From the NCBI GenBank assembly GCA_013265495.1, contig MU058205.1, positions 12,312 through 76,311 of the forward strand: 64,000 bases of DNA. Direction: 5' to 3'. This document shows positions 1 to 64,000 of this stretch, one piece after another; position 1 is the stretch's first letter, and the number at the start of each line of letters is the position of its first letter. The translations under genes and the position numbers were made by a program. The notes under the pieces were generated by a model. The model was given only the letters and a program-made list of their open reading frames with translations. It was not told the DNA's origin and did no database searches. This stretch comes from Vicugna vicugna (lineage: Eukaryota).

Positions 1-150
1 CAGGGCAGCTCACAGGACAGGACAGGGCAGGGCAGCTCACAGGACAGGACAGGGCAGGGCAGCTCACAGGACAGGACAGGGCAGGGCAGCTCACAGGACA
101 GGACAGGACAGAGCAGCTCACAGGACAGGACAGGGCAGGGCAGCTCATAG
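1..150. repeat. 27-bp minisatellite (CAGGGCAGCTCACAGGACAGGACAGGG), ~5.5 copies, probably continuing beyond the window start
   Basis: Unit repeats directly at 1, 28, 55, 82; built from CAGGR pentamers. Confidence 0.9.
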
Positions 151-1496
151 GCCAGAGCTGCTGGCTTCCTCTAGGGCAAGGTCAACATGGAGTTAAGCAA
201 CCCACATACACGCACTGCCTGCTCTCTTTTCTGTCACAGCTGTGATAAAACAGAGAACAAAAGTGCAGAGTAAGAGCCCTCACGGCTTCCCCAGACCACC
301 CTTCCTCACCGGCCTGTGCTGGCTTGTGCCTTGGAGAGCCCAGCCGACGGGGCTGGGCTGACCTTGTCACTGAGCTGGGGCAAGAGGAACGCAGGGTTCT
401 ATTGGCTGCTCGGGTCCTGGTCACCTGCCAGTGTCCGGGTGGTGTGGCCGTGTCGGCGAGCACTGGAGCTGGTGGAAGGAAGTCCGGGTCCTTCCGGACA
501 AGGGGTTTACACTCAGGTCACTAGGAACCACCGGCTGTTCACTCATTTGCTGCTGGTGGGACTGAAGGGGTGGCTGGGTGCTGCCACAAGTCCAGGCTCA
601 TCCACCTGTGACAATGGGCCTGAGTGTTACAGGAGCAAACTGGGGGCTCAGTCCCCCCTTTTGAAAACAATAATTTGCCACTTTGTTGAACAACTGTTCA
701 CTTTTTTCCATTAAAAATTGTTGATGTACACACAGGAGACATACAAAGCTCACCTACACAGTTGTGTGTGTGTGTGTGTGAGCATGTGTTGTTCACAGTT
801 TGAGGATCCACTGTGGTATGGACGCCTGTCCTCACTGCTGGAGTCAGTATATGAAAACAACCCTCTCCCAGGGGAACCTGGAATTCAGTGACAATCCTGT
901 CCCTGCTCTGCCTCCTCTTCTGACTCCCCGGGGGCACCTCTCAGCCAAGGCACCAGGCTTTTCTGTTCCACTTCCTTCACGTGCCCGCTTTGGGGACTAG
1001 CTGTCCGGGTGACTCACCCTGATGCCGTGATTGCTGAGTGTCCCTTGTGTGGATGGGCCACGTCCACCCACTCTCCTGATGAGACACGCTGGGCCTGTCC
1101 TATCTCGGGGCCCAGGACTCACCGCCAGGCCGTGTCCCACGTTTCACTGGTGTTTACACCCAGGAGCAGAACTTCTGGATCAGAGGGGGCCCTCACCTTC
1201 CTGGCCAAGAACAGCATCTTTCCTGAAAATTGAGCAGGTGTGTGTGCCAGGCCCCAGGCAGACCTGGGAGGAGGGGAGCTGCAGTCGGACCATTGTACAG
1301 GGACATCTGAGCCACCACCGCTGCCTGCGCCGAGCTGTGGGGGCGGGCGGGTGCTTTCAGAGGGGGAAAAGGGAGGGGGGCCTGGCCGATACCCCCAGCT
1401 CCCTCCCCTCCCTGAGTTAGGGGCACAGTTGCTGACTGGGAGCTGCATAAACCATCAGGCAGGAGAGAGAGTGTGTGCAGGGGCGCCGAGGCTGAA

Positions 1497-1820
1497 GGGG
1501 CTGCCCCGACCCAGGGTCGCCGCCCCGGGAGGCCTGAACAGCAGGAGTCCATCTTCCTACAGCTCTGGGGGCGGGAGGCCCGGGCGGAGTCCGGCGAGGC
1601 CACTTTCTGGTGATGGCTCTCCTCCCAGCCGCCAGCTGGCCGCGTCCTCGCTGTGTCCACATGTGATGGGGAGCCAGCCCAGGGACTCTGTCATGTAAGG
1701 ACACCAGACCAACCGGGCAGGGCCGCCCTCAGGACCTCACTCAGCCTCTGCACTCCAGACACTGTCACACGGGGGGACCTGAACCTGTGGATCTGGGGGA
1801 CGTGAACACCAGTCTGTAAC
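1497..1820. mobile_element. MaLR (MLT1-type) LTR remnant, GC-shifted
   Basis: Collinear with recalled MLT1 motifs: gggctgcc...cagctctgggggc...tggccgc..tcgctgtgtcc...taaggacaccag...gacctca...gtaac. Confidence 0.6.
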
Positions 1821-3589
1821 GGTGAGGGGTGTCTGAGGCCCTGGAGCAGGCGGGGGTGAGGGCGGGGCGGCGTCCAGGTACCTGCTGTTGTGAAACCATC
1901 CGCCCCTCAGGGCAGGGCTTTAAACACCCCTCGCTTCCTCCCGCAGGACGGGGCGCGGGCAGGCCCGGGCGCCGGCTGCTCTCCGCTGCCCGGGACCTCA
2001 GCGCTCGCCTTGCGCACAGGGGCTGCCGCCCGGGGCTCAGCTGGGCTGGTGGCCGGGCCTCGGCCTCCGTGTGGCTGCTGGGTTTCCTCACAGGCTGCGG
2101 GCTGGTTTCCAAGAGTGAGAAAGCAAAAGCTGCCATTCCGTCCTTCGCAGGTCGGGTCTGATCCTGGCAGGAGTGCCATTTCTCTCATTGTGGAAGTCAG
2201 GGTCCAGGGACAGCTGCTGGCCACTCATGTCCCAGAGCTTGTCTTTTTTTTTTTTAATAAAAATTCCATGAATTGAAGCTGTACAACATGACATTTGGTG
2301 TGTATGTATATAGTGAAGTGCTTACTGCAGGCGAGCTAATTAACACACCCTTCTCCTCCCCTATTTCTCACTTTGTGTGGTGTGAGCCCCTCGAAGCTAC
2401 TCTCCTGGTGAATATCCCCGACATGATACCTTGTCATTAACCATGGCCATCCCGCTGCACCTGTGTGTGCAGACCTACTCACGCTACAGAACTGGCACTT
2501 TCACCCGGGACCACCTCTCCCCAGTTCTGTTGCAGCAGCTGAGCCTGACCCTCAGCAGGACAGCAATCTAGCAGGGGACACTTCTAGTGGCCCCCCTGGG
2601 TCAGGCTGCTCCCAGGACCACAGCTATCTGAGGTTTCCAGCCCTCCCTTCCGTGGGTGACAGCCAAGCCCAGCTCCAGCCCCCTCTCCCCTCCAGACACT
2701 GCTCTGGAAATCCAACGTCTGAAGATGGATGCTCCCAACTAAAGGAGTCAGGAGCTGACATCTTCCAGGGGGCCACCCCCACTCTCTCCCAGAGATGCAG
2801 CTTGTTTGGAAATACGCTGACTCCCTCCTGACAACTGCACATTCTAATCGAGTAACTCAGGGAACAGGAGGTGTCACGCGTGGTGTAACTTGGTTATTAC
2901 TCGATGAATTTGGAACTGGCAACTTCCCTGACAGCTTAATTGGAAATCCAAGGAAACTCCACTCACAGTGTGAAGGCAGGACTTGGTCAAACCTGGGCCA
3001 GAGCCCTCAGGTTGGGGAGATGGATATTTAGGACCTCACAGGTATCATAAAGTGTCTCACAGCTGGTGTGAAATAGATTATATTACTAGAAAATCTGAGG
3101 TCCAGGAAGGCCAACAGATCAGGAGACAGCTGCCACTGAAAAGGCACTTTCTACTCACTGGCCCGGTGTGGGGATGGCAGCCTATGTGGGTCCACACCAC
3201 GTGGGGACCCCGGGGTCAGGGGCGGAGGAGCAGGGCGCTGTGGATAGGGCTGTCACGGGGTTTCTGCAGGAGGGAAGGGCGAGGCAGGTGAGCAGGCTGA
3301 GGACTGGCCGGTAGAGTAACTTCATGGGCTCTGGGGTCAAGGGACGACCTCGTGTGTCTGGACCTGATTCTGGGTGAGTCAGGCAGGTGGGCAGTGGCTC
3401 CGTGTGGGTCTGAGTCCAGTGGAGGAGGTGGGGGGTTAGCCCTAGAGAAAGGACTCCTCCTGGAGCGGGAGGGCCCACAAGGGAGGCAGGAGGCCAAGTC
3501 CAGGTGACTGAGAACAGGGCGTGTCCCGCAAAGGCCTGCAGGGCAGATGAAGGCATCCAGTCTACAGAAGGGAGAAACGTGTTCCATTC

Positions 3590-4370
3590 AAGGGCTCAGC
3601 TCGGATGTCACCTCCTCAGAGGAGCCTTCCCTGCCTGCGTAGTCTATAGGGACAGCCTCCTCCACACACATCTCCCCAGCAGTTACCCGCTTCATTTCCT
3701 GCATAGCATTCAGGATCCAGCCCCCCACTTCACACCCAGCTGTGGTTCCCCCTGCCCAGAAGAAAAGCCCTCACAGGGGCCACCGAGCCCTGCACGACCT
3801 GGGCCCCCACCTCTCTGTCTCCTCTGCCACCACTGTCCCCGCCACCTGGCTCTCTCCTCCTCCACCCTGCACTCCTGACTTCCCCGAGCCCTGCGTGTTC
3901 TCCAGAGCATGTGTCCCTCTTCACACGCTGTGTGTGCTCACTGTGTGTCTCACTCACTGCGTGCCTCCTGCCTAGGTCAGTGTCCAGCACACAGCAGGGC
4001 TCAATAAGTAGTGAATGAACGACTCTTACAATCACTGCCAGGAAGACTCTTGTCTGTGGCCTACAGTGATCACACACCCAGTGCACATTCACTGAGGCCC
4101 TGCTGTGTGCTGGGCAGGTTCCAGACAACAGGCACAGCAGGGAGTGAAGCATGCGGGTCTCCATTTTCATGCAGCAGACAGCCTGGTGGGGGACACAGAG
4201 AAAAATAAGTAAAATACACACAATGTTGGCGGTGATGTGTTCCATGGAGAAAAATAAAGTCAGGAAGGACATTTGACAGACTCCCGGAGGTGTTTAAGGA
4301 GAGAGGGAGAGAGTTCCAGGCTGAAAGAACAGCCAGTGCAAAGGCCCTGAGGCCACAGTGGGATGCACGT
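3590..4370. mobile_element. L2 LINE fragments (both orientations)
   Basis: ccagcacacagcagggctcaataagtagtgaatgaac L2 3' end; aacagccagtgcaaaggccctgaggc L2 motif. Confidence 0.55.
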
Positions 4371-4926
4371 GGAGAGTCTTAGTTATCCGTGTGGGTTCTT
4401 AGTCCTGCCTTGAGTATGTATGCTGCTTTTCTTTGTAAACCTTGGTTTCACCTTTCTAGCTAATTAACCTGAGTCACCAATCTGTATAATTTAGCCCATT
4501 CTTTCTCAGGTATTCTGGGCACAATGGTGAGCTGGTGACTTGGTAAAGAATGACCTGAGTCTGAGAAGAGTTTTTGAAAGTTTAATAGGGACAGTGCTAT
4601 CGGCAACAGCAGGCCACACAGGCAGGAGGTACCTGCATGAGCCCCAAGGGGGAGCGTGCAGGGTTTGTTATTGGGGGAGGAGGCTGTGCACACAAGGAGA
4701 AGGGGGCCGCAGGATCAGTTCATCCACAGGTACCTGATTGGTTGTGAGACCTGTCAGGGACTTCGCTGAACAATAGGCTTCACCACTTTGATAAGGGCAG
4801 CACGTGAGGCCTGTCCTCCTGGGGCAATGGGTTTTGATAGGGTAAACACACATCAAGAGAAGATGCTTCATGTGTTGCAGAGATGCAGGTGTGCAAAGGG
4901 TTCAGCACTGAGGAGTGGGAAGTAAT

Positions 4927-5463
4927 TGTAGCAGGAAAGAGCAAATCTGACTCCGTATTAAATCAATTTCTTTGGCTTTAACCCTGCGCCCTGTTTTCTA
5001 GGCTTAGTCTTGCCGGCTCTGCACCTTTTGTAGAAGAATGTTGCCTTTAGCCTGAAATAGACAGGAGAGCCCATTCTCAAGGCTCTGACCTTTAAGGACA
5101 TTTACACTTTTGCACTTCTATAAAGACAACAAGTTGCAGAATGGAAAATAACATTTGTTTTGTTGGAGGTTTACAGGGACACCATGACCTGGCCCAGGTG
5201 GACGGCTGCAAGAACAAAGGATTCCAAGAAGAAAGAATTCCTACACCAGGAAGTCTGCAGCAACCAACCACACCCCCTTCCCTTTTTAGTATAAATGGAG
5301 CCTTAATTCTGACTTGAGTAGGGTGGTTCTCCAAGACATTAGCCTGCCATTCTCTCAGTCTGATGGCTTTCCGAATAAAGTCGTTACTCCTTACCCCAGC
5401 GCCTCTTCTGCTGATTAGTTGGCTTGTCATGTGGCGAGCAGAACGAGTTTGGACTCAGTAACA
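4927..5463 (+). mobile_element. ERV1-class LTR followed by a degenerate PBS and leader remnant
   Basis: TG...CA ends (tgtagcagg...cagtaaca), TATA-like tataaat near 5290, AATAAA near 5374, then tgggcaaagccatcctggag resembling the tRNA-Arg PBS TGGCGAGCCAGCCAGGAG. Confidence 0.7.
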
Positions 5464-6885
5464 AATTTGGGCAAAGCCATCCTGGAGCCTTGCTGTTTGT
5501 GGCCAGCCTGCCCTGTTTGGGGAAGTTTCAGGTAAGGCTCTAACAGCTGCCAGGACCACCTGTCCTGAGGACCTACCCTTCAAAATCCCCTGAAGCAGCA
5601 CCTGCTGCCCCTAGCACTTGGCATTTGGAGCAAGGGCTCTACATCTGGGGGCCGACAGGCTGCACACAGTAGGGCGAGTTGCTCTGGTGTGTACAGCCAG
5701 AAACTATATTCCTCTGCGTGTGGGGCTTTTTGTCTGGAATAAACCCATTTGTTTTAGTGGGGTTTCCTGTTGGTGAGAGGAAATAGCTGTTGGACTTTTA
5801 CCTGATCTTTGAACCAGTTCTTTTGTTTCTTTGGATGCTCGCATTTGTGTATGTCATTTGTGTGTGTTTGTTTGTTTTCCACGTTCACTTACGTTGACTG
5901 ACTCCCACATGGTGTTGGTTTAGCCTTTGACACACAGTCACGGGAAAGAATTTACAGGGAAAGAACTCGGTTATATAATTAAATATAATTCTATTTAATC
6001 ACAAAATCTATATTCTTTTGAAAAATGGAAATGAAGGTACGTAAAGTCACAGGGAAATGACCACTTAGTTCCCTAGTGTCCTCTGGTTAGTAATGACGAT
6101 GGCCTTTTTCTTAAGAAACAATGAGGTGGTAAGTTTTATGGTTATTTTTCAACATGGAGAATGTGAATATAAAAAGAACATTTTTTGTTAGCACAAGTTT
6201 AACTTTATACTAAGTTTTAAGGCCGGATTGAAATTGTGTCAGACTGACTGCTCTAGCTAAGTCAAAGCTACCGGTAAAAATGTGAGAATGGGAAGCATCC
6301 CCTGCAGAAAGGCGGTGCGTGCACCCACAGTTTATAGTGCCCAGTGGGAAGAAAAGAAATTAATTGAAACCACCCAGATACACTGTTTTCATAAGTCCCC
6401 TTTGCCATCACCTTAGGACGGCAGAGTTTTTAACCCCGTGATTTGATGCAAATTTTCGTTCTTGTACTATCCAAGCCTTTCTTAGTGGTCCAGTCTTCAT
6501 GGGTGGCTACAGTTTCCCTCTGACCACGGAGGGCACTGAGCAACCCCTGTGAATGGACTACTCCCCGGGGGAGCAGCAGCGGAACTTCCACCTGGTAGTC
6601 ATGATCGATCACCGCGGCGTCTCTGCTTTTTGTTTCTTGGCACAAAGAGCCCCACATGGCCAGGGCAGTCTCGGCTTTCAGTTTCATTTTTACTTGATAA
6701 AAAAATTTGTATTGAAACACGTATGCCAAAAATGCAAAAATTCTGAGTGCAGAGCATGATATATTGGCACAAAACTGTATCCTGTACGCACCACGCAGAT
6801 AGATAAATGGAACAGGATTAGTACGGTTCTGCTGACCACCTTCCCACAGGAAACCACTAATCTAACTTCTGAAGCCATAGATTAG

Positions 6886-7162
6886 TTTTTTTTTTTTAAC
6901 ATTTTTTATTGGTTTTTAATCATTTTACAATGTTGTGTCAAATTCCAGCGTAGAGCACAATTTTTCAGTTATGCATGAACATATTCATACTCCTTGTCAC
7001 ATTTTTTTCTCCGTGAGCTACCACAAGATATTGCATACATTTCCCTGTGCTATACAGTATAATCTTGTTTATCTATTCTACATTTTGAAATCCCAGTCTG
7101 TCCCTTCCCACCCCCCACCCTCTTGGCAACCACAAGTTTGTATTCTCTGTCTGTGAGTCTGT
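6886..7162 (-). mobile_element. Young L1 3' end (camelid type)
   Basis: Poly-T head; reverse complement of the tail of the 31.1-31.7 kb L1; TSD-like gaagccatagat / gaaaccatagat. Confidence 0.8.
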
Positions 7163-7296
7163 GAAACCATAGATCCGTTTTGTCTGTTCTTGAACTTTCT
7201 GTAAACAGAATCACACAGCACCGATTCCTCGGCAGCCGCTTTCTTTAGCTCAACATCATATTGGCGAGATGCAGTCACGTTTTGTAGTTACACGTT

Positions 7297-7632
7297 GTTG
7301 GCCTTGAAAAAGGTAGCAGAGCCAATTATTTTACCAAGAACATGAGTTTATTCAGGAATAGCAGGGGAATTGCAATCTGGGACATGCAAACTATGTCAAA
7401 CATAGGCAAGCCCAAGGAGATAAAGGGAATGTCAGCTTGCTTTAGGTTTTAGGAGGAAACTGGGGAGGGCTGTGCTGGTTCCTCACTGGCTGCAGCAGCG
7501 GGCAGCTTGTTGCTGGGTCAGAAGGAAGTCCTTTCTTCCTGAACTGTGTAACTTGCGGTGATAGGCGGATCAGAGCGCCCCCTTCAGGGCTCTCCAACTT
7601 CGCTGTAAAATAAGGTTTTCTTTATTTTCACA
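7297..7632 (-). mobile_element. Solo LTR (ERV1-like) inserted in older L1
   Basis: tgttggcc...ttttcaca termini; tttatt (reverse polyA signal) near the left end. Confidence 0.55.
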
Positions 7633-8888
7633 AGTTGGTTCACTTTCACTGCTGTCGGAATACACCTCAGGCAATGCATCCTCACTGCTGATGCACACGA
7701 GGGGCGTTTCCAGCTTCCTGCTCTTTCAAACACTGCTGCCGCCGACCGGCTTGCACGTCTTGGTGCACACGCGCCCACGTTTCCATTGTGCGCAGCTAAA
7801 GCGCTATTCCTGAGCCAGAGGGAATCTGAGCGTTCTGCTTCCATAGAGCTTTCCAAATCATTTGTCCAAAGTGGTGGTGCAGTTTATACCCCTGCCAGAA
7901 GCACCTGAGGGTTTTAGCTTGTTTTACACATGTTCTTGCCAACGCTGGCTTTCTCATTTTGGATAATGGAGGTATTATGGTTTTAATTTACATTTCTTCT
8001 ATAACAATTGAGAATAAGCACCTTTTCATACACTTATTGGCCATTTGAATATCTTCTTTGGTGAAGTGGTGTATTTTGCCCATTTTTCTGTTACTCTGTC
8101 TTTTCTCATTGAGTATTTCTGTTGTCAAATATGTACTTTGAATATAGTCTTTCTTGTCTCTTAATTCTCTTAATCTTATGTTTTGATGTAAAGACATTCC
8201 TAATTTTAACTGAGTCCAATTTGTAAACCTTTTCCCTAGTGGTTAGTGCCTTGTGTATCCTTTAAGAGATCATTTCCTGCCCCAGCGTCATGAAGATGGT
8301 TTCCTATATTACAATCCCTAAACCCTTCCTGTTTGCTCTTCACATTTAATTCCGTAATTCACCAGAAATGGTGTGTTTGCATATGATTTAGGTAGGTTTC
8401 AAGTGCTGTTTGCCCCTGGATTACTACATAATTGAAGCAGCACTATTTAATGAAAAGATTGTCCTTTCTTGATGTTCTGCAGTGCCTCCAACCATGGTCA
8501 AGTGTCCATGAGACCATGGGTCTGTTTCTGGAATCTCTAGTCTTTTCCATCACTTTATTTGCTTACCCTTGTCTAAACTGATCCCACAGTGCTGTCTTTG
8601 CTGTGTCTTTATAATAAATCTCTATCTTGTTGATGTTAGTTCTCCAACTATCTCCTCCTACTACTGTATTTTTTTCTTAGCTATCTTTGTTTTTTATACT
8701 TCCGTAAGTTTTAGAAGTGACTTTTAAATTTACACAGATGCAAACTATTGAGATCTTAATTGAAGTTGCTTTGAATAAGAAAATTTGGTCTTTATTGTAT
8801 TGATTCTTTCAAACCTTGGGCATAGTACATCACCCCTCCTCCCATTTATTAAGTTTTCTTTAATTCATCTCAATACTGTTTTCATTTT

Positions 8889-9030
8889 GGGGGGGAGGTA
8901 ATTAGGTTCTTTATGTATTTTTAAGTTAATCTTTATCTTATTACACTTTTTAGTGGAGGTACTGGGGATTGAACCCAGGAGCTTGTGCGTGCTAGGCACG
9001 CACTCCACTGCTTATCTATCCCCGTCCCCC
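8889..9030 (-). mobile_element. Vic-1-like tRNA-derived SINE
   Basis: ggaggtactggggattgaacccagg (reverse B box); TSD ctcaatactgttt. Confidence 0.85.
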
Positions 9031-9696
9031 AGCTCAATACTGTTTCATACTATTTGTGTGTAGAGGGCTTGTATATTTTTGCTAAATCTATTCTTAGGTA
9101 TTTGAATTTTTTAAAGATTGTTCTAACAACCTTTTTTGGGGTAATTTTATTTACTAAGTATCCACAGTAAAAACAAAATACCAATTTGATTTTTGTATAA
9201 TGACTTTATATTCAGTGACCCTGCAAATGTTTATATGTAGATTCTTTTGGATCCTCTTTCTTTGTCTCTGTCTCTCTATCTCTCTATACATGCACTTACT
9301 ATTAATTAATTTTCTTGTTAATTAATTTTACCAACTTATTGAACTGACTAGGACCTCCCATGCAGGGTTAAATAGAGTGATGATGTGGGGCACCCTTGAG
9401 TCATCTCCAATTTCAGAAGGGAGCATTTTACCATTAAGTACAATGTTTGATTTAAAGTTTTGTTTGTTTTGTCAGAATAGGGAGATTTCTTTCTATTTCT
9501 AGTTTGCCAAGAGGTTGTTTTTCTTTTAATCTTGAATTTTTAATGTTGAATTTTACCAAATGTTTCTAAATATTGAGATGGTCATATGATTTCGCTGCTG
9601 TATTCTGTTAATGCTTTACATTGTATTGATTGATTTCAAATATCAGTTTGCATGCATTTCTGGACTAAATTCAACTTGGACTTGGGATATTATCCC

Positions 9697-9829
9697 TTTT
9701 TGGTTTTTTGTTTTTGGTGGGGGCGGAATTAGGTTTGTCATTTACTTTTAGAGGAGATACTGGGGATTGAACCCAGGACCATGTGCATGCTGAGTATGCA
9801 CTTTACCACTTAAGCTATACCTTCCCCCC
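9697..9829 (-). mobile_element. Vic-1-like SINE
   Basis: gggattgaacccaggacc...gctataccttcccc. Confidence 0.85.
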
Positions 9830-11039
9830 ATGCCTTATCTGTTTTCATATGTCACTAGATTGAATTTGCTGATACTTTGTTCAGGAATTTTGGATGTTTA
9901 TGAGTGGGATTCACCAGGGATCCCATGTGTCTGAAAGGTGAACGACGTGAATGACTAACCTTCCGGATCATGGTGCCAGGGGTCACACGTCTACACAGCA
10001 TGGGGAAATTTCAGAACTCCACAAGCAAGGGGACCACTTCAAAATCCTATAGAGAGAGAAAAAAAACTTGCTATAAAGGCAGAAAAATAAGATGGAAATG
10101 AGACTTCTCATCAGCAATATTAGGTACCAAAAAATAGAATCAAATTTTTCAAAATTCCAATTGGAAGGAATTTGGACTTAGAATTCTAGAATTTTCCAAA
10201 TCTATAACCAAACTCTCATTTAAGTGAGAGTTAAAAAAAAAACACATTTCCAAATTCGCAAGACTCAGAAAGTATAATGTTCACTACCCTCACCCTGATT
10301 GAATAGTTTCTGGATGACATAATCTAGCAAGAACAGTGGAACCAAGAGAAAAAGATGGGATAAAAGAAGCAATGGTGAATCAAAAGAAACAAAAATAAAA
10401 ACCTCATAACACACAAACAGAAAAGCAAACCCATTACCATTACCATCATCACTTACATAAATACAAGTAAGACTTATTTATAATGCTAAAATGAGTGTGG
10501 GAAAGGGGTTGGATATCATAAAAACCTGAAACCCAAATCTCAGATAATTTACACTGAGCTGAGGCAGAGCAATGGAGATGTGGGAGACAGGAGAGAGAAG
10601 TGACTGATAGGTGCATTTCTGCCCTCAAGGACAGAAGGCAGCTCCAGAAGCCCCCCTATTGCACAACTTCTGTTTACACTCAGTAGGAGAGGCTATGGCT
10701 GACTCTTAACCGGTAATTCCAGCAAAAGAATCACTTCATTTTCTTGGGCCTTGTTGGATCATTTGCCCAAGAGGAGATGGCTGGAGTCTTAGTCTGACCG
10801 TAGGAGTCTAGGGTGGAGTCAACTCTACCAGAAGTACGTGGTACCAGTTAAAATTTGAATTTGGCTCTGAGTCACAGGAAACCCCATATGTGATCATGGT
10901 CTGAGGGAGGCATTCCCTGCTAGCAGGAGCAACTTCTCTTCCTCTTGTCTTTCGTCATAACCTTTGTCTTCTGTACAAGGCAGAGGCTCACCTCCAGCAT
11001 CCTGTTTGTGTCCTGGAGAGGGAGAAGGAGAAAGATAAA

Positions 11040-12420
11040 AGTTTACTGAGTGGTGTTATTGTAAGAATAGCCAAATAGATCCAGGAACTTAGTCAGGAGG
11101 TGAGGCCAGGTAGATACAGAAATTTTGCATAAAATACAGGTGGAATAAATTATCCAATCGATGACGATGGAATGACCAATTTTCCATTTGGGAAGAAAAA
11201 AGTTAGAACTACATACGATATGATATAGGAAAAATTTTTTGAGTTCTTCATTTAATGAATGCTTACTTAAATAAGAAAGAAAAAAAGCAAAATCCATAAA
11301 GAAAAAGATTGACAAATTTGACAACAGCAGCCTTTAAAGCATGTCCTATAGCAAAGGCACTCTTTAAAAGTTGTAATCTAGCAACAGACAGGTGAAAATA
11401 TTTGCAGCATATGTAACGAGGGAGTAATATTTAGAATATATAAAACTTCCCTAGAGATCAATAAGAAAAAGACAAGCAACCTCATTAAAAAAAAAGGATA
11501 ATAATAAGAAGAAGAAATTTGTAAAATAAGAAGTAAATATAGCTAATAAACATAAGAAAACACACTTAGGTTAAAAAACAAAATTTAACTGAGTACATTT
11601 GCGGGTCTAATTGGCTCTATTAAATGATTCTTGAATTGGGCAGCATCTCATCTGGCAAGCAGAGAGGGGTGATATAAAATTGAAGGCTTTTATAGAAAGG
11701 AGGGTGGGACAAGGAAGTCACTAACAATAGAAAACTGGAAGTTCATTGGAGGAAAGTAAGAGCTCAGGTGACAATGGCTTCTCATTGGCTGAGCTGTGGT
11801 ATTTCCGTTGGCTGGACTTGTTGCTGGGCAGGAAGAAAATCTTCCTTCCTCCTGCCAGGGAAATAAAGTAGAGGCCCCTTCCTGTCGGAGATGCAAGGTG
11901 CCTCTTTTCCTGTTGGGGTCTGTAATTGACATCTTCCTGTTTAAGGTAAATGACACAGAGTAGGAGGGTGTGAGACCCCCCTCTACTGTTCCGAACTCCA
12001 GTTTTAGTTGAGGTTTCCTTTGATAACTTTTCACAGTTATAATTAGGGAAATACAAATTAAAAAGTGGTATACAATTTTGAATCATTTAAAACAGAGGTC
12101 TTTGTGAAGTTTGATAAAATCAAAGTTGGCGATGTTGTAAGGACAGTCGCACACCACTCTTGGTACGGCTATTTTGGAGGACAGTTTGCACCATCTGTGC
12201 ATGTCCTGTAGAGAGCATATCCACTGTGACTTAGTGCCATCCCTCTTCAGTATCTACCCTAGACAAGCACTTATATGTGTATTAAGAGGCATATGAAGTT
12301 ATGCTTATTGCAGCATTTATAATAGCAAAATAGGAAATCATTCAAATGCCTACTGACAGTGAAATGGTTAAAAGAAAATCTCTGGTACATCCACACTGTG
12401 AAACATCTTACTGTCAGCTG
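11040..12420 (+). mobile_element. Ancient L1M ORF2 3' fragment with nested LTR
   Basis: A-rich strand with L1 motifs (aaaatatttgca, tattgcagcattt..aatagcaaaa). Confidence 0.55.
11569..12034 (-). mobile_element. Solo LTR (ERV1-like)
   Basis: Ends ...aacttttcaca; reverse TATA (ttttata) and CCAAT (attgg) motifs. Confidence 0.55.
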
Positions 12421-12639
12421 GAGCCTCTCCTCCTTGTAGCCTTGCAGCCTGGTAGCTTCAGTGGATCCAACTTCTCAGTGTTGATTGGCATCCTGCAGAG
12501 TGCAAAAGCAGATACTTCCAGGCTGATTCTGCTTCAGCTCAGAAGCAGAGAATTCTCATCGCTGCTGCATTTGGTTGTGCAGAGACAGACACAGCCAGCT
12601 CAGGCCTGTGGGGCAGGAGCGTAAGCTGGGCTACCACAA

Positions 12640-13540
12640 GTTGATTGGAGATTTCAAGGGTGGCTTTCCAAAGGACCTGACAATTGAGCTGAAATCTGAA
12701 GGTCAAGTAACCCTTACTTAGGGGCGGAGGAGCGGGAAGAGGGCTCCAGCAAAAGAGGAAAGCCCTTGTGAAAGTTCTTTGCCAGGAGGGCTCATGACCG
12801 CGTTCGCTTTCGGTGACTGAGGGAAAGGCCCAATGTGTCTTGAGAACAGGAAGTGAGGAGGAGCGTGGTTCAAGAAGCAGGGAGGAGCCAGTCGTTCTGA
12901 GCATCTCAGCTGTGTTAGAGATTTGGGATTTTATGTAAGAGCTATGAGCTCCATGGAAGAATTGTAATTAGGAGGTGGGGTGTGAGAGATGGGTTTCATC
13001 AGATTGACATTGTGAACGATGACTCTTTCTTGTGCGGTGTGGAATGGAGGGTGCATGTAGGTGCTGGTCCATGAGGACCAGCAAGGTAGAGGGGCATTGG
13101 GATGACTGAGGCAAGAGCTGATGGAGATTTGGGGTTGGTGGCCGCAGTGGGCATGGACGAAAAAAGTCCTAGGTAGCAGGAAATCATGCAATCCCAGCGC
13201 AAACCAGTGGTACCAGCATAATTATTACTGGTTGTCTTTATACTCTAAAAAGTGTTCACATTTGAAAGCTAGATTATGCAGTGTCTCCGTACATGGCAGG
13301 AACAACAAGCCAGGTGTGGTGATAGAGTAGTTGTGGGGTAGGGAGACGACGTGTCCCAGATGACTCAGTTTCTGGCTTGCAAACCATGAGGGAAGTTGGT
13401 CCCATTGCTGAGCCACTGTGAACCACGGGTGAGGGACAGGTGGGGAGATACCATAAGATCAGACAGAAGATATACAGATCTGGAGCTCAGAGTGGCCGTC
13501 TGGCTGGCGATGGGATTTTATGAATGAGTTACTGACGTAT
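12640..13540 (+). mobile_element. L2 LINE fragment
   Basis: tgagctgaaatctgaagg, tctggagctcagag L2-like motifs. Confidence 0.5.
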
Positions 13541-13543
13541 TCA

Positions 13544-14371
13544 TGTAACTGAAACTGTGGTTGAGCCCAAGTCTGTGTGCCATGGGGTCAAACAAAACAA
13601 AGTGTGGGAGTTTGGGAGCAGAGAAAGGTTTTTTGCAGGGCTAAGCAAGGAGTCTGATCGGCTCATGCTCAAAAGACTCAAGCTCTCCAATGGTTTTTGG
13701 GGAAGAGTTTTTAATAGATAAAACTTAGGGGGAGGTCTGCAGAGTGTGGACCCCTCCTCTGGTTGGTTGGTGGTGAGGTGAATCTCAGGCATCGGCCTTC
13801 TGGTTTCAGCCGGTCTAGGGTCCTAGTGCTTGTGCTCAGCCTGAAGTCACTACCCTCCACCGGGTGGGGGCCCTGGTTCTGGTAGCAGAACTCAGAGAGA
13901 GGTATCAGATCATTATGTCACCTTTGTTTCTGCATTCCCTCACTCTGCCAATTAGTAACTACTTCAACCTGCCCTTTGGAACTCAGGGAAGGTCTAGGAG
14001 GCTGAAACCTTTTTCTTACAAACTGATTAAGACTGGATAGGACCACTGACCCTCCACCTGGGCATGTGCGGGTGTCCACTGGGCATCCTTTTTAAAACAC
14101 AGAACCCTGTAGCTGAGGTACCCCTTCTCAGATCCAGGATTATCGCACGTTTTCCCAATCATCTTTTCCCATGCTCCCCACACCTCACACCTACCTGCTT
14201 CTTTATTCTTTATCCCATAAATACCCCAGCCCCTGAGGAGGGCAGATTAAAGACTTCTCCTGTCTCCTTGCTTGGCTGTCTTGCAAATAAACCTTCTCTT
14301 TATCACAGACGTCACTGTCTCAGTGTCTGACTTGCTGTGCATCAGGCAAAAATGAACCTGTTTGTGTAACA
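13544..14371. mobile_element. Two partial ERV LTRs in opposite orientation
   Basis: Left part begins tgtaactgaa (reverse of an LTR 3' end); right part has cataaata, aataaa and ends gtgtaaca. Confidence 0.55.
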
Positions 14372-15585
14372 CTACAAGTGAGAAAGACAGTGACTAGAGA
14401 AAAGACCACAGGAAGAGATTAGGGAAAAGAAGGCTGGAAATGCAAGTTGGGAGCAAATCGAATGTCATTCTCAGGAGAGTCCACTTATTTCTGTCAAAAA
14501 TTAAAATGGAAATCCATGGGAAGTTCTGAGTTGAGGAGCAATGGGATAGTGTTCTGAGAATTTACTGAGGATTTGAGAGTTTTAGAAGATAATTAAAGTA
14601 TTCAGAGACTCAAGATATGACTGTGAATTCTAATTAAACATATTTTAAAAATCAAATTTAATGTTCTCAGCATGCATTCTAATTCAAAAAAAACGCTTGT
14701 TTCTTTTGTGAAACCCTTAATTAGCATTTGACATGTAAGAGCTGTTTCTGTATCTACTCCTTTCTTTTCAAGAGTTAATCTAGTGCAACTCTCAATTACT
14801 CCTCAGAGGTTATTATTAAAAGAGTCTTTAAATGGAAACACTTTAAAAACCAAGAAACTTAATACTTTCATCCTGATCAGAGTTTGTAGGATCAGAGCTT
14901 TTACATTTTGGTATCATATTGTATAAAGAGAAAATTGAACTATGATGAGAAAACACAATATAATTTAATGATCAAACTTCTGTATTATTCCACTGATCCC
15001 CAAATCTCACTTGCTTACAGCACTGTGTAGAGGTACCTAAATTTGAATTATGATTCTATGACTTCCTAGATTTAGAGGAATTAGTTGAATCTCTCTTATC
15101 CTCAAGTTTTTAATCAATAGAATAAAAATACTTTCTTCTGAGTTCCTGTGATGTTAAATGAGACAATATCTGTATAGTGCTTAATAGTCTGTAGTTAATT
15201 TGAATTCATTTTGCTAGTTAATATTACAACGCAGAATCTCTGTTTGGGATAATGAAAAATTTTGATTATAGTGGTGATGGTTGCAGAACATTATGAATGT
15301 ACTTCATGCCACTGAATTGTACACCTGAAATGGCTAACATGTTAGCTTTTTATGTTGTACATATATTTAGCAAAATGAAAACAAAAATATAATATACAGT
15401 TACATATTTGCAGTTTTTATTTAGCAGTGTATTTGTGAGTTTCAGTCTCAGAGCTCCAACGGAAGGTGTACTGCTACATTTATAACCTGACAGCTGTAAT
15501 GTTTAGTAACCCCAGCCATCCTGAGCACTTGTCCATTTTTAGCAGGTGGGGCTGTTGGAAGTTTGCAGCCCTCGACTTGTGAGAA

Positions 15586-15619
15586 TGGCGCCCTCTAATG
15601 GCTAGCATATGTCACTGAA
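15586..15619 (-). promoter_or_regulatory. CTCF-like motif with upstream motif
   Basis: Minus strand TTCAGTGAC-N6-TAGCCATTAGAGGGCGCCA resembles CTCF core plus U-motif. Confidence 0.55.
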
Positions 15620-15687
15620 ACTACCGCTGCAGTGTCAAAGATAGCATTCCGCAGTAGGATCTGCTTTCAAAAATTCTGAGTTCCTAG

Positions 15688-15819
15688 TTTTTTTTGGGGG
15701 GGGGGTTATTACGTTTATTTATTTCATTTATTTATTTCTTGGTGGGGGTACTGGGGATTGAACCCAGGACATCATGCATGCTGAGCAGGCACTCTACCAC
15801 TTAGCTGTATCCTCCCCTC
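15688..15819 (-). mobile_element. Vic-1-like SINE
   Basis: Reverse B box ggattgaaccc; TSD-like agttcctagttttt / agttcctaattttt. Confidence 0.85.
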
Positions 15820-15995
15820 AACAAGTTCCTAATTTTTTAAGCCTTGATAATCAGAATTTAAAAAAAGATGAATTTAAGAAATGATAGTGAGCTGACTAGT
15901 AAAAGAGACTGTACATAGTTCATTTTCTATTATTTAAATGAGCCACCGTTTGCTCTTCAGGAAGTAGGGATGCACAGGAGAGGGGAAATCCACAG

Positions 15996-15997
<2 letters not shown>

Positions 15998-16029
<32 letters not shown>
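15998..16029. repeat. (GT)n microsatellite
   Basis: About 16 uninterrupted units. Confidence 0.95.
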
Positions 16030-16031
<2 letters not shown>

Positions 16032-16149
16032 TGCGGGGCATGCTCTCTGGCACTGTGGACCTAGATTTGAAGGAGGACATGACTTAAATCAGTTACTAGT
16101 AAACGTTTGGTTGTGAGGGAAGCTAAACTTACTGTGAGGATTCAGGCTG

Positions 16150-16812
16150 TAAAAAAAAAAAGATGGCTTTTTATAGAGCAGTTTTATGTTCTCAGCAAAA
16201 TTGAGCAGAAAATACAGAGTTCCAGTATTCCCTCTGCCCCATACAGGTGCAGCTGCCCCGGCTTTCAACCGCCCCCTACCACCAGGTGGGGACATTTGTT
16301 AACAACTGATGAACCAGCCCTTACACATCATCATCCCCTAAGTCCACAGTTTACATTACATTCATTCTTGGTGTTGAACAGTCTATGGATTGCTAAGTGT
16401 ATAATGGCATGTATCCACCGTTACAGCATCATATAGAATAGTTTCCCTGCTCTAACATCCTCTGTGCTCTGCCTGTTCATCCCTTCCTCCCCTTAACCCC
16501 TGGTAACCACTGCTCTTTTTACTGCCCCTGCAGTTTTGCCTTTTCTGGAATGAGATATAGTTGGAATCATACAGTATGTGGCCTTTCCAGACTGACTTCT
16601 TCTAATATGCACCAAAGTTTTCTCCATGTCTTTTCATGGCTCGGTAGCTCATTTCTTTTTAGTGTTGGATAGTATTCTCCTGTCTGGATGTGCCAGTTTA
16701 TTTATCCATTCACCTACTGAAAGACGCCTTGGCTGCTTCCAAATCTTGGCAATTATGAATAAAGCTGCTGTAAACATCCACGTGCAGGTTTTTGTGTAGA
16801 CATAAGGTTTCC
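16150..16812 (-). mobile_element. L1MB/MC-type 3' end
   Basis: atagttggaatcatacagtatgtggcctttccagactg...aattatgaataaagctgctgtaaacatc. Confidence 0.75.
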
Positions 16813-17378
16813 AGGCAATACTCCTTTATCTTTAGTTCTCAGTATCTGAGAACAATGGCTGTAAAACTGGACCCAAGCGGTACAGCTATAAACTTAGTTC
16901 CTGCTATGCCTCCTCACCAAGGCAACCACCCCAAATGCTAGCAAAGTCAATACAAAGGTAAAAGAACCTTAGAGGAAGTATTTAATCAAATCATCCAGAG
17001 TTCAGTGTACTTGGGAATGATTAGACTATGTGTATGCATTCAGTACAGATTAAATGCAATCACAATCCTCCTTTTGATTTCATGAGGCCTTCAAACGTGC
17101 CATGGTTGCTTTTAATCATAAAAAGTTTAGGCTGTAATTATGGAAGAGTGATGTATAGATGGCTTACACAAGCACTATTAGAAAGGTTACTACACCTGGG
17201 CCATGTGATGATGCCCAAGACATGCTTAATTTAGATCCTGGTGACAAATGGACACTGAAGACCCGACAGTAGTAGATTAGTAGAATTAAAGCCCACTCAA
17301 TTGAAGAAGAACACTGAATGTGTATTTCAGTGAAATATACAGATTCTTTTAAAACATTATCCTACAGTGGTCATTATT

Positions 17379-17823
17379 TTATTTTATTTTTTAGAGAATC
17401 ATAAAGTGCTTTTAAATTTTTTATTTCCTTTCAAGTTTGTGGTTTTTAAAAAATTGAGTTATGTTGGTCTATAGCATTATAAAGCCTTCATGAGTGCAAC
17501 ATTATAATTCAACTTCTGTGTACACTACAGCATGCTCATTGCCAAAATTTAGTTTCTACCTGGCACCATACAGTTCATCCCTTTTAACCATTTTTCCTTA
17601 CCCTGCTCTTCCCACTCTGGTAACCACCAACTGTTCTCTGTATCTGTGGCTTGTTTTTATTTTGTTTGTTCTTTATTATTATTTATAAAATATTACATAT
17701 ATGAGTGAAATCATGCAGTATTTGTCTTTCCTCCATCTGACTTATTTCATATAGCATAATACCCTTAAGATCCACCCATATTGTCACAAATGGCAATATT
17801 TCATTTTTTATGGCTGAATAATA

Positions 17824-17863
<40 letters not shown>

Positions 17864-19959
17864 ACACACCACATCTTCATTATCCATTCATCCACTGATG
17901 GACACAAGTTGCTTCAACATCTTGCTATTGTGAATAGCACTGTGATGAACATGGGGTCTATATATCTTTTAGAATTAGTGTTATGTATTTTTTGATAAAT
18001 ACTCAGAACTGGAATTGCTAGATCATTTGGTAGTTCCGTTTTAATTATTTGAGGAATCTCCATCATGTTTTCCACAGTGGCTGCGTCAATTTATATTCCC
18101 ACCAACAGTGCATAAGGGTTCCCTTTTCTTCACATTCTTGCCAACACATGTTATTTGTTGTCTTTTTGATGATAGTCATTCCAACAGGAGTGAGGTGATA
18201 TATCAGGTGGTTTGAATTGCATTTTCCTGATGACTAGTGATGCTGAGCATCTTTTCATGTGTCTGTTGGACATCTTTAGGTCTTCTTTGGAAAAATGTCT
18301 ATCAGATCCTCTGCCCTTTGTAAAATCAGGTGGTTTTTTTTGGTTGTTGTTGAGTTCTATAAGCTGTTTATATATTTTGAATATTAACCCTTTGTCAGAT
18401 ATATGAGTTGCAAATATCTTTTCCCATTTGGTTGGTTGTCTTTTCATTTTGTTGATGGTTTACTTTGCTGTGCAAAAGCTTTTTTAATTTGACGTAGTCT
18501 CATTTGTTTATTTTTACTTCTGTTTCCCTTGCCTGAGGAGACATATCCAGGAAGATATTGCGAAGACCAGTGTCAGTGAATTATACTGCCTATGTTTTCT
18601 TTTAGAAGTTTTATGGTTTTTGGTTTTACATTCAAGTCTTCAATCCATTTTGAGTTAATTTTGTATATGGTGTAAGATAGTGATCTAATTTTCATTCTTT
18701 TGCATGTGACTGTCCAGTTTCCCAACACCATTTATTGAAGAGACATTTCTTTTCTCCATTGTATGTTCTTTGCGCCTTTGTCATAAATAAACTGTTCATA
18801 TAAATGGATTTATTTCTGGGCTCTCAATTCTGTTCCATTGATCTGTGTGTCTGTTTTCCTGCCAATACCAAGCTGTTTTGCTTCTGCCTTGTAGTATAAT
18901 TTGAAATCAGGGAGTGCATTCTTCATCTTGTTTATTGAGTTCTTCAGCTTTAGAATTTCTGTTTGGTTCCTTTTAGAGTTTCAGTCTCTTTGTTCAAAGC
19001 ATTCCTTCTGCTCATTAATTTTATTCCTGAGAGCACTGAACGTCCTTTCTGAATTTTCTTATAGCTTGTTAAGTTTCTTCAGGCCAGCTATTTTGAATTC
19101 TCTTACCAGTTAGATCACAAACTTCTATGGCTTTAAGTTTGGTTTTCAGAGAATTTTCATTTGTTTTTTGTGATATTGTGGTACCATGGTTTTTCATGGT
19201 GATTGATGAGTTACTCCTCTGTCGATGCATTTGAAGCAGACAACATCTTTCCTATTTAGGGTTTCTTTCTTTTTTTTTTTTTTTAATACTGATTGTCAAA
19301 ATTCAACAGATTCGTAATTAGAGATCTTCCTTTTGTTTTCCCGTAGGGGGCGCTGTAGCACAAGTGTTTGGTTTCTCTATCTGCGCTGCCTCTGGCTGTG
19401 CCTGAGAACTGCCACAGTCCGCCGCTCACGCCTCTGCCAGAGGTGCTGCAGGTGCCCGCCTTGTGGCTGCTTGTGCGTCCAGGGTCGCTGGTGCCTTGCT
19501 GCTGCCCGTGTCGCTGCTGTCACTGGTACTGCTGCAGAGGGCACTGGGATGGCCGGTGTCTGCCATGTTTGGGGTGCTGGGGTCACAGTCACCACCACAG
19601 CATTGGGGAGTGGGAGAGACGCCTTCGCCATGGATTGGGGACTGGGTTCACAGGTGCTGCTGAAGCTGGAGGGACTCTGGTTGTGGGCTGTGTCGTCACC
19701 ACTGCCCAGTTCCCTGGGGACGTTGGTGCCACTGTGGCTGGGGTCAGGGGTGGTGGGCACCACCTCCGTTTTCCCCCTGGTTCTGCCTCCTCTGTGTGTT
19801 CCAGTCCACCCGCCTTCAGATGTACAGATGTGATGTGTGAAACTCTCCAGTGTCCTGGTGTGTCGGACAGGGGCACCTTTGTTATACTTTACTAGTTGTG
19901 GATTGAAGGGGAGAGACAAAGGAAGCTTCTCATGCAGCCATGATGCTGACGTCATTGTC
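17379..19959 (-). mobile_element. L1 with both ends but a large internal deletion
   Basis: ORF2 C-terminal peptide MKRQPTKWEKIFATHISDKGL (18151-18447); ORF1/5' UTR-like from ~18915; TSD acaRtggtcattatt at 17364-17378 and 19960-19974. Confidence 0.75.
19338..19356 (+). promoter_or_regulatory. CTCF-like motif within the L1 5' region
   Basis: TTCCCGTAGGGGGCGCTG. Confidence 0.5.
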
Positions 19960-20581
19960 ACAATGGTCATTATTAAAAGTTAAAAATTTTTTTAAACTAC
20001 TCAAAGGCTTTATGAAATATTTCATTTTCTAATTATCCACATGTTATTCTTATTGGCTGCCATGTTATTAGCTACCATGGCCTGTTCTCAGCTCTGCCCC
20101 AGGTCAAACATCACAGAAGACCCTGCCTTTCCCCTGCCCCTCCTTCTCCTCCCCCATAACTAATGAAGAATCTGCCTGGATACAGAGATGAAAGATTTTG
20201 GTTTCTCGTTAGAGTTTTTGCTTTCTTGTGTTACAGACGTTCTCTGTTTTGTTTTGTTTCCCAGTGATTCTGAAATCAGTGTTTACAACATTAGTTGATG
20301 TGCCCTGACTTAAGAAAACCTATCTGTAAAAATCAAATCTTCAAAAGAAAACCAATTAGAGGCAGAGAATTTATATAACAAAAGAGTGTTGTTAAAGTTT
20401 TCATTGAACTTTAAATATCAAGTTCTTTAAAATATCAGGCTCTCCTAATGTAATACATAATCGAATTTACAAAAATTGGATTCATAGGAACTTTGCGGGA
20501 ACACCCACAGCACATGTCCAGCAAGTGCCCCACATTATTCATGTAGGTCTCACTCAGTGTCCAGTAAGGACAGTCCAGGCC

Positions 20582-20690
20582 TTTTTAAATTTTTTATAGG
20601 TTATTATTTTTTTAAGGGACATACTGGGGATTGAACCCAGGACCTCAGGCATGCTAGGCACGTGCTCTACCCCTGCGCTACCCCCTCCCG
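20582..20690 (-). mobile_element. Vic-1-like SINE
   Basis: ggggattgaacccaggacctc; TSD-like ccRggccttttt. Confidence 0.8.
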
Positions 20691-21119
20691 CCGGGCCTTT
20701 TTAAATAAGAAAATTCAATAAGATACACAGTCATTCTCTCCAGTAATAATAAAGCCTATGGGTTATTAATCCGTGCCTTAATTACAGAAAGAAAACAATA
20801 AATCAAAGCTTTTCAATAAAGAGAGCCATTATGAAAATAGGTGTAAGTGAAGGTGTTTCTATTTACAATTTGTGTTCACACCTGACTCGGGTTACATGGG
20901 GCAGCAGTGCCATCAACAGTAGGTTTCCAGGCTGGTAAATCTAAAGCACCTCGGAGTGCCAATTTGATCTGATTCCCAGATAGGATTTAATTGGTTTGAA
21001 GTGCAGGAAAGGAAAATATGAAAAGACATCAAAAGAAAAGACACTGACACCCGGTTCAACTACATCGTTAACTTGAAGCTAATTGACAACTGTGTAGCTA
21101 AACAAAGATGATTTTAAAA

Positions 21120-21600
21120 TATTTATTTTTTATTGAGATGTAATTGACATCTAACATTGTATTACTTTCAGATGTATCACATAATGATCTGAGAAATGAT
21201 CACCACAGTAAACCTAGTTAACATCCCTCACCGTACATAGTTGGATTTTCTTTTCTTTCTTCCTTAAATGGAGGCACTGGCGATGGAACCCAGGACCTTG
21301 TGCAGGCTAAGCATGTGCTCTACTGCTGAGCTATACCCACCCCCCAACCATACACAGTTACAAAAATTTTTTTTCTTGTGGTGAGAACTTTTAAGATCTA
21401 TTCTCTTAGCAACTTTCAAATATGCAACACAGCATCATTAACTATAACTGCCATGCTGTACATTAGCTCCCTGGGACTTATTTATTTTATAGCTGGCAGT
21501 TAGTACCTTTTGACCACCTTCACCTATTTCACTCGCCCTCCATCTCCAACTCTAGCAACCACCAATCTGTTTTCTGTATCCGTGAGCTTATTTAAAAAAA
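21120..21600 (-). mobile_element. L1MA-type 3' end with nested Vic-1-like SINE (~21246-21345)
   Basis: tattctcttagcaactttcaaatatgc L1 tail motif; SINE core gaacccaggaccttgtgca. Confidence 0.7.
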
Positions 21601-21609
21601 GATATTCCA

Positions 21610-21783
21610 GTGAGGGAGGGTAGAGCTCAGTGGTAGAGTGTGTGCTTAACATACACGAGGTCCTGGGTTCAACCCCCAGTCCCTCCATTAAAATAAATAA
21701 TAAATAAATAAACCTAATCACCTCCTCCTCAAAGCAAAAACAAAAAAAAGTAAGAATAAAATACACAAATTAAAAAAAAAAAT
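21610..21783 (+). mobile_element. Vic-1-like SINE
   Basis: A box tagagctcagtggtagag, B box ggttcaaccc, A-rich tail. Confidence 0.9.
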
Positions 21784-22255
21784 TCCACGTATACGTGAGT
21801 TCATTAAAGATGATTTTAAAGTTAACATGACCTATTAAGGTAATCTTTTTTCCTCCAAGGATTGGTGATGATTAAATGAAATGAAAACATTAGAATAACA
21901 GGATTTTAAAGCCAGAAGGAAAGTTCGAATGTCTGCCCCACGTATGTCTGTGCTCCACAAATCAGTTTAGGCAAGATCATAAATCTGCTCCTTGCCTGAC
22001 CGTATCTCAGAATTTACAGTTTAGTGGTTTTTTCCATTGCTCCACACCCATTTCAGATTGCCCAGGACAGACATTTCCTTCCAGAAAGTGTGTACTCAGC
22101 TATGGTTTCGGCTGGGAGTCAGGCCACCTCTCCTTGTGGGGCAGGGCTGCTCCCCTTTGCATACGTGGGTTCCAGCAGCTGAGAGCAAGCTGTTACAACT
22201 AGTTTCTGCAGTAACTAGGCCAAGATTTCTGGACCTGTATGTGGACTAGGGACCG

Positions 22256-22406
22256 TTTTTTTTTTTTTAAATTTATTCATTTTTAGGTGGGGAGGGAGAT
22301 AATTAGGTTTATTTATTTATTTATTTTTTAGAGGAGATACGGATTGAACCCAGGACCTCGTGCATGCTAAGAATGCACTCTACCACTTGAGCTACACCCT
22401 CTCCCC
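22256..22406 (-). mobile_element. Vic-1-like SINE
   Basis: Matching TSD ctagggaccgtttt on both sides. Confidence 0.9.
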
Positions 22407-23739
22407 TAGGGACCGTTTTATTACTGATCTGTCTCACAATTAGGGTAGTGGCTTGTTTTTGTCATACTTGCTAAGGGCAGCATTATGATAATTATGTTGT
22501 GCCTCGGTTTCTCAAGATTTGTATAGAAGCAATGGGAGTAGTAAAAGTTGTTATAAATAAAAACAAGGGTGCAGGAACTATATTCAATATCTTGTAGTAA
22601 CCTTTAATGGAAAAGGGTATGAAAACGAATTTATGCATGTATGTGCATGACTGAATCACTATGCTGTACACCAGAAACGGACACAACATTGTAAACTGAC
22701 TATATTTCAATTCACAAAAAAAAAGCAAGGGAATGTGGCAAGAGCAGGCATTTGGAATTTAAGAAAATAAAATAATAGGCTTGTTTTGAAAAAGCTAACA
22801 GTGGTTTTATTAAAGGTTGCAATTTGGGTTCACGTTTTCCCCTGCTTTTCTTTATTTTTCAAAATTTCTGCATTTCATATATTTTATATAAAAACTAAAC
22901 AGACATATTTTTACAAACATGATCCCTTAGAAACCTTTACTCTGAGGCTGATTCACCTCTAAGGAAATTAACTTGTGCTCAGCAGAGGCTTCCAAGTATG
23001 AGATCCTGAGTCTTTTTTTTTTTCTCCCTATTTCTTATTCATTAGCAGAAGAATTAAACTGAAAGAAAATTTCTATAAAGTGTTTTTTTTCCCCTAACGA
23101 GTGGCATTAATGATGAAGTTAATAAGCAAAGGAAGTTGGCAAGTAAGAACTAATTACTCTAAAGAAATCAAGAGAGAGCATAAATCCCCTTGAAGGTTTA
23201 ATTCTGTGTTTTACGTCGTCCTGGCATCCATATTCCTACCAAATCTGACTGATGCTGTGATGATCCCCAGCTGCCTCAGGATCATGGTGCCAGCCCTTAG
23301 AACCATCGGGATCACTAGAAATGCAGCCCAGTTCGATGCAATAAAAATAAGCCTCCTGACAGTCTCCCGCATGCTGGACACTCTATGCTCTTGTCTTTCA
23401 AAAGGCAGGGTAGCTGTGATCAAATCTGTTGAAAACAGAGATGTGTCGGCAACTTCGTATTTACTGTAGGACTCCATCCTCCCCCAGGAAAAGCAGGTTG
23501 CGTATCCTGACAGTGAATTTTATCTTGTGTAAGGAATAAACCCCTCGACTTTCTTTCCCCTGGTTTCTTTTTCTACAGAGAGAAAGGCGTGGCTTTCTGG
23601 CCAGCCTGGCCTCTGGAGCTACCCCAGGGAGCAGAGGGGACGTGTGCTTTGGGTTATCAGGGCCAGGTTGGGCAGCTGTTTGCTTGGTTGGCCAACAGCT
23701 GGCAAGGCTAGGATGCCAAGACTTCCCAGCACGGTAAGA

Positions 23740-23950
23740 GGAAGAAACCTTCAGGATGGGGAGATAGTAGTGCTGGAATTGGTTTATCATGTAGAGCTCT
23801 GTTCTTACCACATCCCTCCGGGGGCCAGAGGACACCCCTTCACTAAGATGTCGAGAAATTCGTCAGTGAGGGAGGCACCAGCTTCCTTGAGGAGCTCTGT
23901 AGTTGCTATCCTCTGGGACCAGGATTGATGGGAGATGCTGCCACTGAGAT
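23740..23950 (+). mobile_element. ERV-L gag fragment (decayed)
   Basis: Translation G-P-E-D-T-PFTKMSRNSSVREAPASLRSSVVAIL (across a frameshift) matches the recalled ERVL gag motif GPEDTPFT...LVRGAPASLKSSVVA. Confidence 0.7.
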
Positions 23951-24559
23951 GTGCAGAGACGAGGCAGGACCCTAAGGAGGAGGCAGAGTCTGAGGAGGGA
24001 GGTAGGATCCCAGTGTTACGGAAACCCAGCAGCGTCATGCAACCAGCAAAAGACCCATTGGGCAGATGACTTTTATGGATAATTGGGACAAAGTAGCAAT
24101 CAGAGTATTTTGAACCACAGGATGTTTTGAGTGCAGCTCACAGGTCACAATATCCTTAGCAAAAAATAGGTGGGCAATCTACACTTACTCTATAGGACAG
24201 CAACAATTCCAGGTCATTTTAAAAATTACTATTGTAATACTCCCTTTTTATGAAACGTGGACCGTAGGCAAAAGCACAGGGACAAAAAGTAGGTGAGTTT
24301 CTGCCTTGTGCTGGGGGGATGGGGTGGCGTGGGGGATTATGGCTAAGTGGGTGCTGGGTTCCTTTTTGTGATTATGAAAATGTACTAAGTTGACTGTGGT
24401 GACGATGCGTAACTCTGAATATACTAGAAGCCGCTGAATGGTAGACTTCACGTGGCTCAGCTGTATGCTATGAGGATTGTCTCTCAAACAAAGGAAATGG
24501 TCTAAACGGAGGACTCGGATTAGGAGGATCGATCATTTTACGGACAAGCAGGCTTCCCT

Positions 24560-24930
24560 TTGCAGATACGTGTACATTGTTGCATAGGGCTGAAGAAACC
24601 AGAAGGAAGGCCTGCAGAAGAGCCCTGGATGAGGGCCCGACGCCAGTACTCCACGCCTGGGACCCGCGGCGCCCGGAACCCCGCCCCCTGGGGACAGGCT
24701 GGAGGCAAACCCCGCCGTCCGCCGCCGCTGGCTTGCGACTGGGCCGTCTGCGCGCCGCTCGGCCCTCTGGCCGGGCGTGGTCCTCGCCCGATCGAGAAGG
24801 AGAGCCCGTCCTGATCCAGGTCCAACCGCATTCCCTTGCGCCTAGAAGTGGCTGCAGCCCCTGTCCCCGCCCCTGATCTGGGCACGTCACCCTGATCCTG
24901 CAGCTCCTGACGCTCCTCCCCTTACGCTCA
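24560..24930. promoter_or_regulatory. Small orphan CpG island / candidate promoter
   Basis: Dense CpG in AT-rich surroundings; CCCCGCCCC GC boxes near 24678 and 24865; CACGTCAC near 24883. Confidence 0.5.
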
Positions 24931-25019
24931 ATTCTAAGTCTTCCTACAAATCATCTCAAAATTTAGTAAATTAAGACAATGATTAATCATTATCTTTCAT
25001 AATTCTGAGAATAGGTCTT

Positions 25020-26110
25020 TTTTTTTACTATGGTAAAATATAAAATTGACCATTTTAAATCACACAGTTCAGTGGCATTTCGTATATTTGCATTGTTGTG
25101 TGACCATCACCACCATCCAACCACAGAACTCTTTTCATCTTCCCGAGTAGAAACTCTGTACCCATTAAGCACCAACTCCCGTTCTCCCTTCCCGCAGCCC
25201 CTGACAACCACCGGTCGGCTGTCTGTGCATCTGACAGTTCTAGGCACCTCATGTAAGTGAAATCATACAGTATTTGTTCTTGCCTGCCTGGATCGTTTCC
25301 CTTAGTATAATGTCTGCAAGAGTCATCTATGTTGTAGCACGTGTCAGAATTTCCTTCCCTTTAGAGGCTGAGTAATATGCCATCATATGGATGGGCCACG
25401 TTTTGTTTATCCATTCATCTGTTGATAGGCACTTGGGTTGTTTCCACCTGTCGGCTACTGTGAATGATTCTGCTGGGTACACTGGTGTACAAATATCTCT
25501 TGGAGTCCTTGCTACTTCCAGTTCTTTTGGGTAATACCCAGGGGTGGAGTTACTGGATCGTGTGTGTAATTCTGTTTAATTCTTAAATTTAAAAAATTTA
25601 AAAAATTTTTAATGTCTTTTTTTTTTAACCGTTTTCTTTTAATGGAGGTACTGGGGATTGAAGCCAGGACCTGTGCATGCTAAGCAAATGCCCTACCACT
25701 GAGCTGTACTCACCCCCCATCATTTTTTGAGGACTCACCATACTGTTTTCCACAGCAGCTACACCATTTTACATTCCCACCAGCAATGCCCCAAGGTTAT
25801 AATTTTCCCACACCTTGCCAACACTTGTTATTTTCTTTTTCTTCCTTTCTTCCTTCCTTCCTTCCTTCCTTTCTCTTTCTTCCTTCCTTCCTTCCTTTCT
25901 TTCTCTTTCTTTCTTTCTTTCTTCCTTCCTTCCTTCCTTCCTTCCTTCCTTTTTTCTTTCCTTCCTTTCTTTCCTTTCTTTCTTTCTTCCTTCCTTCCTT
26001 CCTTCCTTCCTTCCTTCCTTCCTTCCTTCCTTCCTTCCTTTCTTTCTTTCTTTCTTTCCTTCTTTCCTTCTTTCCTTCTTTCTTTCGATAGTAGCCATCC
26101 TGAGGGGCAT
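25020..26110 (-). mobile_element. L1MB-type 3' end with nested SINE (25616-25719) and simple repeat
   Basis: gaaactctgtacccattaa, aagtgaaatcatacagtatttg, cattcccaccagcaatg motifs. Confidence 0.75.
25832..26086. repeat. (TTCC/TTTC)n polypyrimidine microsatellite
   Basis: ~250 bp pure pyrimidine tract. Confidence 0.95.
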
Positions 26111-29075
26111 GAATGTGGTGCTCTTGCTTGGGGTCTCTCTGGGAGCTGCAGTCACACCGGGGCTGGGGCCATCTGCTGCTTCCCTCACGTGTCTGCTACA
26201 AGGTTGGGATGGGCGGAACAGCTGGGGCAGCCGCCATGCCTCCCGCACACAGTCCCTCCGCATGGCTAGTCTGGGCTTCCTCTCAGCATGGGGACCCCAG
26301 GGTACTTGTCCTTTTTGTATGGCCGCTGGCCTCCCCCAGAACAAATCCAAAAAGCAGGAAGTGGGAGCTGCCAGCGTCTGAAGACCTAGGCTCAGAACCT
26401 GACGTGGAGCCCCCTCTGCTGTCTTCTTTAGTCAAGCGCTCACCAGGTGGGCCAGTTCCCACGGGAAAGGAAGCGGAGCCTGCCCTTCAAGGTGGAGGAC
26501 TGCCCAAAGGTGTGTGGCCATCTCCAGTCTACCTGACTTGGAATGACTACAGTGGGGAGCCGTGGCCTCTCGGTCTGTCAGAGGCAGTCACAGCCCTGAG
26601 ATGTCAGAGGAGGAGGGGCCCAGAGCCCCTTAAAGGAGTTCCCTGGAACATTGCTTCGTGCGCATTCTGCAGTCTTCTCCCAAGTCTTCCCTAAAGCAAC
26701 GGAGACCGTTTGCTAAGGAGATTGTGCCCTGGAGAAAAAAAGAGATTTCTCTTTTCAGGACTTGCTAGATACTGGATTCTGAGTTATCACACACCTGGAC
26801 CTTCAAAGCAGCCTTGTTTCTGTGGCTTAAAGTAGGGGCTTCTGGGGGTTGTGGCCTGAGTTCTCACAGTGGGCCCAGAGGGTCGGCAGACACACTGTGG
26901 TTCTGCCCTGTTCCTGAATGTGTGACTGAAAAGACATCCCCAGCCACCCGCTGGGGCTCATGGAGAGTGAGGGCTTTAGGGCTGGGTGAGCCGGGGGTAA
27001 CTTCTTTACTGAGTTAACCCAACATTACTTCCCACCCCTGAAGGGAAGAAGGTCTTGGGATATGAGATCACACCCCCACTTAAATTTGCCTGTTTAACCT
27101 GTAAAGAAGGTGGCTGGATCTTGGAGAAATCACAGTGGTTTCATAATAATCAGGCTCTGGTTCTGATGGCAACTGCCTTTGTGTTATTGTGGAACAACTG
27201 AAAGCAACTGAATGTGGAACAATCTGGGATTCAGCTGCCATCTAGAAAGCGCTTTGTCTCCGTGGCAGTGTGCAAGGAGCAGGCACCTGTCAGCTGTCCA
27301 GCTCTGTGCAAAGCCTTGCAGAGAAACTGGACTTCTTAATATCCCACAGAATGTCACCTTGTCCTTTGCAGAGGTGACATTGTGCTTAGGGGACCCGATG
27401 AGGAAGAAAGGGGAAGTACTGTAGTTATAGTGTATTCAGTGGGACTGTGACTGGACTTTTGAGACAAATCATGAGACATGAGGGACTTCTGTCCCTGCTC
27501 TCAGCTGTCTTGACTCAGTGGCATCTCCTGCTCTGTGATGCGCCCTCTCCCACTGTGCTCAGCATACCTTGCCCTGCTGGTTTGGTTCTGGGCATTCAGG
27601 GGCCCCTCGTAATTTTTGTCCACACATCAATCCTCCATGTAGCAACTATAGTTGGGGTTTCCTAAGGTTAGCCCTAAACTTTAGTCCTGAACCTCCTGGT
27701 CTTCTCCCCATCGCTAATTTTATCCAAGTCCAGTGATGCAGTTACCTTTAGCACAGGGATTATCTTACAGGTGGGCATTTTGTTGTCACACTTTTTGCTG
27801 CCCAGCTCCTGTGCAATCTTCCTGTGTTCCTGGAATCCACCACCTTTGAGGTGGAAATCTCCTCTTCTATACAGATTTAAAATGCTAAATATTTGTTTCT
27901 GCAGACTCCCCTACAGCCTAAGTGTGGCCGCCATGACCAAGGAGCTGTCACTTTTAATTCACACATTGTGACCTAAAATCGGAGCCTGGACAGAGTCCAT
28001 TCTAGTGAGCACAAACATGATGCTTGTTATGGCAAATTCCAGGAGTGGCAGGGGCAGTAACCCCAGCAGCACTGCCGTGCCCAGAATCAGCAGGACCCAG
28101 TGGAGAAGGACCACCTCTGGGTTTCAGGGAGCTTGCGGTGCTGTCCTCTTGGATGGCTCTGCTGCTTCAGGGTGTGTGGCTCCTTCTAGAGCCCTCTTGC
28201 ATTCCTGGTGACACCTCTAAATCCTGGAAAAGAATTCCTTCCTGATTAAATTAGTTAGATTTTCTTTCTGTTGCTTGGATGTAAGAACTTGACCAGCACA
28301 ATCCCCAAATTTACGTCCACTCCAGGCCTCTTTGCAGTTCAGACTTGGAGGGGTGCGACCACCTACTCAGCACTTGAGCTTGGAATTCTGACCAGTTACC
28401 CCAGATACCGACGCCTGTGGCTGACGTCATGCTCTCTCCCTCAAGTCTTTCCCTGCTTGGTGTTCCTTATGTTATTAACGGCTTGTCCCTGTGGACATCT
28501 AGTACCCAGAAGCGTGCTTGCCACCCCGCCACAGCTCACCACACACTCATCGGCCGAGTGGCTGGATGTTCGTGAGTATCCTCACTTCTTCACACCCTCA
28601 CCTCCTGCTGTTTGAATTTTAATGCTTGCCAACCTGCTGAGTGCTCAAGTTATCTCATTCAGCAACTTTCCCTGGCCACGGGTGAGGCTGAGTGCATGTT
28701 CCCTGTTATTGGTCATTCTGATTTCTTCTACAATAATGATGATTCATTCCTTTGCCAGCCTTTCTAGCTATTTATTGATCTTTTTCTTATTGATCTGAGC
28801 AATTTCTTAATATATTCTGGGCACTATTTTTTTTAAATCAACTTTGCAAATATTTTCTCCCTGTCTGTCATTTGGCGTTTTACATTGTTCATGGTGTCTT
28901 TTTTTTTTTTTAAATGCAAAGATTTAAAATTTGATGCTGGCAAATCTCTCAGTTCTGTTCTTTCTGATTTATGCTTTCTGTACCTTGTTTAAGAAATATT
29001 TCCACACTTGTGAGCTCATAAACCTTTTTTTTTCTAAAGATTAAAGACTGTCTTCAATTTTAATATATATCTGAA

Positions 29076-29209
29076 ATTTTTTTTTTTATTTTTGGCAGAG
29101 TGGGAGGTAAATTAGGTTTATATATTTTTGGAGGATGTACTGGGTATCGAACTCAGGCCCTTGTGCATGCTAAGCATACACTCTACCACTTGAGCTATAC
29201 CCTCCCCCC
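29076..29209 (-). mobile_element. Vic-1-like SINE
   Basis: TSD tatatctgaaattttt on both sides. Confidence 0.9.
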
Positions 29210-29344
29210 TATATCTGAAATTTTTAAAGAAGTATTATGGAAGGAGATAACAGAGAATGGGACAGGAAACTGACAAAGTCCATTTCTAACAGTTTTCTGT
29301 GACTGGTCCAGGAGGCTACTGGGGGGCATTAACCCCAGTACAAT

Positions 29345-30140
29345 TGTTGCTGAAACACGGCCTCCGTACCCTGCTTAACTAATTGAGACTTACGGACAGA
29401 CTTTTGGATGAAGTAGAAAAGGCAGCTTTATTTCTTTGCCAGGCAAAGGAGGTCACAGTGGGCTAATGTCTCTAAGACTGTGAGCCTGCTGGGGAGAGAA
29501 GACAGGGGGTTTCATAGTAATAGTTCTGTAGTTGTAGGGGTGGAGCTAGTTTCCATAGAGATTGCATACAGAGTAACAAATTATTGCAAAGTTGTTCTTG
29601 TTTTTGTAGATGCCTTCCTTCTGGTGGGTGCGAAGGTCACCTCTGGCTTTGGGACTCTTCTAATATTCTTGTGCCTAGAACAAAAGGTGCTTAGGAAGCG
29701 GGTTTCTGGAAAAGAGCTCTAGAGAAAAACTTGTGCAACTTAAAGTCAGGTTGATAAATGCTTCTAGCATTTTAGGCAGGCTGAGGACTGGGACCACTTG
29801 CTGCAGGCTGAGGCCTGCAGCTCAAACAGCAGGATACAAGGAATCCACAAGGGGCCCAAAACAACTGCAGACATGTGCAGTTGGGATGAGTTATGAAGTA
29901 CAAGATGCACAAAACACCCAACTGTTGTTTCTGAGGGGTCAGGGTCAAGAGGAAGGCCCTGGAGTCAGAAGCAGGGCCCTGGGGACACGAGCAGGCCACT
30001 GAGAGTGATCCTGCATGCAGCATCATGAGGGGCTTGGGGGGACCATCCAAGCCTCCCTTCTCCCAAGCTTAACCCTTGTCAGCAAGTGCATGAGAAAACT
30101 CTTTAAACCACTGCACAATTAAACAGTTAAAACACTATTA
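29345..30140 (-). mobile_element. ERV LTR (solo)
   Basis: Begins tgttgctgaa, reverse polyA signal ctttatt near 29426, ends ...ctattaca. Confidence 0.5.
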
Positions 30141-31118
30141 CAGATATCAGATGGTCACTGATGACAGTAGGGTCCTGCTCAGTTACACAATGTGTGGCAA
30201 GTTCTTGCTCTAAAGTTGACTTATTCTTCTCTTGGACCACTCCCTGGCTCACCTTGTCCCTGTGCACGCTCTCCACAAAGGGAACACGAGTCCAGGTGTA
30301 GGATGGCCATGAGGAAGACACAAAAGCAAGACTGTGGTCACAAGGAATAAACGTCTTGGGTAAAGTTGGTAGGTGATGCGGTGTCCCTGATAGCTCTCCT
30401 AGACACGCAGACCAAAGTATTTCCTCCGATTCAGCCTCGGCCTTTTGAGAACTTGAAACTACAGCCTAGCTGTACTGACTCCGATCTGCTACCTTTGCAG
30501 TCTTGGTGGTGATACCCCGGGCACCCTGGCCTTCCCTCCCAGGCCAGGGCTGAGCAAGCAGAGATGATACTAAGGTCACTGAGGGCCAGGTGCAACCAAG
30601 TTTAGGTCCCCATGAGGACAGGTAAATAGCAAATCTCACCTAATGCCTATTTGCTACAGACCTGGAATCTGAGGCGTAACCCATTAAGAAGAGAGAGTTC
30701 TGGTTTTTTGCACTTATTTTTTTCCTTCTGGGCTTTTGCATTTCCATGTGCAGGCCAGATGTATAACCTACTTGGGGCCCCAAATCCAGATGGCTAGACC
30801 ACTTATTTGTGGAAGAATCATTTCCCCTTTATATTGTTTAAGTAATAGGGAAAAAACAGTCTGATCAGAGAGATCACAAGTAAAATCTGTGGAGTTTAGG
30901 TAGTCCTTGAGGGTAGGTTTTGTGGTCACAGGAAAGTTTGTTTCAGAGGCGATTAGAGATTGGTGCAGAGAGATTCTGTGTTTAATCCATTTCATTTTTT
31001 TTCAACTTGTAAATGAGAAAATTTCATATGTACCAAAGGTCTATAAAGGTAAATGTGTAGTTTAAAAAGTAAAATATTTTGAAGTAGGGTTAAGGTTCCT
31101 TTTGAAGTAGGGTTCCTT

Positions 31119-31712
31119 AACCCTACTTCAAAATGACACCTGCACCCCAATGTTCATAGCAGCACTATTTACAATAGCCAATACATGGAAAGAGGCTAAA
31201 TGTCCATCGACAGATGACTGGATAAAGAAGATGTGGTATATTTATACAATGGAATACTATTCAGCCATAAAAACCGACAACATAACGCCATTTGCAGCAA
31301 CATGGATGTTCCTGGAGAATGTCATTCTAAGTGAAGTAAGCCAGAAAGAGAAAGAAAAATACCATATGAGATCACTCATATGTGGAGTCTAAAAAAAACC
31401 CCCCCAAAACAAAGCATAAATACAAAACAGAAACAGACTCATAGACATAGAATACAAACTTGTGGTTGCCAAGGGGTCAGGGGGTGGGAGGGGACAGACT
31501 GGGATTTCTAAATGTAGAATAGATGAACGGGATTATACTGTATAGCACAGGGAAATACATACAAGATCTTATGGTAGCTCATGGAGAAGAAAATGTGCCA
31601 ATGAATATACATATGTTCATGTATGACTGAAAAATTGTGCTCTACATTGGAATTTGACACAGCATTGTAAAATGATTATAACTCAATAAAAATGTTAAAA
31701 AATAAAATAAAA
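31119..31712 (+). mobile_element. Young 5'-truncated L1
   Basis: Intact ORF2 C-terminus MFIAALFTIANTWKEAKCPSTDDWIKKMWYIYTMEYYSAIK (31150-31392), 3' UTR, AATAAA and A-rich tail. Confidence 0.92.
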
Positions 31713-32159
31713 AGCAAAATAAAGTGAGCATCTGTAGCTCAGCATTTGGGTTAAGATGATGAAGGTCACTAGCATCTCAGAAGCTCCTTATGTGCTCCTG
31801 TTAAGGGCCTCCCCTTGTGCCCCCACAAGGGGTAACTGTATCCTGACCTTGTGTTAATAATTCCCTTGTTCTTTCATAGCACTTTGCCAATTCATGTGTG
31901 AGCTCTTGGTAATAAATGGCTTATTTCTGAAAAACAGACCTGAAGCTCAAACCTAACCAAGCCAGGAGAGAACGGTTGTGCACCTCTTACATGAAGCTCC
32001 CCAGGGAAGGAAACCTGAACAAGGTGTCTGAATCATAATCAGGCCCCTCTGTTTCTAGTTTCTTCAGGTGGAAGAAGTTTAGGTATGTTAGTTTTCTACT
32101 ATGGATGTTTAATGATCTAAGTTTCTCTGTAAAAATTCTATAAATTTCTCTCAAAGTGT

Positions 32160-35100
32160 TCCTTAGTCTACATTTGACAAATTTTGGTACGTTGTGTCTT
32201 CCTTTTCATTTAGTTAAAAATATTTTCTAATTTTTCATGGGACTTTCACATATGGGTTATTAAAAAGTAAGTTGTTTGATTTTCAAATAATTGGGGTATT
32301 TTCTAGATCTTTCTATTACTGATTGCTAATTTAATTCATACAGTCAGAGAACAAACATACTTCATGTGACTTCAGTTTATTTTATGGCCCAGAATATGGT
32401 CTATCTTGGTGAGTATTTTATGTTCACGTGAAGGGAATGTATTCTGCTGTTGTTGAATGTAATGCTCTGTAAATGTCAGTTAGATCCAATTGATTAACGA
32501 GTATATATCATTCAGTTTTTCTATATCTTTGCTGATTTTCTGTCTACTTGTTCTATCAATTACCGAGAGAAAAGAATTACAGTTTATTACAATTTACATC
32601 AACGATTTAATCGAGTATAATATCAAGTATAACTGTGGACTTGCCTATGCTTTCCCTTCAGTTCTATCAGCTTCTTCCTCTTTTTCTTTCTCTTAGCATT
32701 TTGGAGTGCTCTTATTAGGTGCATTAATACATCTTCTGGGCGAGTTGATGCTTTTATCATTATGTACTGTTCCTTCTTATCCCTAGTAATTTTCCTTGTT
32801 CTAAAGTCTACTTTGTCTGATGTTAATTTAGCTACTCTGGCTTTCTTTTGATCAGTGGTTACGTGATATATCTCTTCCCACCCTTTTATGTGGCTCTCAG
32901 TATAGTTTTTGGTTTGCATTTCTCTTATGGTGGTTGAGGCTGAACATCTTTTTATATATTTAAGGACTATATTTATCTTTGTGTGAATTGCCAAACTCAT
33001 GTTGTTTGCCTATTTTTTTTCAGGTTTTTCATCTTTTGTTCTTTCAGTTTTTAAGTAGCGTTTTGTATATGAAGAAGATTAGCTCTATAGCTGTGGCATC
33101 TGCTACAAATATTTCCCCCCAGTTTTCCAGTTGTATTTTAACTTTGTGCTTTGAGTGCCTCATTTCCATGTTAAGGTTTTTGTTTATTTGTTCAGTTACA
33201 TTTGCCACTCTTTTTTGTTATTGCACCTGACTTTTGAGCCATAGTCAGAAAGTCTTTTTATATGAGCCTAAGGACATACAGTCCAAATACTGTGAAAGTT
33301 CAAAGGTTATTTGGGTTAGTACGTTCCTCCCACATATATCCAGGTTAAAGAGGAATTCACTCATGGTTTCCTCTAGTATTTGTATAGTTTCTTAAATCCT
33401 GAATTAATTTGGAATTTTTTCTTCTGTATAGGATAAGAAATGGCTCTAATTTTATCTTTTTCCGAATGACTATCTAGCCTTCATACCAGTTACTTAAGAA
33501 GCCCATTTTTATTTCTAGTGATTTGAGATATGCATATCATATCCTACAGCTCCATATGTACAAGGGTCTATTTCTTGGCTTGCTATACTATTCTTCTGTG
33601 TCTTCATGTGCAATAATATGTTGCTTTAATTCTAGAGGCTTTCAGACTGTATTTTAATATTTGGCAGCGCTAACTTCCATGAAGATTTTTAAATGTGCTC
33701 CTGTCTATTCTTGCATGTTTCTTTATATGGAATTAGCATAAACTTTCAAACTCCATTAAAAAAACCTTGTTAGTATATTTTTACTGAAGCATAGTTGATT
33801 TACAATATTATATAAGTTTCAGATGTACAACATAGTGGTGCACAATTTTTAAAAGTGATGCTCCATTTATAGTAATTATAAATTACTGGACCTAAATGGT
33901 ACCCTGTGTTGTACAATATATTTTTGTAGCTCGTTTATTTTTTACATAGTAGTTTGTACCTCTTAATCCTCTACCCTATCTTTCCCCTCCTCCTTCCTCT
34001 CCCCACTGGTAACCACTAGTCTGTTCTCTGTGTCTGTGAATCTGTTTCTGTTTTGTTATATTCACTAGTTTGTTAGAGTCCATATATAAGTGATACTATA
34101 CAGTAATTGTCTTTCTCTGTCTGGCTTATTTCACTAGCATAATACCCTCCAAGTCCACTCATGTTGTTATTATTTTAGTTAGTATTTTATTGGTATACTG
34201 AAAAATTGCTTTACAAAAAATATCTTCTCTTTATTAATAAAATAACTTGGGAAGAAGTTTATGAAATGGAATCACTTTACTGAAGAACAAGTCATGTCTT
34301 TTCATTTGTTCAAGTCAACTTGTGTGTTTTTCAGAAGTTTAAAAAGTTTTCCTCATGTATTTTACGTATGTATTGGTTTAGTTCATTCCTAGGTTATTTC
34401 ATTTTCTTCGTTGCTATTGTAAATAAGTTTTCCCCTATAATTTTCACCTTTTAATGAGAGCTAGTAATTTCTACATGTTAGTGTGACATCCTGTTACTTT
34501 TCTGAATTATTTTGCTTTGGTTTTAAAATTTTTACTTAATTTTTGACACTTTAATTTTTATACAATTTAAAAGGTTACTTTCCATTTATAGTTATTACAA
34601 AATATTGGTTATATTCCTCATGTTGTATGATAGATAGATCCTTATTTTGTTTTAGTTTTATCATTGATTATTTAGAATTTTACAGTCACACGATCATATC
34701 CTCTGCACATAGAAATGGTTTTGCTTCTTTTCAGTTCTTACCTGTACAGTCTGTCATTGCTTTTTCTTGCCTAATTGCATTGCTTAATACCTCTAGTATG
34801 ATGTTGAAATTGGTAGAGATAATGGGCACACTTCCTTGTCCTAATCCTAGTAGAAATGCTTCTGGTGTGCTAGCACTCTCCTGTTAGCAAGATGCTGGCT
34901 TTAGGACTTTAGGTCTAAGATCTCTCTCTCTCTCTCTGATTAAGAAGATGTCAGTTAATTCCTGCTGTCATTTATTTTTACGAGGAATGAATGCTGACTT
35001 TTATACAAGGTTTTGTAGCATCTATGAGGGCCATCATAAGATTGTTCTCCTTGGATCTATTAATAGGTTTTATTTAATGAATTTCTTAATATTGACCCAC

Positions 35101-36480
35101 CTTGAATTCTTATAATAACTCTCACTTAGCCATGATATATTATTTTCTTAAAGTGATGCTAAATTCTGTTTACCCATATTTTATTTTGAAATTTTGCCTC
35201 AATTTTCATATATAATTTTGGTTTATAATTTTACTTCTTCTTGCACCACCTTTAACAAGTTCAGGCACCAATGTTATGTTTGCTTCATAAAAAGAATTAG
35301 GAAAATTTTCTTCTTTTTTAGTGCTTTGGGACAATTTAGAGGTTATCTTGTTTTTGAAGGTTTGGTAGAATTTTCATCTGAAACCATCTAGGGCTGGTGC
35401 ATCTGGGGGCTATAGCTCCTTGATGTCTTTCTTCATGTATTCTATAGATACTAGTCTGAGCCTTCTAAATCTAAAAAGGTCAGTTTTGGTTAACTGCATT
35501 TCCCTAGGAGATTATCCATTTCACTTAGTTTTTCAAATTAATTTGCATAGAGGTCTGCAAAATAATCTCACGATTTATTAAATTTTTACTGTTTTAATTA
35601 TCTCCCCTTTGTCATTCCCTATTTTGTATGTTTGTGCTTTGTCCCTTTTCTTTTTCTTATTTAAGTCAGCTAGTGGCTTGTTTATTTTGCTAATCATTTT
35701 TAAAATACAGAAATTTGATTTATTGGTTAGAGCTAATGTTTTTCTACCTACCTCACTAATTTCTGCTTTTATGTTTAATTTTTCCATCCTTGTACTTTCT
35801 TTTAGTTAGTTTTTTTTTTTTGTTCTAGTTGAACCAAAAAACTTTTGCTGAAAAAAGTTTTGAGCTGGCAATTTAATTCATTTATGTAAAATTTTTCATT
35901 TTTGTTGATAAAAGTGTTTGACTATGAATTTTCCTGATTACTGCTGTGAGTCTCATATTATGATACATTGTGTTTTTATTACCATTATGTCTTAGAAAGT
36001 TTAGTTTGTATTTCTCCTTTCATTCAAGAGTCCTTAGTAGAAACTCTTACATTTCCAGGTGGAAGAGCCTTTTTTTTGTTTTTTGTTGTTCGTGATTTCT
36101 AGTTTTATTTCACTGCGAACAAAGACTGTTGTTTGTAATATTTCTGCTTTACAGATCTTTCTGATGTTTTCTTCATGACCTGACACATGACCGCTTTTTA
36201 CAAATAATCCTTGGGAGGAAGTTGTATTTTCTACCATTAGGGTGAAAAGTCATGTTACACCTTATTGATTATGTTGTTTAGCTCTTTTATATCTTCATTT
36301 GTTTTCGGTTCACTAGCTCTGTCTTATTCTGAGTGGTGTGTTGAAGCCTCCCATTTTTAGTGTGTTTTTACCTATACCTCTTTGCATCTCTTGAGATTAC
36401 TGCTTCATAAGGGTGGGGTATTTTTGCATTTTATCATTATTTTATGTGTAGGTATTCATAATGGAAATAGCTTCATTGTG
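32160..36480 (-). mobile_element. Cluster of old L1M fragments with nested younger L1 tails
   Basis: Minus-strand ORFs with L1 ORF2 remnants (KARVAKLTSDKVDFRTRKITRDK; KINKPLADL). Confidence 0.75.
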
Positions 36481-36514
36481 ATTTGTGACTTTTAGCCTTA
36501 AAAAAATGTAGACT

Positions 36515-36780
36515 TTTTCAGTCAGTCAGTATAGTCAGTTACAAAGTGTCAATCTCTGGTGTGCAACACAATGTCCCAGTCATGCATGCACATACTTATA
36601 TTCATTTTCATATTCTTCTTCATTAAAGGTTATTACAAGATATTAAATACAGTTCCCTGTGCCATACAGAAGAAACTTGTGGTTTTTTAGATCCATTTTT
36701 GTATACAGTGGTTAACATTTGAAAATCTCAAGCTCCCAAATGCATCCCTTTCCCTGTAACCATAAGATCGTTCACCATGT
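36515..36780 (-). mobile_element. Short L1 3' end
   Basis: TSD aaaaatgtagacttttt at ~36502 and ~36782. Confidence 0.75.
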
Positions 36781-38769
36781 GAAAAATGTAGACTTTTTTT
36801 TTTAAAGCCCTTTTGACTTTCTTCCTGGAATGCTTTTCTGCATCCCACCTATTTCATGTGAATAACTCCTGCTTATCTTTCCCAATGATGTTTATACATC
36901 ATACCTTTCCCTGACGTCCCACAATTTAAGTTGTCTCTCTACTATACTTTCTCATGATGAATCTATAAATTCCTCAAATCATTCTGTGCATGTTAAGCTC
37001 CTCCTACTGGACCAGGCATGACTCCCAGGATTGGGAAAGAGTTTGGAATAAGGAAGCAAGGAACTGCCCTCAGGCAGTTCACAGTCACCATTTATTTTTT
37101 TCCTTAGCATTTAACACAATTTGTAGTTTAACATTGCCTGTCTGCTTATCATCTGGGAGTGTCATGAGAAAAAGGCCCATATTTGTTTTGTCACTGTTGA
37201 ACTCCCAGCACGTGGTATGGTAGCATACATGGTGAGCATTCAGTAATATGTATTAGACCAATCCATAGATGCGTCTGTTTATTCTTATATTTTATATTCC
37301 AGGCAAGCACACAATTACACACGCCATTTTTTTTTTTCGGTTCAACTGTGAATTTTTCTCACCCAAGTGCAGTCTGAAAACTCTCATGAAGAAATGTCAC
37401 TGAGAGAGAGTCAGGGCTTTGCTTTCTAATCAGGCAAACATTCTCCTCACTTTCACCTTTAAATAAATGAATTCATTTCAATGCTTTTTAACCCAGGGAC
37501 TAGACAGCCTGGAACCAGCTGGCAGTCCTGCAGTTCTGCTGAAATGAATGGGCTGTGGCCCACGAGAAGGATGTTATCTGGGTGGATAACAGAGCTGGAA
37601 GGGACTGAAGTCAAGAGCTAGCCTTTCATGCCACTGAAACAAAACACTGTCTTTCCCGGGAGGGTTTTGGAAGAACAAAGAATTTCAGATCTTTAAAACC
37701 AAAAAGATGCTTTTTGGACATGTCAACTTTGAAAGGATATTTGGCCTTGCTCTGTTGGTTTCTGTGATAGCCCTCTGTGGCTGCCAGAAGCACAGAGCAC
37801 TGCACAAGGAGAGAGCCAGCAGGTCTCAGAACACAAACAACTCATGGGCAACAGCTTCCCCAGAACTGGAATGACCTCCCTTGTTTTAGGGCCTATAATG
37901 TGTTCATATCACTTCAGTGTAGGGATTCTCAGATGTCAGGGGGAGTATCCAAGTCACCGTGAACTGCACACTCTCTTAGGGTAAATTGAGTCTTCCCGTG
38001 GAGGGGCAGGTGGGCTGGGGACAGGCACAGCTATCACTCACCACCCTGACCCATCAGTGTGGAAATCATTGCCCAGGTGAGCTGCTATTGCAGAGTTGGG
38101 TAGACATACACATGCTGGCATCTCGGAGTAGGAAGAAGTTGAGGATTAGCTTTGGTGAAATGATCTTAACAGAGAAGATACTTGACTGGTGACTAGACAT
38201 CTCAGTTAATGGGAGTACTGTCTTCGTCCCTTCTCAATACAAGCTAACTCTGTGTTCTTGGACCAAACACAGCAGCCTTGAATCCAGCCAGTCATTTAGA
38301 CGTTTGTTCAGCATCAGAAGGAGATACAAGGGAAAGGATCAGGGTAATTCCATTCTCTTCACTAGCACATTTGACCGAGAGAGTAGAGTCACACCTGAAT
38401 GTAATATAGGTTAACTTCCTTTGTGAAAATTATGTCTGTTCTTATTCTATATACAGAATATAGACACTATACCACAGTAAAGGTAATTTGGTACTAAAAA
38501 ATAGAATTCCAGAAGACCAAAAGGTCTTGGGAACACTGAAGTTACAATCGTAATGAGAATCTGGGGAAGTGAGAGGAAGGGCTGGCACCCAGGTTCCCTC
38601 ACCTTCTGCAAAAACGCTTATCCACCCAGTGGTTTCTAGGGGCTGGGCTGAGAGGAAAGAGCTTTGAAACAGAAAGAGTCAGGAGTTTGCTTCTAGGCAT
38701 GAGGGTAAGATGATGCAAATAAACTTCAAGGACAGATGGAATCCACTACCAAGGTTTTGGGCAGCTTGG

Positions 38770-39200
38770 GGATTTATTAGTTATCTATGGCCACCTAAAA
38801 ATTTCATACAGAATGTAGTAGCCTAAAACAACATTTGTCACCTTCCAATTTATGTGGGCAGGAATTGGGAGCGGTTTAGCTGGGTGGTTATGACTTATGA
38901 GACTGTAGTCAAGGTACTGGCTGGAGCTGAAGTCTTCTGAAGGCTTACCTTAAAGATGGCACACTCACATGATTGTTGCTGGGAGGCCTCGGTTCTTTGC
39001 CAGGTGGGCCTCTCCATAGATCTGTTTGAGTGTTCTCATGACCTGGTAGCTGGCTTTGTAAGAGAGAGAGTTAGAAGTCACACTCCATCATTTCTGCAGT
39101 ATCCTTATCCTGTTGGTGATGTGTGTCACCCTCACTCAGTATGGCAGGGAACTGCATAGGGTGTGAATGCTGGGAGGTGGGGTCACTGGGAGCCAGCCAG
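38770..39200. mobile_element. MaLR (MLT1-type) LTR
   Basis: tattagttatctat...aaaacaaca...gggcctctccatag...gaatgctgggaggtggggtcactggg. Confidence 0.65.
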
Positions 39201-41689
39201 CACAAGAGGTTATGCCCAATGCCAGCCCAGAAGAGTGTGGAAAAAGCTACAATTCATTAAAGGTAAGAACTGCCTCATCAACTGGATGAAGAAATGAGTT
39301 GGGACCCGTATTGGACAACCAGGGTCCCAGAATCTTAGGGAACTTTGGGAGAGGAGGGAAGGGAAGAATTTGCAAAGTAGTTACAAGGTGGTTTAAAGCT
39401 CAGATGTAGAATGTTTGGGAGACATTAGGAAATTGTCTTTCTCATCTAGAAACCTGGAGACTAAGGTGTGAACTGAGAAGATTAGGGTGGTGAACACATG
39501 ATATGAATGTCTCTGCCTAGGACATGAGCTGGGGATGTCTACTCTGCAGGGGACCCTGGATGCTTACTGTGGGAGGGTTCTGAGAGCAAGTGAAGATCTC
39601 ACCAGACTTGGTGGAAGTGCCAACCCAGACAGTCAGGGCTACATGGCTGATGGAGAAAAAGGCAGCATGGCTTTAAAACAAAAATATAACCTTTAATAGC
39701 AGCTAGTCCACAGCACCTACCTTGAGGGAGTAAGCGAGAGTAGCAGGAGGAGCGAGATTTCCTTTTGGCTTCACCAGCCAAGTCAATATTTGGCTAGAGC
39801 TTAGACCAAGTGAGAATCAAAAAAATGTCCTCATATGTTCCTGTATTATTTTGTCTATCAATCCATCCATCCATCCATCCAATGTTTATTGATCATTTAC
39901 TTTGTGCTTTGATTCTCTAGAGAAAAAAAACAGAAGTGTTGCATATTCAATTCATAAAATTATATGTTTTCACAAATCATTACCACAATATTCTGTCTCT
40001 GGAGCATGTTACCACACTAATCAAGAAGGGAACTAATATTTGTTGAGGGTGAAAGTCACACAGATAACAAATAGCAAAACTGAAACCAAATTCATGTTGG
40101 CCAGTCTGTCTATGCACTTGGGGTCACATTGCCTAAAATGTTTTATTTTTTTCTTAATTCTCTCTCTCTCCTGACCCTCATTGGTCTTTGCTTCTTTTGT
40201 GAAGACTCCTTGCTCTCAAGCATACCCAAAATAACTCCCCCAAATATCATGACAATATCTCTATACCTTAGAAAAAGTTAGACATAGTACGCTTTTGGAA
40301 ACATCTATATTGGTCTCACATTGTAATCATAAGAATTCCTGTTAGATTACAGGCAATTAAGCAACATTTTTTTGTGTGTGTACAAAAATTAACATTTATT
40401 AATTTTTTTAATTTAAAATTATTTTTTAATTCTTTTTTTATTAAAGTGTAGTCAATTTACAATGTTAGTTTCAGGTGCACAGCAAAGCAATTCAGTTACA
40501 CATATACATACATACATACATACATACATTTTTTCAGATTCTTTTCCATTACAGCTCATTACAAAAAATTGAATACAGTTCCCTGTGCTATACAGTAGGT
40601 CCTTGTTGTTTGTCTATTTTATATATAATAATGTGTCTGTTAATCCCAAACTCCTAATCTATCCCTCCCTCATTGTTATTATTCTATATTTAAGATGAAT
40701 CTAACCAGAGTTAGCATACAGATATTACCATAAAATTTTAATGCTAATTAATACACATGAGAATTGAATTCCTTCATTTGTTTTGTACTCTTAATTATTC
40801 TTTTCTTATTCTTTTTTTAAAACTAAACATTTAGAAACTGAACTTTGATTAATAGTTATAATTCCCAACATATAGTATGTATTAGTATGTGTATATAATG
40901 CATATTCAATACATAACATAAGCATAATGTAATTCTCTCTACAGGGAGAATTCTCCACATGGTTCCAGTTTGCAGAGCAGATCTCTGGGGCTGGGTTCCC
41001 ACCGTGGGCTGAGACGTCAACTGTCACTTGTCTTTCAAAGAAGTAATTACAAGAGCCTCACGCATAATTCCGAGGATCCGAGAGAACATTTTCCTTCCTG
41101 AGACATGTTGTCACAAACAAGGTAGTCTCATACTTTTTAAAAGGGAATTGATGACTATAGTTCCATTATTGGCCAAAGCGGAGCCTGAAAACCCCTGTGG
41201 CTGTCACTTCAGTCTGGTAAGCGTGGAACCCACATGGGCTTTATCCAGCAAAACCAGCTCCAAGCAGGTCTGTTCACTGACACAAGCGGCTCAGCGTCCA
41301 GGTCCAGGGGGTGTGCTGGACCGAGAAATCTGGCCTGTTTGGTTCAGGGCTCTGTGCTGAGGACATCCCCCGCCCCCTGGCTTCCCAGACTTCTTTTGTT
41401 CCCACCTGGACTGTCCCCTCCTTCAGTGAAATTCAACCCAGCACCGGAGAGCATGAGGCAACCAGTCTGTTCACGGGGCGGCTGCGGCGCCCTGTCGGGT
41501 TTATCATTGGCCACCTTGTAAACAAAGGAGCCAACGATTGTTTCCAGTTCAAAAGGGGCCAAATGGCCAAGTGTGCAGCCAGGCGACAGGCAGTGGGGGA
41601 GATAAGCTCTTACTCACACAGGCGGGGCATTTCTCTTCCCAGCTTCTGATATTTGGCCTTACTTAATAGTTCTAGCTTTTTAATGTCTG

Positions 41690-42490
41690 TCCTTTTAATT
41701 TGACATTGGAGTCTGGGAGTTCAGCCCTTGGACCTCTCCTCTTCCGGGTCTCCACTCCTCCTGGAAGATCTACGGTCCTCTCATCCTTCACCCGCGTGCC
41801 TATAAAGTGCCTCCTTGCATCTCTAGCCAGCAGCTCTCTCTGAACTCAGGCGTATGTTCAATTATCTACTCAGTGTTTCCTCTTAGACCTCTCAGCGGCA
41901 GCTCAGACTTCATACGTATGAACTGAATTCCTAATCTTTCCCCCAGAAACGGCGACTTGCTGGAACTTTCCTTATTTCAGTTAATGACAACTTTGGTTTG
42001 TCAGGCCATGGTCCTTGGAGTTGGACGCCTTCTGAGTCCCCAGCGTGCCAGGTGGACTGTGCCTCTGCCTTCGAGGCATGTCCCAAACCCAGCTTCTTCC
42101 CACCACCACCTCTGCCATGCTTGCTCAAGTCCCCACCCTCTCTGGCCTGGAACTTCATCTCTAACTGGCCTCCTTCACCCCTTCTGCAGCCTGAGGGATC
42201 CTGGGAGCCTGAGTCGGATGGTGCAATTGCCCAACCAAATCCAGGGGCTCCCGGCTCACCCAGAATTGATGCCTTCTCTACAGCAGCCCACGTTCATGTT
42301 CCTTTTTAAATTTCTTCTGACACCTCTCACCCCCTTGCTAACTATTCTGCTGGCTGGGATTTTGCTCTTGCTGTCCCCTTTGCCTGGAAGTCTCCTTCCC
42401 CAGACACCCACAGCTCTGAGTCCCCTCTGCCCTTTGAAGTCTTTGCTCAAATGTAACTTGTGATTGGCCTTTCCTGACACCCGATCTGAA
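41690..42490. mobile_element. L2 fragment
   Basis: aactgaattcctaatctt, gtctttgctcaaatgt...gccttttcctgac-like L2 motifs. Confidence 0.55.
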
Positions 42491-42948
42491 AGGAAAGGGC
42501 AACCCCACGGTGGCCTGAGTAAGTTCCCTTCGAATTAACCTAGACCTAGTGGGCGTGGTTTTACCTTCTGCACTATGGTAGGTGAAGTCTTAACTTACTT
42601 ACGTGTGAGGCGGGGCTCCTCCTCTCGTTCTGTCCATCTCGTCCCTCTGGTTATTACCCACATCCCTGGACACTCAGAGGCATTCAAAAGGTGAGGGCTG
42701 AAATGAGCCCGATCAAGCGGGTCAGCTTCGCTTCCTTTCCCAGAGCACAGCAGAGTCACTCATTTTGGTCGGTTGTCCTCGAGTCCTTTCTTGTCTATTT
42801 TTCTCTGTCGTTTCTTTTATACATATGCTTACTCTCAGGACTACTGTTATAAGGACTAAAGGAAAAGGAAATTAATTATTTCTTATCACAATAAAACCCT
42901 TCTTGTTGCTCATTTTCATCTTCTGGGTTATTTCAAATGAACCAATCT

Positions 42949-43055
42949 GAGGGTTGGGTTATAGCTCAGTGGTAGAGTGTATGCATAGCATGTGTGACGT
43001 CCTGGGTTCACTTCTCAGTCCCTCTGTTAAAAAAATAATAATCAAAAAACAAATT
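42949..43055 (+). mobile_element. Vic-1-like SINE
   Basis: tatagctcagtggtagag...ctgggttca...A tail. Confidence 0.85.
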
Positions 43056-43989
43056 TGAAGGCACTCCCTTGTATGTGGCAGGAACTCACTCTGCCCTCTC
43101 AAGTCCCAAAGGGCAGAATTCAAAATTTATGGAAACTAGATCCCCTTAGCTACCAGGCTGCCCGTGTTGCTAGGGAGGAATAGTCCAGAAGAACTCAGCC
43201 GGTAGTTCTGACATCTGGTTCCCTGCCTGGCTTGAGAGGTACAGAGCTCCAGGGTCAGTCCCAGACCTGTGATCCCAGGGGTTATTGCTACAGAGGTGGG
43301 CCTGGTCAAAGTGTGTATCTCTCTTCCCCCTCCATGGGAGCTGGGAGGAGGCACCACCTGAGGGTCTGAGCAAACCAGGGAGGACACTTCCCAGGGTGGT
43401 GGGCACAGACGGCGGGCTCAAGGCTGTACCTCCAGCTGGGCGTGCAAAGACCCTTACGATGAAGTTTAGTAAAGGCCGTGGAAGGGGCTCTCCAGACACT
43501 GAGAGCACTAGAAAATACTTCATGATGTGACTTAAAATTTTCCATTTTTTACTGATTAGAAAGTCATCTGAATTAATGAAATTTTAAATTATAGAAAAAA
43601 ATTAAAACCTAAAATATTGGATCATGAACATTTCCTTTGTTAACAAAGGGATTCACTCGGATTGTTATGGATTTGATCTAATGAATAGCTGAACTGATTT
43701 TAGAGTAACAATATGCAAGTCTGAGAATGATATTGCAGTACAGCATGATATATATTCTACTTAACTAGTTAAGTGTTCCCTCTATAATCCTCTCAATATC
43801 TTAATAAATACAAAAAATAGCTAATAAGAGGAAACTTTTACCTCAGCCTTTTCAAAAACCTTTCAAATTATGTGGATTTTCTCTTTTTTTAATTCTCACG
43901 TTTCATTATTTTATGCACATTTATTTGTATTCTCCTCCCCTCTTATAATATTAGCATGAGATGTTGGAAGACTATTTCTTAAAAAAAAC

Positions 43990-44112
43990 TGTTTTCTTTT
44001 TGGGATGAGATAATTATGTTTTTATTTATTTGTTAATGGAGGTACTGGGGATTGAACCCAGGACCTCATGTATGATAAGCACACATTTTGCCACTGAGCT
44101 ACACCCTCCCCA
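43990..44112 (-). mobile_element. Vic-1-like SINE
   Basis: ggaggtactggggattgaacccaggacc. Confidence 0.85.
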
Positions 44113-47100
44113 CCTTGAAAGCCTATTTCTTTTGTCTTTTCCAAATGATCAGGGCCTCCTCACATAATCTGTGCACCTTATACTGAATCAGTGATCAAGG
44201 GAGCTGTACCATCACTCTGTTCTATGACATGCCACTAAAGGTTTGCTTTTTTAAAAGTATGGTTATTAAAATAACCCAGTTGCTTTGTCGTCTTGTGTAT
44301 GCATGATGGTTACAGGGTACAGTAGAAACCTCTCACTCTCAAAAGTCTCCAGCTGGGCCACCGTGGGTCCCTCTGGGCCATTTTTTAACCTATAACATTG
44401 GAGAAATGACATTGCATGCTTAAATTTGTGAGTATTAAATATGACAATGCGTACAAGATGCTTGGACATGGTGACCCTCACCAGTGTGGCTACAGTTTGT
44501 TGAAACTTTGTGATCAAAAGACGAGGGAATGACGAGGGGGTCTTTTTGGAGCAGAAGGTTGCTCTGGCCAGTCTGCTGACCAGTCTCAGAGGAAGGGTCA
44601 TCAAATTTCCCATCCACAAGTTTGCCCTCAGGCATCTTCTGACTTTCCATTGCACTTTGCACATCCCATTACCCCCAACACGCCCTGCCGCCATTGCAGT
44701 TATTTTTACGTATTTCCTCTGCTAGAATGGTGAACTCCTTGAAGTCCAGATCCTGCTCTAAGTGCATCCGTACAGATGGTCACCATTCTCGCTCGGTCAT
44801 ACTAAGTTCATGAGTTGGAGTCCTCCATCCGATGATGTAGCTAACAACCATATCCCTTCCCCTCCAAAATCAAACTAATGACACAATTCCAGTGCAGAGG
44901 CAGTATCTGCCTTCTAATACATTCTAGATGCATGTGACAGAGAATGCGGGCCCCCCGCTACAGTGTTTCTTCTCAGAGATGGACTTGGGCAGGTTGGTAA
45001 GGCATTTGGACATGCACACATTCATTCAAAGTGTTATATCACCACTGCAAACCCAGAAATGGATTTAGAGCACTATTCGAATATAAGAAAATTCCTTTCT
45101 CTTTCCCATTGTAAGACTGGACATTTCTTTCCCTTCAACTAGGAAGATCTAGAAAAGAGAGATAGTTGCAGTTTCTGGGAGGGAGTAAGACAATTTTATC
45201 ATTTCAGAATTGCTGTCCAAGGTGATTACAGTTGTTGAGAAATGATTACATGGTGAGTTCTTATCTTTAGGGCTGCAAAATTAGAGAAGGTCAAGGTTTT
45301 GCAAGAGCTAAGAGGGGTTTCTAAAAAGTTCTTATCATCTGTGGGGATTTGGGCAGCTGGAAAATGTTTGGCCTGGCGAGTTTCTGGGGTGGGTGATTAG
45401 GGAGGGAAATTGGAAACATATCAGTTGCTGCAAAAGTCCGGGAAGGAGGCTTTTCTACTGGAAGGGTCAGAACAGCTGGGGGCGAGTTGGGATTTTGCAG
45501 CAGCCCTGAAGGAATGGAAATGGTGGCTTTTTTCCTCAAGGGGGACCGGCAGAGTTGTAACAGCTGGGAAGACCCAGAGCAGTGGGTTTTAAGGAGGGAA
45601 GTAGACAAAGACTGAGGGGGAAAGGTGCCTGCAGTGCAGCGCAGTCTGCCTCACACGGCACGTTTTCAGCACTGGCAGCGGTTTCTCCCTCCCTGCTCTA
45701 GTGAGCTCCCCGTGCCCGTTTACCCGCCATCCTTCCAAGGGCTCTTTCCTCGGCTTGCGCTTTTCTCCAGGAATTTATGTCTATAAATCACCGTTCACCT
45801 CTTGTAATAATCCTGCAGGGCCATTCAGTTCGCTAAAAGTATTAAACTTCTAGAACTAACACTTGTGGAAGATAATACCCTTATTAAAAATACATTTTAG
45901 AGATGGGCAAAATGTACAGTAGTAAGTACTTCACGAGATGCGTTCCTGGGAGAGTTTTGTATGAATAGGATTTTGGTCAATCAAGTCACCTTTAAATTTA
46001 TCTATAAGAGTTTGTTATTTAATTCAAAAAGGTGAACTTGTGTAATCAGCCCTGTGCTAGACTTAAGCAAATGGCTCTTTAAGATCAAATAACCAGGGGT
46101 CCTATTTAACACAACTTATAGGTTTGAATCTTTTTAACCATTATACTTTTGAAGTATAATGCAGTTCCTAAAAATGAATAAAACAAATATATGTTATAAT
46201 GAATTGGCATAATGTGAACACCGATGTAACCATCACTCAGATCAAGAAATAGAACATCTGAACATTAGAAGTCCTGTATGGCCCCTCTCCTTCCCAAATG
46301 TAACAGTTATCCTCAATTACTCTGACACCTAACACTGTTTAGTTTTGCCCATTTCTAAACTGCATATATGTCAAGTCGGATAGTTTACATTTTGTGTGTG
46401 TCTGACTTCTTTCCCTGATCATTCCATTAGTGAGATTCATTATTGTTGTTGTATTTATTTACCTGTAGTTCGTTCATTTTCCTTACTAAATAGTATAGCA
46501 TAAATTTCAAAATTAATTCATGCATTTTACTGTTTTGAACATTTAGATTATTTCTGGTTTTGAGCTCTTATAAAACTGCTGTTGCATGATGGGTACGTGC
46601 ATAGAAATGTATGGGCACACGTGCAGAAATGCATGAGTCCCTGCCCAGAAATGGGTGGTACACACACTGAGCTGCAGGTGGAAGTCATTTCCAAGATGAA
46701 GCATTTAATAGTTGGTGGATGACCCTCCACGCTCTCTTTCCTGGGAATCATTGTCCTGGGCCGGATAGTTACAAGATACAAGCAGACTGGATCCCTGAGT
46801 CACCACTTGGAAGGGCTGCCCCAGAGAGCCATTAGATCTGCAGTGGATTCTGCATGACCAAAAATTTACTCCGATGTTTCTAGACCCTAAGATTTTGAGT
46901 TTATTTATTACTGAAACACAGCTTTGCCTAATCTGACCAGTAGAAACAACATAAACATCTTATTTTCAGAATATTTTTTACAATCAAATTTAATTAATTA
47001 ATTAATTATTTAAAAATTGAAGCGTAGTCAGCTACAAGGTGTCAGTGTCTGGTGTATAGCATAACGTCCTAGTCATAAATGTATACACACATATTCAGTT

Positions 47101-48654
47101 CTGTATTCTTTTCCATTAAAGGTTATTACAAGATACTGAATATAGTTCCTTGCGCTACAGTCAAATTTAATGATCGATTTTCAAATCTGAGAATTTCATC
47201 ATGTCAATAAGAGCTCTTTTTGAGTAAAAAAAAAAGTCATTCTAGTTACCAACAGGCAAGTGAGAGAAGGATATTTAGGGACTGGGCACCCACATCAGCA
47301 TGTGGGACCAAGTCAAGGACCCCTTTCCATTATACTAGAAGAGTCCAGGGGTCTGTGATTACTGGCAAGGACCCACTGGTGGACCAGCTGGTGGTCTGGT
47401 GACACTTTTATGACTCTCCCATCTTCTCTAGTGAAAAATGCCAAGATTTTCTGGCATCGGGGCTTAGTCAGGAAAACGGCCACTGCAAAGTGCAGGGGTA
47501 GGGAAGGAAAGCTTTCCTGAGTGTGGGAGCTGCAGGGGAAGAGGGAAAGAGTCATTAATCCTGTCCAGCTGAACCTTGTGCAGGGAACCAGCTGGAGATT
47601 TCGAGAAACCCCATAGCCCTGCAGCTGTGGCCACAAGCTGGGCCGTGAAAGGGGAGTTCAAGATGTGTCACATGGGAGCTGCAGCCTCTGTGGGTCCAGT
47701 GAGCTTGGGGCTGCCGTGAGGACGGTGGGGTGGGCACAGAGCTGAGCCCCTCTGTGTCTGTCTGCCATCATGTTTAGCTGTGTGAGTGTCCTCTACTGCC
47801 CAGTCCCCAGGGAGCGCCTCGCATTGGCAACTGTAGCCTGGAACCACACAGGGAAGGGTGGTCTGAAAAGCACCGTCCCAGCCTCAGATGGAAGCAGCAG
47901 TGCCCTGTTGATCGTAGGCAACCCAGCTTTCATTTATGAGAAGTAGTTTTCTAACTGATAATCTCTTACAGGACGCTTAAAAACTAGGGCATTGCTGAAG
48001 GAAAGATATTTCCTTCAGAGATTAATGTGTCCAAGGTAAACGGTTATGGCTTGAAGAAAGAATGAATACTCAGAGCTGTATGACCTGCTAACATGAAAGA
48101 TCCAGAAACCACATACTTCTTTTTTTTATTACCAATTTTATTTTAAAAGGTTTTTTTTTTTAATGGAAGTATTTCAGTTGCAATGTGTCAATTTCTGGTG
48201 CGCAGCACAATGTCCCAGTCATGCATATACATACATATATTTGTTTTCAATTTTTTTAAGGGTTATTACAAGATATTGAATAGAGTTCCTTGTGCTATGT
48301 CATATAATTAGTTGATTTACTGCATAAGCCACACAGTATGGAGGGGTCTCCTGCAGCCGCGGCCTTGGTCAGCACTCTGCTGGTCCAGCCCGTCTCCCTA
48401 CTTCTGGACTTGCTCCACATGGTGTGCGGTGGGGGCTGCTTTCCTGCACGGCCTGCAGAAGAGTCTTGTAAGAGCGGGCAATTTGTTTTGGTGGCTTTAG
48501 ATCAGTCTGTGGGGCTGGGGGGGGGTTGATTAAATTGGATCTAGAAAGATGGGCCAAAATGTGTGGAAAGGGACAATATTCGACGTAACAGGGACAGATA
48601 AAAAAAGAGATCAAAGCAAAGGCAGGGACTATAGTAGTAAAATCTACTGTATGG

Positions 48655-50175
48655 CCAGAGGGAAGGCAGACCCACATTTCATAGGGCTTGAAGCTTATCA
48701 AATTTGGGGGCCTTCTTTAAGAGAAAGGATGAAAATTTAAGAATAGAAAATTAGGTACAAGAATATTGATTTAAATGAAAAATGCATCACAATAAGCTGT
48801 ACAATTTGAAAGGCTGAAACACACCATACATTTCAAAAAAAAATTCCACATGAAAACATTTTAATAAACCACCTGACACATCTCGATAATACTATTTTTC
48901 CTACATTTTTTGGCTGCACACCCTCCCCCCACCACTTTACTGAGGTATAGTTGACAACTAAAAATTGTACGTATATAAGGTGTACAACTTGATCGTTTGA
49001 TGTATGTATATGTTGTGAAATATTCACATGTATGTTGAGAACACTTAAGAGCCACACTTAGCAGATTGCAAGCATACAATGTTGTTAACTGTAGTCACAT
49101 GGGTGTGCGTTAGATCTCTAGAATGTATTTATCTTGCATCACTGAAACTTTGTGTCCCTTGAACAACACCTCCCCACATTCCGCCTTGCTGCCTGCCTTT
49201 GACCCCTTTTTCGATTCTGTAATTTTGTAATACGTTTTCCACAAGAAGAATGGAAATGTACTTCACACGCAGGTGAACTTGCTGGATGCTTAGTACTGCA
49301 GGCTTGTGTCCTCACACACTCAGGAATTCACATCAATTCTAGTTTATGGGATTTCCTTCAGAATACATGGTGCATCTATAATTGTCTGTGCTGCATTTAG
49401 AGTCTATTCCTGACAGAAGAGCACATCCATTTTGACCGGGTGTAGTTCAGAATTAAGCCACTCTAACAAAACTATGTGGTTTTTGTTTTGTTTATTTGTT
49501 TATTTGTTTGTTTGTTTTTGTTTTTGTTTTGTTTTTAATGGAAAGAATAGCCACAAAGTTGCTTCTGGCTTTAAGAAGCTACATCTCAAACTGTTACTCC
49601 TTTGCTACCAGAACCCTTCCAGGGCTGAGAAAGTGGGAATGTTCAGATGGACACCAACATGACTTCAGTAACAGAGGGTGGGAGGCGTGTTATTGGCAGC
49701 TGTTCCTACGCCTGGATGGTTAGCAATAGTGTAACTACACACGGAAACTAAGCCACGCAGATCTGTCCCGGCAGAGTCAGGGCCAGGGACAGGCAAACCA
49801 GGTGCCAGGGCGCTCATTCTCTGGGCTAGGCAAGTGCAAGGTTGGCCCCTTAAATCTTCCTCCCTGGCACCTTCTTTGCCTCAGCTTAGTCCTGGCTCTG
49901 TATTCATTAAACCCAAACTAAATGTCTCTCCAGCTTCTCTTTCCTAGGCTTGATCCTCAGAATGTCCACCGCTACTTCAAAGTCACTCAATATGAGGACA
50001 AGTTAAAAGTTGAGACAGTGGACTTGACTGGCGGTGGTTAAAATACATTATTCTGCAAAATTTGCAAAAAAGTAACCATGTGTTCACACTTCTAGGACCT
50101 CCCGTGCCTCAGAAAGGTGTTTTGCAAGTGAGGGGCCCTGGATTCAAACATTTAGCCTCTCGATAAACGTTCCTC
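48655..50175. mobile_element. hAT-Tip100 (Arthur1-like) DNA transposon remnant, interrupted by an L1 tail
   Basis: Left gaagcttatcaaatttgggggccttctttaag...aaaattaggtac and right gcaagtgaggggccctg resemble recalled Arthur1 ends. Confidence 0.45.
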
Positions 50176-50244
50176 AGCATTCCAACCACGGTCATATTTC
50201 CAAGTCTGAGTTTGTTGCACTGGCTTATTTTTGCTTTCAGGACA

Positions 50245-50470
50245 CTGATTAAGAGCTCAGGCGCTGGAGCTAGACTATCTGAATCCTGGCACTGCCACTT
50301 CCTAGCTTGCGGAACCTGAGCATTTTATTTAACATCTCTGTGCCTCAGATTTTCTGATTTTACACCCATAAAATGGGAGGGTATAAGAAATAATAACGGG
50401 ATTAGTTCATGTCGAGTGCTTCCCACAACGTCTGGCATGTCGTAAAGCCTCAATGCTTATCAGCTGCTGC
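50245..50470 (+). mobile_element. MIR SINE
   Basis: gaatcctggcactgccacttcctagc...tctctgtgcctcag...taaaatggg core. Confidence 0.7.
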
Positions 50471-50879
50471 AATTTTTATTATTAATAGGCTCGCTTATGT
50501 TAATAGCGTGTGCTGCTTCTCACACCACGCTGTAAACCCCGAGGGACCTTTGTGTCCTGTGATTAGGCCCAGAAAGGCTTCCCTGTTTTTCTGGATGGGT
50601 TGCTGACTACACGCAGGAGGAAGGAGTCAGAGAAAAATGGATTTTCCTCCCCCGGGGTAATACTGTCACCGAATTACATTTAAGTAAATGAAGGAATTGG
50701 GGCTGTAAAGAAATTTACTGGTTCATGGCAGGCCAAAGAGAAAGTCAAATGAACATTAACAATGGACCTGGCATTCTTTTGCTCCCAAAAGATACGAGAA
50801 TGCATTATTTTAAAAGAAAAAAAAATCACACGATGGACCGCAATTAGACCTTATAAAAAAAGTTGCCTGTTAATTCAGC

Positions 50880-52100
50880 CTCCTTCAGACGACGTGTCCC
50901 TAAGACCCCTCGTTTCTTCGCTTGGGCGGGGCGCTGCGGCCGGCGAGGCTGGGACCGAGCAGGGGAGGAGGGGGCGAGGGGCGAGGGAACGGGAGGAGCT
51001 CCGGCCGCCCGGCCGCGTGGGCGCAGGAGGGCGGAACCGCGCGGGCCGGTCGGCGGTGGCGTCAGTCTCTGGCGCCGGGGAGGACACCGCCCTCGGCCAG
51101 CCCCGCCCGCAGGCCCCGCCCCCAGGCGGGCGTTCAGGGTCCCCCCGGCGGGTATCGGGGACTCCGGCCAGGGGCCGCGATCTCCGTCCCCTGCGCGGCC
51201 CGCAGGGTGCAGGGGCCCCGCGCGCAGGCGGGGGGCGCTGTGGCCTCGGCGTGGGGACCGAGCGGCCGGCCGGCCCCGCCTCCTTCCCCTCGGCGCCCGC
51301 CCCCCACGCGCCGTGTCGCCGGGAAGCCGGGAGGAGACAGAGCCCGGGCTCCGCGGCGCTCGGCCCGCAGTCTTCGGCCGCGCGAAGCAGAGCGGGCGGC
51401 GCTGCCCGAGCCCAAGCCGCGACCCGCCCCGGCCGCCTTTGTCTGGAGCCGCGCGGCCCGGAGCCGCGGCTCTCGGGTCGGTGACAGCTCCTCCCTCAGC
51501 GGGCGCGGGTCGGAGGAGCGGTCGGCCGGGCCCCGCTCGCCGCGCGCACGTCCGAGCGCGGACCGATGCCCCCGCAGCAGGGGGACCCCTCCCTCCCCGG
51601 GCGCTGCGAGAACGGCGCGGTGGGCAAGACGAGCCTGGTGGTGAGCTACACCACCAACGGCTACCCCACCGAGTACATCCCCACCGCCTTCGACAACTTC
51701 TCGGGTGAGCCGGGCCCGGGGGGCGCCGAGGCGCGGGGGACGCGGGGCCCACGGGGAAGCGCCAGCTGGGAAGCCGACCGAGTGCGGCGCGGGGACCTGG
51801 CTCGGGCTCGGGCTCGGGGCCGCGCGGGGCAGACCGCGGGACCGCGGGGAACGGGGGAGCCCTAACCCGGGCACGGGGAGCGGCGGGTGCCTCGCATTTC
51901 AGGAACAGACGGCGCGGGTCTACCAGGTCGGGCTCCGGTGGCCTGGTCAGTTTCCTGCGTAGAGCAGCTGCGTCAGGCCGACGTTGCTGGCGCCGCTGCC
52001 GAGTTTCGGTCGGAAGGTGACGCGCAGGTGCCATTACCTGTGGCCCCGAGGGTCGGACCTTTCCTTTTGGCGACTCCCCTCACTGGGGGCGTCTCCACTT
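50880..52100 (+). promoter_or_regulatory. RHOU: RHOU CpG island promoter, 5' UTR and start of intron 1
   Basis: Very high GC and CpG density; multiple GGGCGG/CCGCCC boxes; G-run cluster ~50962-50993. Confidence 0.9.
51566..51704 (+). CDS. RHOU: RHOU coding exon 1 (shortened)
   Basis: [46 protein letters not shown]; donor G|GTGAGC at 51705; 139 nt, phase 1. Confidence 0.93.
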
Positions 52101-53324
52101 TAAAAAGCTGCTGAGACGAAGGAAGATAGTTGTTTTAGTGAAAATGGTACTAAAGGCACTGGTGAAGGCTTAGGTTTGGATTAAACCTGGAGCGTAAACA
52201 CGGTGTCTTTCCTTTGAGCCTCACCGCCTCCCCAGCCCCCACTTCCACCTCCCCCATTGGCTCTGTTTCTGATTTTTAGTATCTTTTCGGTATCTCTTTA
52301 GCCTACTTAAGACTCATATGTGGGGCGCTGTGATGTTTGGTTCGGTCAATACAAAAATCAAAGGAATCCTTAATCTCGATTTTTCAAGTCTTTTTGAAAT
52401 TTAAGAAAAAGTTAAAATCCACAGAAGCTAGTATGAAACACTTATTCTCTCTTGTTCTTAAAAAGCAGCATCAGTAGCAGCAGCTTTTTGATCTTTTAGA
52501 AAGTTATGATGGCATGGACTTGGTTTCATCCACCTGGAAGGCACCCTAGGTTAAAGCAGTGCAGTGCTTGTGGGTTTCTCACCTAAACGATATTGGTTTT
52601 TTTCTTTCCTTTTTCCCCCTCCCAGCTGACTAGTATAAACATTTATAAACAATTCAGAAAGTTGTATTGAGACAAAACTGAGTTCTTTTTTCAAACAGAA
52701 ACCTCCAGGCAGTGCCCTGGTGCAGACCCCTCCCCAGATACCCCCTTCCCAGTGGAAAGATGGGCATGACTTTCTTTCCTTCCCGTTTTCTTTTTTAATC
52801 CTCTCTTTGAGCTGACATGGAGAGATAAGCAGTGCTCTCTTTTATAAACAGGACAATGCGGGCAGCCTGTGTTTGTACATGTTCTCAAAACAAGCTACAC
52901 TTTTATGATAAACCCCGAAGTCGTGGAACTTTTACCAAGGAGAAAACAAAATTATTTTTGAGATTTTCCACTGACTTGAAACTGCAAAGTTGGTTCCCAT
53001 TTACCACCCCCCGCCCCTCCATGTTGTTTTTAGGTTTTTTGAAACAAGTGTGACAGGAAAATAAATCTTCTGGGGCTGGGAGAATAGCCCTTCTGGGCTT
53101 TGCTCCTCTGTGGCCGTGGAGTGAATCGCTGGCCCTGAGGGTTTGTATACAAAAATGCCTCCACGGGGCCTCCTTGTTTTAGGCAAGTCTTGAAGTCACT
53201 AGGGGACCTAGGATAGGGGCTGAAGGGTTTGGAGTGAGAACTGGTCGTGCAAGTGAAAACTATTATTCTTATGAAAAGGGTTAGAAGATGCCCCCCTGAC
53301 ACTTATTTTGGTCTTATTTTTAAG

Positions 53325-53383
53325 CTGTGGTGTCCGTGGATGGGCGGCCTGTGAGACTCCAGCTCTGTGACACCGCAGGACAG
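53325..53383 (+). CDS. RHOU: RHOU coding exon 2
   Basis: tttttaag| acceptor, encodes (A)VVSVDGRPVRLQLCDTAGQ with the G3 box, donor CAG|GTCAGT; 59 nt. Confidence 0.95.
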
Positions 53384-53415
53384 GTCAGTATCACATCGCT
53401 GGGCAAACAAATGGC

Positions 53416-53546
53416 TTTTTAGTTTTTGGGAGGGCGGGGTGTGTAATTAGGTTTACTATTTATTTTTAGAGGAGGTACTGGGGATTGAACCCAGCACCTT
53501 GTGTATGCTAAGCACCTGCTCTACCACTTGAGCTATGCTCCCCCCC
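53416..53546 (-). mobile_element. Vic-1-like SINE in RHOU intron 2
   Basis: Reverse A/B boxes; TSD-like aaatggcYtttt. Confidence 0.88.
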
Positions 53547-55517
53547 TGGAAATGGCCTTTTAAAGGCCTTCAAGTAACTCTCCCATAACTGGGACATGCT
53601 AAAGCCCCATGCCTGCTGCCTTTGGCCCCTCTCAGAGGGTGGGGGTGGGGGGGAGAGAGCTCCGCACTAATAAAACAGGGTTTGGCCCACTTTTCTGTGG
53701 GCAGGACAGGGGAGGACAGCGTCAAGAGCATTTCTTATCTTATGGGAGTTTCTGATCTTATTTACTTTCTGGTTTTTATTAAAAATTATCAGTGATGCTT
53801 TGTAATCATTTCTCAAAGTAAGTTGGTGATAGGATCACTTTATTAAAGGTCAACAAGAAATACATAAGAAATTTACTTAAGGAAAAGTGTGGAGTTTTTG
53901 TCAGTAAGTGTTAATGTTTCCCTCCCTATGTGTGGTTGGACTCACGAGGGCCACCCACATCCCTTGAAACAGAGATACAGTGGTTGAAGCTGTTTCAAGC
54001 TGGGGGAATAAATGAACTGGGACTTTGTCTTTCTGAATTGTGAATATTTATTCTTGTCTTGAGGGCTGAGTATTTGGGGGAAACAGCTAAGGAGTGATGG
54101 AGAGGAAGGATACGGTGTGAGAGAGCTGGGGGACCCCCGTCCCCTGACACCGTGCTCACATCACAAAGTCTAGCTGTGCCCTGTCAGAAGCGTTGTCTCT
54201 TGAGTTTGCCAGAGTGACAGTTACTAAGCATGTAGTCTCTCCAGTACTTGCTAGAGTTTGAGAAAGTGCTGGGGGACTCTGTAGGCAGGCAAAAGTGCCC
54301 ACTTCATTTCTGAGGTGTTGCCACATGACTGTCTATACTTAAGAAGAAGCTGGCTTTCCAGTGTCCCAAGTGCCTCACCCTAAACAGGGCTTCCAAGTCA
54401 CTCACCTGCTCCAGACAGCAAATTCAGGGTTTTTTTTTTCTTTCTCCCCAAACCTCTAGGTGACGAGGCCAGGTAGCCCCGATCCCCAACTGATGCCAGT
54501 TTGGCGGTGGCCACGGTGGCAGGCGACATAGCCCAGTCTCTTCTGTCCTCTCTTTCCCTTCTGCTGGGCTCCTCAGCTTCCCACCAGGAGCAGAAAAAAA
54601 CAGTCTGTATTTTATTGCCTGTGGAAAACAAAAATCAAAGAACACAGGCTCTTCTGATATTTAATCTTGCTGAATGCCCTGCTGCTATTTATAACTAAAG
54701 CTTAATTGCTGTGTATAAGGTGAGAATGTTTTTCCTACCTAGGGTCAGATTTTCTGATCTTTAAAATGAGGATTTCGTAGCACGTCAGTAAACAGAGGCG
54801 TCCCCACTGAAGCAAGAAGTGGTGGCAGCAGAGCCTGAGAATAAGACAGAAGGCAGGAAAACACAAGAAGGCAAAAGGCGCGCTCACCTGGGAGCCTTCA
54901 GGGAGGAGCCCGCAGCCGAGTGCACGCGCCTGCCCGCCGCTGGGCTCGCTGCTAGGTGCCGGCTCTGGCAGACACGGCTTCCCGGGCTGCGGTTCCGGGC
55001 TCTGTCCACATGGTGCCTGGCACCTAGTGGGGCTGAATCGCAGTTTGTAGAATGGATCCATAAACGAATAGAGTGCTGGGTCCTGGCAGATGCAAGCTGA
55101 AATCACGGGCCTGCCCCTTAACAGACTCACAGTCTGTGGGGAGACAAACCAGTCAGTAGAATTCGTGAAGGAACCTGGTGATGTTACAGAAGGAGGAAGG
55201 CGAGGTCGGCTCGAGGTGCAGGATGGGGGGACCTGGGAGGGAAACCTCTGGGCAGTTTTAAAAGAGAAAAAAGGAGGACTTCTCCCAGGAAGACTTCGTA
55301 GAAGTGATCCCAAGTTGTCCAGGAAGAGTCTGACTTTTCCTTAGTGTGGTCTGCTTCAAAGTCAAGGAATCGTGAGAATCATTTTAGAAATATTTTCATG
55401 AAAAAAGTTTATAATTAGGGAAGTAGAAAGGTTTGGGTGCAAGTTGGGAAACTTTAGTCTATTTGGAAATTATTCTTGTGTTCTCCCAGCAGTGTTTTCA
55501 TTGAGATTCACTGTATT

Positions 55518-55659
55518 TTGTGTGTGTGTGTGTGTGTGTGTGTAGGGGGGGAAGGTAACTAGGTCTATTTATTTATTTTTGGTGGAGGGACTGGGGATTG
55601 AACCCAGGACCTTGTAAATGCTAAGCAGGCACCCTACCACTGAGCTGTACCCTCCTCCT
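55518..55659 (-). mobile_element. Vic-1-like SINE with (TG)n in the tail
   Basis: ctggggattgaacccaggacc; (TG)n at 55520-55542. Confidence 0.85.
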
Positions 55660-58513
55660 CAGACTCACCTTATTACTTAACTGTTGTCCTGGTTAGTAAA
55701 GTAGGCCTTTTTGTATAATTAGTGAGGCCATCATCTACAGATCTGTAGAAAACCAACTTCAAGAACTGTTTATAAAAGATACACAACTGGTAAGATGAAG
55801 TCAGTTTTTTTTTTTTTTTCCCCTTGCTTCCCAAGTATCAGTCAGTGTTTGTTTTGACCATTAATTAGCAGAGCTGGTCAAGGTGGTGGTCTTTTTCTGC
55901 CCTCACTACTCCAGAGCTGATAAACTGCCTTGTAAGAGACCAGATCTGACACTTGCCATGTTTCCTTGGCCTTGTCCCAGCCCGTGGAACTCCTCCTCCA
56001 GGCAGTCTTCACGGTAGCCCCGAGGGGTTAAAGTGACTCTCGTGACCTCCAGGCCAAACTTCCTGGAGAATGGGAGCGCAGGTAGCCGTAGCCTGGGGAC
56101 CAAACGCAAGTTTCACATGGAAGCTGAGGGCAAGAATTAGAGCTGCCCTGGCTGGGAAATAACTAGAGATGGCTTCTCATGCCTTTGAGTTTTCTTGTTA
56201 GGGGCTAAGTGAGTATCCAGGTTGTTAAAAGGAGTTTTTAACCTTGGACTTACAGTCTTACTCAAGTGAAAATCGATCAGACTGAGGACTTAAAGAAACA
56301 TCCCTTTGCTGAGGAGAAAGCAGTACCCCTGAAACAGGAGCTCGCTGTGGCATTGCCAGTTGCGGCTGGGAGTTCTTCATGAGGCACTGGAGAAAAATCT
56401 TTATACTAAAAAAATACATGTATATACACACACATATCAGGCTGCAGCTTGACCAAGACGGCTCTCCAGTTGCTTGTCAGTCCCGTCCTGCCCTGAACTG
56501 AATCCCTACAATGCCTTGGAAATTGCCTGCAAATCTCTGGGCCTCAGAACACGTTTCCTTGAGGGTACATTCCAGCTGGCTTCGTCACGTGTGTGTGTGT
56601 TGCATTTATTTCAGCAAATATCTAAGGTTTCTGGTCAGGCGATGAGCAGGAGGGTTTAATTTCTGCTTTGCTTCCCGAGTCCCTTAGCCAGAACCCCAAG
56701 AGGAGAGGTCTGTGGAGCCAGATTTCCAAAGCCCTGTCACCAGGCCTGGCCCTGGGCTCGCCTTTCTTTTGATTGGTAATGCAACCCCAGATTCCAGGGC
56801 ACGGCCAAGCGGGAGTGCCTTCCAGCAACGGGGTGCAGCGCCCGGGGGAGCTGACTTTACACTGGCCTCAGTTTTGGGCTTCTTCCTTTAAGGCCTCTGA
56901 GAACAGAGGGAACGTTTCATTAAAAGATCTTCAGGGCTGGGCCGTGGTCCACCTGGTTGAGTTTCTCTGTTTATTCTTTCAGCACAAAGTTGGCACTGAG
57001 AAACTCAAGTCTTTTTTTTTTTTTTTTCAACTTTGGCTTATAGAAGACAGAAAAGTGGCAGTGACATTCTGAGACGCCTTATTCATTCCTGAGCGTTTCA
57101 GCTGGTCAACTTCAATATTGTTACTTGGTTGTTGCCCCACAGCTGACATATGGAGCCTCACATGAAGAAAGTGCACTCAAATAAAAAGATCCAGGTTCCC
57201 TTTATACCTAGAAAAAGGCCACAGATGCAGCATGATGTGCATGTAAATAGTAATTTGTAAATAATGAGCCTGCCAATTGAGAAAGAAAAACCGGGCTGAT
57301 ATTTACCTTTGTCTTGCCACTGGGAAATGATCCATCACATTACATCTGAGGATGGTTGGCACCCACAGATAGAAGTTTTAAATAGGAATGAGATGATGTA
57401 AATATGTTCCTACGAGATGGCTGAGTGGAAGCTTTCAATTAGCTAAAGATGGTGCTTCTTCAGGGAACTACAGGGTGTTTGATATGGAGAAATGCTGATT
57501 TGGAGACAGATGAGCCTACAAGGGCTGAGACCATGTTCCCAGCCATATCCCCTTGGCCTGGACAGTGCCTGGTGCTCTGCGTGCATCTCTGTTAAGTGAA
57601 TGACCACAGCACAACATTCAGCGGCGCGATGGCTGGTTTGTTTAACAGCCCCTGACTTACGCCATCCAGTTCTCTGTAACTCAGAAGTAGAGTGGGTAGG
57701 CCCTTTGGTCCTTTATCTTTCCAAAGCATCATGCATGGAGGCCTCTGGGATTACTGGAGGGAAAAGGGAAGGGCAAGTAAGAGAAAAGGCAGGAGGGAGA
57801 AAAAGGAGATAAAGCAGGAAGAAAAGATGTATGTCCAGCAAGCACGAGAATGTGTGAACCAGTGTTGGAAGTGACACTGAGAGACGCATGTTCTCAGGGT
57901 TCCTTGTGGGAGTGACCTACCCCAGGTCCTCAACACCAGTCCTGCATCTGATTCACAGGACCCTCTGCGCCGCGTGTGCCCTGAGCGTGCGTTGGGTGTG
58001 CACAACGCAGATGGGGTGGCACAAGCATTACTCACAGCTGTCGTGAGGATGGGCAGGGCTGGGTTCTATGGAGAGGAGCTGTGTTAGTAAGCTGGGGTTC
58101 GCTGGGGTCAGGTGGAGCCCTGAGGACCCATAAGGATACTGCCTACATTTTAAAAGCACAGCTAAGTACCAGAGTTGAAAGAGTAAGTCTGGGTTCAGCC
58201 TCTGGGCTGAAGGCTAGGGAGAGTAAATTTTAATGTTTGAATCAGTCTATTTTCAGTACTTTTTCTATGGTAAATTGTGAGTAGGTCATGAGCATGGAGG
58301 AAAGCATTGAGCACATTTGGCAGATTTTGTGGGCCTGGGAGCGTGGCCCCGCTTGGCAGCAGAGTCCTTTCTAAGACACGGGCTCTTAGACTTCCAGAAC
58401 TAGCAGGCCTTCTACTACCTGCCAGACCTTTTGCAGAAAAATGTTACAATGGTCTTTTTTGCTGATGAGAATGGATTTCCAAGGTAACCTTTGGATGCTT
58501 GGACTGGTTGCAG

Positions 58514-58969
58514 GATGAGTTTGACAAGCTCCGGCCTCTGTGCTACACGAACGCCGACATCTTCCTCCTGTGCTTCAGCGTCGTCAGCCCCTCCTCCTTC
58601 CAGAACGTCTGCGAGAAGTGGGTGCCAGAGATTCGGTGCCACTGTCCCAGGGCCCCCATCATCCTAGTTGGGACGCAGTCGGACCTCAGAGAAGATGTCA
58701 AAGTCCTCATTGAGCTGGACAAGTGCAAAGAGAAGCCGGTGCCGGAGGAGGCGGCGAAGCTGTGTGCCGAGGAGATCAAAGCCGCCTCCTACGTCGAGTG
58801 TTCGGCCTTGACTCAGAAAAACCTCAAAGAGGTCTTCGACGCGGCCATCGTGGCCGGCATTCAGTACTCGGACACGCAGCAGCAGCCGAAGAAGTCCAAA
58901 AGCCGGACTCCGGACAAAATGAAGAACCTGTCCAAGTCGTGGTGGAAGAAGTACTGCTGTTTCGTGTGA
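58514..58969 (+). CDS. RHOU: RHOU coding exon 3
   Basis: ttgcag|[14 protein letters not shown]...GTQSDL (G4)...ECSA (G5)...[11 protein letters not shown] RhoU C-terminus; spliced product 217 aa. Confidence 0.97.
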
Positions 58970-61825
58970 TGCCGGCGGGCGGCCCCGACGGGCTGTTTTC
59001 CGATGGAGTCACACGAGGGGCTGTATTAGCTGAAAGGACTCCTTTTACCGTGTAGAAGCCGCGCGGAGGACGCGTGCACAGGTGCACCGCGGGAGGGGCT
59101 CCGACTCACCCGACCCTCCCTTGCCTTTGATTTCCTTCTTGCTTGTTTGAGTTTAGGGATGAGATACTTACGCAAGCTGCATTGAAGTAAGTTAAGCATT
59201 TTTCAGGACTCTGGCAATTTAGAACTCATTAGACCTTTGGATTAATTTATATCTAATAAGAGAAAGACACCTCAAATCGGGGTGTCAAGAGCGAAATTTT
59301 GCTACGTGATGATGTGCAGAACAAAGGGGACGTGGTGTGGGTGCTGTCCCCTGCCTGAGGGCTGCTCAGTGCACTGTGCTTATGCACCAGGCCAGCTATG
59401 GTAGGAATAACTCTTAGCTTTGAAACCTCATACTTTTCCCCCGCTTTTTTTCTAAGGAGCAAAAAAAATCTGAGAAAAAAATGAGAGACCTCTGCCTATA
59501 AAACCTCACTTTTGTTATAATCTTATACCCGGTTGCTTAAGATTTAGAAACCACCACCACCAACAAAAACCCACATCCCACTAACTCGGTGGCACTGTGT
59601 AGACCCAAAAGGAAAAATTGTTGATTAGGATTTGTTCACCCTGAGACCAGTTGTGCTGATACCATATAAGCAGAGTGCCATGCGGAGTGTAGCAAGTGAC
59701 AGAAGCTCTGTTTTCTTTAGGGAGTGATTCCCGTGAACCAAACTGTGTGCACCTCTGGTGATCGGAGCCCTCGGGAGCACCAGTCTGGAGGGTTTTTAAA
59801 CTTCTGTACTTCAGTTGTCCCGTCTGCAGGGAGGCGAACTCTTTTGAAAGGCCTGTAGCAAGCAGATACTTGTGGGTCACAAAATCTACTTTTTTTTTTT
59901 TTAAAGTTAGCCAAAATGTACTTTGTATACACACACAAACACAGATGTATATGTTATACATATATGGCTGTGTTTGCTGCTGACTCAGACTTTTAAACAG
60001 TTAATGGGAAAAGCATGGCCATGAACACAGATGTGAGGGAAGCTCGGCTGCCTCTTTTTATGAACACTTTTTCGAATAGACCTCTTTTTGATTATACCTT
60101 ACCTAGGATTTTAAGTCTGTCTCAACGTGTTTTTGAGACCATGTTAAAGCAAAACAAGAACAGCTCTCAGAACCTGGTTTAAAATGAATGTCTCTTGAAA
60201 CCTGTTGAAATGACCAGTTAAATCCGCAGTTGCCTTTCAGGGAAGTGGCGGCAGAGGCCAGCGCTGTGTCCGAAGGGTCACGGGGTCTGCTGTGCGGGGG
60301 GACCATCGCTCCCCTGCTCAGCTGTTCCCTTACTGTGGAACAGTCTGAAAACCATGTATTTGCGAGACATTTGTGTTCCTCCAGGTGGCAGTTTTTAGGG
60401 CTTAATGTTCTAGAGGGAAAAAGTGCCATATCAGGAGAAGAGTTTTATCCTGTGATGGGTGAACTTCTGAGATGCCAGAAGGTGCCCTGAGGGATTGGAT
60501 TGTAATGTCAGGCTTGCAGTGGGTGAGGCAGACCTACCAAAATCGGTCAGTAACTCGGGAAGTCTCCGTAGAGCCAGCTGACAGAGTTTATCTTTCTGTG
60601 GGTCTTGTGTGGCCCATACGTATATATACACACAATCCAATTTGTGTTTCTTTGTAGAAAAAAGTAAATGATCGGGTCATACTTTAGGGGCTTCTTTTAT
60701 TTCTGTTAGTCAATAAAATTAACTAATTTCCTTGTTTGAGAACTAAAATGCATACTCTTTACTATTTATTTTTCAATACATTGAAATTGAGATCAGTCAT
60801 AGTTTCCTGAAGTTTAGTTACAACCTGAGTGAATAAAATGACTTCATTTGTGGAAGTGCCCCAAACAGAATGAATGAATGAAATGGATTCGAAACTTGGT
60901 GCCTGGCTCACCGACCTGGGGGCTTCCCAGCCTGGGCTCTGCCTGCCCCAGTGTGGACGGTAGGGGTGAGGGGGAGTTATCAGACTGGTAAGTCATTTCA
61001 AACAGTATTTTTATATGAAACCAAATGTCATGAAGTACAATGCAAATTAACTTTTAAGATAGAACACAAAACTTGAAAGAAAATTTATGCATGTGACAGT
61101 GTCTGGGGGCCACTCCTGGTCCCACTGAGAGCGTCCCTTGGCGCTCTCTGCCTTTAGGGCCACTGGTGGACAGTGGTCGGTGAAGAATGCCTGTGAGCTT
61201 TACTCAAGTGTTTTATTTTTAACCCATCTTGATACAGCCTGTACCATTAACACAAAAAACCTAGAAGGTTGACGTTTAAATGCAACAGTTTTTAATGTTG
61301 CCAAATTTATGGAATTGTAAAGGTACGATTTGAGGTTTCCCTCCATTTTTCTTGGTGAAATTAGAGATTTGGGCAGAAGAGTTTTGAAAAGTATGTGTTT
61401 GAGTTAAATATAAATTGGATCGACTTCAAAGCTCAGACGTTGTTAAATTTGCAGCTTGGTATCGCAGAGATTTTACAAGAGTTGTGCTGTAGGGAGTACC
61501 ACTTTAGCATGACTCCTGCAGTGTAAGCCACTCACACAGTTTACACAGGCAGTATGCTGTAAGACTGTTAACCTCTTCTTCCCGTGTCTGTGGAAATGAG
61601 CCTTTTGTAATGTCGTTCTCGGTGCTTGACAGACTTAAGAGAAACCACCCAGCTCTTACACAAGCCTAAACAAGGGAGGGTCTCCTCCCCGGACCGTCTC
61701 TACCTGGTGCCTTACCAAGTTGTACTTTTCTGTTTTCAGGAGTAAATGATGTTGAGCCGAATGCTGTCCTTGAAAATGCTATAAATGAGGTGTTATGAAA
61801 TAAATTCTGATATAGCTGCACTTGC
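58970..61825 (+). other. RHOU: RHOU 3' UTR (inferred) with candidate polyA signals
   Basis: Stretch without recognisable repeats after the stop; AATAAA at 60712, 60832 and 61799. Confidence 0.6.
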
Positions 61826-62869
61826 CTTTTCTACCGAAGAATTTCTTTGGGAGCGAACAGAAGTTCAGCCACACGGAGAGGCAGACCCCCAGAAGTGCCC
61901 TGGGAACGCGTCCCCGGCCAGCATTAAACACCTGTTCAGTGTGGGGTTTTGAGAATTCTGGGGTTCCGTCTGACACAAGCACCCTCTGACTCTGCAGCTG
62001 TAAGGGGCCATGTGCTGGGGTCCCTGGGTGTTGGGAGAAGCCCTGCTCTTGGAGCTGGAAGCCCAGGCTCAGAGAAGCACTGAGCGTGTGATGAGACTGG
62101 GAGGTCACTAGATGAGCCCTGGTTCCCTCACACCTAGGCAGCACTGCCTTTCTCACCAGGCTGTTGGAGTCCTGAATGCGCGCACAAGTGCGCGTGCAGG
62201 GCAGACATCCAAGATGTGTCGTGGCCGTGGGAGGCGCCACGGGTCCCACCAGCTTTACAGTGAAGACCAGCAGGGCTCAGGGCTCCTTGCCTCCACGGGG
62301 TGGACAGCACGCTTGGTCACTGAGTGAAGGATGGGCCTGCCTACTGTGTTCCCCATGGTGCCTCCAATGCCAGGCTACAACTTTTTGTATCCACTGAACA
62401 GTCAACCACAATGGACTGGAAAACTGGGCAGAGAACAACTAAAACTACTGGCCAGCTGCCTGTGTCCTGGAGTGCAGGCTCACTTCCTGGCCGTCACGGG
62501 CCTCCACAGGCAGCCTGACCCTAGCCCAAAGGCACCCGGAAGTTTCTCCTCACCCAGCCCTTGTCTGGGACAGACCACCCAGTCCCTTTAGAGGAGTTTA
62601 GGGCATCTTCACAGAGATGTTCACATGACCTGAAGGGAGGTGAGGGGATGAGAAGTACCTGGGAGAAAATTTTCCAAAAAAAATAGCAGGTGCAAAGGTC
62701 CTGAGGCAGAGAAGTGTCTGGCATGTCCTGCAGGCCTGTGTCAACAGACAGAAGGAGTACAGGGAGGGGAGCAGGAGATGATTTTGGGGAGGTGATGATG
62801 TCAGGGAGGGGATGGGGCCTGGGAAGCCATGACATCAGGTAGAAGCGACAGGAAGAAAGAGGAGGGGAG

Positions 62870-63070
62870 GGCGTGGCTCCAGAGTCAGGCTGTTTGAATC
62901 CTGGCTCTGCTGCTTACTGGTTGTGACTCTTTAAGCAACTTAATCTCTTAACCTTTCTTTATCTAAACTTTGAAAACTGTGCAGGGGATAAACATAGCAC
63001 CTGCCCTAGTGGGCCATTGGGTTTATGAGTATAAAGCGCTGGTGCACCGGAAGCCCCAGTAAACGTCCAC
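62870..63070 (+). mobile_element. MIR SINE
   Basis: tttgaatcctggctctgctgcttactggttgtgac core. Confidence 0.65.
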
Positions 63071-63241
63071 TCTGACCAGTCTTTCTGGTAATGTCCTTTC
63101 AGGCAGGATGTCCAGTTGATCAACCTACGATTGGCCCCTAATGCGTCTTCATCTCTATTAAATTTCATGAGGTATTAAATTTCATGAGGCATATTATGCT
63201 TTTTATGCATCATAGCATATTCATTTTTCAATTTCCATTCA

Positions 63242-63378
63242 TTTTTGTTTTTTGCTGGGGGTTGGGGAGGCCGTTAGATTTATTTATTTACTTTTGAAGT
63301 GGTGATACTGGGGATTGAACCCAGGATCTCATGCATGCTAAGCACACGTTCTACCACTGAGCCCCATACCCTCTGCCC
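63242..63378 (-). mobile_element. Vic-1-like SINE
   Basis: gggattgaacccaggatctcatgcatgctaagc. Confidence 0.85.
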
Positions 63379-63895
63379 TCTGCTCATTTTTATAGAAGAA
63401 GAGAGAAATACTTATATTATTCCAGGTGTGGCCCGGGCTGACTCTGGAACATAGATGCTGCTGCTGAGTGGGTGGGGGGACCCGTGTGCTGGCTCTTCAC
63501 CCACAGGTGGGAGTTGGGAAGGCCGAGCTTAGGGTATGCAGGTGGGTTGGGGAGTCAGGGCGAGGCAGCAGAACGTTGTGAGGAGCTCAGGATCTCCTGC
63601 GTTCCCGCCCTTGGCTAGGGTGTCCCTCAACTCCTTTCACACAGGAAGGTCTTCCCTAGTCTAGCGCACTCTTGGCCATTTTTAGAGCCACTGTTTATCA
63701 GCCTGAGTCACCAACTGCAATTTCCCCTGTCACTCCATGCCGAGGACAACCAAGTCCTGAAGAGACAGAGTCTGCGTGTGCAAGAGCCGTGCGGATGGGA
63801 ACCCAGTATCCATCCCTAAAAGAAGATGCATTCCTAGGCAGAATCTCTGTTTAGTCCCTCCTGAATGTCCCACAGGTCCTTCAAATTTAACTCAC

Positions 63896-64000
63896 TGTAT
63901 TAATTTCCTGTTGCTGCAGTAACAAATTACTATAAACTCAGTGGCTTAAAACACTGCAAATTTCTTACCTACAGTTCTGGAGGTGAGAAATCAGAGATGG
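63896..64000. mobile_element. MaLR (MLT1-type) LTR, runs off the window
   Basis: tgtattaatttcctgttgctgcagtaacaaattac...gtggcttaaaac...acagttctggagg. Confidence 0.8.

What the first reader, a model, noticed from the sequence alone, without database searches (positions are those of the whole stretch)
51566..51704. RHOU exon 1 lacks ~41 codons in frame: SH3-binding extension, beta1 and the first P-loop Gly are missing
Seen: the frame runs ...[12 protein letters not shown] (junction tgcgag|aacggc at 51610/51611), exon 1 CDS is 139 nt and the spliced protein is 217 aa. I found no sequence encoding VKCVLVG in the surrounding CpG island. Known, recalled from memory: human RHOU is 258 aa and reads ...RCE-APPVPPRRERGG...GRGVKCVLVG-DGAVGKT. 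Residues ~16-56 are therefore absent and D57 reads N. This removes the PPVPPRR motif that binds Grb2/Nck SH3 domains, the core beta1 strand and the G of GxxxxGK(T). Inference: such a protein would probably misfold or fail to bind GTP. Exons 2-3 are nearly invariant, which argues for a functional gene and favours an assembly collapse in very GC-rich sequence. A real allele or lineage-specific deletion would be notable.
Basis: partly seen in the sequence, partly recalled or inferred. Interest (0 to 1): 0.75.

Follow-up and report, generated by a model that had tools for sequence, protein, structure and literature searches.

The report
Probable false deletion in camelid RHOU
This camelid genome sequence lacks 41 codons from the very GC-rich first exon of the signalling gene RHOU, but alpaca and camel records carry the full protein, so the gap is most likely a sequencing or assembly error rather than biology.

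Summary
Exon 1 (51566-51704) has 139 coding bases and the spliced frame is 217 aa. Against the 258-aa RhoU shared by alpaca and Bactrian camel records (P0134), residues 16-56 are missing, D57 reads N and F10 reads L; the other 201 residues are identical. The dromedary draft also holds the segment, though frameshifted. So the loss is not fixed in camelids or in alpaca. The missing 123 nt would be about 85-92% GC, no clean breakpoint explains the junction base, and RhoU exon 1 is broken or absent in 35 of 69 named mammal records I checked, including species that also have an intact record. Natural shortenings seen elsewhere keep the proline motif and the first strand. No reads were laid across the junction, so a private or Lama-type null allele remains open (about 10%). 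If real, the protein would lack beta1 and the first P-loop glycine and most likely be dead. The scan's earlier notes hold no RHOU finding. Verdict: probable artefact, low interest.

The parts
51566..51704 (+). RHOU exon 1 coding part as assembled, 139 nt (262 nt expected from P0134)
51610..51611 (+). Junction where 123 nt (codons 16-56 of camelid RhoU) are missing; base 51611 (A) fits no coding sequence of P0134 at any breakpoint and gives D57N
51593..51593 (+). Second base that disagrees with camelid RhoU (F10L), 18 nt left of the junction
50900..52000 (.). CpG island around the promoter and exon 1; GC 74-85% in 200-nt windows, CpG o/e 0.98 in 51001-52000; three G-quadruplex-type motifs (50962-50987, 51101-51123, 51804-51829)
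53325..53383 (+). RHOU exon 2, 59 nt, AG/GT ends, protein identical to P0134
58514..58969 (+). RHOU exon 3 coding part with stop; 151 aa, 100% identical to camelid RhoU records

Best explanation
The animal has an ordinary 258-aa RHOU. The most GC-rich 123 bases of exon 1 were poorly covered by sequencing, and the assembly (or a later step such as gap closing, polishing or removal of a gap) joined the two flanks, with low-quality bases at the edges (A at 51611, perhaps C at 51593). Shown: the gap, its size, the two odd bases, intact records in sister species, frequent damage to this exon in other records. Inferred: the GC content of the missing piece, low coverage, and that this individual's DNA is intact. 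How the join was made (contig ends butted, an N-run dropped, or a PCR molecule that skipped a GC-rich structure) I cannot tell.
For: Alpaca and Bactrian camel share one full 258-aa protein that differs from the window only at the gap, residue 57 and residue 10. The dromedary record P0122 fits the same coding sequence in a shifted frame for 18 of its first 18 tested residues, has misfits inside the segment, and is in frame from residue 36: a third species has the segment, and it sequences badly there too. All three other camelid records seen (P0002, P0003, P0122) have a damaged or missing exon 1. 35 of 69 named mammal records fail a motif test for an intact exon 1 (a biased set of cluster representatives and members, not a frequency), with intact and broken records of the same species for alpaca, Reeves's muntjac and American black bear. 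With third positions as GC-rich as the 46 retained codons (100%), the missing piece would be 85-92% GC, against a maximum of 87% in any retained 123-nt stretch of the island. Both protein-changing bases lie within 20 nt of the junction, none in the other 201 residues. Of 214 fetched proteins with the P-loop core, 212 have Gly-Asp before it, one has Gly-Asn, and only the window's has Glu-Asn. False indels and base errors cluster in GC-rich first coding exons (PMC9516821, passages; PMC7980453, passages).
Against: No reads or contigs were laid across the junction. The window's species is not established; if it is llama or guanaco, the alpaca record is from a sister genus. The join is sealed, with no N. 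A one-base non-templated junction is also what end-joining repair leaves (established knowledge). Leu at position 10 occurs naturally in rodent and bat RhoU (P0037, P0049), so F10L may be a true variant. Earlier notes report real camelid deletions in this genome (e1-7855912, unchecked).
Confidence: 0.88

Rival explanations
1. A real, recent deletion allele made by end-joining repair (124 nt lost, one A added), carried by this animal, probably with an intact second copy; the assembly took the short haplotype because it sequences more easily. The product would lack beta1 and the first P-loop Gly and behave as a null.
For: Sealed junction without N; non-templated base; the unchanged exons 2-3 fit a young allele; loss of RhoU in a mouse model gave gut hyperplasia, so animals with reduced RhoU can be studied (PMC10903452, passage).
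Against: The deleted exon-1 read-through frame is not among about 15 billion proteins by exact look-up and no listed hit or 25 has the junction; both are weak tests, as no camelid exon-1 genomic ORF of either form was found. A second odd base beside the junction is not expected from one repair event. Same exon is damaged in many unrelated records.
Confidence: 0.08
2. A deletion fixed in one South American camelid species or genus other than alpaca, making RHOU a very young pseudogene there.
For: No llama, guanaco or vicuna RhoU record appeared, so this is untested.
Against: Alpaca, Bactrian camel and dromedary hold the segment; no stop, frameshift or amino-acid change in 201 downstream residues, splice sites intact; RhoU knock-down embryos show foregut defects (PMC10903452, passage).
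Confidence: 0.03
3. A real and functional short RhoU: loss of the inhibitory N-terminal extension gives an active protein, with residues 1-15 replacing the lost strand.
For: Removing the extension alone raises effector binding and leaves nucleotide exchange unchanged (PMC6959303, passages); natural shortenings of the extension exist (Rousettus 242 aa, matched by an independent contig ORF P0207; ruminants and whales 255 aa).
Against: Those natural variants keep PVPPRR and the first strand. Here the cut runs into the GTPase core, and the residues that would take the strand's place are Pro/Gly-rich; Glu stands where the family has Gly in 213 of 214 proteins.
Confidence: 0.01

Closest known systems
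Camelid RhoU, 258 aa (XP_072827083.1 Vicugna pacos, XP_074229319.1 Camelus bactrianus; P0134)
   Same: Three-exon product identical over 215 of the 217 residues present.
   Different: Residues 16-56 absent; D57N; F10L.
False indels and gene losses in GC-rich first coding exons (PMC9516821; PMC7980453; passages read)
   Same: GC-rich CpG island, first coding exon, base errors beside the lost piece, newer records of relatives intact.
Short RhoU records of other mammals: Reeves's muntjac KAB0383557.1 (230 aa), walrus XP_012419371.1 (232 aa)
   Same: In-frame loss inside the same exon; the muntjac also has a full 255-aa record.
   Different: Other breakpoints, P-loop kept; whether they are genomic deletions or gene-model bridges over gaps was not tested.
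Engineered N-terminally truncated RhoU (PMC6959303, passages read)
   Same: Loses the central proline motif that binds Grb2 and Nck2.
   Different: Those constructs keep the GTPase domain; this form loses beta1 and the first P-loop Gly.

Membership tests
RHOU ortholog (RhoU/Wrch-1) | Sequence identity of the GTPase core and C-terminal extension to RhoU | tested here: met
   Exon 3 peptide 100% to camelid RhoU, 97% to bear-type cluster; best solved match 2q3h RhoU, E 1e-75
RHOU ortholog (RhoU/Wrch-1) | C-terminal CFV palmitoylation motif | tested here: met
   Frame ends CCFV; motif described in PMC6959303
RHOU ortholog (RhoU/Wrch-1) | N-terminal extension with the central PPVPPRR SH3-binding motif | tested here: not met
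   Absent in the assembled sequence; present in P0134
Functional Rho-family GTPase domain | Strand beta1 followed by the P-loop GxxxxGK[ST] | tested here: not met
   The stretch that aligns with the first strand of Cdc42 is missing and Glu stands at the first Gly. That this strand is beta1 of the central sheet is established knowledge; the predicted model also puts the first strand at 52-56 but is low in confidence (pLDDT 48)
Functional Rho-family GTPase domain | Folding and GTP binding of the 217-aa form | not testable with these tools
   Needs expression and a nucleotide-binding assay
GC-dropout assembly artefact | Located in an extremely GC-rich first exon or promoter | tested here: met
   Island 74-85% GC; missing piece estimated 85-92% (inferred from codons)
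GC-dropout assembly artefact | Segment present in other records of the same or sister species | tested here: met
   Alpaca, Bactrian camel, dromedary; same-species identity not established
GC-dropout assembly artefact | Reads of the source animal hold the segment or show a coverage hole | not tested
   No read-level result was obtained
Repeat- or microhomology-mediated collapse | Junction explained by a clean join between matching bases | tested here: not met
   Best breakpoints (44-46 nt into the exon) still leave base 51611 unexplained
Lineage-wide gene loss in camelids | Same deletion in other camelid records, with decay downstream | tested here: not met
   No other record has it; no change in 201 downstream residues

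The most novel reading that the evidence does not exclude
A natural loss-of-function RHOU allele, segregating or fixed in a South American camelid, that removes the SH3-binding motif, beta1 and the first P-loop glycine in frame: a living large-mammal model of RhoU loss, with a stable but GTP-blind, still palmitoylated protein as a possible dominant-negative.
Probability: 0.11. Interest if true: 0.5.

Novelty: not a real feature. Interest (0 to 1): 0.08.

Why it matters
If an artefact, it is a practical warning: a sealed, in-frame false deletion in a GC-rich first exon passes every open-frame check and would be annotated as a plausible 217-aa protein or scored as a gene loss. If real, it would be a natural RhoU null in a large mammal, useful because RhoU is tied to gut, heart and neural-crest development (PMC10903452, passages).

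Tried and rejected
Sequencing-run search: 14 DNA runs of four coded organisms in seven studies hold 0.86-0.94 of 197 sampled words; none holds all, but the junction and F10L base would cost only about 5 words (0.025) while the best run lacks 12, so shares cannot tell long from short form. Protein search with the 99-aa exon-1 read-through frame: 242 hits, 120 listed, intact exon-1 ORFs from many mammals but none with the camelid intron tail (best tail match 38-44% identity), so no proxy for camelid reads. Exact look-up of that frame: not in the collection; the spliced 217-aa form was not looked up. Metagenome scan for intact exon-1 DNA: 7 loci, 62-87% identity, not examined further, none matching the mammalian N-terminus; so hairpin or microhomology in the missing piece is untested. 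Structure prediction of P0134: pLDDT 48, not relied on; no fold search. Missing piece displaced elsewhere in the window, or a second RHOU copy: not found; the rest of the assembly was not available. Rescue by another start or exon: only one ATG in the island, no beta1-coding frame. Literature: a search for RHOU with camelid names listed 25 of 2,863 papers, none of the 25 with RHOU, which is no proof of absence; PMC6768663 passages said nothing on Rhou knockouts. Earlier scan notes: nothing on RHOU; some searches gave other loci only.

Full report
Observation. The window holds one RHOU gene on the plus strand: exon 1 coding part 51566-51704, exon 2 53325-53383, exon 3 58514-58969, with AG/GT ends, giving 217 aa. 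Exon 1 reads ...[12 protein letters not shown] across 51610/51611. No frame of the 64 kb encodes VKCV, KCVLV or CVLVG, tblastn with the missing residues finds only low-complexity matches, and neither flank has a second copy in the window. 51566 is the only plus-strand ATG in 50880-51710.

What the gene is. The exon-3 peptide is 100% identical to camelid RhoU records and matches the solved RhoU structure 2q3h at E 1e-75. A 39-residue reading of intron 1 is identical to the start of an older alpaca model (39 of 39), and DNA runs of four coded organisms hold 0.86-0.94 of the sampled words; I infer a South American camelid, but the species is not established.

What is missing. The cluster look-up returned P0134, a 258-aa RhoU identical in alpaca (XP_072827083.1) and Bactrian camel (XP_074229319.1). 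The window's protein differs from it by one gap, residues 16-56, and by D57N and F10L; the 201 residues after the junction are identical. The gap removes PPVPPRR, the motif that binds Grb2 and Nck2 (PMC6959303, passages; PMC3113775, search listing only), the stretch that aligns with the first strand of Cdc42, and the first Gly of the P-loop. Among 317 proteins fetched, 214 have the P-loop core; 212 have Gly-Asp before it, one has Gly-Asn with the strand intact, and only the window's has Glu-Asn. By established knowledge of the Ras fold, beta1 lies in the central sheet and leads into the P-loop, so the 217-aa form would most likely not fold or bind GTP; this is inference. A predicted model of P0134 places the first strand at 52-56 but has mean pLDDT 48 and is not relied on.

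Is it shared? No. Besides alpaca and Bactrian camel, the dromedary record P0122 fits a coding sequence for P0134 in a shifted frame for 18 of its first 18 tested residues, shows misfits inside the segment and is in frame from residue 36. So three camelid species hold the segment, which excludes a family-wide loss and a loss fixed in alpaca. No llama, guanaco or vicuna record appeared, so a loss limited to one of them is untested.

Signs of an artefact. (a) All 46 retained codons of exon 1 end in G or C; at that rate the missing 123 nt would be 85-92% GC (hard bounds from the codons 51-92%), against at most 87% in any retained 123-nt stretch of the island, and only 0.08% of sampled 123-nt stretches in the window reach 85%. 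(b) No breakpoint makes the junction compatible with a coding sequence of P0134: the best (44-46 nt into the exon) leave bases 51593 and 51611 unexplained. Both protein-changing bases lie within 20 nt of the junction. Phe stands at position 10 in 35 of 36 proteins matched by my pattern, although rodent and bat proteins outside the pattern have Leu. (c) The exon is a known weak spot in records: 35 of 69 named mammal records that I picked fail a motif test for an intact exon 1. This set favours odd sequences and is not a frequency, and many failures are gene models bridging gaps. More telling are species with both an intact and a broken record: alpaca (P0134, P0003), Reeves's muntjac (P0156, P0167), American black bear (P0007, P0179). 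All three other camelid records are damaged at this exon. (d) Natural shortenings exist, such as Rousettus at 242 aa, matched by an independent contig ORF (P0057, P0207), but they keep the proline motif and the strand. (e) False indels, base errors and gaps cluster in GC-rich first coding exons (PMC9516821, passages; PMC7980453, passages).

Against. No reads were laid across the junction, so the decisive test is open. The shares cannot settle it: the junction costs about 5 of 197 words and the best run lacks 12. The join has no N. A one-base insertion at a deletion is also typical of end-joining repair (established knowledge), and an unchanged downstream frame fits a young allele as well as an intact gene. 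The absence of the short form from the protein collection is weak, because no camelid exon-1 ORF of either form was found there. A scan of metagenomes gave no mammalian exon-1 DNA, so I could not test for a hairpin or microhomology in the missing piece. RhoU loss has been studied in mice (gut hyperplasia; foregut defects in knock-down embryos; PMC10903452, passages), so viability does not rule out a real allele. I did not open supplementary files of any paper.

Mechanism and odds. Most likely (0.88) the segment dropped out of the data because of extreme GC content and the flanks were joined with poor edge bases; an exact-repeat collapse is disfavoured by the unexplained junction base. A recent real null allele has about 0.08, a loss fixed in one non-alpaca species 0.03, a functional short RhoU 0.01.

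Novelty. As an artefact it is a known kind of error. A search for RHOU with camelid names listed 25 of 2,863 papers, none of them mentioning RHOU; that is no proof that nothing is in print. The scan's earlier notes hold no RHOU finding. Interest 0.08; about 0.5 if reads showed a real allele.

Noticed in passing
window 51903-52016 (+), RHOU intron 1: A 114-nt stretch with an acceptor (tttcag) and a donor (aag|gtgac) keeps the frame and has no stop; it equals residues 2-40 of the older alpaca model XP_006212453.3 (39 of 39). It may be a real alternative exon, spliced from an upstream start or inserted after switch I, or only a gene-model patch.
   Followed up: partly
window 47752-47820 (+): Matches the N-terminus of the wild-camel model EPY80202.1 (16 of 17 and 10 of 10 residues); probably a gene-prediction patch for a missing exon 1, possibly an upstream exon.
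   Followed up: no
window 51592 and 51601: Two further bases left of the junction differ from what the shifted-frame dromedary record implies; silent in the true frame, so either normal divergence or more edge errors.
   Followed up: partly
window 9752-9824, 15743-15814, 21616-21687, 29132-29204, 44037-44108: Five low-scoring Rfam tRNA matches (30.6-39.3 bits), probably heads of tRNA-derived SINEs (inference).
   Followed up: no
window 1-4000 and about 24000-25000: GC-rich stretches (55-66% GC at 1-4 kb; CpG o/e 0.68 at 24 kb) not assigned to any gene here.
   Followed up: no
protein P0174 (MCV4601267.1): A 78-aa record labelled Escherichia coli, on a 235-base contig, sits in a vertebrate RhoU cluster; probably host contamination of that record.
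   Followed up: no
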